From Eledone cirrhosa (lineage: Eukaryota): 64,000 nt of DNA. Location: assembly GCA_964016885.1 (NCBI GenBank), contig OZ024742.1, positions 327,360,001 through 327,424,000 of the forward strand. The letters are read 5' to 3'. How positions within the stretch are numbered: position 1 is the first letter of the stretch; every line of letters begins with the position of its first letter. A program made the position numbers and the translations under genes. Of this stretch, positions 1 to 64,000 are shown piece after piece. The notes beneath the pieces were generated by a model. That model worked only from the letters and a program-made list of their open reading frames with translations, was not told where the DNA came from and did no database searches.

Positions 1-380
1 CCCTGAGCACCTTTTTGATCTCCATGTGTCTAACACACGTGGACATGCCTACAAAGTCAGAAAACAGCACAGCTCCCATGACGTTCGTAAACATTTTTTC
101 ACGCTCAGAGTTGCTGAAGCATGGAACAAACTGCCTGCGTCAGTTGTTAGCTGCCGAGACACTGCATCCTTTAAAACACTCATGCTTCCTGAAATATGCC
201 AAAACTACACCTGATGTACCCCTTCCATACACATGCACACATGCGTATATCATGACTCATGCACTGTTCCTTTTCCTGACGTTTGTACATTATCTTATGT
301 ACTATACATACACTTTTTGATGAGTTGTAGTGCACCTGAGCACTGTACACAATATTTCATTATTATTATTATTATTATTA
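1..380 (+). mobile_element. CR1-clade LINE 3' end (ORF2 C-terminus, 3' UTR, (ATT)n tail)
   Basis: Translation NTRGHAYKVRKQHSSHDVRKHFFTLRVAEAWNKLP fits the CR1 ORF2 end motif (RxxFFxxRVxxxWNxLP). Ends gcacctgagcactgtacacaatatttc(att)n. Same family as 12871-13860. Confidence 0.85.
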
Positions 381-572
381 TGTGGATTGGCAGTATCGGT
401 AGAGGGTCTGACGCCATGCTTTGCAGCAAAGAGTTACGGCCCTTTATGGTCTGAGTTCAAATCCCGCTGTGATTAACTTTGCCTTTCATCCTTACGGGGT
501 CGATAAAATAAAGTACCAGTAATGCACTGGGTAATTGCTGGCCTTGTGCCAAAAGTAGAAACAATTATTTAT
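381..572 (+). mobile_element. tRNA-derived SINE family A (Deu/Nin-domain-like core)
   Basis: A-box-like tggcagtatcgg, B-box gagttcaaatcc, core actttgcctttcatccttacggggtcgataaaataaagtaccag, end gtagaaacaatt(att). Many copies in the window. Domain name from recall. Confidence 0.85.
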
Positions 573-586
573 TATAGTATTGTAAT

Positions 587-800
587 AGGGCAGTGGATTG
601 GCAGAATCAGTAGAGCATGAGACCAAATTCTTTGTATCTTTTAGTTATGGACCTTTATGTTCCTTGTTTAAATCCCACTAAGGTCAACTTTGCCTTTCAT
701 CCTTGCTGGGTTGATAAAATAAAGGACCAGTCAAGTACTGGGTTGATATAATCAACTTTCCCTTCCCTCAAAAACAATGTGCCTAAATTAGAAATCATTA
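587..800 (+). mobile_element. SINE family A, diverged longer variant
   Basis: gggcagtggattggcagaatc...aaatccc...actttgcctttcatcc...gataaaataaaggaccagtcaagtactggg...agaaatcattatt. Confidence 0.75.
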
Positions 801-819
801 TTCTAGTGTTATAATGACG

Positions 820-1020
820 TAGTAGCTTTGTAGAACAATTGTCCCCGGAGAAGTCAGTATGATCGAACCTATATATTATGTCTGATAGTATACAGTTCTC
901 TAACTGCTATAGATCAGTCAATATATCAATATAATCAACCCTCCGAAACGATCGTAAAACAATGAAATGAATATGTAAAATAACTTGCCTTCGTTATTAT
1001 TATTATTGTTAAACTAACAT

Positions 1021-1022
<2 letters not shown>
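820..1022 (+). mobile_element. Degenerate hammerhead-bearing Penelope-like mini-element next to (TA)n
   Basis: GAAACGATCGTA at 945-956 (palindromic stem III + UA). Following aaacaat can pair with attgt at 838-842. 5' core is decayed (ccggaga). Motif shared with 8761-8772 and 62713-62722. Confidence 0.45.
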
Positions 1023-1091
<69 letters not shown>

Positions 1092-1094
<3 letters not shown>

Positions 1095-1791
1095 TGAGAA
1101 ATTAGGAATAAGAGGGATCAGATGCTGTTTACTCGAGAGAAGACTACGTTGGTATGGCCACGTGATGCGCATGAAAGACGAAGCTGTATAAAAAAGTGCA
1201 GGGCGATCAAAATTGATGGTAGTTATGGAGTAGGTAGACCCAGAAAAACCTGGGACGATCTGATAAATTCCGACCTTACACACTTGCACCTCTCTAAGAC
1301 AATGTCACTTGACCGAGATCTTTGGCACTATGCAATAATACAGAAGAGCCGCCTTGCCTATGTACAAAGCGAAACCTACAGTCAGTAGGCACCTCTTTAC
1401 CAAATATACACTCCAATCCACTACTTCTACCCTATCCTCCCACTCCCACCAACACCACCCTCTCTCTCTGTAAAGTTGGTACCACAACATCCAGTCCAAA
1501 TAAATGAGATAATGAGATCAAGATTGTGTAGGTGTCACGAGAAAAATACAAACTGTCCACGCTGTAATGTGGCCGTGTAGGTAACATGGTAAAAAGTTCT
1601 CAGTTCCACACTGTAAATGTGGTTGGTGTTAGGAAGGGCATCCAGCCGTAGAAAACCTGCCAGATAGTCCTATATGAACGAGACATGGTCTCCCGACCAA
1701 CCTTGCTTCAAGTGGGACAACTCCCCTCTAACCCATGCTAGCGTGGAAAATGGACGTTAAACGAAGATGATGATGATGATGATGATGATGA

Positions 1792-1795
<4 letters not shown>
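1092..1795 (+). mobile_element. RTE-clade LINE 3' end with (GAT)n tail
   Basis: Frameshifted translation ERRLRWYGHVMRM...GRPRKTW (RTE C-terminal motifs). 3' UTR gttggtgttaggaagggcatccagccgtagaaa...aacccatgctagcgtggaaaatggacgttaaac(gat)n. Confidence 0.85.
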
Positions 1796-1874
<79 letters not shown>

Positions 1875-2197
1875 TATCCAGACTGCAGAGGACATGTGCT
1901 GACTAGAGAGAAATGAAGCAACTGTGCTTTATTGGATGCGCACACCATGGTCACAGTCTAATGATTAAAATGACTTCTGTAGAAGGAAGACTTGTGTGCA
2001 TGGGTGATTACTGGTTTTCACAAAACACCTTTCTCAGACTTGTGCCTCAGAGAGGTAAACCAGTCATGAGTGTCAAGTCCATGGCTTGTTATAACCAAAG
2101 GGTAAACTTTCCTTTCATTTCTTTTTTTATAAACAACTAATATTTTGTTCCATAGTTTATCAGCTGAATCATTTTACAAATAAGATAAATGTTGTGT

Positions 2198-2352
2198 AGG
2201 CGGTGAATTGACAGAGTCATTAGAAGGTGGGATAGAATGCTTTATGGTATTTGTTCAGGCTCTCTGCTCTCGGAGTTCAAATCCCACTGAGGTCAACTTT
2301 GCCTTTCATCCTTTTGAGGTCGATAAAAAAAAGTACCTGTCTTATACTGGGT
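2198..2352 (+). mobile_element. SINE family A, diverged
   Basis: ggcggtgaattgacagag...gagttcaaatccc...aactttgcctttcatccttttgaggtcgataaaa. Confidence 0.75.
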
Positions 2353-2462
2353 TCGAATCTTCTTCTTTATCTTTTTCTCATTTTCTCTCTCACTTTCTTT
2401 CTTCCTCTGGAAGGAATCTGCTGTACTCAGGTCTGGAGTAGAATGGACTCTACCAGGTTTAA

Positions 2463-2677
2463 CCCTTTAGCATTTACATTTCTCTATATATACTCTTGTA
2501 TTTTCACGGAAAACACTTTATCTTACATAATTATCTCACATATCGAATCTACGAGATTTTGATATTTATTTTGAGAACAATACCTTAACGTCAGTATGAG
2601 TGACTGGTTACAGTCGGTTTGAACAGAATGAGATGGGAGAATTCTGGCCAGATATGACCGGTTTAAATACTAAAGGG
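2463..2677 (+). mobile_element. piggyBac-like MITE (~215 bp)
   Basis: TTAA|CCCTTTAGCATTTA...TAAATACTAAAGGG|TTAA: TTAA target duplication and TIRs starting CCC, as in piggyBac. Confidence 0.75.
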
Positions 2678-3162
2678 TTAAAATGCCCAAGAAACAACGT
2701 ATGTCAATACAGCGCCCCTGTGACTATATCAGGAGTTACAGGAATATACTTACATAAATGTTGTGTATGCAAAAGATTATGTCACTGATTGTATTCCATA
2801 GTTATCTATGATGTATGTAGACTGTAGTAGAATATTATAGATAATGTTTTTTTTTATTTTTCTTAAATTATTTCGATTATACTATCAGGAAGCTTTTACA
2901 ATTCCACCAACCTTAATGTGTCTCATTATTCTTAAACGGTTTCAAATAAAGATTAGGTCCAGTTGTTTTATTTATTCATTTTATATTGTAATTTGTGAAC
3001 AATAGTGTAATTGATTATAGGTTTCCAGTGAGCCCATCACTGATACATTGTATTTCGATGGCAGCAATGATAAAGGAGTGTCACCAGTTTTTCAGGTTCC
3101 GAGACAATGTTTATAATCTTACCCTATTTTACATCAATAAAGCATAAACGAACTAAAGAAAA

Positions 3163-3920
<758 letters not shown>

Positions 3921-4229
3921 ATATATGTGTGTGTGTGGCTGGCTTCCACATAGTTTCTACCAAATTTTGCTTGGTGCTGTGGAGTGAAATCAAATCTAGA
4001 ATCACACATTTCCAAATAAACATCCATGTCTTTTTTATGTAATAATCTTCCCCAAATGTAATAATCTTCTAATGATGGTGCCCCAGCATGGCCTCGGCCT
4101 GTCGGCTGGAACACGTATTAGAGTAATAGAGTAAATTATCAAAAGGTTTTTGCTCAGGCCAAAATAAATTCTCAATATCATGATCTTGGAGAAATCATTA
4201 GACTAATTTATCCAAATAAAAGGCATTAG

Positions 4230-4600
4230 TAGTAGCATCAAAAGTATGATTCAATATGATGTCCAGTGGTGACAAAAAATCAATTCTTTCCTTAAGGAAA
4301 CCCTGAAAAAAAATCACCCACATCTTCTAGCCCAACAAAGTTTCAAATGAAGAGGTGTACTGTAAAACAGGTTGAAATAGTGTGGTCCTTGAAATAAAAC
4401 ACTGGCTGTGTAAATGGCTTGGCCACCCATTCAGAATGGACTACAACAGGATACAAAGGGTATTATTAAAGATGGACACCAACTAGAAAAGTAAAAGCCC
4501 TGATAGTCAAAGAGGTTGATGAGGTGTAATCTCTCTGTCATCCTTGTCAGGTCTGGAGGTTTGGTCTCCAGGTACCTACGTATGATTTTTGAAAGGACTG
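4230..4600 (+). mobile_element. Old degenerate RTE-like LINE C-terminal fragment
   Basis: ~4400-4490 reads KWLGHPFRMDYNRIQRVLL/RWTPT, resembling the RTE motif WLGHxxRMxxxRIPxxxLxWxP. Frameshifted; boundaries approximate. Confidence 0.5.
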
Positions 4601-4770
4601 GAGTTCTGAGAATGCAGATGGTGTCCTTCAAGGTTAGCCAAGTCACAGTGGGGACAGGATTGATGCTGAGCATGGCAATTTAGAATTTGATTTCACTGTA
4701 GCTCACATTGACAACATCAGACTTTAGGTGCCTTAGGGCAGGGATGATCCACTGGAGGTCCTCAGCAACG

Positions 4771-5130
4771 TGCCCCAGAGGTAAAGTGATATAATATGAG
4801 TTGGAGAGAGTTAGCCCAAACCAAGAAATGACAGATAAGTGGATGATGCCCCAGAGGTATCCAATAATATAATGTGAGGTAGAGAGAGCCAGTCCAATCC
4901 AAGAGATGATAGCTATATAGATGGATAGATAGATAGATGGTGGCTCAAAGGTATGCAATAATATAATCTGAGGTGAGAGAGCCAAACCAATACAAGAGAT
5001 GATAGAGAGATGGTGCCCTAGAAGTATGCAATAATATAATGTGAGGTGGAGAAAGCCAGCTCATTCTAGGAGATGAAAGATAGATGGATGGATAGATGGA
5101 TAGATGGAGCCCCATAGGCATGCAATAATC
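4771..5130. repeat. Minisatellite, 4-5 diverged units of ~70-95 bp
   Basis: Recurrent tgccccagaggtatgcaataatataatgtgaggtgagagagccag...ccaagagatgat followed by variable (atag/atgg)n. Confidence 0.75.
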
Positions 5131-5481
5131 TTCTATATAACTCGTTACTAAAATAAATTGTAATCATAGATAAAACTATACACAGGCGTCTGGCATCTCG
5201 GTAAATGTAAATTAAACAAAACGAAATACAAGATATAACAAAATAGATCTAAATACAAGAACAACAAAAATGATAACAAGAAAATACAAGAAGCATAATA
5301 AATAAATAGCAGAATCTATTTTTGTTCATTCAAAACAAGCTGTATTTATAGTTTGGTTTTAAGAAATGTGGAAATTTGTCCTGAGAAGATATTTAAACAA
5401 CTAATGTGTGTTCTTTTGAAAAGAGCCACATATCAGTATTCCATCTGTAGAAATTACACATTGCTAGATGTTATATTATTA

Positions 5482-5676
5482 AGGTTCTGTGAATTGGCAG
5501 CATCGGTAGTGGGTCGGGTGCCATGCTTTGCAGCATAGAGTCATGGCCCTTTACGTTCTGAGTTCAAATCCTGCTGAGGTTAGCTTTGACTTTCATCCTT
5601 ACAGGGTCGATAAAATGAAGCACCAGTAATGCACTGGGATAATTGCTGGCCTTGTGCCAAAATTAGAAACAATTAT
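5482..5676 (+). mobile_element. SINE family A
   Basis: A/B boxes, core and agaaacaattatt end. attattaag occurs on both sides (possible TSD). Confidence 0.85.
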
Positions 5677-5839
5677 TAAGATTCAGTTGATCACAAACAT
5701 CTAAAAATACTCCACCTGTTACAACCATCTATCAATATTCTATCAGTTGTACATTGCTAAATATTATTTCTCTGTCCTGTATCTGCTATGCCTTGCTAGA
5801 TATTACTGTTGTATACTCTATCAATATTCTATTAGTTAT

Positions 5840-6059
5840 CCCTTTAATGTTCAAACCGGCCAAAACCGGCCAGAATTCTCTACCTCTTTCTGCTGAAACT
5901 GGCTGTAACCGGTCACTCAAACTGATGTTAAGGTATTGTTCTCAAAATAAATACTTTCAAAATCTCATAGATTCGATATTATGTGAGATAATCATGTGAG
6001 GTAAATCCTTTACCATGAAAATATAATAGTATATATAAAGTAATGTAAATGCTAAAGGG
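5840..6059 (-). mobile_element. piggyBac-like MITE
   Basis: Reverse-complement homologue of 2463-2677: TTAT|CCCTTTAA...GCTAAAGGG|TTAT. Confidence 0.7.
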
Positions 6060-6074
6060 TTATACAATAATAGG

Positions 6075-6165
6075 TGAAGGCACTTGGCTTAGTGCTTAGA
6101 GCATTGGGCTTACAATCATAAGGTTGTGAATTCAATTCTCGGACTGAGCTTTGCGTTGTGTTCTT
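6075..6165 (+). mobile_element. SINE family B, tRNA head fragment
   Basis: ggcacttggcttagtgcttagagcattggg...ggttgtgaattcaattctc matches the head at 46999. Confidence 0.65.
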
Positions 6166-6984
6166 GGTTTTCATTGTAGTGGACTTTAGTTTTATTATTT
6201 GCATATCAAATGTTAGTTGTTTTTTTTTGTAATTGAGGAATCGTATTTGTATGGTGTGTCTGGGATTGTTTATGTTATCGAAATTCTAGGGTTTTGTTGA
6301 TTAGATATCAATTTCCTTGCAAATGCTTATAGTAGATGTAGTTTTAATATGTATACATTGTTTTTATAACTGGGTGATTGTATTTTGTATGGTGTCTGTT
6401 GGATAGTTTAGGTTGGTTTTAGTAGGATTATGTTAAGGAAATATAAGTATGTTTGTGTGTTAATGTATGTATGTGTATACCTACCTACCTACCTACATAC
6501 ATACATACATGAAAGCATGGGTACAATTAAAGCTGTTAGTGTGTGCTGTTGTTTAGGTGTATTGTTTCGTTGTTGTTTTCATAAGGTTTCATCTTTTTGA
6601 CTGAATGGTAGTGATGGTGGTGGCAGTTGATGTTGTTGTTTGGCTTATCATTTTGATGCTGCTGTTGTTGTTGTTGATATAGATGTTGGTATTCATTAGC
6701 CCTGAACCGGTCACTAAATACACACACACAATATATATATATATATATAAACATAATTAGTATTCTATAAGAATCCAGTTTCTACAGCTCACAGCAAAAA
6801 CAGAGGCGATACATAACCACTAAACAGCCAGAAACGCTCAATCGTTGGTTATTTCCCTTCGTTTTTGCTGAAGCTAGGTATGTCACTAACTTAAATTTGT
6901 AGCAAAAGGCCTTCAAAATATTTTAAAATAAACATAAAGTATATTATTAATTATACAATATGTACATTCATACATACATATACA

Positions 6985-7250
6985 ATAAAAATGGCGTAGA
7001 CATACAATACAACAGGAGGAACATAATAGTACCACTGATGATGTTGCAGATGTGCAACGAAAGTACTTTGTTAGACTATATGTGTTTATATCTGTATTTT
7101 TGACGGTTGGTCAGTCAATGATAAATATTGAGGACCAAATGAATTAACTATGGAGATATAAAAGATACAGAAACGAAAACTAACCAAACAGTGAGTGTGT
7201 TGTGTTATTATTTCTGGCAATATTATTGTAAAATGACCCTCCCCAAGTAT

Positions 7251-7256
<6 letters not shown>
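6985..7256 (+). mobile_element. Penelope-like/retrozyme-like mini-element ending at (TA)n
   Basis: Homologous to 54111-54410 (minus strand). Contains the hammerhead at 7026-7079 and ends tgaccctccccaagtataacaa(ta)n. Confidence 0.65.
7026..7079 (+). ncRNA. Minimal type I hammerhead ribozyme candidate
   Basis: CTGATGA (7035-41), t, stem II GTTGCA-gatg-TGCAAC, GAAA (7059-62), palindromic stem III AGTACT, then T. Imperfect stem I atagtacca/tgttagactat. Confidence 0.7.
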
Positions 7257-7291
<35 letters not shown>

Positions 7292-7336
7292 TCCAAGAGT
7301 AAGAGCACTCAGTCCATAGGACGAGTTTAGTATAAA

Positions 7337-7474
7337 TAATTACAAGAGTAAACAGGTTCTGGACCCCAACTCATTCAGCCTGTCATGAGAAACATAATTA
7401 TGACAGGGTGAATGAGTTGGGGTCCAGAACCCAACGAAACATAAGTACTTGTTTATGTCACTGTTGTAATTATA
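7337..7474. mobile_element. Foldback mini-element with hammerhead variant
   Basis: Arms ggttctggaccccaactcattcagcctgtcat / atgacagggtgaatgagttggggtccagaacc. Right arm 7403-7452 folds acagg-(G/C)TGAATGA-GTTGGG..CCCAAC-GAAA-cataag-TA-cttgt. Confidence 0.6.
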
Positions 7475-7484
7475 TATATATATA

Positions 7485-7819
7485 TCATCATCTTTCATCA
7501 TCATTTCATTTTACGTCCGCTTTTCCCTGCTTGCAAGGGTGGGACGGGAACTGATTCTGGCTTGATTTCTACAGCTGGATACCAACCTCATTTACAGTGA
7601 GTGGTGAGTGCTTTTTTGCCGTGGCACCTCGACGACCACTTTGCAGTGGAATGATATGGACCCCAGTCTCTATCATCTCATTTCTATAACTGAGTAAACT
7701 GGAGCAATGTGAAATAAAGTGTCTTGCTCAAGGAAACAACACATCACCCGGTCTGAGAATTGAACTCACAACCTTTTGATTGCAAGGCCAATGCTCTAAC
7801 CACTAAGCCATGTGCCTCC
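7485..7819 (-). mobile_element. SINE family B (tRNA head, CORE-like domain, RTE-derived tail)
   Basis: Reverse complement of 46999-47346, including ccttgagcaagacactt and the (GAT)n tail. Confidence 0.85.
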
Positions 7820-7844
7820 ATATATATATATACCCCCCACGCAC

Positions 7845-7924
<80 letters not shown>

Positions 7925-7928
<4 letters not shown>

Positions 7929-8111
7929 TGGATTGGCAGTATTGGTAGAGTGTCGGATGCCATGCTTTGGCGCATTGAGTTACGGCCCTTGCCATTCTGA
8001 GTTCAAATCCCGCCGAGGTGAACTTTGCCTTTCATCCTTACGGGGTCGATAAAATAAAGTACCAGTAATACACTGGGTAATTGCTGGCCTTGTGCCTAAC
8101 GTAGAAACAAT

Positions 8112-8112
<1 letters not shown>
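7925..8112 (+). mobile_element. SINE family A
   Basis: Full head, core and gtagaaacaatt end, between (TA)n tracts. Confidence 0.85.
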
Positions 8113-8159
<47 letters not shown>

Positions 8160-8164
<5 letters not shown>

Positions 8165-8306
8165 AACGAGTAGGACCCCGACGGCTGAGCTCAAATTGAG
8201 CTCAGCCGTCGAGGTCCTACTCGTTCCTATTACCCACTCTACTACCCTAAGTATTGAGTACTTTGGTGCGTTATGGTCCACCTGGCTCCTTACCACATTT
8301 CCTTCG

Positions 8307-8308
<2 letters not shown>
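8160..8308. repeat. Near-perfect ~34-bp-arm hairpin plus ~78-bp tail inside (TA)n
   Basis: ataggaacgagtaggaccccgacggctgagctca / tgagctcagccgtcgaggtcctactcgttcctat, then unique tail to 8308. Confidence 0.85.
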
Positions 8309-8365
<57 letters not shown>

Positions 8366-8462
8366 TATGTATATATATATATATATATATATACATAGTA
8401 ATAATATTAAATGTGAAGACTAAAATCCAAAGAGGGCTCGATAAGGATAAATATATATATAT

Positions 8463-8970
8463 ATAAATTAATAAAAACAATGAATAAAAGCAAAGAAACA
8501 GTTCCTTATATTAAAAAATTCATCATTTTACGATCGTTTTTAGGATATGTGTGTTGGTATGTATATCATATAGATCTATGTGAACATTTTACAAACTATC
8601 AGAGGAAATATACATACCTACACATATATATGCTGTCTTCAGAAACATTTTTCTGAAGACAGCATCTATATGTGTAGGTATGTATATTTCCTCTGATAGT
8701 TTGTAAAATGTTCACTTAGATCTATATGATATACATACCAACACACACACACATATCCTAAAAACGATCGTAAAATGATGAATTTTTTTAATATAAGGAA
8801 CTGTTTCTTTGTTTTTATTCATTGTTTTTATTAATTTATCTTGACTCTGTTTTCCTGTGATTTTCATCGAAAAAATTTTAGAATACATCTTCTCTTTTCA
8901 TGATATTTGGATTACATTGAGTTCTTCATACGGATTGGACACTACCGTACATTTTGGTAGATTTATCTAC
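8463..8970. mobile_element. ~375-bp palindrome plus tail (Penelope-like foldback element)
   Basis: Arms 8463-8645 and 8650-8839 are reverse complements with a catt loop. Right arm has cattt-tt-CTGAAGA (8653)...aAAACGATCGTA-aaatg (8761-8777). Tail 8840-8970. Confidence 0.7.
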
Positions 8971-9073
8971 ATATATATATATATATATAATTCAAGAAAG
9001 AAGAGTGACATGGTTCGCTATACAATAAGGGACTGCCTATAATGATAACCTGTTATCCCGTATATATACATAC

Positions 9074-9144
<71 letters not shown>

Positions 9145-9699
9145 TGTATGCAAAAAGTAAATGGAAACAACAAAGCAAACAACACAGTACAATGAAGAAA
9201 TGTGTTAGTTTAACGCTTGCTATACTAGGAAAAGATGCTTTACATTTTGGATACTAGTCCTTCATTAGAAGATAGAACGAGAAATAAAAGATGAAATAGA
9301 GAGTGAAAAGAGAAGGGAATGGGGAAAGAACATTGTGAAGAAGCACATGACAGACACAACTCCAACCACCACACCAATACACATACTCATTCTCACAACA
9401 TCTGTATACACTACACCACACATATACACCTCTGCACTCATATAACCCTCAAATTGTTACTCACACACATGCATATCCACCTTATTGGACCCATTTGTTT
9501 CACCACACACAGGATTTAGCCTTCTATAAACACAATCTGCATACACACACATACGTTTACATCATATATGCATACATTTGCATCCATGGTCATTATAACA
9601 CCACCTACACTCCCCCTACATATTTAGATGCATGCATGTGTATGTGCATATGTATATATATATATGCTCTTGGTCATCACACACCACAGACATACAACA

Positions 9700-10200
9700 G
9701 TCCATGGCTCTCGCTTGAGGGTGCATGTGTGCTTGTATCTCCTGTGTGCCTGGCTGTGTTCATGTAGCACTCAGTGTCACAACTGAGGCACCATTGGTGT
9801 TAAATGTTTGCCAACATTTACTCTGCCCCCCCCCCCCCTTCTGGTTTTATCCCCCTCCATGCATGCAATGACTCCGCACTTTGTAGTGTAGCCATTTGCA
9901 GTCGTAGCCGAAGCTATGTAGTGTCTTCTACGGCCATACCCATAACAACAACATTCTCAGTAGATAGTTGACAGTCTGATACAATCGAGGACCTTCTCAC
10001 TCCTGTTGGAGAAACCCCTTGCTGGTTGATCTCCACTGCTTTCTGTTTTGTTTTGGTCATGTCAGGGGTGAAACTGTACTCACCATGTTTAGCCAACTGA
10101 GGGTTAGTGAGGCTATTTAACCTATAGTTGGGGTGGATGGCTGTTGGCTCTGTAGAGTTCATCCACCCTTGTAACAGGTCTTGTTTTTTGAGCTGCTGGG
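9700..10200 (-). mobile_element. Diverged RTE-like 5' region, related to 58390-58947
   Basis: Minus strand aaaaaacaagacctgttacaagggtggatgaactctacagagccaacagccatcc aligns to aaaaacaaaaccagtcaaaaggtaaaggggctcttaagagtcaatagccatcc (~58476-58527). Confidence 0.45.
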
Positions 10201-10734
10201 GTTCAACTTTGCCTTTCACCCTCTCAGAACCAGTCAAGTACTGAGATCAATTTGATTGACTTTCTCTCCCACCAAATTTCTGGTCTTGTGTCTAAATTAA
10301 AAATCGTCATCATTATTACTATAAATATTAGTGTTTTGCACTTTTAAACACACACATACATACATGAACAAAAATAAATAATAATCCATGTCTTGATGGA
10401 GGTAATTTCTCTAAATAATGGCAATTATATGTTTTAATGACCCAAACGATTTAAAAGCGAACAATTTTCTTATGAGATGGGGGTTGGGTGCAGACACAAC
10501 TACTAAAGTAATAGAAAACTAGGTCAGTTATATTGGGTGTCATTGGTGTGGGTTAAAGTAGACAGAACTGGTTATAAATCTAAACATCTACAGTGATAAA
10601 ATATTGGTGCAAGGTTGAGGATTACTAGTAAACAGCACATTCAGCTCAGATTATAGGTCATAGGCAATCACCTCTTCTTCCTATTCATAAACAGTAATCT
10701 CCATAGAGTGTAGACACTCTAGGAAGATTACTGC

Positions 10735-10985
10735 TTAGGTAGTAATCCATTCTGCCTACTGTGTCTACATCATAGGCAGTAACACATTCTGTCTATTGTG
10801 CCTACATCATAGGCAGTAACATGTTCCTATTGTGCCTACATCATAGGCAGTAACATGTTCTTCCTATTGTGTCTACATTGTAAGCAGTAACATGTTCTGT
10901 CTTTTGTGTCTACATAATAGATAGTAACATATTCTTAGTATTATGTTTACATCATAGGCAGTAACCCATTCTGCCTATTGTGTGG
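10735..10985. repeat. Minisatellite, ~33-37 bp unit, ~7 copies
   Basis: Repeated cataggcagtaacatgttctgtctattgtgtctacat. Confidence 0.85.
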
Positions 10986-11510
10986 ACATGCTTACAAAAT
11001 CAGAAAACAGTACAGCTTCCATGACTTTCAGAAACATTTTTTCATGCTCAGAGTTGCTGAAACATGGAACAAACTACCTGCACTAATTGTTAGATGTCAG
11101 GACCCTGCATCCTTCAAAACTTCCATGCTTCCCGAAATTCGCCAACACTACACCTGATATTCCCCCTCCATACACACACATATTTATGTACCTGTGTGTA
11201 TATCATGACACTGTTCACTTTCCTGACATTTGTACATTATTCTATGGATTGGCAGTATCGGTAGTGGGTCGGGTGCCATGCTTTGGAGCATAGAGTTACG
11301 GCCCTTTATGATCTGAGTTCAAATCCCGCTGAGGTTAACTTTGCCTTTCATCCTTATGAGGTCAATAAAATAAAGCACCAGTAATGTACTGGCATAATTG
11401 CTGGCCTCATACCAAAAGTAGAAACAATTATTCTATGTACAATACATGCACATTTGATAAGTTGTAGTGCACCTGAGCACTGTACACACTAATTTTCCTT
11501 ATTATTATTA
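10981..11510 (+). mobile_element. CR1 LINE 3' end interrupted by a SINE
   Basis: Homologous to 40-380. The 3' UTR resumes at 11438 after the SINE and ends in (att)n. Confidence 0.8.
11246..11430 (+). mobile_element. SINE family A inserted in CR1 3' UTR
   Basis: 11-bp TSD attattctatg at 11236-11246 and 11427-11437. Confidence 0.9.
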
Positions 11511-11520
11511 TTTAATTCCT

Positions 11521-11745
11521 TAGGGTAGTGGATTGGCAGAATGGGTAGAGCGTCGAACAACTTGCTTAACGACATAGAGTTATGGCCCTTTACGTTCTGA
11601 GTTCAAATCCTGCCGAGGATGACTTTGCCTTTCATCTTTACGAGGTTGATAAATAAAGTACCTGTACTACACTGGACTCGACTTAATTGACTTTCCTCAC
11701 CCCTTCAAATTGCTGGGTTGTGCCTAAAGTAGAAACCATTATTAT
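11521..11745 (+). mobile_element. SINE family A (long variant)
   Basis: TSD attattatttaattcctt on both sides; A/B boxes and core present. Confidence 0.85.
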
Positions 11746-12094
11746 TTAATTCCTTCTCTCCACCTCCTCTGGAATGGTATTTTATTTATATACATCGAAA
11801 AGATGAAAGAAAAAGTTGATCTCAGCAAGATTTGAACTCAGAGTGCAAAGTACTGAAATACCAAGGTTTTAACGGTTCTACTAATTTGCCACCATCCATA
11901 ACAAATATATCCATATATGGACATATGTCATATATATGTAAAAATCAGAGCAATGTCTTTACTTACTTCCGTTTAACTCAATAGAAAGAGCAGAATAGTT
12001 TATCTCAAAATCTCCACTTTAATGTTGGTTTAGGATAGAAATAGTTGAGAAGACTAATTATAGTAGCTCTAGTGGAGTTATTTTTAACAGTTGA

Positions 12095-12870
12095 ATGGAT
12101 GTGGTTGTTGTTTGTGTTGTTGTGTTGATAGATGCTGTTGTTGGTGTTGTTGGTGGAGTTGGTGGTGGTGTTGATGGTGGGTGTTGTTGGTGGTGTTTGT
12201 GTTGTTGGTGGAGTTGGTGGTGGTGTTGATGGTGGGTGTTGTTGGTGGTGTTGGTGTTGTTGGTGGAGTTGGTGGTGGTGTTGATGGTGGGTGTTGTTGG
12301 TGGTGTTGGTGGTGTTGTTGGTGGTGGGTGTTGTTGGTGGTGGTGTTGGTGTTGTTGGTGGAGTTGGTGGTGTTGGTGTTGTTGGTGGTGTTGTTGGTGG
12401 TGTTGGTGGTGGTGTTGTTGGTGGTGTTGGGTGTTGATGTTGTTGATGGTGGTGTTAGTGGTGTTGGGTGTTGGTGGTGTTGATGGTGGTGGTGTTGGTG
12501 GTGGTGATGATAGATGGTGTTGTTGGTAGTGTTTGTGGAGTTTATGGTGGTGGTGATGGTGGAGTTGATGATGAATGTTGGGGGTGTTGATGGTGGTGTT
12601 GGTGGTGGTGTTGTTGGTGGTGTTGGTGTTGGTGCTGGTGTTTTGGTGAGTGTTGGTGTTGTTGGTGTTGATGGTGGGTGTTGGTGTTTTGGTGTTGTTG
12701 TTTGTGTTGATGATAGATGATATTTTTGGTGCTGTTGTTGTTGTTTGTGGTGATGGTGTTGTTGTTGGTGTTGTTGATGGTGTGAGTTGTTGGTGTGGGA
12801 TGTTGTTGGTGGTGTTGTTGGTGTTGTTTTTGTTGTTGCTGGTGTTGGTGTTGTTGTTGGTGGTGTTGGT
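12095..12870. repeat. Compound (GGT/GTT/GAT)n low-complexity tract
   Basis: Almost only G/T triplet repeats; source of the Val/Gly/Thr/His-rich spurious ORFs. Confidence 0.95.
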
Positions 12871-13860
12871 ATAATAATAATAATAATGAAATTATTGTGT
12901 ACAGTGCTCAGGTGCACTACAGCTCATCAAAGGTGCATGTATAGTACATAGAATAATATACAAATGTCAGGGAAGTGAATAGTATATGAGTCATGATATA
13001 CATATTTGTGTGTGTATGGAGGGGGAATATTAGGTGTAGTGTTGGCGAATCTCAGGAAGTATGGAGGTTTTAAAGGATGCAGTGTCTCGTCAGTTAATAA
13101 CTGATGCAGGTAGTTTGTTCCATGCTTCAGCAACCCTGAGCGTGAAAAAATATTTCCGAAAGTCATGGGAGCTGTGCTGTTTTCTGACTTTGCTAACATG
13201 CCCACATGTGTTAGACACATGGAAATCAAAAAGGTACTCAGGGTTGTTGTTGGCAAGATGGTTAATAATTTTGTGGGTGTTTACCAAGACAGTTGCCAGA
13301 CGTCGGAACTTCAATGTATCCATGCCCAGGGAAGCAAGGCGTTCAGAATATGGTAGATGCGTGATGGAGGGTATTCGCTTTATTTGCACGTCTCTGAACA
13401 GTTTCCAGACGGTCAATGTTCTGAGCAAGATAGGGGTTCCAGACTGGTGATGCAAATTCTAAGTGTGGCCGCACCATAGCTATATACAGCTTTAAATAGA
13501 TAGCTCGAGAGCAGTTGACAAAGGTCTTGCTGACTGATGCTAAGACACCCTCGGCCTTCTTGACCATTTTAGAGACGTGCTTCGTCCAACGCAAATTGCT
13601 GCTGACAGTAATGCCCAGGTCACGTTCACAAGAAGAATTCTTGATATTAGTGTTGTTGAGGGAGTATGTGGACTCTGGGTTTTTACTCCCAAAATGCATG
13701 ATGGTACACTTGTCCACAGTCACCTTGAGTTGCCAGTCTGTGATCCATTGTTGCATTTTGTCCAGATCAGATTGCAGGCAAGATCTATAGTGTTCAGGAT
13801 CTGTCCTTTTCATCTCAAGGTATAGCTTGATGTCATCTGCGTAATTTAGTACCGTGGCAT
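12871..13860 (-). pseudogene. 5'-truncated CR1-clade LINE: RT C-terminal half (YADD) through 3' UTR and (ATT)n tail, frameshifted
   Basis: VLNYADDIKLY...LQSDLDKMQQWITDWQL...KC...ERDLGI...LYIAMVRPHLEFASPVWNPY...LETVQRRA, frameshift, then LPYSERL...FFTLRVAEAWNKLP. Confidence 0.92.
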
Positions 13861-14050
13861 TTTTTGTTATTGTTGGTGGTGTTGGAGTTTGTGTTGTTGT
13901 TGGTAATGGTATTGTTGTTAGTAGTGTTAGTGAGAGTTTTATTAATGTTATTGATATTGGTGATGATGTAGCTGTTGCTGTTGTTGTTTGTGATGGTGGT
14001 GGCGGCTGTTGTTGTAGCTCGTCTTTGTGACAGTGACATATGTTGTTGTC
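13861..14050. repeat. (GTT/GGT)-rich low-complexity tract
   Basis: Same tract type as 12095-12870, on the other side of the CR1 fragment. Confidence 0.8.
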
Positions 14051-14069
14051 ATTGGTCATATTCTCTGAT

Positions 14070-17000
14070 AGAGAGTAGATCTCTTACCAAAGGTGTCCCA
14101 GCCATCATTCATTATTGAGAGTAGATGTCTTACCAAAGGTGTCCCAGCCATCATTCTTTATTGAGAGTAGATCTCTTACCAAAGGTGTCCCAGCCATCAT
14201 TCTTTATTGAGAGTAGATCTCTTACCAAAGGTGTTCCAGCCATCATTCTTTATTGAGAGTAGATGTCTTACAAAGGTGTTCCAGCCATCATTCTTTATTG
14301 AGAGTAGATTTCTTACCAAAGGTGTTCCAGCCATCATTCTTTATTAAGAGTAGATCTCTTACCAAAGGTGTTCCAGCCATCATTCTTTATTGAGAGTAGA
14401 TGTCTTACCAAAGGTGTCCCAGCCATCATTCTTTATTGAGAGTAGATCTCTTACCAAAGGTGTCCCAGCCATCATACTTTATTGAGAGTAGATCTCTAAC
14501 GAAAGGTGTTCCAGCCATCATTCTTTATTGACAGTAGGTGTCTTACCAAAGGTGTTCCAGCCATCAGTCTTTGTTGAGAGTAGATCTCTTACCAAAGCTG
14601 TTCCAGTCATCATTCTTTATTGAGAGTAGATCTCTTACCAAAGGTGTTACAGCCATCATTCTTTATTGAGAGTAGATCTCTTACCAAAAGTGTTCCAGCC
14701 ATCATTCTTTATTGAGAGTAGATGTCTTACCAAAGGTGTTCCAGCCATCATTCTTTATTGAGAGTAGATCACTTACCAAAGGTGTTCCAGCTATCATTCT
14801 TTATTGAGAGTAGATCTCTTACCAAAGGTGTCCCAGGCATCATTCTTTATTCAGAGTAGATCTCTTACCAAAGGTGTCCCAGCCAGCATTCTTTATTCAG
14901 AGTAGATCTCTTACCAAAGGTGTCCCAGCCAACATTCTTTATTGAGAGTAGATCTCTAACCAAAAGTGTTCCAGCCATTATTCTTTATTGGGAGTAGATC
15001 TCTTACCAAAGGTGTTCCAGCCATCATTCTTTATTGCGAATAGATCTCTTACCAAAGGTGTTCCAGCCATCATTCTTTATTGAGAGTAGATCTCTTACCA
15101 AAGGTGTTCAAGCCATCATTCTTTATTGAGAGTAGATCTCTTACCAAAGGTGTCCCAGCCATCATTCTTTACTGGGAATAGATCTTTTACCAAAGGTGTC
15201 CCAGCCATCATTCTTTATTGAGAGTAGATGTCTTCCCAATGGTGTCCCAGCCATCATTCTTTATTGAGAATAGATCTTTTACCAAAGGTGTCCCAGTCAT
15301 CATTCATTATTGAGAGTAGATGTCTTACCAAAGGTGTCCCAGCCATCATTCTTTATTGAGAGTAGATGTCTTACCAAAGGTGTCCCAGCCATCATTCTTT
15401 ATTGAGAGTAGATCTCTTACCAAAGGTGTTGCATCCATCATTCTTTATTGAGAGTAGATCTCTTACCAAAGGTGTTCCAGCCATCATTCTTTATTAAGAG
15501 TAGATGTCTTACCAAAGGTGTCCCAGCCATCATTCATTATTGAGAGTAGATGTCTTACCAAAGCTGTTCCAGCCATCATTCTTTATTAAGAGTAGATGTC
15601 TTACCAAAGGTGTCCCAGCCATCATTCTTTATTGAGAGTAGATGTCTTACCAAAGGTGTCCCAGCCATCATTCTTTATTGAGGGTAGATGTCTTACCAAA
15701 GGTGTTCCAGCCATCATTCTTTATTAAGAGTAGATGTCTTACCAAAGGTGTCCCAGCCATCATTCTTGATTGAGAGTAGATGTCTTACCAAAGGTGTCCC
15801 AGCCATCATTCTTTATTGAGAGTAGATGTCTTACCAAAGGTGTTCCAGCCATCATTCTTTATTGAGAGTAGATCTCTTACCAAAGGTCTCCCAGCCATCA
15901 TTCATTATTGAGAGTAGATGTCTTACCAAAGGTGTTGCATCCATCATTCTTTATTGAGAGTAGATGTCTTACCAAAGGTGTTGCATCCATCATTCTTTAT
16001 TGAGAGTAGATCTTTTACCAAAGGTGTCCCAGCCATCATTCTTTATTGAGAGTAGATGTCTTACCAAAAGTGTCCCAGCTATCATTCTTTATTGAGAGTA
16101 GATGTTTTACCAAAAGTGTTCCAGCCATCATTCTTTATTGAGAGTAGATCTCTTACCAAAGGTGTCCCAGCCATCATTCTTTATTGAGAGTAGATCTCTT
16201 AACAAAGGTGTTGCAGCCATAATTCTTTATTGGGAGTAGATCTCTTACCAAAAGTGTTCCAGCCATTATTCTTTATTGGGAGTAGATGTCTTACCAAAGG
16301 TGTCCCAGCCATTATACTTTATTGAGAGTAGATCTCTTAACAAAGGTGTTGCAGCCATAATTCTTTATTGGGAGTAGATCTCTTACCAAAAGTGTTCCAG
16401 CCATTATTCTTTATTGGGAGTAGATGTCTTACCAAAGGTGTCCCAGCCATTATTCTTTATTGAGAGTAGATCTCTTACCAAAGGTGTTGCAGCCACAATT
16501 CTTTATTGGGAGTAGATCTCTTACTAAAAGTGTTCCAGCCATTACTCTTTATTGGGAGTAGATGTCTTACCAAAGGTGTCCCAGCCATCATTCTTTATTG
16601 AGAGTAGATCTCTTGCCAAAGGTGTCCCAGCCAACATACTTTATTGAGAGTAGATCTCTTACCAAAGGTGTTCCAGCCATCATTCTTTATTGAGAGTAGA
16701 TCTCTTACCAAAGGTGTTCCAGCCATCATTCTTTATTGAGAGTAGATCTCTTACCAAAGGTGTTCCAGCCATCATTCTTTATTGAGAGTAGATCTCTTAC
16801 CAAAGGTGTTCCAGCCATTATTCTTTATTGGGAGTAGATGTCTTACCAAAGGTGTCCCAGCCATTATTCTTTATTGAGAGTAGATCTCTTACCAAAGGTG
16901 TTGCAGCCACAATTCTTTATTGGGAGTAGATCTCTTACTAAAAGTGTTCCAGCCATTACTCTTTATTGGGAGTAGATGTCTTACCAAAGGTGTCCCAGCC

Positions 17001-20000
17001 ATCATTCTTTATTGAGAGTAGATCTCTTGCCAAAGGTGTCCCAGCCAACATACTTTATTGAGAGTAGATCTCTTACCAAAGGTGTTCCAGCCATCATTCT
17101 TTATTGAGAGTAGATCTCTTACCAAAGGTGTTCCAGCCATCATTCTTTATTGAGAGTAGATCTCTTACCAAAGGTGTTCCAGCCATCATTCTTTATTGAG
17201 AGTAGATCTCTTACCAAAGGTGTTCCAGCCATCATTCTTCATTGAGGGTAGATCTCTTACCAAAGGTGTCCCAGCCATCATTCTTTATTGAGAGTAGATC
17301 TCTTACCAAAGGTGTTCCAGCCATCATTCTTTATTGAGAGTAGATCTCTTACCAAAGGTGTCCCAGCCATCATTCTTTATTGAGGGTAGATGTCTTACCA
17401 AAGGTGTTCCAGCCATCATTCTTTATTGAGAGTAGATCTCTTACCAAAGGTGTCCCAGCCAACATTCTTTATTGAGAGTAGATCTCTTACCAAAGGTGTT
17501 CCAGCCATCATTCTTTATTGAGAGTAGATCTCTTACCAAAGGTGTGGCAGCCATCATTCTTTATTGAGAGTAGATCTCTTACCAAAGGTGTCCCAGCCAA
17601 CATTCTTTATTGAGAGTAGATCTCTTACCAAAGGTGTTCCAGCCATCATTCTTTATTGAGAGTAGATCTCTTACCAAAGGTGTTCCAGCCATCATTCTTT
17701 ATTGAGAGTAGGTCTCTTACCAAAGGTGTTCCAGCCATCATTCTTTATTGAGAGTAGATCTCTTACCAAAGGTGTCCCAGCCATCATTCTTTATTGAGAG
17801 TAGATGTCTTACCAAAGGTGTGGCAGCCATCATTCTTTATTGAGAGTAGATCTCTTACCAAAGGTGTTCCAGCCATCATTCTTTATTGAGAGTAGATCTC
17901 TTACCAAAGGTGTTCCAGCCATCATTCTTTATTGAGAGTAGATGTCTTACCAAAGGTGTTCCAGCCATCATTCTTTATTGATAATAGATGTCTTACCAAA
18001 GGTGTTCCAGCCAACATTCTTTATTGAGAGTAGATCTCTTACCAAAGGTGTGGCAGCCATCATTCTTTATTGAGAGTAGATGTCTTACCAAAGGTATCCC
18101 AGCCATCATTCTTTATTGAGAGTAGATGTCTTACCAAAGGGGTTACAGCCATCATTCTTTATTGAGAGTAGATCTCTTACCAAAGGTGTCCCAGCCATCA
18201 TACTTTATTGAGAGTAGATGTCTTACCAAAGCTGTCCCAGCCATCATTCTTTATTGAGAGTAGATGTCTTCCCAATGGTGTCCCAGCCATCATTCTTTAT
18301 TGAGAATAGATCTTTTACCAAAGGTGTCCCAGTCATCATTCATTATTGAGAGTAGATGTCTTACCAAAGGTGTCCCAGCCATCATTCTTTATTGAGAGTA
18401 GATGTCTTACCAAAGGTGTCCCAGCCATCATTCTTTATTGAGAGTAGATCTCTTACCAAAGGTGTTGCATCCATCATTCTTTATTGAGAGTAGATCTCTT
18501 ACCAAAGGTGTTCCAGCCATCATTCTTTATTAAGAGTAGATGTCTTACCAAAGGTGTCCCAGCCATCATTCTTTATTGAGAGTAGATGTCTTACCAAAGC
18601 TGTTCCAGCCATCATTCTTTATTAAGAGTAGATGTCTTACCAAAGGTGTCCCAGCCATCATTCTTTATTGAGAGTAGATGTCTTACCAAAGGTGTCCCAG
18701 CCATCATTCTTTATTGAGGGTAGATGTCTTACCAAAGGTGTTCCAGCCATCATTCTTTATTAAGAGTAGATGTCTTACCAAAGGTGTCCCAGCCATCATT
18801 CTTGATTGAGAGTAGATGTCTTACCAAAGGTGTCCCAGCCATCATTCTTTATTGAGAGTAGATGTCTTACCAAAGGTGTTCCAGCCATCATTCTTTATTG
18901 AGAGTAGATCTCTTACCAAAGGTCTCCCAGCCATCATTCATTATTGAGAGTAGATGTCTTACCAAAGGTGTTGCATCCATCATTCTTTATTGAGAGTAGA
19001 TGTCTTACCAAAGGTGTTGCATCCATCATTCTTTATTGAGAGTAGATCTTTTACCAAAGGTGTCCCAGCCATCATTCTTTATTGAGAGTAGATGTCTTAC
19101 CAAAAGTGTCCCAGCTATCATTCTTTATTGAGAGTAGATGTTTTACCAAAAGTGTTCCAGCCATCATTCTTTATTGAGAGTAGATCTCTTACCAAAGGTG
19201 TCCCAGCCATCATTCTTTATTGAGAGTAGATCTCTTAACAAAGGTGTTGCAGCCATAATACTTTATTGGGAGTAGATCTCTTACCAAAAGTGTTCCAGCC
19301 ATTATTCTTTATTGGGAGTAGATGTCTTACCAAAGGTGTCCCAGCCATTATACTTTATTGAGAGTAGATCTCTTAACAAAGGTGTTGCAGCCATAATTCT
19401 TTATTGGGAGTAGATCTCTTACCAAAAGTGTTCCAGCCATTATTCTTTATTGGGAGTAGATGTCTTACCAAAGGTGTCCCAGCCATTATTCTTTATTGAG
19501 AGTAGATCTCTTACCAAAGGTGTTGCAGCCATAATTCTTTATTGGGAGTAGATCTCTTACTAAAAGTGTTCCAGCCATTACTCTTTATTGGGAGTAGATG
19601 TCTTACCAAAGGTGTCCCAGCCATCATTCTTTATTGAGAGTAGATCTCTTGCCAAAGGTGTCCCAGCCAACATACTTTATTGAGAGTAGATCTCTTACCA
19701 AAGGTGTTCCAGCCATCATTCTTTATTGAGAGTAGATCTCTTACCAAAGGTGTTCCAGCCATCATTCTTTATTGAGAGTAGATCTCTTACCAAAGGTGTT
19801 CCAGCCATCATTCTTTATTGAGAGTAGATCTCTTACCAAAGGTGTTCCAGCCATCATTCTTCATTGAGGGTAGATGTCTTACCAAAGGTGTCCCAGCCAT
19901 TATTCTTTATTGAGAGTAGATCTCTTACCAAAGGTGTTCCAGCCATCATTCTTTATTGAGAGTAGATCTCTTACCAAAGGTGTTCCAGCCATCATTCTTT

Positions 20001-23000
20001 ATTGAGGGTAGATGTCTTACCAAAGGTATTCAAGCCAACATTCTTTATTGAGAGTAGATGTCTTACCAAAGGTGTTCCAGCCATCATTCTTTATTGAGAG
20101 TAGATGTCTTACGAAAGGTGTTCCAGCCATCATTCTTTACTGGGAATAGATCTTTTACCAAAGGTGTCCCAGCCATCATTCTTTATTGAGAGTAGATGTC
20201 TTCCCAATGGTGTCCCAGCCATCATTCTTTATTGAGAATAGATCTTTTACCAAAGGTGTCCCAGTCATCATTCATTATTGAGAGTAGATGTCTTACCAAA
20301 GGTGTCCCAGCCATCATTCTTTATTGAGAGTAGATGTCTTACCAAAGGTGTCCCAGCCATCATTCTTTATTGAGAGTAGATCTCTTACCAAAGGTGTTGC
20401 ATCCATCATTCTTTATTGAGAGTAGATCTCTTACCAAAGGTGTTCCAGCCATCATTCTTTATTAAGAGTAGATGTCTTACCAAAGGTGTCCCAGCCATCA
20501 TTCTTTATTGAGAGTAGATGTCCTACCAAAGGTGTCCCAGCCATCATTCTTTATTGAGAGTAGATGTCTTACCAAAGGTGTTCCAGCCATCATTCTTTAT
20601 TGAGAGTAGATGTCTTACCAAAGCTGTTCCAGCCATCATTCTTTATTAAGAGTAGATGTCTTACCAAAGGTGTCCCAGTCATCATTCTTTATTGAGAGTA
20701 GATGTCTTACCAAAGGTGTCCCAGCCATCATTCTTTATTGAGAGTAGATGTCTTACCAAAGGTGTTCCAGCCATCATTCTTTATTAAGAGTAGATGTCTT
20801 ACCAAAGGTGTCCCAGTCATCATTCTTTATTGAGAGTAGATGTCTTACCAAAGGTGTCCCAGCCATCATTCTTTATTGAGAGTAGATGTCTTACCAAAGG
20901 TGTTCCAGCCATCATTCTTTATTAAGAGTAGATGTCTTACCAAAGGTGTCCCAGCCATCATTCTTTATTGAGAGTAGATGTCTTACCAAAGGTGTCCCAG
21001 CCATCATTCTTTATTGAGAGTAGATGTCTTACCAAAAGTGTCCCAGCTATCATTCTTTATTGAGAGTAGATGTCTTACCAAAAATGTTCCAGCCATCATT
21101 CTTTATTGAGAGTAGATCTCTTACCAAAGGTGTCCCAGCCATCATTCTTTATTGAGAGTAGATCTCTTAACAAAGGTGTTGCAGCCATAATTCTTTATTG
21201 GGAGTAGATCTCTTACCAAAAGTGTTCCAGCCATTATTCTTTATTGGGAGTAGATGTCTTACCAAAGGTGTCCCAGCCATTATACTTTATTGATAGTAGA
21301 TCTCTTAACAAAGGTGTTGCAGCCATAATTCTTTATTGGGAGTAGATCTCTTACCAAAAGTGTTCCAGCCATTACTCTTGATTGGGAGTAGATGTCTTAC
21401 CAAAGGTGTCCCAGCCATCATTCTTTATTGAGAGTAGATCTCTTGCCAAAGGTGTCCCAGCCAACATACTTTATTGAGAGTAGATCTCTTACCAAAGGTG
21501 TTCCAGCCATCATTCTTTATTGAGGGTAGATGTCTTACCAAAGGTGTCCCAGCCATCATTCTTTATTGAGGGTAGATGTCTTACCAAAGGTGTCCCAGCC
21601 ATTATTCTTTATTGAGAGTAGATCTCTTACCAAAGGTGTTCCAGCCATCATTCTTTATTGAGAGTAGATCTCTTACCAAAGGTGTTCCAGCCATCATTCT
21701 TTATTGAGGGTAGATGTCTTACCAAAGGTGTTCAAGCCAACATTCTTTATTGAGAGTAGATCTCTTACCAAAGGTGTTCCAGCCATCATTCTTTATTGAG
21801 GGTAGATGTCTTACCAAAGGTGTCCCAGCCATTATTCTTTATTGAGAGTAGATCTCTTACCAAAGGTGTTCCAGCCATCATTCTTTATTGAGAGTAGATC
21901 TCTTTCCAAAGGTGTTCCAGCCATCATTCTTTATTGAGGGTAGATGTCTTACCAAAGGTGTTCCAGCCATCATTCTTTATTGAGAGTAGATCTCTTACCA
22001 AAGGTGTCCCAGCCATCATTCTTTATTGAGAGTAGATCTCTTACCAAAGGTGTTCCAGCCATCATTCTTTATTGAGAGTAGATCTCTTACCAAAGGTGTC
22101 CCAGCCAACATTCTTTATTGAGAGTAGATCTCTTACCAAAGGTGTTCCAGCCATCATTCTTTATTGAGAGTAGATCTCTTACCAAAGGTGTCCCAGCCAA
22201 CATTCTTTATTGAGAGTAGATCTCTTACCAAAGGTGTTCCAGCCATCATTCTTTATTGAGAGTAGATCTCTTACCAAAGGTGTGGCAGCCATCATTCTTT
22301 ATTGAGAGTAGATCTCTTACCAAAGGTGTCCCAGCCAACATTCTTTATTGAGAGTAGATCTCTTACCAAAGGTGTTCCAGCCATCATTCTTTATTGAGAG
22401 TAGATCTCTTACCAAAGGTGTTCCAGCCATCATTCTTTATTGAGAGTAGATCTCTTACCAAAGGTGTTCCAGCCATCATTCTTTATTGAGAGTAGATCTC
22501 TTACCAAAGGTGTCCCAGCCATCATTCTTTATTGAGAGTAGATGTCTTACCAAAGGTGTGGCAGCCATCATTCTTTATTGAGAGTAGATCTCTTACCAAA
22601 GGTGTTCCAGCCATCATTCTTTATTGAGAGTAGATCTCTTACCAAAGGTGTTCCAGCCATCATTCTTTATTGAGAGTAGATGTCTTACCAAAGGTGTTCC
22701 AGCCATCATTCTTTATTGATAGTAGATGTCTTACCAAAGGTGTTCCAGCCAACATTCTTTATTGAGAGTAGATCTCTTACCAAAGGTGTGGCAGCCATCA
22801 TTCTTTATTGAGAGTAGATGTCTTACCAAAGGTATCCCAGCCATCATTCTTTATTGAGAGTAGATGTCTTACCAAAGGGGTTACAGCCATCATTCTTTAT
22901 TGAGAGTAGATCTCTTACCAAAGGTGTCCCAGCCATCATACTTTATTGAGAGTAGATGTCTTACCAAAGGTGTTCCAGCCATCAGTCTTTGTTGAGAGTA

Positions 23001-26000
23001 GATCTCTTACCAAAGCTGTTCCAGTCATCATTCTTTATTGAGAGTAGATCTCTTACCAAAGGTGTTCCAGCCATCATTCTTTATTGAGAGTAGATCTCTT
23101 ACCAAAAGTGTTACAGCCATCATTCTTTATTGAGAGTAGATCTCTTACCAAAAGTGTTCCAGCCATCATTCTTTATTGAGAGTAGATGTCTTACCAAAGG
23201 TGTTCCAGCCATCATTCTTTATTGAGAGTAGATCACTTACCAAAGGTGTTCCAGCTATCATTCTTTATTGAGAGTAGATCTCTTACCAAAGGTGTCCCAG
23301 GCATCATTCTTTATTCAGAGTAGATCTCTTACCAAAGGAGTCCCAGCCAGCATTCTTTATTCAGAGTAGATCTCTTACCAAAGGTGTCCCAGCCAACATT
23401 CTTTATTGAGAGTAGATCTCTAACCAAAAGTGTTCCAGCCATTATTCTTTATTGGGAGTAGATCTCTTACCAAAGGTGTTCCAGCCATCATTCTTTATTG
23501 CGAATAGATCTCTTACCAAAGGTGTTCCAGCCATCATTCTTTATTGAGAGTAGATCTCTTACCAAAGGTTTTCAAGCCATCATTCTTTATTGAGAGTAGA
23601 TCTCTTACCAAAGGTGTCCCAGCCATCATTCTTTACTGGGAATAGATCTTTTACCAAAGGTGTCCCAGCCATCATTGTTTATTGAGAGTAGATGTCTTCC
23701 CAATGGTGTCCCAGCCATCATTCTTTATTGAGAATAGATCTTTTACCAAAGGTGTCCCAGCCATCATTCATTATTGAGAGTAGATGTCTTACCAAAGGTG
23801 TCCCAGCCATCATTCATTATTGAGAGTAGATGTCTTACCAAAGGTGTCCCAGCCATCATTCTTTATTGAGAGTAGATCTCTTACCAAAGGTGTTGCATCC
23901 ATCATTCTTTATTGAGAGTAGATCTCTTACCAAAGGTGTTCCAGCCATCATTCTTTATTAAGAGTAGATGTCTTACCAAAGGTGTCCCAGCCATCATTCT
24001 TTATTGAGAGTAGATGTCTTACCAAAGGTGTCCCAGCCATCATTCTTTATTGAGAGTAGATGTCTTACCAAAGGTGTTCCAGCCATCATTCTTTATTGAG
24101 AGTAGATGTCTTACCAAAGGTGTTCCAGCCATCATTCTTTATTATTAAGAGTATATGTCTTACCAAAGGTGTCCCAGCCATCATTCTTTATTGAGAGTAG
24201 ATGTCTTACCAAAGGTGTCCCAGCCATCATTCTTTATTGAGAGTAGATCTCTTACCAAAGGTGTTCCAGCCATCATTCTTTATTAAGAGTAGATGTCTTA
24301 CCAAAAGTGTCCCAGCCATCATTCTTGATTAAGAGTAGATGTCTTACCAAAGGTGTCCCAGCCATCATTCTTTATTGGGAGTAGATGTCTTACCAAAGGT
24401 GTCCCAGCCATTATACTTTATTGAGAGTAGATCTCTTAACAAAGGTGTTGCAGCCATAATTATTTATTGGGAGTAGATCTCTTACCAAAAGTGTTCCAGC
24501 CATTATTCTTTATTGGGAGTAGATGTCTTACCAAAGGTGTCCCAGCCATTATTCTTTATTGAGAGTAGATCTCTTACCAAATGTGTTGCAGCCATAATTC
24601 TTTATTGGGTGTAGATCTCTTACCAAAAGTATTCCAGCCATTACTCTTTATTGGGAGTAGATGTCTTACCAAAGGTGTCCCAGCCATCATTCTTTATTGA
24701 GAGTAGATCTCTTGCCAAAGGTGTCCCAGCCAACATTCTTTATTGAGAGTAGATCTCTTACCAAAGGTGTTCCAGCCATCATTCTTTATTGAGAGTAGAT
24801 CTCTTACCAAAGGTGTTCCAGCCATCATTCTTTATTGAGAGTAGATCTCTTACCAAAGGTGTCCCAGCCATTATTCTTTATTGAGAGTAGATCTCTTACC
24901 AAAGGTGTTCCAGCCATCATTCTTTATTGAGAGTAGATCTCTTACCAAATGTGTTCCAGCCATCATTCTTTATTGAGGGTAGATGTCTTACCAAAGGTGT
25001 TCAAGCCAACATTCTTTATTGAGAGTAGATCTCTTACCAAAGGTGTTCCAGCCATCATTCTTTATTGAGGGTAGATGTCTTACCAAAGGTGTCCCAGCCA
25101 ACATTCTTTATTGAGAGTAGATCTCTTACCAAAGGTGTTCCAGCCATCATTCTTTATTGAGAGTAGATCTCTTACCAAAGGTGTTCCAGCCATCATTCTT
25201 TATTGAGGGTAGATGTCTTACCAAAGGTGTTCCAGCCATCATTCTTTATTGAGAGTAGATCTCTTACCAAAGGTGTCCCAGCCATCATTCTTTATTGAGA
25301 GTAGATCTCTTACCAAAGGTGTTCCAGCCATCATTCTTTATTGAGTGTAGATCTCTTACCAAAGGTGTCCCAGCCAACATTCTTTATTGAGAGTAGATCT
25401 CTTACCAAAGGTGTTCCAGCCATCATTCTTTATTGAGAGTAGATCTCTTACCAAAGGTGTTCCAGCCATCATTCTTTATTGAGAGTAGATCTCTTACCAA
25501 AGGTGTCCCAGCCAACATTCTTTATTGAGAGTAGATCTCTTACCAAAGGTGTTCCAGCCATCATTCTTTATTGAGAGTAGATCTCTTACCAAAGGTGTGG
25601 CAGCCATCATTCTTTATTGAGAGTAGATCTCTTACCAAAGGTGTCCCAGCCAACATTCTTTATTGAGAGTAGATCTCTTACCAAAGGTGTTCCAGCCATC
25701 ATTCTTTATTGAGAGTAGATCTCTTACCAAAGGTGTTCCAGCCATCATTCTTTATTGAGAGTAGATCTCTTACCAAAGGTGTTCCAGCCATCATTCTTTA
25801 TTGAGAGTAGATCTCTTACCAAAGGTGTCCCAGCCATCATTCTTTATTGAGAGTAGATGTCTTACCAAAGGTGTGGCAGCCATCATTCTTTATTGAGAGT
25901 AGATCTCTTACCAAAGGTGTTCCAGCCATCATTCTTTATTGAGAGTAGATCTCTTACCAAAGGTGTTCCAGCCATCATTCTTTATTGAGAGTAGATCTCT

Positions 26001-29000
26001 CACCAAAGGTGTTCCAGCCATCATTCTTTATTGAGAGTAGATCTCTTACCAAAGGTGTCCCAGCCAACATTCTTTATTGAGAGTAGATCTCTTACCAAAG
26101 GTGTTCCAGCCATCATTCTTTATTGAGAGTAGATCTCTTACCAAAGGTGTGGCAGCCATCATTCTTTATTGAGAGTACATCTCTTACCAAAGGTGTCCCA
26201 GCCAACATTCTTTATTGAGAGTAGATCTCTTACCAAAGGTGTTCCAGCCATCATTCTTTATTGAGAGTAGATCTCTTACCAAAGGTGTTCCAGCCATCAT
26301 TCTTTATTGAGAGTAGATCTCTTACCAAAGGTGTTCCAGCCATCATTCTTTATTGAGAGTAGATCTCTTACCAAAGGTGTCCCAGCCATCATTCTTTATT
26401 GAGAGTAGATGTCTTACCAAAGGTGTCCCAGCCATCATTCATTATTGAGAGTAGATGTCTTACCAAAGGTGTCCCAGCCATCATTCATTATTGAGAGTAG
26501 ATGTCTTACCAAAGGTGTCCCAGCCATCATTCTTTATTGAGAGTAGATCTCTTACCAAAGGTGTTGCATCCATCATTCTTTATTGAGAGTAGATCTCTTA
26601 CCAAAGGTGTTCCAGCCATCATTCTTTATTAAGAGTAGATGTCTTACCAAAGGTGTCCCAGCCATCATTCTTTATTGAGAGTAGATGTCTTACCAAAGGT
26701 GTCCCAGCCATCATTCTTTATTGAGAGTAGATGTCTTACCAAAGGTGTTCCAGCTATCATTCTTTTATTGAGAGTAGATCTCTTACCAAAGGTGTTTCAG
26801 CCATCATTCTTTATTGAGAGTAGATCTCTTACCAAAGGTGTCCCAGCCATCATTCTTTATTGAGAGTAGATCACTTACCAAAAGGTATTCCAGCTATCAT
26901 TCTTTATTGAGAGTAGATCTCTTACCAAATGTGTCCCAGCCATCATTCTTTATTGAGAGTAGATCTCTTACCAAAAGTGTTCCAGCCATCATTCTTTATT
27001 GAGACTAGATCTCTTACCAAAAGTGTCCCAGCCATCATTCTTTATTGAGAGTAGATCTCTTACCAAAGGTGTTCCAGCCATCATTCTTTATTGAGAGTAG
27101 ATCTCTTACAAAAGGTATTCCAGCCATCATTCTTTATTGAGAATAGATCTCTTACCAAACGTGTCGCAGTCATTATTCTTTATTGAGAGTAGATCTCTTA
27201 CCAAAAGTGTTGCAACCAACATTCTTTATTGACAGTAGATCTCTTACCAAAAGTGTTCCAGCCATCATTCTTTATTGAGAGTAGATCTCTTACCAAAAGT
27301 GTCCCAGCGATCATTCTTTATTGAAAGTAGATCTCTTACCAAAAGTGTTCCAGCCAATATTCTTTATTGAGAGTAGATCTCTTACCAAAAGTGTTCCAGC
27401 CATTATTCTTTATTGAGAGTAGATCTCTTACCAAAGGTGTTCCATCCATCATTCTTTATTGAGAGTAGATCTCTTACCAAAGGTGTTCCAGCCATCATTC
27501 TTTATTGAGAGTAGATCTCTTACCAAAGGTGATCCAGCCATTATTCTTTATTGAGACTAAATCTCTTACCAAAGGTCTTCCAGCCATCATTCTTTATTGA
27601 GACTAGATCTCTTACCAAAAGTGTCCCAGCCATCATTCTTTATTGAGAGTAGATCTCTTACCAAAGGTGTTCAAGCCAACATTCTTTATTGAGAGTAGAT
27701 CTCTTACCAAAGGTGTTCCAGCCATCATTCTTTATTGAGGGTAGATGTCTTACCAAAGGTGTCCCAGCCAACATTCTTTATTGAGAGTAGATCTCTTACC
27801 AAAGGTGTTCCAGCCATCATTCTTTATTGAGAGTAGATCTCTTACCAAAGGTGTTCCAGCCATCATTCTTTATTGAGGGTAGATGTCTTACCAAAGGTGT
27901 TCCAACCATCATTCTTTATTGAGAGTAGATCTCTTACCAAAGGTGTTCCAGCCATCATTCTTTATTGAGAGTAGATCTCTTACCAAAGGTGTTCCAGCCA
28001 TCATTCTTTATTGAGAGTAGATCTCTTACCAAAGGTGTCCCAGCCAACATTCTTTATTGAGAGTAGATCTCTTACCAAAGGTGTTCCAGCCATCATTCTT
28101 TATTGAGAGTAGATCTCTTACCAAAGGTGTGGCAGCCATCATTCTTTATTGAGAGTAGATCTCTTACCAAAGGTGTCCCAGCCAACATTCTTTATTGAGA
28201 GTAGATCTCTTACCAAAGGTGTTCCAGCCATCATTCTTTATTGAGAGTAGATCTCTTACCAAAGGTGTTCCAGCCATCATTCTTTATTGAGAGTAGATCT
28301 CTTACCAAAGGTGTTCCAGCCATCATTCTTTATTGAGAGTAGATCTCATACCAAAGGTGTCCCAGCCATCATTCTTTATTGAGAGTAGATGTCTTACCAA
28401 AGGTGTGGCAGCCATCATTCTTTATTGAGAGTAGATCTCTTACCAAAGGTGTTCCAGCCATCATTCTTTATTGAGAGTAGATCTCGTACCAAAGGTGTTC
28501 CAGCCATCATTCTTTATTGAGAGTAGATCTCTCACCAAAGGTGTTCCAGCCATCATTCTTTATTGAGAGTAGATCTCTTACCAAAGGTGTCCCAGCCAAC
28601 ATTCTTTATTGAGAGTAGATCTCTTACCAAAGGTGTTCCAGCCATCATTCTTTATTGAGAGTAGATCTCTTACCAAAGGTGTGGCAGCCATCATTCTTTA
28701 TTGAGAGTAGATCTCTTACCAAAGGTGTCCCAGCCAACATTCTTTATTGAGAGTAGATCTCTTACCAAAGGTGTTCCAGCCATCATTCTTTATTGAGAGT
28801 AGATCTCTTACCAAAGGTGTTCCAGCCATCATTCTTTATTGAGAGTAGATCTCTTACCAAAGGTGTTCCAGCCATCATTCTTTATTGAGAGTAGATCTCT
28901 TACCAAAGGTGTCCCAGCCATCATTCTTTATTGAGAGTAGATGTCTTACCAAAGGTGTCCCAGCCATCATTCATTATTGAGAGTAGATGTCTTACCAAAG

Positions 29001-32000
29001 GTGTCCCAGCCATCATTCATTATTGAGAGTAGATGTCTTACCAAAGGTGTCCCAGCCATCATTCTTTATTGAGAGTAGATGTCTTACCAAAGGTGTTCCA
29101 GCTATCATTCTTTTATTGAGAGTAGATCTCTTACCAAAGGTGTTTCAGCCATCATTCTTTATTGAGAGTAGATCTCTTACCAAAGGTGTCCCAGCCATCA
29201 TTCTTTATTGAGAGTAGATCACTTACCAAAAGGTATTCCAGCCATCATTCTTTATTGAGAGTAGATCTCTTACCAAATGTGTCCCAGCCATCATTCTTTA
29301 TTGAGAGTAGATCTCTTACCAAAAGTGTTCCAGCCATCATTCTTTATTGAGACTAGATCTCTTACCAAAAGTGTCCCAGCCATCATTCTTTATTGAGAGT
29401 AGATCTCTTACCAAAGGTGTTCCAGCCATCATTCTTTATTGAGAGTAGATCTCTTACAAAAGGTATTCCAGCCATCATTCTTTATTGAGAATAGATCTCT
29501 TACCAAACGTGTCGCAGTCATTATTCTTTATTGAGAGTAGATCTCTTACCAAAAGTGTTGCAACCATCATTCTTTATTGACAGTAGATCTCTTACCAAAA
29601 GTGTTCCAGCCATCATTCTTTATTGAGAGTAGATCTCTTACCAAAAGTGTCCCAGCGATCATTCTTTATTGAAAGTAGATCTCTTACCAAAAGTGTTCCA
29701 GCCAATATTCTTTATTGAGAGTAGATCTCTTACCAAAAGTGTTCCAGCCATTATTCTTTATTGAGAGTAGATCTCTTACCAAAGGTGTTCCATCCATCAT
29801 TCTTTATTGAGAGTAGATCTCTTACCAAAGGTGTTCCAGCCATCATTCTTTATTGAGAGTAGATCTCTTACCAAAGGTGATCCAGCCATTATTCTTTATT
29901 GAGACTAAATCTCTTACCAAAGGTCTTCCAGCCATCATTCTTTATTGAGACTAGATCTCTTACCAAAAGTGTCCCAGCCATCATTCTTTATTGAGAGTAG
30001 ATCTCTTACCAAAGGTGTTCAAGCCAACATTCTTTATTGAGAGTAGATCTCTTACCAAAGGTGTTCCAGCCATCATTCTTTATTGAGGGTAGATGTCTTA
30101 CCAAAGGTGTCCCAGCCAACATTCTTTATTGAGAGTAGATCTCTTACCAAAGGTGTTCCAGCCATCATTCTTTATTGAGAGTAGATCTCTTACCAAAGGT
30201 GTTCCAGCCATCATTCTTTATTGAGGGTAGATGTCTTACCAAAGGTGTTCCAGCCATCATTCTTTATTGAGAGTAGATCTTTTACCAAAGGTGTCCCAGC
30301 CATCATTCTTTATTGAGAGTAGATCTCTTACCAAAGGTGTTCCAGCCATCATTCTTTATTGAGAGTAGATCTCTTACCAAAGGTGTCCCAGCCAACATTC
30401 TTTATTGAGAGTAGATCTCTTACCAAAGGTGTTCCAGCCATCATTCTTTATTGAGAGTAGATCTCTTACCAAAGGTGTTCCAGCCATCATTCTTTATTGA
30501 GAGTAGATCTCTTACCAAAGGTGTCCCAGCCAACATTCTTTATTGAGAGTAGATCTCTTACCAAAGGTGTTCCAGCCATCATTCTTTATTGAGAGTAGAT
30601 CTCTTACCAAAGGTGTGGCAGCCATCATTCTTTATTGAGAGTAGATCTCTTACCAAAGGTGTCCCAGCCAACATTCTTTATTGAGAGTAGATCTCTTACC
30701 AAAGGTGTGGCAGCCATCATTCTTTATTGAGAGTAGATCTCTTACCAAAGGTGTCCCAGCCAACATTCTTTATTGAGAGTAGATCTCTTACCAAAGGTGT
30801 TCCAGCCATCATTCTTTATTGAGAGTAGATCTCTTACCAAAGGTGTTCCAGCCATCATTCTTTATTGAGAGTAGATCTCTTACCAAAGGTGTTCCAGCCA
30901 TCATTCTTTATTGAGAGTAGATCTCTTACCAAAGGTGTCCCAGCCATCATTCTTTATTGAGAGTAGATGTCTTACCAAAGGTGTCCCAGCCATCATTCAT
31001 TATTGAGAGTAGATGTCTTACCAAAGGTGTCCCAGCCATCATTCATTATTGAGAGTAGATGTCTTACCAAAGGTGTCCCAGCCATCATTCTTTATTGAGA
31101 GTAGATGTCTTACCAAAGGTGTTCCAGCTATCATTCTTTTATTGAGAGTAGATCTCTTACCAAAGGTGTTTCAGCCATCATTCTTTATTGAGAGTAGATC
31201 TCTTACCAAAGGTGTCCCAGCCATCATTCTTTATTGAGAGTAGATCACTTACCAAAAGGTATTCCAGCCATCATTCTTTATTGAGAGTAGATCTCTTACC
31301 AAATGTGTCCCAGCCATCATTCTTTATTGAGAGTAGATCTCTTACCAAAAGTGTTCCAGCCATCATTCTTTATTGAGAGTAGATCTCATACCAAAGGTGT
31401 CCCAGCCATCATTCTTTATTGAGAGTAGATGTCTTACCAAAGGTGTGGCAGCCATCATTCTTTATTGAGAGTAGATCTCTTACCAAAGGTGTTCCAGCCA
31501 TCATTCTTTATTGAGAGTAGATCTCGTACCAAAGGTGTTCCAGCCATCATTCTTTATTGAGAGTAGATCTCTCACCAAAGGTGTTCCAGCCATCATTCTT
31601 TATTGAGAGTAGATCTCTTACCAAAGGTGTCCCAGCCAACATTCTTTATTGAGAGTAGATCTCTTACCAAAGGTGTTCCAGCCATCATTCTTTATTGAGA
31701 GTAGATCTCTTACCAAAGGTGTGGCAGCCATCATTCTTTATTGAGAGTAGATCTCTTACCAAAGGTGTCCCAGCCAACATTCTTTATTGAGAGTAGATCT
31801 CTTACCAAAGGTGTTCCAGCCATCATTCTTTATTGAGAGTAGATCTCTTACCAAAGGTGTTCCAGCCATCATTCTTTATTGAGAGTAGATCTCTTACCAA
31901 AGGTGTTCCAGCCATCATTCTTTATTGAGAGTAGATCTCTTACCAAAGGTGTCCCAGCCATCATTCTTTATTGAGAGTAGATGTCTTACCAAAGGTGTCC

Positions 32001-35000
32001 CAGCCATCATTCATTATTGAGAGTAGATGTCTTACCAAAGGTGTCCCAGCCATCATTCATTATTGAGAGTAGATGTCTTACCAAAGGTGTCCCAGCCATC
32101 ATTCTTTATTGAGAGTAGATGTCTTACCAAAGGTGTTCCAGCTATCATTCTTTTATTGAGAGTAGATCTCTTACCAAAGGTGTTTCAGCCATCATTCTTT
32201 ATTGAGAGTAGATCTCTTACCAAAGGTGTCCCAGCCATCATTCTTTATTGAGAGTAGATCACTTACCAAAAGGTATTCCAGCCATCATTCTTTATTGAGA
32301 GTAGATCTCTTACCAAATGTGTCCCAGCCATCATTCTTTATTGAGAGTAGATCTCTTACCAAAAGTGTTCCAGCCATCATTCTTTATTGAGACTAGATCT
32401 CTTACCAAAAGTGTCCCAGCCATCATTCTTTATTGAGAGTAGATCTCTTACCAAAGGTGTTCCAGCCATCATTCTTTATTGAGAGTAGATCTCTTACAAA
32501 AGGTATTCCAGCCATCATTCTTTATTGAGAATAGATCTCTTACCAAACGTGTCGCAGTCATTATTCTTTATTGAGAGTAGATCTCTTACCAAAAGTGTTG
32601 CAACCATCATTCTTTATTGACAGTAGATCTCTTACCAAAAGTGTTCCAGCCATCATTCTTTATTGAGAGTAGATCTCTTACCAAAAGTGTCCCAGCGATC
32701 ATTCTTTATTGAAAGTAGATCTCTTACCAAAAGTGTTCCAGCCAATATTCTTTATTGAGAGTAGATCTCTTACCAAAAGTGTTCCAGCCATTATTCTTTA
32801 TTGAGAGTAGATCTCTTACCAAAGGTGTTCCATCCATCATTCTTTATTGAGAGTAGATCTCTTACCAAAGGTGTTCCAGCCATCATTCTTTATTGAGAGT
32901 AGATCTCTTACCAAAGGTGATCCAGCCATTATTCTTTATTGAGACTAAATCTCTTACCAAAGGTCTTCCAGCCATCATTCTTTATTGAGACTAGATCTCT
33001 TACCAAAAGTGTCCCAGCCATCATTCTTTATTGAGAGTAGATCTCTTACCAAAGGTGTTCAAGCCAACATTCTTTATTGAGAGTAGATCTCTTACCAAAG
33101 GTGTTCCAGCCATCATTCTTTATTGAGGGTAGATGTCTTACCAAAGGTGTCCCAGCCAACATTCTTTATTGAGAGTAGATCTCTTACCAAAGGTGTTCCA
33201 GCCATCATTCTTTATTGAGAGTAGATCTCTTACCAAAGGTGTTCCAGCCATCATTCTTTATTGAGGGTAGATGTCTTACCAAAGGTGTTCCAGCCATCAT
33301 TCTTTATTGAGAGTAGATCTCTTACCAAAGGTGTCCCAGCCATCATTCTTTATTGAGAGTAGATCTCTTACCAAAGGTGTTCCAGCCATCATTCTTTATT
33401 GAGAGTAGATCTCTTACCAAAGGTGTCCCAGCCAACATTCTTTATTGAGAGTAGATCTCTTACCAAAGGTGTTCCAGCCATCATTCTTTATTGAGAGTAG
33501 ATCTCTTACCAAAGGTGTTCCAGCCATCATTCTTTATTGAGAGTAGATCTCTTACCAAAGGTGTCCCAGCCAACATTCTTTATTGAGAGTAGATCTCTTA
33601 CCAAAGGTGTTCCAGCCATCATTCTTTATTGAGAGTAGATCTCTTACCAAAGGTGTGGCAGCCATCATTCTTTATTGAGAGTAGATCTCTTACCAAAGGT
33701 GTCCCAGCCAACATTCTTTATTGAGAGTAGATCTCTTACCAAAGGTGTTCCAGCCATCATTCTTTATTGAGAGTAGATCTTTTACCAAAGGTGTTCCAGC
33801 CATCATTCTTTATTGAGAGTAGATCTCTTACCAAAGGTGTTCCAGCCATCATTCTTTATTGAGAGTAGATCTCTTACCAAAGGTGTCCCAGCCAACATTC
33901 TTTATTGAGAGTAGATCTCTTACCAAAGGTGTTCCAGCCATCATTCTTTATTGAGAGTAGATCTCTTACCAAAGGTGTTCTAGCCATCATTCTTTATTGA
34001 GAGTAGATCTCTTACCAAAGGTGTTCCAGCCATCATTCTTTATTGAGAGTAGATCTCTTACCAAAGGTGTCCCAGCCATCATTCTTTATTGAGAGTAGAT
34101 GTCTTACCAAAGGTGTGGCAGCCATCATTCTTTATTGAGAGTAGATCTCTTACCAAAGATGTTCCAGCCATCATTCTTTATTGAGAGTAGATCTCTTACC
34201 AAAGGTGTTCCAGCCATCATTCTTTATTGAGAGTAGATCTCTCACCAAAGGTGTTCCAGCCATCATTCTTTATTGAGAGTAGATCTCTTACCAAAGGTGT
34301 CCCAGCCAACATTCTTTATTGAGAGTAGATCTCTTACCAAAGGTGTTCCAGCCATCATTCTTTATTGAGAGTAGATCTCTTACCAAAGGTGTGGCAGCCA
34401 TCATTCTTTATTGAGAGTAGATCTCTTACCAAAGGTGTCCCAGCCAACATTCTTTATTGAGAGTAGATCTCTTACCAAAGGTGTTCCAGCCATCATTCTT
34501 TATTGAGAGTAGATCTCTTACCAAAGGTGTTCCAGCCATCATTCTTTATTGAGAGTAGATCTCTTACCAAAGGTGTTCCAGCCATCATTCTTTATTGAGA
34601 GTAGATCTCTTACCAAAGGTGTCCCAGCCATCATTCTTTATTGAGAGTAGATGTCTTACCAAAGGTGTCCCAGCCATCATTCATTATTGAGAGTAGATGT
34701 CTTACCAAAGGTGTCCCAGCCATCATTCATTATTGAGAGTAGATGTCTTACCAAAGGTGTCCCAGCCATCATTCTTTATTGAGAGTAGATGTCTTACCAA
34801 AGGTGTTCCAGCTATCATTCTTTTATTGAGAGTAGATCTCTTACCAAAGGTGTTTCAGCCATCATTCTTTATTGAGAGTAGATCTCTTACCAAAGGTGTC
34901 CCAGCCATCATTCTTTATTGAGAGTAGATCACTTACCAAAAGGTATTCCAGCCATCATTCTTTATTGAGAGTAGATCTCTTACCAAATGTGTCCCAGCCA

Positions 35001-38000
35001 TCATTCTTTATTGAGAGTAGATCTCTTACCAAAAGTGTTCCAGCCATCATTCTTTATTGAGAGTAGATCTCATACCAAAGGTGTCCCAGCCATCATTCTT
35101 TATTGAGAGTAGATGTCTTACCAAAGGTGTGGCAGCCATCATTCTTTATTGAGAGTAGATCTCTTACCAAAGGTGTTCCAGCCATCATTCTTTATTGAGA
35201 GTAGATCTCGTACCAAAGGTGTTCCAGCCATCATTCTTTATTGAGAGTAGATCTCTCACCAAAGGTGTTCCAGCCATCATTCTTTATTGAGAGTAGATCT
35301 CTTACCAAAGGTGTCCCAGCCAACATTCTTTATTGAGAGTAGATCTCTTACCAAAGGTGTTCCAGCCATCATTCTTTATTGAGAGTAGATCTCTTACCAA
35401 AGGTGTGGCAGCCATCATTCTTTATTGAGAGTAGATCTCTTACCAAAGGTGTCCCAGCCAACATTCTTTATTGAGAGTAGATCTCTTACCAAAGGTGTTC
35501 CAGCCATCATTCTTTATTGAGAGTAGATCTCTTACCAAAGGTGTTCCAGCCATCATTCTTTATTGAGAGTAGATCTCTTACCAAAGGTGTTCCAGCCATC
35601 ATTCTTTATTGAGAGTAGATCTCTTACCAAAGGTGTCCCAGCCATCATTCTTTATTGAGAGTAGATGTCTTACCAAAGGTGTCCCAGCCATCATTCATTA
35701 TTGAGAGTAGATGTCTTACCAAAGGTGTCCCAGCCATCATTCATTATTGAGAGTAGATGTCTTACCAAAGGTGTCCCAGCCATCATTCTTTATTGAGAGT
35801 AGATGTCTTACCAAAGGTGTTCCAGCTATCATTCTTTTATTGAGAGTAGATCTCTTACCAAAGGTGTTTCAGCCATCATTCTTTATTGAGAGTAGATCTC
35901 TTACCAAAGGTGTCCCAGCCATCATTCTTTATTGAGAGTAGATCACTTACCAAAAGGTATTCCAGCCATCATTCTTTATTGAGAGTAGATCTCTTACCAA
36001 ATGTGTCCCAGCCATCATTCTTTATTGAGAGTAGATCTCTTACCAAAAGTGTTCCAGCCATCATTCTTTATTGAGACTAGATCTCTTACCAAAAGTGTCC
36101 CAGCCATCATTCTTTATTGAGAGTAGATCTCTTACCAAAGGTGTTCCAGCCATCATTCTTTATTGAGAGTAGATCTCTTACAAAAGGTATTCCAGCCATC
36201 ATTCTTTATTGAGAATAGATCTCTTACCAAACGTGTCGCAGTCATTATTCTTTATTGAGAGTAGATCTCTTACCAAAAGTGTTGCAACCATCATTCTTTA
36301 TTGACAGTAGATCTCTTACCAAAAGTGTTCCAGCCATCATTCTTTATTGAGAGTAGATCTCTTACCAAAAGTGTCCCAGCGATCATTCTTTATTGAAAGT
36401 AGATCTCTTACCAAAAGTGTTCCAGCCAATATTCTTTATTGAGAGTAGATCTCTTACCAAAAGTGTTCCAGCCATTATTCTTTATTGAGAGTAGATCTCT
36501 TACCAAAGGTGTTCCATCCATCATTCTTTATTGAGAGTAGATCTCTTACCAAAGGTGTTCCAGCCATCATTCTTTATTGAGAGTAGATCTCTTACCAAAG
36601 GTGATCCAGCCATTATTCTTTATTGAGACTAAATCTCTTACCAAAGGTCTTCCAGCCATCATTCTTTATTGAGACTAGATCTCTTACCAAAAGTGTCCCA
36701 GCCATCATTCTTTATTGAGAGTAGATCTCTTACCAAAGGTGTTCAAGCCAACATTCTTTATTGAGAGTAGATCTCTTACCAAAGGTGTTCCAGCCATCAT
36801 TCTTTATTGAGGGTAGATGTCTTACCAAAGGTGTCCCAGCCAACATTCTTTATTGAGAGTAGATCTCTTACCAAAGGTGTTCCAGCCATCATTCTTTATT
36901 GAGAGTAGATCTCTTACCAAAGGTGTTCCAGCCATCATTCTTTATTGAGGGTAGATGTCTTACCAAAGGTGTTCCAGCCATCATTCTTTATTGAGAGTAG
37001 ATCTCTTACCAAAGGTGTCCCAGCCATCATTCTTTATTGAGAGTAGATCTCTTACCAAAGGTGTTCCAGCCATCATTCTTTATTGAGAGTAGATCTCTTA
37101 CCAAAGGTGTCCCAGCCAACATTCTTTATTGAGAGTAGATCTCTTACCAAAGGTGTTCCAGCCATCATTCTTTATTGAGAGTAGATCTCTTACCAAAGGT
37201 GTTCCAGCCATCATTCTTTATTGAGAGTAGATCTCTTACCAAAGGTGTCCCAGCCAACATTCTTTATTGAGAGTAGATCTCTTACCAAAGGTGTTCCAGC
37301 CATCATTCTTTATTGAGAGTAGATCTCTTACCAAAGGTGTGGCAGCCATCATTCTTTATTGAGAGTAGATCTCTTACCAAAGGTGTCCCAGCCAACATTC
37401 TTTATTGAGAGTAGATCTCTTACCAAAGGTGTTCCAGCCATCATTCTTTATTGAGAGTAGATCTTTTACCAAAGGTGTTCCAGCCATCATTCTTTATTGA
37501 GAGTAGATCTCTTACCAAAGGTGTTCCAGCCATCATTCTTTATTGAGAGTAGATCTCTTACCAAAGGTGTCCCAGCCAACATTCTTTATTGAGAGTAGAT
37601 CTCTTACCAAAGGTGTTCCAGCCATCATTCTTTATTGAGAGTAGATCTCTTACCAAAGGTGTTCCAGCCATCATTCTTTATTGAGAGTAGATCTCTTACC
37701 AAAGGTGTTCCAGCCATCATTCTTTATTGAGAGTAGATCTCTTACCAAAGGTGTCCCAGCCATCATTCTTTATTGAGAGTAGATGTCTTACCAAAGGTGT
37801 GGCAGCCATCATTCTTTATTGAGAGTAGATCTCTTACCAAAGGTGTTCCAGCCATCATTCTTTATTGAGAGTAGATCTCTTACCAAAGGTGTTCCAGCCA
37901 TCATTCTTTATTGAGAGTAGATCTCTCACCAAAGGTGTTCCAGCCATCATTCTTTATTGAGAGTAGATCTCTTACCAAAGGTGTCCCAGCCAACATTCTT

Positions 38001-41000
38001 TATTGAGAGTAGATCTCTTACCAAAGGTGTTCCAGCCATCATTCTTTATTGAGAGTAGATCTCTTACCAAAGGTGTGGCAGCCATCATTCTTTATTGAGA
38101 GTAGATCTCTTACCAAAGGTGTCCCAGCCAACATTCTTTATTGAGAGTAGATCTCTTACCAAAGGTGTTCCAGCCATCATTCTTTATTGAGAGTAGATCT
38201 CTTACCAAAGGTGTTCCAGCCATCATTCTTTATTGAGAGTAGATCTCTTACCAAAGGTGTTCCAGCCATCATTCTTTATTGAGAGTAGATCTCTTACCAA
38301 AGGTGTCCCAGCCATCATTCTTTATTGAGAGTAGATGTCTTACCAAAGGTGTCCCAGCCATCATTCATTATTGAGAGTAGATGTCTTACCAAAGGTGTCC
38401 CAGCCATCATTCATTATTGAGAGTAGATGTCTTACCAAAGGTGTCCCAGCCATCATTCTTTATTGAGAGTAGATGTCTTACCAAAGGTGTTCCAGCTATC
38501 ATTCTTTTATTGAGAGTAGATCTCTTACCAAAGGTGTTTCAGCCATCATTCTTTATTGAGAGTAGATCTCTTACCAAAGGTGTCCCAGCCATCATTCTTT
38601 ATTGAGAGTAGATCACTTACCAAAAGGTATTCCAGCCATCATTCTTTATTGAGAGTAGATCTCTTACCAAATGTGTCCCAGCCATCATTCTTTATTGAGA
38701 GTAGATCTCTTACCAAAAGTGTTCCAGCCATCATTCTTTATTGAGACTAGATCTCTTACCAAAAGTGTCCCAGCCATCATTCTTTATTGAGAGTAGATCT
38801 CTTACCAAAGGTGTTCCAGCCATCATTCTTTATTGAGAGTAGATCTCTTACAAAAGGTATTCCAGCCATCATTCTTTATTGAGAATAGATCTCTTACCAA
38901 ACGTGTCGCAGTCATTATTCTTTATTGAGAGTAGATCTCTTACCAAAAGTGTTGCAACCATCATTCTTTATTGACAGTAGATCTCTTACCAAAAGTGTTC
39001 CAGCCATCATTCTTTATTGAGAGTAGATCTCTTACCAAAAGTGTCCCAGCGATCATTCTTTATTGAAAGTAGATCTCTTACCAAAAGTGTTCCAGCCAAT
39101 ATTCTTTATTGAGAGTAGATCTCTTACCAAAAGTGTTCCAGCCATTATTCTTTATTGAGAGTAGATCTCTTACCAAAGGTGTTCCATCCATCATTCTTTA
39201 TTGAGAGTAGATCTCTTACCAAAGGTGTTCCAGCCATCATTCTTTATTGAGAGTAGATCTCTTACCAAAGGTGATCCAGCCATTATTCTTTATTGAGACT
39301 AAATCTCTTACCAAAGGTCTTCCAGCCATCATTCTTTATTGAGACTAGATCTCTTACCAAAAGTGTCCAAGCCATCATTCTTTATTGAGAGTAGATCTCT
39401 TACCAAAGGTGTTCAAGCCAACATTCTTTATTGAGAGTAGATCTCTTACCAAAGGTGTTCCAGCCATCATTCTTTATTGAGGGTAGATGTCTTACCAAAG
39501 GTGTCCCAGCCAACATTCTTTATTGAGAGTAGATCTCTTACCAAAGGTGTTCCAGCCATCATTCTTTATTGAGAGTAGATCTCTTACCAAAGGTGTTCCA
39601 GCCATCATTCTTTATTGAGGGTAGATGTCTTACCAAAGGTGTTCCAGCCATCATTCTTTATTGAGAGTAGATCTCTTACCAAAGGTGTCCCAGCCATCAT
39701 TCTTTATTGAGAGTAGATCTCTTACCAAAGGTGTTCCAGCCATCATTCTTTATTGAGAGTAGATCTCTTACCAAAGGTGTCCCAGCCAACATTCTTTATT
39801 GAGAGTAGATCTCTTACCAAAGGTGTTTCAGCCATCATTCTTTATTGAGAGTAGATCTCTTACCAAAGGTGTTCCAGCCATCATTCTTTATTGAGAGTAG
39901 ATCTCTTACCAAAGGTGTCCCAGCCAACATTCTTTATTGAGAGTAGATCTCTTACCAAAGGTGTTCCAGCCATCATTCTTTATTGAGAGTAGATCTCTTA
40001 CCAAAGGTGTGGCAGCCATCATTCTTTATTGAGAGTAGATCTCTTACCAAAGGTGTCCCAGCCAACATTCTTTATTGAGAGTAGATCTCTTACCAAAGGT
40101 GTTCCAGCCATCATTCTTTATTGAGAGTAGATCTCTTACCAAAGGTGTTCCAGCCATCATTCTTTATTGAGAGTAGATCTCTTACCAAAGGTGTTCCAGC
40201 CATCATTCTTTATTGAGAGTAGATCTCTTACCAAAGGTGTCCCAGCCATCATTCTTTATTGAGAGTAGATGTCTTACCAAAGGTGTGGCAGCCATCATTC
40301 TTTATTGAGAGTAGATCTCTTACCAAAGGTGTTCCAGCCATCATTCTTTATTGAGAGTAGATCTCTTACCAAAGGTGTTCCAGCCATCATTCTTTATTGA
40401 GAGTAGATCTCTCACCAAAGGTGTTCCAGCCATCATTCTTTATTGAGAGTAGATCTCTTACCAAAGGTGTCCCAGCCAACATTCTTTATTGAGAGTAGAT
40501 CTCTTACCAAAGGTGTTCCAGCCATCATTCTTTATTGAGAGTAGATCTCTTACCAAAGGTGTGGCAGCCATCATTCTTTATTGAGAGTAGATCTCTTACC
40601 AAAGGTGTCCCAGCCAACATTCTTTATTGAGAGTAGATCTCTTACCAAAGGTGTTCCAGCCATCATTCTTTATTGAGAGTAGATCTCTTACCAAAGGTGT
40701 TCCAGCCATCATTCTTTATTGAGAGTAGATCTCTTACCAAAGGTGTTCCAGCCATCATTCTTTATTGAGAGTAGATCTCTTACCAAAGGTGTGGCAGCCA
40801 TCATTCTTTATTGAGAGTAGATGTCTTACCAAAGGTGTCCCAGCCATCATTCATTATTGAGAGTAGATGTCTTACCAAAGGTGTCCCAGCCATCATTCAT
40901 TATTGAGAGTAGATGTCTTACCAAAGGTGTCCCAGCCATCATTCTTTATTGAGAGTAGATCTCTTACCAAAGGTGTTGCATCCATCATTCTTTATTGAGA

Positions 41001-44000
41001 GTAGATCTCTTACCAAAGGTGTTCCAGCCATCATTCTTTATTAAGAGTAGATGTCTTACCAAAGGTGTCCCAGCCATCATTCTTTATTGAGAGTAGATGT
41101 CTTACCAAAGGTGTCCCAGCCATCATTCTTTATTGAGAGTAGATGTCTTACCAAAGGTGTTCCAGCTATCATTCTTTTATTGAGAGTAGATCTCTTACCA
41201 AAGGTGTTTCAGCCATCATTCTTTATTGAGAGTAGATCTCTTACCAAAGGTGTCCCAGCCATCATTCTTTATTGAGAGTAGATCACTTACCAAAAGGTAT
41301 TCCAGCCATCATTCTTTATTGAGAGTAGATCTCTTACCAAATGTGTCCCAGCCATCATTCTTTATTGAGAGTAGATCTCTTACCAAACGTGTTCCAGCAA
41401 TAATTCTTTATTGAGACTAGATCTCTTACCAAAAGTGTCCCAGCCATCATTCTTTATTGAGAGTAGATCTCTTACCAAAAGTGTTCCAGCCATCATTCTT
41501 TATTGAGACTAGATCTCTTACCAAAAGTGTCCCAGCCATCATTCTTTATTGAGAGTAGATCTCTTACCAAAGGTGTTCCAGCCATCATTCTTTATTGAGA
41601 GTAGATCTCTTACAAAAGGTATTCCAGCCATCATTCTTTATTGAGAATAGATCTCTTACCAAACGTGTCGCAGTCATTATTCTTTATTGAGAGTAGATCT
41701 CTTACCAAAAGTGTTGCAACCATCATTCTTTATTGACAGTAGATCTCTTACCAAAAGTGTTCCAGCCATCATTCTTTATTGAGAGTAGATCTCTTACCAA
41801 AAGTGTCCCAGCGATCATTCTTTATTGAAAGTAGATCTCTTACCAAAAGTGTTCCAGCCAATATTCTTTATTGAGAGTAGATCTCTTACCAAAAGTGTTC
41901 CAGCCTTTATTCTTTATTGAGAGTAGATCTCTTACCAAAGGTGTTCCATCCATCATTCTTTATTGAGAGTAGATCTCTTACCAAAGGTGTTCCAGCCATC
42001 ATTCTTTATTGAGAGTAGATCTCTTACCAAAGGTGATCCAGCCATTATTCTTTATTGAGACTAAATCTCTTACCAAAGGTCTTCCAGCCATCATTCTTTA
42101 TTGAGACTAGATCTCTTACCAAAAGTGTCCCAGCCATCATTCTTTATTGAGAGTAGATCTCTTACCAAAGGTGTTCCAACCATCATTCTTTATTGAGACT
42201 AGAGCTCTTACCATAGGTGTTCCAGCCATTATTCTTTATTGAGAGTAGATCTCTTTCCAAACGTGTCCCAGCAATCATTCTTTATTGAGAGTAGATCACT
42301 TACCAAAAGTGTTCCAACTATCATTCTTTATTGAGAGTAGATCACTTACCAAAGGTGTCCCAGCCATCATTCTTTATTGAGAGTAGATGTCTTGCCAAAG
42401 TGTCCCAGCCATCATTCTTTATTGAGAGTAGAACTCTTACCAAAGGGGTTCCAGCCATCATTCTTTGTTGAGAGCAGATCTCTTACCAAAGGTGTTCCAG
42501 CCATCATTCTTTTATTGAGAGTAGATCTTTTACCACCGGTGTTCCAACCATCATTCTTTATTGAGAGTAGATCTCTTAGCAAAGGCGTTCCAGCCATCAT
42601 TCTTTATTGAGAGTAGATCTCTTACCAAAGGTGTTCCAGCAATAATTCTTTATTGAGACTAGATCTGTTACCAAAATTACCCAGCCATCATTCTTTATTT
42701 TAGAGTAGATCTCTTACCAAAAGTGTTCCAGCCATCATTCTTTATTGGGACTAGATCTCTTACCAAAGGTGTTCCAGCCATCATTCTTTATTGAGACTAG
42801 ATCTTTTACCAAAAGTGTCCCAGCCATCATTCTTTATTGAGAGTAGATCTCTTACCAAAAGTGTTCCAGCCATCATTCTTTATTGAGACTAGATCTCTTA
42901 CCAAAGGTGTTCCAACTATCATTCTTTATTGAGAGTAGATCACTTACCAAAGGTGTCCCAGCCATCATTCTTTATTGAGAGTAGATGTCTTACCAAAGGA
43001 TTTCCAGCCATCATTCTTTATTGAGAGTAGATCTCTTACCAAATGTGTTCCAGCCATGATTCTTTATTGAGAGTAGATCTCTTACCAAAGGTGTTCCGGC
43101 CATCATTCTTTATTGAGAGTAGATCTCTTACCAAAGGTGTTCCAGCCATCATTCTTTATTGAGAGTAGATCACTTACCAAAGGTGTCCCAGCCATTATTC
43201 TTTATTGAGAGTAGATCTCTTACCAAAGGTGTCCCAGTCATCATTCTATATTGAGAGTAGATCTCTTACCAAAGGTGTTCCAGCCATCATTCTTTATTGA
43301 GAGTAGATCTCTTACCAAAGGTGTACCAGCCATCATTCTTTACGGAGAGTAGATCTCTTACCAAAGGTGTTCCAGCCATCATTCTTTATTGAGAGTAGAT
43401 CTCTTACTAAAGGTGTCCCAGCTATCATTCTTTATTGAGAGTAGATCTCTTACCAAAGGTGTTCCAGCCATTATTTTTTATTGAGAGTAGATCTCTTACC
43501 AAAGGTGTTCCAGCTATCATTCTTTATTGAGAGTAGATCTCTTACCAAAGGTGTCCCAGCCATTATTTTTTATTGAGAGTAGATCTCTTACCAAAGGTGT
43601 TCCAGCCATCATTATTTATTGAGAGTAGATGTCTTACCAAAAGTGTTCTAGCCATCATTCTTTATTGAGAGTAGATCTCTTACCAAAGGTTGTCCAGCCA
43701 TCATTCTTTATTGAGAGTAGATCTCTTACCAAAAGTGTTCTAGCCATCATTCTTTATTGAGAGTAGATGTCTTACCAAAGGTGTTCCAGCCATCATTCTT
43801 TATTTAGAGTAGATCTCTTACCAAAAGTGTTCCAGCCATCATTCTTTATTGAGAGTAGATCTCTTACCAAAAGTGTTCCAGCCATCATTCTTTATTGAGA
43901 GTAGATGTCTTACGAAAAGTGTCCCAGCCATCATTCTTTTTTGAGAGTAGATCTCTTACCAAAGGTGTTCCAGCCATCATTCTTTATTGAGAGTAGATCT

Positions 44001-44032
44001 CTTACCAAAAGTGTTCCAGCCATCATTCTTTA
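14070..44032. repeat. 46-bp satellite array, ~30 kb, ~650 head-to-tail monomers with higher-order repeats
   Basis: Consensus GAGAGTAGATCTCTTACCAAAGGTGTTCCAGCCATCATTCTTTATT. Period 46 (gccatcattc at 14101 and 14147). Single orientation; no foreign insertion seen. Confidence 0.98.
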
Positions 44033-44150
44033 TAACCTTGACAGCATTGGTCACTGTTCCTTTCTTGTTGAAATTGGCAGTGTTTGACTTGAACGAATTT
44101 AGCTGCTATTTCTAACAGATTGAGAGAACATATAGCAGCTTCCTTGCAGG
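44033..44150 (+). mobile_element. Dispersed-repeat body continuing from the last satellite monomer
   Basis: Contains atttagctgctatttctaaca (~44097-44117), the motif also amplified in the 49-bp repeat at 61-63.8 kb. Confidence 0.4.
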
Positions 44151-44640
44151 CTCTTATATAATTATGTTATGCTGGTAAAAGTGCTGTTAGTTGTGGTGTA
44201 GGTGATGATGCTGGTTGTGACCAATATGTTAGTAGTTGTAATAGAGGAAGTTGTTGTTGTTTAACCCTAGGTCAAGTAGACCTATGATGAAAAGCATTCT
44301 AGCAATTACCATTCAGTTTTATGTTGGTATGGTGTGGTTGTATGATGGAGATTGTGGTAGTGGCGGTAGATGTAGCAGTGATAATTACACTTTCCCATTC
44401 CCCACCATCGCAGACAGCAAATGTAAAACCCATCTAAGCGTTCTGCAAATATTTATCCAATAAAGCAAGTTTTGTTATTTGGGACCTAATTTTGCCTAAT
44501 AGACGCCATTCTGTCTACCAAACAAATCACACTGGACCACCGCCTTATCAATAATATAGCTTGTAGTTGTATAGCACTGGTGTCTCATTAATGTAGCCAT
44601 CACATTGCATGGTTGTAAGTTTGTGAGTGTGTGTCTGTGT

Positions 44641-44717
<77 letters not shown>

Positions 44718-45024
44718 CATAGTTCAAAATCAGTCAGCTTGCAGGGCATCTGAAATTGTGAGGGCCCTCTGTTTGGATTTTACTATATCAACTCTGCACT
44801 TAAACATTCATTGAGCACTACATTGATCTGGGATCTTCCTGGTCTCCATGTCACAAACACTTCATGTATATATATATATATATATCATATACATGTAAAA
44901 TTTGTCAGCAATATACTTTGTATCTCGATAAAAAAGATTGCTAAGAATCTAATTTAAGTGTAAAAGTATCTTAAATAAAAATACAGACTGCCCTTTGGAT
45001 AGTCTGTATTATATTTAAGATATT

Positions 45025-45072
<48 letters not shown>

Positions 45073-45504
45073 CATATATATGGGTGTGGGTGTATGTGTG
45101 AAATCATACACACACGTCACTCATGCATATATACATAGATATAGATATATATAGATATAGCTATAGATATATAATGTGTGTGCTGACTTTTGATTACTTC
45201 AGTGAACGATGGAAAGATAGAAAAGTAATTATTGAAGTTGACTAAAAGATACTTTGGGGATTTAAAAAAAAAATGAACAACAATTTTTGTTTTTTAAATA
45301 GAGTATAGTGATTTGAAAAAACACTATTTAGGATACCAAATGTACCATTCTCCATGACATTATTTCTAAACTGGATATACCATTGCCCAGTGTCTCTTTA
45401 GAAAATGTAATAAAGTGATCTCAAGAGATGTTTTTTTCTCTACTACATATACTGCAGACTTTATATATATATACATATGTATATATATATATCACTTTGA
45501 TCAG

Positions 45505-45740
45505 CCAGACTGATGGATGTCACTTTGAATCCACACGATTGATCCTTGGGCTGACTGCTGAACCTTTAGTGTTCAGTTCGTCCAGCATGGTCTGTAGCTG
45601 CCTGGTATTTTCTGCGATGAGCATAATGTTATCTGTGATCTGGTGGTGGGTGAGCAGCTCACCAATGGTTTGTACACTGTCATCTCAGTTAATGTCTCTG
45701 ATGACCATTTCAAGACATGCCGGTGGAGGGCAGCTATAGA
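45505..45740 (-). mobile_element. Degenerate RTE RT fragment (downstream part)
   Basis: Minus strand reads TDNIMLIAENTRQLQTMLDELNTKGSAVSPRINRVDSK, resembling the RTE motif ADDIVLIA..LQxMLxEL..GLxINxxKTK. Confidence 0.6.
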
Positions 45741-46149
45741 CAGTCACCACTCTGCATTTTAATCCCTACATAAGAGAGGAGTATATATTTATCATCCAAT
45801 ATGCCTCCTGTCACATATATACAAGCTGCCTTCTCCATTCTATCTGCTGGGCCATGGGGTGGCCAGCACGTGGGACCCCATTTGCACATAATACAGAGAG
45901 ATGGGGGAGGGCCAGAGAGATGGAGGCAATGAAAGTGGGAGTTCGGCTCTTATGTGTTCAGACCTGGTCTGAGCATCAGCTGTCCCTTGAGAGGTAATGG
46001 TTTGTACTTATCGAAGGTTTTAGAACCTTGTGTCCTAACTTATGAGCTGTGTTTAAGAGCCACTCACCCCACTCACCCTAGCATACCTTCACCCCAGTAA
46101 TGCACTGCCAAATTGTTACTACTGCCCCACATACACTGATGAATGAAGA

Positions 46150-46463
46150 TCAGTGTATGTCAAGAGAACAGGTAGGCTTCAGATAAACCTTGAGCACGAT
46201 GGATCACTCTGATGCAATTGTTGGAGTCAGCAAAAGAGTACCTGTTGCCTTTGTCCATCACATTTGTTTACTACAAGAAGGTCTTCAACAGTGTCAAGAT
46301 CAATGCAGTGCTGCAGTCACTTGAGAAGTAAGGTGTTGCAGCACAGTACATGAACCTTCTTAGGGAGGCAAATTCAGGATGCACTACGGATGTGGCCCTG
46401 TTGTCATCACCTGTGCCTGTTTCGGGCGAGAAGGGCATCAAACAAGAAGATTCCATCTCTCCA
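46150..46463 (+). mobile_element. Degenerate RTE RT fragment (upstream part)
   Basis: REQVGFR*TLSTMDH...KEYLLPLSITFVYYKKVFNSV...GIKQEDSISP, resembling RTE EQAGFR..STxDH..EYxxPL..FVDYxKAFDSV..GVxQGDxISP. Confidence 0.7.
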
Positions 46464-46548
46464 ATATATATATATCATCATCATCATCATCATTTCATTT
46501 TAAGTCCGCTTTTTTCCCTGCTTGCAAGTATATATATATATATATATA

Positions 46549-46845
46549 TATTAATAAAAGGAATTCCAACTTTGTCTGATTTACTCGTTTTATTTACAAT
46601 CCTTTAATTTTCAACTGTCAGTTGAAAATTGCAAACTTGACTGTCATCACAGAATATGAACCCGAAGATTGCGAAAGCATGAAAGTACTTGTTCAATTAA
46701 CACTTAACATTTAATATTCTACCATACTATTTCATTATAATATCATTATAATTTTAAAGGATTGTAAATAAAACGAGTAAATCAGACAAAGGTGGAATTC
46801 CTTTTATTAATATAATCTTCTATACACAATCATACACACCCGTGT
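46549..46845 (+). mobile_element. Foldback mini-element with hammerhead and tail in (TA)n
   Basis: 46549-46608 is the reverse complement of 46753-46813. Perfect hairpin aattttcaactg-t-cagttgaaaatt centred at 46619. Tail 46815-46845. Confidence 0.7.
46657..46695 (+). ncRNA. Minimal hammerhead ribozyme candidate (U4>C variant)
   Basis: Stem I TGAAC/GTTCA (perfect), CCGAAGA, t, stem II TGC-GAAA-GCA, t, GAAA, stem III AGTACT, then T. Confidence 0.65.
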
Positions 46846-46864
46846 ATATTTATATTTATATATA

Positions 46865-46969
46865 TATCTGTATGAGCAAGACATGGTCACCTGACTCACT
46901 CACAACAGGATAACTCGTCTAACCCATGCCAGCTTGGAAACATGGACATTAAACAGTGATGATGATGAT
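46865..46969 (+). mobile_element. Short RTE 3' tail fragment
   Basis: gagcaagacatggtc...aacccatgccagcttggaaacatggacattaaac...(gat)n. Confidence 0.7.
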
Positions 46970-46998
46970 ATATATAAAATCAAAATATTGGAAGATAT

Positions 46999-47346
46999 GG
47001 AGGCACATGGCTTAGTGGTTAGAGTATTGGCCTTGCAATCGAAAGGTTGTGAGTTCAATTCTCAGACTGGGTGATATGTTGTTTCCTTGAGCAAGACACT
47101 TTATTTCACATTGCTCCAGTTTACTCAGCTGTAGAAATGAGATGATAGGCACTGGGGTCCCTATCATTCCACTGCAAAGTGGTTGTGTAGGTGCCACGGC
47201 AAAAAAGCACCCAGCGCTCACTGTAAATGAGGTTGGTGTTAGGAATGGCATCCAGCTGTAGAAATCAAGGCAGAATTAGTTCCCGTCCCACCCTTGCAAG
47301 CAGGGAAAAGCGGACGTAAAATGAAATGATGATGATGATGATGATG
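46999..47346 (+). mobile_element. SINE family B, full length (tRNA head, CORE-like domain, RTE 3' tail)
   Basis: A box tggcttagtgg, B box gagttcaattc, ccttgagcaagacactt, then RTE-like gttggtgttaggaatggcatccagctgtagaaa and (gat)n. Confidence 0.88.
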
Positions 47347-48159
47347 AAGGATTTCTATACAAATTGTGTTATATGAAAAGAATAATAAAGATTTGAAAAA
47401 AGCACCGAATGTGTTTTTATTTATTATATATACATGTTACCTTTACAGTACACAAGAACAAACATAATAAAGAATAGTTTTTAATAAAGAATAGTTTTTG
47501 CATTTTTGTACTTGACTGATTTCGCTTAAAACAGCTTTTCAAAAGTTTTTCCCTGTCTAATTCTCTAGGTTTCCATTCATAATGTTATTGTCATTTATGT
47601 TTTTGTTAAAAACAGGGACACACTGATTGTATCTTTGTTGGATCAGTTGTAGGGAGGGAGAATGGGTTTAGAAGAAAGGTCAGTATGAAACCATATGTGT
47701 ATGACAATAGGTGAAGGCATAAGGAAGGTTGGCAGGTATGATGTCATGTGGTAGTAACATGTCTAAAGTGATTTCTAAGAATGAGGAGAGAGAGTAATCA
47801 TGGAAGTGGTGACATGAATAGTTATCAAAAAGCTATGACAAGTTTGGGGAGGTTTAAAAGAGGGAGAAGTACTCTCAGATAGAATGGGTGAGTACAGCGA
47901 TGATGAGGGTGGTTGCTAAGGAGCAATAGTGTGGGGGAGTATGGGCAGGCTGGGATAGGCTGTGTCACATCCATACTGAAGACACATTAGCTGATGGAGG
48001 TTGCTGATATTATAGCAAAACTGGAGGAGGAAGGGAGCATCTTGTTTTTATAGGTAGGTTTTCTCCAGTATCACATGTTGCCATTCATCATGAGCCTGTG
48101 TTATATCTGTCATATGGTTCAGCTTCCTGAGGCTGACCTTCACTACTTCATTCTGTCTT

Positions 48160-48400
48160 CTTAAATCTACCTCTTCCATTGGCCTCATCCGCTGAGATTT
48201 CTTTGTGGTTTATACAACTGTTACATTCCATGTGCAACACATGTCCATACCAGCTTCTTTCATGTATACTATGCTGGATACATTTTATAACAATTTCTTC
48301 TTTCAGTTCACTTATATTATGTCATTCATGCACACTACCATTATGTATCCACTGGGGCATACTTGCTTTACTTCTTTCTAGCCTTTTTCTTCTTACTAAT
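48160..48400 (-). mobile_element. Degenerate RTE C-terminal fragment
   Basis: Minus strand ctggtatggacatgtgttgcacatgg (WYGHVLHM), as in the RTE copies at 1.1 and 3.2 kb. Confidence 0.5.
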
Positions 48401-48469
48401 GCTACTACTATTTTAACTTTGCCTTTCATCCTTATGGGGTCTGTCTATCTTAAGCCATTTAAAGTTCAT

Positions 48470-48722
48470 TAGATTGGTGCTTATCCCGGTTTCATGGCAT
48501 GAAGTGACTGATAGTATAAGACTTCCCACTGGACAGGAAGCCAGTACATCGTAGGGTTAAACCTCCAGCTATTACTGGTACTCATTTTCAGCTGAGTATA
48601 CTGGAGCAATGGGAAATGAAGTGTTTTGCTCAAGAATGCAACACATAACCCAGCTCAAGAATCAAACTCACAACTTTATGATTGTAAGTCCAACACCCTT
48701 ACCACTAGGCCATGTGCCTCCA
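48470..48722 (-). mobile_element. SINE family B relative with different 3' part
   Basis: Minus-strand head ggaggcacatggcctagtgg and cttgagcaaaacacttcatttc. Confidence 0.7.
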
Positions 48723-48835
48723 CACTCAGCTTTGCACCTCCACATCCTAATGCACCAGTAACACACTGGGGTCGATTTTATTGACTCTCTCTTCCCCAAA
48801 ATTGTTGGTCTTGTGCCTAAAATCAGAAACCATTA

Positions 48836-49022
48836 TGGTGAATTGGCAGTATCGATAGAGGGTTGGACATGCTTTGACGCATAGAGTTACAGCCCTTGTC
48901 ATTCTGAGTTCAAATCTCGCCGAGGTTAACTTTGCCTTTCATCATTACGGGGTCGATAAAATAAAGTACCAGTAATGCACTGGGTAATTACTGGTCTTGT
49001 GTCAAAAGTATAAACAATTATT
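48836..49022 (+). mobile_element. SINE family A
   Basis: Head, B box, core and end. Confidence 0.85.
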
Positions 49023-49140
49023 ACTATCATCATTATGACATCCCTGAATACTGGATTCATCTTTATCACAGTCATGTTAATCTGTCAATAGTGCATTAAT
49101 TCACCAGTCAGCCTTTCTTTAACTGTAGTAAAACTTGTAA

Positions 49141-49805
49141 CCCTTTAGCATTTACATTACTCTATATTTACTACTATATTTTCGGCAGAATCGGTTGAGG
49201 GTTGAACACCATGTTTTGCAACATAGAGTTATGGCCCTTTGCGTTCTGAGTTCAAATCCCACCGAGGTTAACTTTGCCTTTCATCCTTACAGGGTAGATA
49301 AAATAAAGTACCAGTAATGCACTGGGATAATTGCTGGCCTTGTGCCAAAAGTAGAAACAATTATATTTTCACGATAAAGGCTTTATCTCACATATCTCAC
49401 ATAGTATCAAATCTATGAGATTTTGTTGTTATTTATTTTGAGAACAAGGGGTTGACGATCCAAATAACTCCAAGTAACTTATTCTTGTTAATCTTTCACT
49501 CCATCTTTCTCTCCATCTCTCCATCGTTCTAGTCCATATCCCCCCCCTCTATAACCCCCTCTGTTCTCATCTCTTTCTCCCTCTCTCTCTCATACTCTCT
49601 GTTTGATTTGTGGTTATATCTTAACCCCCAAAATTTTAATATGCAAATAGTATACAGCTGGTAACGGCTACCTTCCGTGCTGAGAATACTCAAATTTTAT
49701 GAATATTAATACCTTAACATAAGTATGAGTAGCCAGTTACAGCGAGTTTGAACAAAATAGGTGAGAGAATTCTGGCCAGATACAGTTGATTTAAATGCTA
49801 AAGGG
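49141..49805 (+). mobile_element. piggyBac-like MITE with two nested insertions
   Basis: ccctttagcattta...aaatgctaaaggg. SINE A at 49183-49361 with TSD tatattttc. Second insert ~49449-49708 splits the gagaacaa|taccttaac junction seen intact at 2573-2589. Confidence 0.75.
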
Positions 49806-50310
49806 ATAAGGTGAAATGATGATTTTGTAAATGAAAAAATTGGAAGAATATATTACATGTACAAGGTGTCACTTGTCTCAATCAACAAGTTGTGTCAGCT
49901 GAGTATTTAATGACAAACAACTAATTTATGTCATACAGTACTTTTACTGGTAACAGATTGAAATTTATTGTATCAATACTGGATAGATGACTTTTTGTTT
50001 GATTAACTTTTAGTTGTTACCATCATATCTATAATAGAATATTTCCTCTGACCTATATTTTCTCAAATACCTAAAGATTGTCATTGCTGTTAGAAAAGTA
50101 TTTGACTGATTAAAAAGCCAGTAGTTTTACTCTTATCACCATCTCTGCTTCATCCTTGTTTAGTGATTTTGTCATCACTACTTCTGCAAGTACATTGACA
50201 TCTGCCTAGCTAAAGAAATCTTCTAAGACTGAAACAAAACTAGAGATGTCGCTAGTGCTTGCTAAACGGCACAAAATAATATTGTTTATTCCTCACGGCA
50301 TTATATTTTC

Positions 50311-50411
50311 CGCCGAGGTTAACTTTGCCTTTCATCCTTACGGGGTCGATAAAATAAAGTACCAGTAATGTACTGGGTAATTGCTGGCCTTGTGCCAAAA
50401 GTAGAAACAAT
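50311..50411 (+). mobile_element. 5'-truncated SINE family A
   Basis: TSD attatattttc on both sides. Confidence 0.85.
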
Positions 50412-51212
50412 TATATTTTCTAGTTAGCTTTTTAAAGTATATTGCATCAAATATGTTAATACTAACTTATCTATTGTTTTCTTATGCACATGGTGTCTAA
50501 CAGTAATTTATTCTCTCTATACTTCTTTTCTACATCTATGAGTAACATTATATATTTATTTGGTGATTCTCTCACCATTAATTTGGCAAGTATGGGGAAG
50601 AAGATTAATAAGACTGAAACATATCCTAAGTTGTCTCCCTCACTTACTGAAAAACTCAATATGATATTACTCAATAGTTAATATTGCTTTTTCCATGCCT
50701 CATATTTTTTCTTGTTATCTATTTGATATTCCATGCTTTAAATATGTTAACACTGTGTTGGATCTCCTTCAGTTTCTATAATTAATGTTCCAGTTGTTTG
50801 CTCAAGAAAACTGCTTGTTCATGAAATAAACATGTGAGTGGCTGAGCATTCCACAGACACATGTATCCTTAAAGTAATTTCCAGGAAGATTCAGAATACA
50901 GTGTGTGATAAGGTTACTGCTTTGAATCAGAGGTATAGCTCATTGTTTGCAGCTGAGTGGTCTGTTGATAGTACCAGGTTTGTATTTTATTCATTGACTT
51001 TGGACAGATGAAAGGCAAATTTGACCAGAATGAACACTGCAAATTAATCTATCTGACACCCAACATTACCAATTCGATGCCTGACACACACACATATAAA
51101 TCATACATACATACATGCATACATACATACTTAAATACATAAATATACTTGATTAACTTTTATTCAGTTTCCAGCTATCAAATATCAATCACAAGATATA
51201 ACACAACTTAAC

Positions 51213-51540
51213 TAACTGGGCACTCCGTCGGTTAAGACGATGAGTGTTCCAATTGTTCCAATCAAAGGAACAGCCTGCTCGTCAAATTAACGTGCAAGTG
51301 GCTGAGAATTCCACAGACAAGCATACCCGTAACATAGTTCTCTGGGGAATTCAGTGTGACACCAAACGTGGCAAGGCTAGCTCTAAAAATTACAGATACA
51401 ACTCATTTTTGACAGTAGAGTGGAGTGGTGCAATGGGAAATAAAGTGTCTTGCTTAAAGACACAATGCACCACCAGGAATCGAACTCATGACCTTATGAT
51501 TGTGAGCCAAATACCCTAACCACAAAGCCATGCTCCTTCA
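51213..51540 (-). mobile_element. CORE-like tRNA SINE (third tail type)
   Basis: Minus-strand head gaaggagcatggctttgtggttaggg...gagttcgattcc and taagcaagacactttatttc. Partial diverged copy at ~50810-50960. Confidence 0.65.
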
Positions 51541-52004
51541 ACCTAATGTAATGGTAAACAGCACTTCCCCTACATGCCATAGTTACATCAAACTAGAGAA
51601 TATGTGATTGCACAGCAATCTTTTTATCTATGCATTCATTCCTGCACCCACATATACATTGATGTTAGATTAAATATCAATTATTTCTTACACAGACAAA
51701 AGATCATGCATAAATATAAGGTAATAGATTAGTCAATAGAATCGAACACAAAACCTGATTGTTACATATTTTGTAGACAATGAATGGGGGAAAGCCAAAG
51801 CAATACTGGCCGGAGCAAAATTTATACACACACAACTTAATATATATACATGCTACAATGCTTCTTGACAAGGATATATAAGATAGATCTCAACAACAAT
51901 AAAGTAGAATATATATAGTCTCCCACCCACCATTCACATCACTGCTTTCCCCAGCCTGGCCAAGGACACAGCGAACACCCTAGTGTTGTAACAGGCTGGG
52001 TGAC

Positions 52005-52372
52005 ACAATAAAATGCACCCAGCCCATTTTGTAAAGTTATTGTGTTGGTGCCATGTTAAAACACATCCACCCCATTATATATAGTGATTGTGTTGGTGCT
52101 ATGATAAAATACACCTAGCCCACTCAATAAAGTGGTAGGGCTAGTGTCATGAAAAAAAGCACTCAATCCAACCTGTCAGATGATAGTGGATGTATGTTGA
52201 GAAAACAATCCCAGTACATGCTGTGAAGTGATTAGCATTAGGGAGGGCATCCATTTGTAGAAACCATGCAAAAATGGAATGTATGAGCTGACAGTCTGAA
52301 CTGCCTGTCTAACCTCTGTTTGACAATCTGTCAAACCCATGCAAGCATGGAAAATAGACATAAAATGGTGTA
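52005..52372 (+). mobile_element. Diverged RTE 3' UTR with internal short repeats
   Basis: gcattagggagggcatccatttgtagaaacc...aaacccatgcaagcatggaaaatagacataaaat. Confidence 0.6.
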
Positions 52373-52663
52373 ATATTATATATATATATATATCATATAT
52401 ATAGCAAAACCAAAAGTTTGCAGGCATGCAAAACATTTTTTCATTCTTAGTATGTTTCAGTGACAAGAAGAAGTAATCAATAATCAATAATTTCGATTAA
52501 TTAATTGATTTCCCTCATCAACTCATCAGGAATAATAAAAGTAAAAATATCCCTCAGAATGGAAAATAATAATTAAAATATGATCAGAACACAACAAGCT
52601 TCCTAGTATGTTGTTTAATACAAACTAAGTGGATATCTCCATTTATAAATCTTTGTGCATATA

Positions 52664-53035
52664 TCATCATCCTCATTTAACATCCATTTTCCATGCTAGC
52701 ATGGGTTAGATGAGCTGACACTGTAAACAAAGCATATCCAGCCCACACTGTAAAGTGATCATGTAGATGTCACAAGAAAAAGCACCCAGCCCATACTGTA
52801 AAATGGTCGTGTAGGAGTCACAACAAAAAACACCCAGCACACACTGTAAATGTGGTTGGTATAAGGAAGGGCATCCGGCCATAGAAACCTAGCCAGAAAC
52901 TGTTCTATATGAATAAGACATGGTAACCTGACCTAATTTGCCTCAGATGGGACGACCCCTCTAACGCATGCTAGCGAGGAAAATGGATGTTAAATGAGGA
53001 TGTTAAACGAGGATGTTAAACGAGGATGTTAAACG

Positions 53036-53067
<32 letters not shown>
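52664..53067 (+). mobile_element. RTE 3' UTR with short inverted 3'-end copy at its 5' side
   Basis: 52664-52712 is the reverse complement of the RTE terminus. 52720-53067 is the forward terminus with (gttaaacgaggat) iterations and (gat)n. Confidence 0.7.
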
Positions 53068-53068
<1 letters not shown>

Positions 53069-53142
53069 ATATATATATTTACATAGAACTCATAACATTA
53101 AGTTCATATGTAGATATGTCATTATTTGTAAACCAATTATTG

Positions 53143-53200
53143 TATTTTATCTGACGATAGCGTACCAAAATACTGGTACCCTTGAAATATATATAAAATA
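53143..53200 (+). ncRNA. Minimal hammerhead ribozyme candidate
   Basis: Stem I tatttta/taaaata, CTGACGA (53151-57), stem II GTACCA-aaatac-TGGTAC, GAAA (53184-87), stem III ATATAT, then A. Confidence 0.65.
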
Positions 53201-53260
53201 AATATGGTTTTATAAAGATAGTTTCCATTTATTAATATTATTGATATATATATATATATA

Positions 53261-53657
53261 TATTGGTAAACGGAATAGAAAATGCTGACAAATTGTTCAC
53301 ATTGAAAAATAGTTTAATTAGTAATTGTATTGGTTAGTATTCAGTTTTGGTTTTAAGTTTTACCGGTTGCGCATTTCTAAATGCTTTTCAAAAATAATTT
53401 TGAGATAGAGCGTCCGTGATGTTTGCTCTGATCTGAGCAAACATCACGGACGCTCTATCTCAAAATTATTTTTGAAAAGCATTTAGAAATGCACAACCGG
53501 TAAAACTTAAAACCAAAACTGAATACTAACCAATACAATTACTAATTCTCATTTATTCCTAATTAAACTATTTTTCACTGTGAACAATTTGTCAGCATTT
53601 TCTATTCCGTTTACCAATATATAATAACTTGTGTGTTACACCTCTATTCTTTTAACT
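53261..53657. mobile_element. ~360-bp palindrome plus tail in (TA)n
   Basis: Arms 53261-53428 and 53434-53620, centre gctctgatctgagc, tail 53624-53657. Decayed hammerhead-like fold at 53472-53502. Confidence 0.75.
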
Positions 53658-53669
53658 ATATATATATAC

Positions 53670-53985
53670 AAAATTAAATTGAGAGTGTCATGTCCGAGAC
53701 ATGTGCCATATCCACTGTAGAATATGCTCAAAGATTCCAATGAATAGATCCGAGCATTTTATATCAACTAGAAATTGATTGACATATATATATCTAAAAT
53801 AAACACATGAAACAATCACAGGGGATAATTTGTAAAGTGTGTAAGCACACACAGCTAGGTAGTTCTAGTTAGACTTTAATTAGTTACCTACCTAGCTGTG
53901 TGTGCTTACACACTTTACAAATTATCCCCTGTGATTGTTTCATGTGTTTATTTTAGATATATATATATGTCAATCAATTTCTAGT

Positions 53986-53989
<4 letters not shown>
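53670..53989. mobile_element. ~225-bp palindrome with left-side tail in (TA)n
   Basis: atcaactagaaattgattgac...cagctaggtag / ctacctagctg...gtcaatcaatttctagttgat. Confidence 0.75.
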
Positions 53990-54041
<52 letters not shown>

Positions 54042-54054
54042 GCATATATATATA

Positions 54055-54587
54055 GCGGCGATGAATTAGTTTAGCGAGGTTTTTTATATGAAATCGTGTG
54101 TCGAAACAAATATTGTTATACTTGGGGAGGGTCATATTTGTGTAATATTGCCAGAATTAATAACAGAACACACTCACTGTTTGGTTGGTTTTCGCTTCTC
54201 GCTGTCTTTTATATCTGTAATCTAACTTACTCGGTCCTCAATGTTGCCATTGACTGACTGACGGTCAAAAATAATACAGATACAATATAGACACAAACAC
54301 ATATATATAGTTTACATAATTTACATAAATCTTTCGTTGCACATCTGCAACATCGTCAGTGGTGTTATATTTTCCTCCTGTTGTGTTGTATGTCTACGCC
54401 ATTTTTTATTCAGTCTATCTATTATTATTTTTGACCGTCGGTCAGTCAATGGCAACATTGAGGACCGAGTAAGTTAGATTACAGATATAAAAGACAGCGA
54501 GAAGCGAAAACCAACCAAACAGTGAGTGTGTTCTGTTATTAATTCTGGCAATATTACACAAATATGACCCTCTCCAAGTATAACAAC
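54055..54587 (-). mobile_element. Hammerhead-bearing element with inverted partial copy and tail
   Basis: Minus-strand unit 54111-54410 (homologue of 6985-7256) with CTGACGA-t-GTTGCA-gatg-TGCAAC-GAAA at ~54332-54359. Inverted copy 54424-54587; tail 54055-54110. Confidence 0.72.
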
Positions 54588-54762
54588 ATATATATATATA
54601 TATGTGCATATATATATATATATTCTTTTAAATGTATTGGAAAAACAAACACTAGGTGTGAAGTATAGAAAAAAGTGAAGAATTTTATCAAAAGTTCATT
54701 CTTTAACATATGTTTAAATACAATATAAGTCTACATAATGCTGGTTGCATATTAATACCATT

Positions 54763-55140
54763 TTGGCAGTATCGGTAGAGGGTCGGACGCCATGCTTTCC
54801 AGCATAGTTACGTCCCTTTACGATCTGAGTTCAAATCCCGCCGAGGTTGACTTTGCCTTTCATCCTTACGGGGTCAATAAAATAAAGTACCAGTAATGCA
54901 CTGGGTAATTGCTGGCCTTGTGCCTAAAGTAGAAACAATTATTATGCCCTTTCAAGGGCGGTGGATTGGCAGTATTGGTAGAGAGTCGGACACCATGCTT
55001 TGAAGCATAGAGTTACGTCCCTTTATGATCTGAGTTCAAATCCCGCCGAGGTTAACTTTGCCTTTCACGAGGGTCGATAAAATAAAGTACCAGTAATACA
55101 CTGGGTAATTGCTGGCCTTGTGCCAAAAGTAGAAACAATT
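54763..55140 (+). mobile_element. Two tandem SINE family A copies
   Basis: 54763-54940 and 54955-55140; the second is flanked by TSD attattatgccctttca. Confidence 0.88.
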
Positions 55141-55377
55141 ATTATGCCCTTTCACTAGAAATACATTAAATATTGCCTTTCTTCAGAAAGATTTCAAAAA
55201 GATACCAAAGTACGAGGTAAGTTTGTTGCATCCTGCAGTAAAGATAATTTCTACTGATATCCACTCTGAATAAAAGGCAACAGCTTTGGTTAGCAATCTT
55301 ACTTATTTTATTTTTGATTGTACACTTATCTACACAAACAAATTTTACTCGTACATTTATTCATATAAATATATATA

Positions 55378-55594
55378 TTATAAGGAAAATGATAATAAAA
55401 GGAGGGTGCAAAAAGTACACCCAATACATATTTGAAATAATCTTTATAACATGTACAAAAACATTTTTGTGCATGTTATAAAGATCCTTTTTATATATAT
55501 ACTAGGTGCACTTTTTGAACCCTTCTTTTTTTATTGTTTTCCTTATATAACATGATTAGTATAGAACGTTTTCTAACGTCCACACTTTTTTCAC
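55378..55594. mobile_element. Diverged ~170-bp palindrome plus tail in (TA)n
   Basis: tataaggaaaa...atctttataacatgtacaaaaa / tttttgtgcatgttataaagat...ttttccttata. Confidence 0.65.
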
Positions 55595-55633
55595 TATATA
55601 TATATCTATCAAATAAAGAAATATATATATATA

Positions 55634-55975
55634 TTGCAATCGAAAGGTTGTGAGTTCAATTCTCAAATCGGGTGATGTATTGTTTCCTTGAGCAAGACAC
55701 TTTATTTCACATTGCTCTAGTTTACTTAGCTGTAGAAATGTAATGATAAGGACTGGGGTCCCTATTATTCCACTGCAAAGAGGTGCCACGGCAAAAAAAA
55801 GCACCCAGCCCACATTGTAAAGTGGACGTGTAGGCGCCATGGAAAAAAGCACATAGCACTCACTGTAAATGAGGTTGGTGTTAGAAAGGGCATCCAACTG
55901 TAGAAGTCAAGCCAGAATCAGTTCCCATTCAACCCTTGCAAGCAGGGAAAAGCGGACGTAAAATGAAATGAAGAT
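55634..55975 (+). mobile_element. SINE family B (5'-truncated)
   Basis: Homologous to the element at 46999-47346 from ~47033 onward. Confidence 0.85.
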
Positions 55976-56017
55976 ATATATGTAAGTATATATATATTCA
56001 TTTCATTCATTCATTCA

Positions 56018-56346
56018 TTTCATTTTACGTCCACTTTTCCCTGCTTGCAAGGGTGGGACGGGAACTGATTCTGGCTTGATTTCTACAGCTGGATGCTCTT
56101 CCTAACACCAACCTCATTTACAGTGAGTGCTGGGTGCTTTTTTGCCGTGGCACCTCCACGACCACTTTGCAGTGGAATGATAGGGACCCCAGTCCCTATC
56201 ATCTCATTTCTACAGCTGAGTAAACTGGAGCAATGTGAAATAAAGTGTCTTGCTCAAGGAAACAACACATCACACGGTCTGAGAATTGAACTCACAACCT
56301 TTTGATTGCAAAGCCAATGCTCTAACCACTAAGCCATGTGCCTCCA
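56018..56346 (-). mobile_element. SINE family B, full length
   Basis: Reverse complement of 46999-47346. Confidence 0.88.
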
Positions 56347-56377
<31 letters not shown>

Positions 56378-56380
<3 letters not shown>

Positions 56381-56980
56381 ATATAAGATCAAAAGATGGT
56401 TAAAGGAGTTCCATGTATTTTATTATGCGCATTTCAAAAACAAACATCATCATGCAATAATATTTGTGTTTTCATCAGATAAAACAGGAGAACATGATAT
56501 GAAGGCTAAAAAACACTTGTGGATAGTGCAGTTTTAAATCAACATATGAAAAGTGGTTTTAGATTGATGTGTGATATTGGGAAAAATATTTTATTTAGAG
56601 AGGGGGGGTGGAAAGGATGAAAAAGGGGAGGAGATGAGAGTTTTTCATCCTTTCCACCCCCCCCCCCTCTCTAAATAAAATATTTTTCCCAATATCACAC
56701 ATCAATCTAAAACCACTTTTCATATGTTGATTTAAAACTGCACTATCAACAAGTGTTTTTTAGCCTTCAAATCATGTTCTCCTGTTTTATCTGATGAAAA
56801 CACAAATATTATTGCATGATGATGTTTGTTTTTGAAATGCGCATAATAAAATACATGGAACTCCTTTAACCATCTTTTGATCTTATATTATGTATACTCC
56901 AGTCCTACAAACTGTAGAGTGCTTCTTATCCGATATCTGCATTGCTTTATTGTACTACAATAAAACTCACCTCCTACACT
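56378..56980. mobile_element. ~514-bp near-perfect palindrome plus ~90-bp tail in (TA)n, with a hammerhead in each arm
   Basis: Arms 56378-56624 and 56641-56891, 16-nt loop, tail 56892-56980. Confidence 0.82.
56783..56853 (+). ncRNA. Type I hammerhead ribozyme candidate with intact core
   Basis: Stem I tgttttat/ataaaata, CTGATGA (56791-97), stem II caaatattat/atgatgtttg, GAAA (56834-37), palindromic stem III ATGCGCAT, then A (AUA triplet). Mirror copy on minus strand at 56416-56486. Confidence 0.78.
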
Positions 56981-56983
56981 ATA

Positions 56984-57015
<32 letters not shown>

Positions 57016-57651
57016 AATATGGTCAGATATACATATATATATATATATATATGGTCAGATTGATCTCTTTTTCTCGCCACACACACAGAAAAAGAGATAA
57101 AAAAAGGTAGTTTAACCACATTATCTACCTTTTTCTCAGTTATGCTTAAGCACATGCTTTTAAGTTTACTTTACATCTCTCTTCAACTTAAAACTTTATA
57201 ATGTTTCAGTTAAGCATTTCATATTGCCAACATTTGCACTGTTATTCAAATTAGGTGAAATCTATTCAGTTCTATCCAAATTTGTGTAAGCCATGAATTG
57301 GTATAAGTTATGATTCTTTCTTTGGACAGAAACATATAAGTAACTGATCTCTGAAATGTAGTAAAATAAAACAGTGAATCTTGTCAGGCCAATTCTCTTT
57401 TATTGGTTACAGAAAAACATGTGATTTAATCAGGGTGTTTACTTTTTACAGCTAGGCTAAGCATGTATGTTTACTGAAAACATACTTGTAAGGTTATATT
57501 CTATACACACACATACACACATACTCCCTTTCTCACATAAATACATATACATATATATATCAATTTAACCCCCCTCTCTTTCACACACAGACATTTACAC
57601 ATTAGTGTGTAAGGTATATAAATATATATATGTATGTATTATATATATATT

Positions 57652-57738
<87 letters not shown>

Positions 57739-57790
57739 CTATTACCATTTACAGTCCCTCTGTGTTTAATGTATGTTCATTAGTATATGT

Positions 57791-58130
57791 GTTGTTATTT
57801 CTGCTTACATTTTACATATATACATATATATATCTATATATATGCTTGCGTGGACCCCTCTCAAAAATTCGTTGGATTTTCTAATTGGATACCCCGAAAC
57901 TGGATACCAACACTGAATACACCTGAACTTCTACCAGGAAATCTTTCGTTGTTATTTCTGCTTGCATTTTACATATATACATATATATATCAATGCTTGC
58001 GTGGACCCCTCTTAAAGATTCGTTGGATTTTCTAATTGGATACCCCGAAACTGGATACCAATCACTGAATACACCTGAACTTCTACCAGGAAATCTTCCG
58101 TATCAGTGAAAATTTTCTTTTCTTTGCTTC
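57791..58130 (+). repeat. Direct tandem duplication (~157 and ~150 bp) plus ~33-bp tail
   Basis: 57791-57947 repeated at 57948-58097, followed by a unique tail and a TA-rich run. Confidence 0.85.
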
Positions 58131-58389
58131 ATATATATACTTGTCCGCCATTGCAAAAGGCCATAAATTCAAAATTTTGAAGACAGAGGAAAAGAGTGAA
58201 GTGATCTATGAACTTGTACATCTCACTGACCCCCCACCACCACAATAACAATAACGCCATAACGCCTACACTCACTCCCCACCATCACCACATTACTCTA
58301 AGGTCGCTGTCCTGTCCCCTGTGCCCTGTTGACATACTGCTGACTCTCTTTTGATGTATGTATGTGTATATACATATGTGTATGTGTGT

Positions 58390-58947
58390 CTCATGGTCGG
58401 GTCGTTGGCGACTAAACTGGCAACGCCACCAGGGTTTCATGGTGAGGAGGGTGGCTTTGGACATCCTGCAGGACTAAAAACAAAACCAGTCAAAAGGTAA
58501 AGGGGCTCTTAAGAGTCAATAGCCATCCAAAATCACCGGGAGAGATGACCCTTAGCCTTTGTCAAGGCAGAATTCTAGGAGAAGGAAAACTCTGATATAA
58601 CACCTGCAACCCTGATGGTATCCAATGATGTTGACTTGTTCTTCTTTTTGGTAAATATTATCTTGGTTAAGAGAGTGGGGACTGGCTTTGTGCAGTGCCT
58701 TTGCTCACTATAAAAGCTTCACAGCACAGGCATTGCTTTATATCTGGAGATCTCTCTGCACTTGTCGTCACATGGTACCATGGGCCCAGCACTATGTGTC
58801 AATAATTGTCACAAGTGTAGGGTTTGTACCAGAGTTTTCAAGTCGCTGGCTGGACTAAAAAGTCACACTCGTTCAGCGCATTGGTAGGGGTTCTCCTACA
58901 TGGATATAAAGTAGTGGCCGTACTCGAAAACGAGTTGGCAGCCACCA
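58390..58947 (+). mobile_element. RTE-like 5' region or non-autonomous derivative
   Basis: ctaggagaaggaaaactctga motif recalled from RTE 5' regions; homology to 9700-10200; bounded by (GT/AT) tracts. Confidence 0.45.
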
Positions 58948-58987
58948 TGTGTGTGTATAGGTATATCTCAGTGGATACGACCAGATT

Positions 58988-59320
58988 TCAACACAGCAAC
59001 AACTACAACAACAACAGCAGCAACACCACCAACAACAACAACAGCAACAACACCATCGACTGTGTTGAATGTGTGTGTATGTATGTATTTGTATATATGC
59101 AACAGCAATAACAGCATCAACACCATTGTCTGCAACAACAGTAGCAGTGAAATGAAGAACAACAACAACAGCAACAACGACAACAACTACAATAACAACT
59201 ACAGCACCAACAACTGCCACCACCATCACTGACCATCCACCACCACCACGCTGATACCATCCACCACCACCACACTGACACCATCCACCACCATTCACCA
59301 CCGCCACCGCCATTACCAGC
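58988..59320. repeat. (CAA/CAG/CAC)n low-complexity tracts
   Basis: Triplet repeats generating the spurious ORFs here. Confidence 0.9.
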
Positions 59321-59486
59321 GTAAAGCAAACAATTATTATTGTTATTATTATTATATACAAGCTGAACTGATCTGGGAAAGGTCAACAGTTGACATGATA
59401 TTGATTTTGACTTTGACGATTTTGATTTTGTATCAGTACTGTCGGTAATATATGTATATATGTGTTTGTGAGTGGTGTGTGTGATT

Positions 59487-59732
59487 GTATACATATGTAG
59501 ATGCACCGAGTTTTTCACTGGTCACTTTACTGTGAGTGTCCAGCTATTCTGTATGTAAACACACAGACAAACCGGTTTTTAGAGTCATACTGGTTTTTGA
59601 GGAAACACCTTTCCTCTATTCTAAACCAGTATGACTCTAAAAACCGGTTTGTCTGTGTGTTTACATACAGAATAGCTGGACACTCACAGTAAAGTGACCA
59701 GTGAAAAACTCGGTACATCTACACATGTATAC
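59487..59732. mobile_element. ~245-bp near-perfect palindrome
   Basis: Mirror ORFs 59501-59692(+) and 59527-59718(-) have nearly identical translations; arms 59487-59596 and 59623-59732. Confidence 0.85.
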
Positions 59733-60271
59733 GTGTGTGTATTCATATGCATACTAGTATTTCAGTATACATATGTGGATGTACATTTTTAACTTAATTG
59801 TTTATATATATATATGTATATATTAGAAAGTGTATGGAAAATGAGCATCTAAACATATAAAATACACCAGTGCAATTGATTATGGAAGTAGGGAAGGACT
59901 TAAGTAAAGAGGTTCTCTTACTATGATAACCTAATTAGTAGTGAGACTTGAGCCAGTGACAGTACAGTATAGATAGATATACATAGATAGATATAGAGAT
60001 ATATATTCAGATACACACTGGCATGGCTTTGTAGTTAAGGAGTTTGTTTCACAACCATGTGGTTTTCAGTTCAGTCCCACTGCTTGGTATTTTGCCAGTG
60101 TATTCTACTACAGCGGTAGGTTGACCTTTGCCCTGTTGTAAAATTTGGTAAAGGAAAATTGCAGAAGATACTAAGAATATATGTGTGTATGTGAATAGCA
60201 GATGTACCATTGTCCTGGATTTAAAGCAACATTATTTCAAAACCACATATACTATTACCCACTGTCTCTTT

Positions 60272-60545
60272 GAATAGTGCATTAATTCACCTGTCAGCCT
60301 TTCTCTAACTGTAGTAAAAACTTGTAACCCTTTAGCATTTACATTACTCTATATTTACTATTATATTTTCGGCAGAATTGGTAGAGGTTTGGACACCAAG
60401 CTTTGCAACATAGAGTTATGGCCCTTTACTTTCTAAGTTCAAATCCCACCGAGGTTAACTTTGCCTTTCATCCTTACAGGGTAGATAAAATAAAGTACCA
60501 GTAATGCACTGGTATAATTGCTGGCCTTGTGCCAAAAGTAGTAAC
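60272..60545 (+). mobile_element. Duplicated composite: flank + MITE 5' end + SINE A
   Basis: Nearly identical to 49087-49360, including ~50 bp of flank and the same SINE junction. Confidence 0.8.
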
Positions 60546-60774
60546 ATTTATTTCAATATTCTACATAGAATTATACAATGTGTCTTTGAAAATAGAGTGA
60601 AGGCATTTGAAGAAATATTATTGTAATACTGTGGAGGTGTGACAAGCTGAGTTATATATATATATATATATATGAGTTATACACCATGAGTTATATATAT
60701 ATATATGTAGTTGATGGCCAAGTGAAAAGAATACTCAATACCGAAGTAGAGTTTAAATATTCATTTTATTAAGT

Positions 60775-60850
<76 letters not shown>

Positions 60851-60864
60851 CACACAATATATAA

Positions 60865-62680
60865 TGTATTGAACAGAACCTCATACTCTTTCATTTTTTT
60901 GTTGATTTCAGTAAGACATTTGAATGTTTTATGGTTGGTTTTCCCTAAATTGGATGCCCTCAAAAGTTTGTAAATATATTGAAATAGAAGGAACTTGGTG
61001 GTGGTCGATAGGAGTGCAAGAAATAACAGCTAAATAGACGGAACTTCATGCAGGCGTGCTACAAATAGCATCTAAATAGGGGGAACTTCAAGGTAGTCTA
61101 AAGGTTTACTAGAAATTGCATCTAAATAGGTGAACATCATGGTGGTCGATAGGTGTGCTAGAAATAGCAGCTATATCACCTAAACAGGGGTAACCTCACA
61201 GTGGCACATAGGTATGCTAGAAAGAGCAGCTAAACAATGTGCTAGAAAAAGTAGCTGAAAAGGGGGAATATATTGAACCTATGGACCACCATGAGGTTTC
61301 CCCTAATTAGTTGCTATTTCTAGTACACCAGATGTAGCTGCTATATCTAGCACACCTACAGACCATCATGAGGTTTTCCCTATTTAGCTGATGTAGCTGC
61401 TATATCTAAAACACCTAAGACCACAATGAGTTTCCCGCTATTTCGCTGCTATTTCTAGAACACCTATCGATCACTGTGTGTTTTCTCTATTTAGCTACTA
61501 TTTGTAGCACACCTATGGACCACCATCTCGATGTAGCTGCTATTTCTAGCTATTTCTAGCACACATTCTTGGACCATGCATGAGGTTACCCCTATTTAGC
61601 TATACCACTTTGATGTTTCCTCTTTTTTAGCTACTATTTCTAGCACACCTATGGACCACCATGAGTTTCTTCTATTTAGCTGTTATTTCTAGACCACCTG
61701 TGAACCACTATGACTTTCTTCTATTTAGCTGCTATTTCTAGCACACTGATGGCCCACCACGAGTTTGTCGCCATTTAGCCGATGTAACTGCTATTTCTAG
61801 CTATTTCTAGTACACCTATGGACCACCATGAGTTTCTTCTATTTAGCTGATATTTCTAGCACACATATGGACCACCATCAGTATCGCTCTATTTAGCAGC
61901 TGTTTCTAGCACACCTATGGACCACCATGAGGTTCTTTTTATTTAGCTGATGTAGCTGCTAATTCTAGCGCACCTACGGGCCGCCATAAGGTTCCCTCTA
62001 TTTAGCTGATATAACTGCTATATCTAGGACACCTAAAACCACAAAGAGTTTCCCGCTATTTAGCTGCTACTTCTTCTAGAACACCCATGGACCATCGTAT
62101 GGTTGCCCCTATTTAGCTGCTATTTCTAGCACAATAATGGATCACCATGAGTGCTATTTCTAGCACACCTTTGGACCAAGCATGAGGTTTACCCCATTTA
62201 GCTACTATTTCTAGCACAGCTATGGACAATCATGGCGATCCCCATATTTAGCTGCTATTTCTAGTACATCTATGTATCACTTTGAGGTTCCCCTTTTTTA
62301 GCTGCTATTTCTAGCACACCTATGGACCACCATGGGTTTCTTCTATTTAGCTGCTATTTCTAGCACACTTATGAACCCCCATGAGTTTCTTCTATTTAGC
62401 TGCTATTTCTAGTACACCTATGGACCACCATGAGTTTCTTCTATCTAGCTGCTATTTCTAGTACACTTATGAACCACCATGAGTTTCTTCTATTTAGCTG
62501 CTATTTCTAGCACAGCTATGGACCACCATGAGTTTATTCTATTTAGCGGCTATTTCTAGCACTCCTAAGGACCACCACGAAGTTCCCTCTATTTCAATAT
62601 ATTTACAAACTTTTGAGGGCATCCCAATCAAATGCCTTACTGAGATCAACAAAAAAATGGAAGAGTTTCTGTTCAATACA
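60865..62680. mobile_element. Foldback-type element: long TIRs enclosing inverted arrays of a 49-bp repeat
   Basis: tgtattgaacagaa...ggatgccctcaaaagtttgtaaatatattgaaatag is mirrored at ~62588-62680. Unit tatttagctgctatttctagcacacctatggaccaccatgagtttcttc (period 49: 62344 and 62393). Orientation flips at ~61270. Confidence 0.75.
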
Positions 62681-62706
62681 GTATATATATATATATATAT
62701 ATATAT

Positions 62707-62788
62707 ATCCTAGAAACGATCGTTAAATAATGAACTTTTTTTGTTTAATATAAGGAACTGTTTCATTGTTTTATTCATTATTTTTTTA

Positions 62789-62795
<7 letters not shown>
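62707..62795 (+). mobile_element. Fragment of the 8463-8970 family
   Basis: atcctagaaacgatcgttaaataatgaa...aatataaggaactgtttc matches 8755-8839 and keeps the canonical GAAA. Confidence 0.75.
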
Positions 62796-62826
<31 letters not shown>

Positions 62827-62923
62827 CAAAGAGTATTTAATTTATTGGTTATTCAAATCTATTTATAACAGATTCGAAGCACTCTACAATTTTTCTTCTG
62901 GAGTATAATATCAATAATATTAA

Positions 62924-62980
62924 TTGTTTCTACTTTAGGCACAAGGCCAGCAATTACCCAGTGCATTACTGGTACTTTAT
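62924..62980 (-). mobile_element. SINE family A 3' fragment
   Basis: TSD tcaataatattaat on both sides. Confidence 0.8.
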
Positions 62981-63024
62981 TCAATAATATTAATAAATGG
63001 AAACTATCTTTATAAAACCATATT

Positions 63025-63088
63025 TATTTTATTATATATATTTCAAGGACACCAACATTTTTTTGGTATGCTCTCATCGGATAAAATA
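63025..63088 (-). ncRNA. Degenerate hammerhead, homologue of 53143-53200
   Basis: Minus strand tattttat-CCGATGA-gagcATACCAA..TTGGTGTcctt-GAAA-tatatata-ataaaata. The flank taaatatggttttataaagatagtttccattta is shared with 53199-53231. Confidence 0.55.
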
Positions 63089-63164
63089 CAAAAGTTGTTT
63101 TATAGATAATGACATAATCAAAAACAAGAACTTATCGTTTTAAGTTCTGTTCAAACTATATATG

Positions 63165-63804
63165 CTAGAGTGCTAGAAATAGCAGCTAAACAGGGGGATG
63201 CTTATGGTGGTCAATATGTTTGATACAAACAGCTGCTAAATAGAGGTAACCTCATGGTTATCCATAGGTGTGCTAGAAATAGTAGCTAAATAGGGGACGC
63301 CTCGTGTTGATCCGCAGTTGTGCTAGAAATAGTAGCTAAATAGTTGGAACCTCATGGTGGTCTATAGGTGTGCTAGAAATAGCAACTAATCAGGGGAAAA
63401 CTCATGGTGGTCGATAGGTTCAATATATTTACTATTATGGACCACCATCAGGTTCCTTCTATTTAGCTGCTCTTTCTAGCACACCTATGGACCACCATCA
63501 TATCCCCCCTATTTAGCTGCAATTTCTAGCACAACAATAGAACATCATGAGGTTCCCAAAATTTAGCTGCAGTTTCTAGTACACCTATAGACAACCATGA
63601 GGTTCCCACTATTTAGCTGCTATTTCTAACAAACATATGGACCACTATAAGGTTATCCCTATTTAGCTTCTATTTCTAGCACGCTTATGGACCACCACAC
63701 CTATAGTACCTGCTATTTGGCTGATGTAGCGGCTAATTCTAACACGTCAATGGACAAACATGGGATTACCCTTATTTAGCTGCAATTTCTAGCAAAACAT
63801 GGAC

Positions 63805-63810
<6 letters not shown>
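63165..63810. repeat. Second inverted pair of 49-bp repeat arrays
   Basis: Minus orientation 63165-63420, plus orientation 63436-63810; switch at ataggttcaatatatt. Confidence 0.8.
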
Positions 63811-63893
<83 letters not shown>

Positions 63894-63907
63894 CATGGAC
63901 CACTATA

Positions 63908-64000
63908 TACGAGGTGGGTCAGAAAAGTTCCAGGACTGATGTCACAAAAGATTTATTTCAAACCCAAACTTCACACTAAGAGTTTTCTCCTTCAAAGTAA
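63908..64000 (+). mobile_element. Tc1/mariner-like terminal inverted repeat (element runs out of the window)
   Basis: TA|CGAGGTGGGTCAGAAAAGTTCC resembles mariner termini (TACGAGG..TCAxAAAGT); the partner TIR is not visible. Confidence 0.55.

What the first reader, a model, noticed from the sequence alone, without database searches (positions are those of the whole stretch)
56378..56980. Best-preserved example: 514-bp palindrome with an intact hammerhead on each strand
Arms of ~247 bp differ at only a few positions, suggesting a young or homogenised copy. 56783-56853 has a canonical core (CTGATGA, GAAA, AUA triplet), an 8-bp stem I, a ~10-bp stem II and palindromic ATGCGCAT. The mirror lies at 56416-56486. 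A read-through transcript from either direction would contain one ribozyme plus its full antisense, so ribozyme folding would compete with a long hairpin (inference).
Basis: partly seen in the sequence, partly recalled or inferred. Interest (0 to 1): 0.75.

Follow-up and report, generated by a model that had tools for sequence, protein, structure and literature searches.

The report
Twin-primed Hydra Penelope hammerhead palindrome
This palindrome is two short end-pieces of a very abundant Penelope-like jumping gene joined head to head inside a TA repeat, a known kind of insertion, and its sister copies suggest both halves were likely copied from one RNA at two fixed start points, which would help explain how this class of element inserts.

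Summary
The palindrome and both type I hammerhead motifs are real, but this is not a special or best-preserved element. It is an ordinary insertion of a Hydra-type Penelope-like retroelement (3.9-kb unit, 821-codon RT/GIY-YIG frame) whose hammerhead 22-mer occurs 23,403 times in this genome. Opposite-strand hammerhead pairs and a one-sided tail are already in print. Sister copies add mechanism. In 98 of 101 inverted insertions one arm ends at site S (56891) and the other 87 nt further at L (56978), nearly all in (TA)n. The two arms share subfamily variants. Of 170 arm starts, 48 pile up at window position 56722, usually next to an extra G (11 of 15 versus 7 of 51 elsewhere), as at a capped RNA start. 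Some L arms hold only the tail. This favours two target-primed cDNAs from one uncleaved RNA over fold-back. A read-through transcript would be a hairpin with no ribozyme fold. No RNA data were available. The scan has reported the same reading for other families and genomes.

The parts
56346..56377 (.). Left (TA)n target tract; a 32-nt interrupted stretch recurs in the right flank (possible target duplication, inconclusive)
   Evidence: direct matches 14 of 98 versus 5 of 98 in each control
56378..56640 (-). S arm: 5'-truncated 3' end of the element (3' UTR end plus pLTR), ending at the short site S
56416..56486 (-). Type I hammerhead motif of the S arm
56547..56547 (-). Mirror of the predicted capped start site
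   Evidence: inferred from sister copies
56624..56641 (.). Inversion centre: 17-nt unpaired loop belonging to the S arm; blunt joint 56640|56641, no microhomology or insert against natural copies L032/L033
56641..56978 (+). L arm: 5'-truncated 3' end of the element plus the 87-nt tail, ending at the long site L
56722..56722 (+). Predicted capped transcription start (A of TTCATA); family-wide hotspot of arm starts with an extra G. Both arms of this copy run past it.
56783..56853 (+). Type I hammerhead motif of the L arm; predicted cut after 56845; palindromic helix III ATGCGCAT at 56837-56844
56892..56978 (+). Tail between sites S (56891) and L (56978); in full units it is the leader just before the ORF
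56979..57015 (.). Right (TA)n target tract

Best explanation
The palindrome is a head-to-head insertion of two truncated 3' end-pieces of a Hydra-type Penelope-like retroelement in a (TA)n tract, likely made when both ends of one DNA cut primed reverse transcription on the same uncleaved RNA at two fixed sites 87 nt apart. Shown: element identity, the two fixed ends, one of each per insertion, the TA target, shared subfamily variants in both arms, and the start hotspot with an extra G. Inferred steps: (1) the GIY-YIG domain cuts both strands of (TA)n; (2) one 3' end primes at L and the other at S; (3) each cDNA runs until it stalls, meets the other priming site, or runs off the capped 5' end; (4) the two cDNA ends are joined by end-joining (blunt, microhomology or short insert). 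Both arms of this copy pass the predicted start by 80-95 nt, so its template was likely a read-through tandem transcript. The hammerhead is the element's normal pLTR ribozyme, under selection in source copies and predicted to be silent here in any read-through RNA.
For: Identity: arms match the pLTR of 3893-bp tandem units with an intact 821-codon frame. The predicted fold matches reverse transcriptases, with telomerase among the top hits. Atlas neighbours carry HTH_animal, GIY-YIG and RVT_1. Hydra motifs are present. End rule: 98 of 101 outward end pairs are S+L, 3 L+L, 0 S+S (one locus counted twice). In the set not selected on the tail it is 43 of 44 (p 3e-12). 196 of 202 ends run into (TA)n. 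One template: diagnostic sites agree between arms in 46/46, 46/48, 47/48 and 47/49 pairs (random 30, 22, 26, 20); median arm distance 0.6% versus 3.8% to other insertions. Two separate cDNAs: 13 of 85 L arms start at -14 or later, and 7 of them lie wholly beyond S, so they do not overlap their partner. The S arm is the 5'-longer one in 44, the L arm in 18, equal in 23. Capped start: 48 of 170 starts fall at -173..-168. At joints with 1-12 inserted letters the touching base is G in 11 of 15 hotspot arms versus 7 of 51 others (p 2.4e-5). Read-through copies have C there in 143 of 145. Genome-wide the base before the 17-mer is C 9085 (6269 with native upstream), G 2602, T 2059, A 796. L296/L297 has G on both arms. 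Ribozyme selection: 8 of 8 common stem variants keep pairing versus 5 of 60 rare ones. In print: a Poseidon element cuts and extends both strands and starts at two internal sites bounding the tail (PMC11167929); an extra G marks cap copying in L1 (PMC11702581).
Against: No RNA, cap or cleavage data; the start site and the cap are inferred from DNA only. Some Gs are ambiguous: 5 of the 30 G loci are a single central C/G base, and several more fit microhomology. T is nearly as common as G genome-wide. Three L+L pairs break the rule (one, L117, looks like two insertions). Shared variants cannot separate one RNA from two RNAs of one source locus, or from copy-of-copy. The 8 stem variants are one-sided wobble changes on related subfamilies, so their p-value is overstated. 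Most samples come from the first 71 Mb of contig C1 and were selected by short motifs. Arm starts come from BLAST ends and can be off by a few nt. 11 of 85 joints have gaps over 12 nt and were not resolved. This copy itself does not show the extra-G class.
Confidence: 0.68

Rival explanations
1. Self-priming or fold-back: one cDNA (or an antisense RNA template) snaps back and is copied into a hairpin, which the endonuclease resolves with staggered cuts at S and L (the kind of model proposed in PMC3846280).
For: It explains identical arms and one-of-each ends. 39 of 85 joints show overlap. 867 loci have a perfect centre on self-complementary CATATG. L152 centres on the helix III palindrome.
Against: Seven L arms do not overlap their partner at all. 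Either arm can be the 5'-longer one. Extra G can sit on both arms (L296/L297). 33 of 85 joints have untemplated inserts. This locus has a blunt joint with no pairing for a snap-back.
Confidence: 0.17
2. Two different RNA molecules, each primed from one DNA end by an asymmetric protein complex, then joined.
For: It also gives S+L ends and overlapping arms without strand displacement. Two-transcript inverted insertions occur for L1.
Against: Arms almost always share subfamily variants although several subfamilies coexist. Tail-only L arms stopping near S (starts +3, +7, +9 and -7 to -11) suggest collision on one RNA.
Confidence: 0.1
3. An autonomous or selected palindromic ribozyme unit (MITE-like, or a regulatory hairpin/ribozyme switch).
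For: A common short size class exists (867 identical centres). Such hairpins could feed small-RNA or editing pathways if transcribed.
Against: Joints vary copy by copy and sizes run from about 150 bp to over 6 kb. The ends are unequal. This copy's joint was not seen in other fetched loci. No host exon was evident in the window's open frames (by eye). The ribozyme fold is excluded in the full transcript.
Confidence: 0.03
4. Fold-back assembly artefact.
For: No public contig piece bridged this locus's joint.
Against: The arms differ at 3 sites plus an indel, end at different biological sites, and have different flanks. Thousands of such loci exist, and short-read contigs hold the family's joints.
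Confidence: 0.02

Closest known systems
Hydra clade of Penelope-like elements (PMC8557442), e.g. Hydra-1_Obim
   Same: C-terminal GIY-YIG-type domain, DKT, CxCX5C linker, CxxC and CxH flanking E and N, no CCHH, hammerhead, (TA)n target. RT blocks visibly resemble Hydra-1_Obim in the supplement alignment (by eye).
   Different: A different family: its hammerhead differs from the one listed for Hydra-1_Obim, and five short motifs were not found in the supplement. The unit is 3.9 kb (Hydra generally <3 kb), RWK reads RWT, and the tail is 87 nt.
EN+ Penelope-like insertions with an inverted pLTR and one-sided tail (PMC3846280, PMC8557442)
   Same: Inverted 5'-truncated copy next to the direct one, tail on one end, partial tandems.
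   Different: There the tail is 30-40 bp and called optional; here it is 87 nt and on exactly one arm in 98 of 101 pairs. The published reading is self-priming on an antisense template.
Opposite-strand hammerhead pairs of Schistosoma PLEs (PMC4209133)
   Same: Two hammerheads 100-700 bp apart on opposite strands; dimer-type helix III; long helix II.
   Different: Here the first pair of helix II is A-U or G-U, not G-C, and no extra base follows A9.
PAc Poseidon element in vitro (PMC11167929)
   Same: Both strands cut and extended in AT-rich DNA; two internal start sites bound the tail; uncleaved RNA is the main template.
   Different: That work does not assign one site to each DNA end, and in the parts I read it does not explain inverted copies or a capped run-off.
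LINE-1 twin priming (PMC11702581)
   Same: Both target ends prime on one RNA; inverted cDNAs are joined by end-joining; an extra G comes from the cap.
   Different: L1's second primer anneals at variable sites and the arms barely overlap. Here both sites are fixed and the arms usually duplicate the same stretch.
Non-LTR retrozymes (bioRxiv 10.64898/2026.07.22.740005, introduction)
   Same: Type I hammerhead related to PLE pLTRs.
   Different: Retrozymes are short head-to-tail tandem units without a protein. This is a head-to-head pair of ends of a coding element.

Membership tests
Penelope-like element (EN+) | Single ORF with telomerase-like RT | tested here: met
   821-codon frame; Foldseek hits to TERT at E ~1e-7, other RTs score similarly; Pfam and NCBIfam gave no hit for it
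Penelope-like element (EN+) | C-terminal GIY-YIG endonuclease | tested here: met
   LIYECK-x8-TYFG...R...H aligned with homologs; Atlas GIY-YIG clusters; Pfam GIY-YIG in 1 of 22 aligned proteins. Support is motif-level.
Penelope-like element (EN+) | pLTR with hammerhead, tandem and inverted copies, one-sided tail | tested here: met
Hydra clade | DKG changed to DKT | tested here: met
   SDKTN at 122-126
Hydra clade | CxCX5C linker | tested here: met
   C659, C661, C667
Hydra clade | CCHH absent; CxxC and CxH beside conserved E and N | tested here: met
   One Cys in the GIY-YIG core; C759/C762; C787/H789
Hydra clade | RWK motif | tested here: inconclusive
   RWT in this protein; RWK in most homologs
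Hydra clade | (TA)n insertion and canonical hammerhead | tested here: met
   196 of 202 ends
Hydra clade | Placement in the RT tree with Hydra references | not tested
   Reference sequences were only read in the supplement; no tree was built
Neptune clade | CX2-5CxxC linker and CCHH motif | tested here: not met
   against the definitions
Type I hammerhead | Core C3-A9, G12-A14, A15.1-U16.1, H17 with stems I-III | tested here: met
Type I hammerhead | G10.1-C11.1 pair | tested here: not met
   A-U here, G-U in 17 of 183 arms. It is a conserved preference, not part of the catalytic core.
Type I hammerhead | Self-cleavage | not testable with these tools
   Needs transcription assays. About 3 of 221 arms start within 1 nt of the predicted cut.
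Non-LTR retrozyme | Short tandem units, no ORF | tested here: not met
MITE / fold-back DNA transposon | Equal terminal inverted repeats and copies sharing one internal structure | tested here: not met
   Unequal ends and variable joints

The most novel reading that the evidence does not exclude
Penelope-like elements insert by obligatory asymmetric twin priming. One DNA end always starts at site L and the other at site S on the same capped, uncleaved RNA. Much of the time the enzymes copy only the leader and run off the cap, leaving an extra G. The inverted pLTR, the one-sided tail and the opposite-strand hammerhead pairs are then all one footprint of the normal reaction, and the genome maps the start site and both priming sites to the base.
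Probability: 0.6. Interest if true: 0.72.

Novelty: new member of a known kind. Interest (0 to 1): 0.45.

Why it matters
The locus itself is ordinary. Its family matters because how Penelope-like elements form tandem and inverted copies is named as an open question (PMC8557442), and the model I found in print is self-priming on an antisense template (PMC3846280). This young, high-copy family, with intact frames, gives exact testable coordinates: start 56722, ribozyme cut 56845, priming sites 56891 and 56978. It also implies thousands of long perfect hairpins in one animal genome, a likely source of double-stranded RNA where they are transcribed (untested).

Tried and rejected
Rfam: no hammerhead match, only chance miRNA-type hairpin hits. 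Pfam, NCBIfam and PDB sequence searches did not name the protein. I first filed it as Neptune and wrote CCHH in a note; earlier notes pointed to Hydra, and searches confirmed that and showed CCHH is absent. No RNA holder was listed. This locus's joint was not bridged by a listed contig piece. The target-duplication test was inconclusive. A pile-up of arm starts at the ribozyme cut looked possible (9 of 170 at -50..-40) but shrank to about 3 of 221 within 1 nt, in motif-selected sets. One search found only 3 pairs because of a wrong length window and was redone. One search stopped early and was completed. In one search, diverged read-through copies were labelled as junctions, so I used only its read-through count. 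Searches that did not turn up a twin-priming or cap-G account for Penelope elements. The library lacks most subscription papers and Repbase reports, so this is not proof of absence. No RT tree and no complex prediction were run.

Full report
Observation. The window lies in a 3.0-Gb, (TA)n-rich animal genome (G000:C3:327360001-327424000). The inverted repeat at 56378-56891 is real: 3 substitutions and one 4-nt indel between arms, folding z -58. A type I hammerhead motif sits at 56783-56853 (+) and 56416-56486 (-), the only two hits of my stem-checked scan in 64 kb. Rfam does not report it. Isolated, 56770-56870 forms stems I and II (probabilities 0.87 and 0.99); in the full palindrome these fall to 1e-64 and 1e-26. 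Helix III can only close as a dimer through ATGCGCAT.

What it belongs to. The right arm has 57 scored matches in the genome (a lower bound). Several lie downstream of an RT-endonuclease frame. A protein search gave 21,820 candidates, of which 150 were scored, many with open frames near 821 codons. Twenty fetched stretches show a 3893-bp tandem unit: hammerhead repeat, 87-nt tail, ORF, long 3' UTR. Exact-match counts are 23,403 for a hammerhead 22-mer, 11,973 for a tail 21-mer and 5,952 for this copy's loop II variant. The 2:1 ratio is what two hammerhead arms per tail would give. The AlphaFold model (pLDDT 78.7) matches reverse transcriptases, with telomerases filling most top ranks. Against the Hydra definition (PMC8557442 section 11) the protein has DKT, CxCX5C, CxxC, CxH and no CCHH. 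It is a different family from Hydra-1_Obim. I built no tree.

Anatomy of this copy. The left arm (56378-56640, minus strand) ends at site S. The right arm (56641-56978) carries the tail and ends at site L. Both ends run into (TA)n. The arms meet bluntly when compared with natural read-through copies. Both pass the predicted start site at 56722 by 80-95 nt, so the template was likely a tandem read-through RNA. It is the only copy of this family in the window.

What sister copies show. I fetched loci in genome order from the hit lists on contig C1: 61 selected on the hammerhead, 52 on the tail and 15 on the loop variant. By BLAST, 42 of 61, 38 of 52 and 10 of 15 had an inversion joint; 86 of 94 joints were S+L, 1 was L+L and 7 were unresolved. 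By end motifs, 98 of 101 pairs were S+L, 3 L+L and none S+S; one locus was counted twice and the window is included. The hammerhead-selected subset gives 43 of 44. Arms of one insertion share subfamily sites far beyond chance, and this copy's 1.3% arm divergence is unremarkable. Among 85 distinct S+L insertions, 48 of 170 arm starts lie within six bases of the A at 56722. Thirteen L arms are tail-only or nearly so, and either arm can be the longer. At joints with short inserts, G touches hotspot arms in 11 of 15 cases against 7 of 51 elsewhere. Genome-wide only 6,269 of 14,542 copies of the 17-mer have the native five bases upstream, and G is the commonest foreign base. Inspection of 30 G loci found one diverged read-through copy, five ambiguous single-base centres and several microhomology cases. 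Public short-read contigs show the same joints, often with G before 56722. Starts at the ribozyme cut are rare. Common stem variants keep pairing in 8 of 8 cases and rare ones in 5 of 60, so the ribozyme fold is under selection in source elements, though no change is two-sided.

Mechanism. Shown: identity, fixed ends, the one-of-each rule, target, arm concordance, hotspot and G bias. Inferred: a double-strand cut in (TA)n, two primings at S and L on one uncleaved RNA, run-off at a cap, and end-joining. Fold-back explains the symmetry but not the non-overlapping arms, G on both arms, or this blunt joint. Two separate RNAs fit the arm concordance poorly. I put twin priming on one RNA at about 0.68.

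Comparison with what is known. Opposite-strand hammerhead pairs 100-700 bp apart were noted in Schistosoma PLEs (PMC4209133, parts 1-2 of 4 read). The inverted pLTR with a tail on one side, and the self-priming model, are in PMC3846280 (passages) and PMC8557442 (passages, section 11 and supplement searches). Two-strand extension, two internal starts and dispensable ribozyme cleavage are in PMC11167929 (parts 1-2 of 4). Cap-derived G and twin priming for L1 are in PMC11702581 (passages). For retrozymes I read part 1 of 5 of bioRxiv 10.64898/2026.07.22.740005. The initiator-like reading of TTCATA is recalled, not from a call. My searches found no paper that joins these into a twin-priming account for Penelope elements. 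Earlier notes of this scan reached the same reading for other families in this genome and others; these are not independent support. I had written my mechanism down before seeing them, and took the Hydra lead from them.

Verdict. A real, ordinary insertion of a family of a known clade that I did not find in the published Hydra set. It is not a ribozyme switch. Its value lies in the family statistics, which make a long-open mechanism question directly testable. Interest 0.45.

Noticed in passing
window 14071-44033: 30-kb satellite array of a 46-bp unit, 651 copies, 93% matches.
   Followed up: no
window 8463-8839, 53257-53623, 53760-53992, 54110-54589, 55379-55547, 59487-59732: Six further palindromes of 170-480 bp from unrelated families, several edged by (TA)n; possibly stubs of other Penelope-like families.
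   Followed up: partly
window 53142-53200 (+), 54359 (-), 7035 (+), 55186 (-), 52529 (-): Other hammerhead-core-like motifs. Those at 54359 and 7035 share nearly the same sequence, and 53151 has a stem II and AT-rich flanks.
   Followed up: no
window 55634-56311: Two copies of a likely tRNA-related SINE-like repeat in inverted orientation just left of the finding; weak tRNA match at 56271-56339.
   Followed up: no
window 61052-63700: 49-50-bp minisatellite with inverted blocks.
   Followed up: no
L053:1839-4238: The protein has an Asn-rich, low-confidence insert (about residues 580-657) before the Cys linker, which shorter homologs appear to lack; it recalls the N-rich inserts of rotifer Penelope elements.
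   Followed up: no
L053 3' UTR: The 3' UTR carries internal direct repeats (about 220 bp) and differs in length between subfamilies.
   Followed up: no
window 56801 and 56830: The C-U mismatch in hammerhead stem II is kept across subfamilies and may be a tertiary contact with the internal loop of stem I.
   Followed up: no
L245, L307, L310, L326, L341: Some joints hold short extra copies of the start-site sequence, suggesting repeated template jumps at the RNA 5' end.
   Followed up: no
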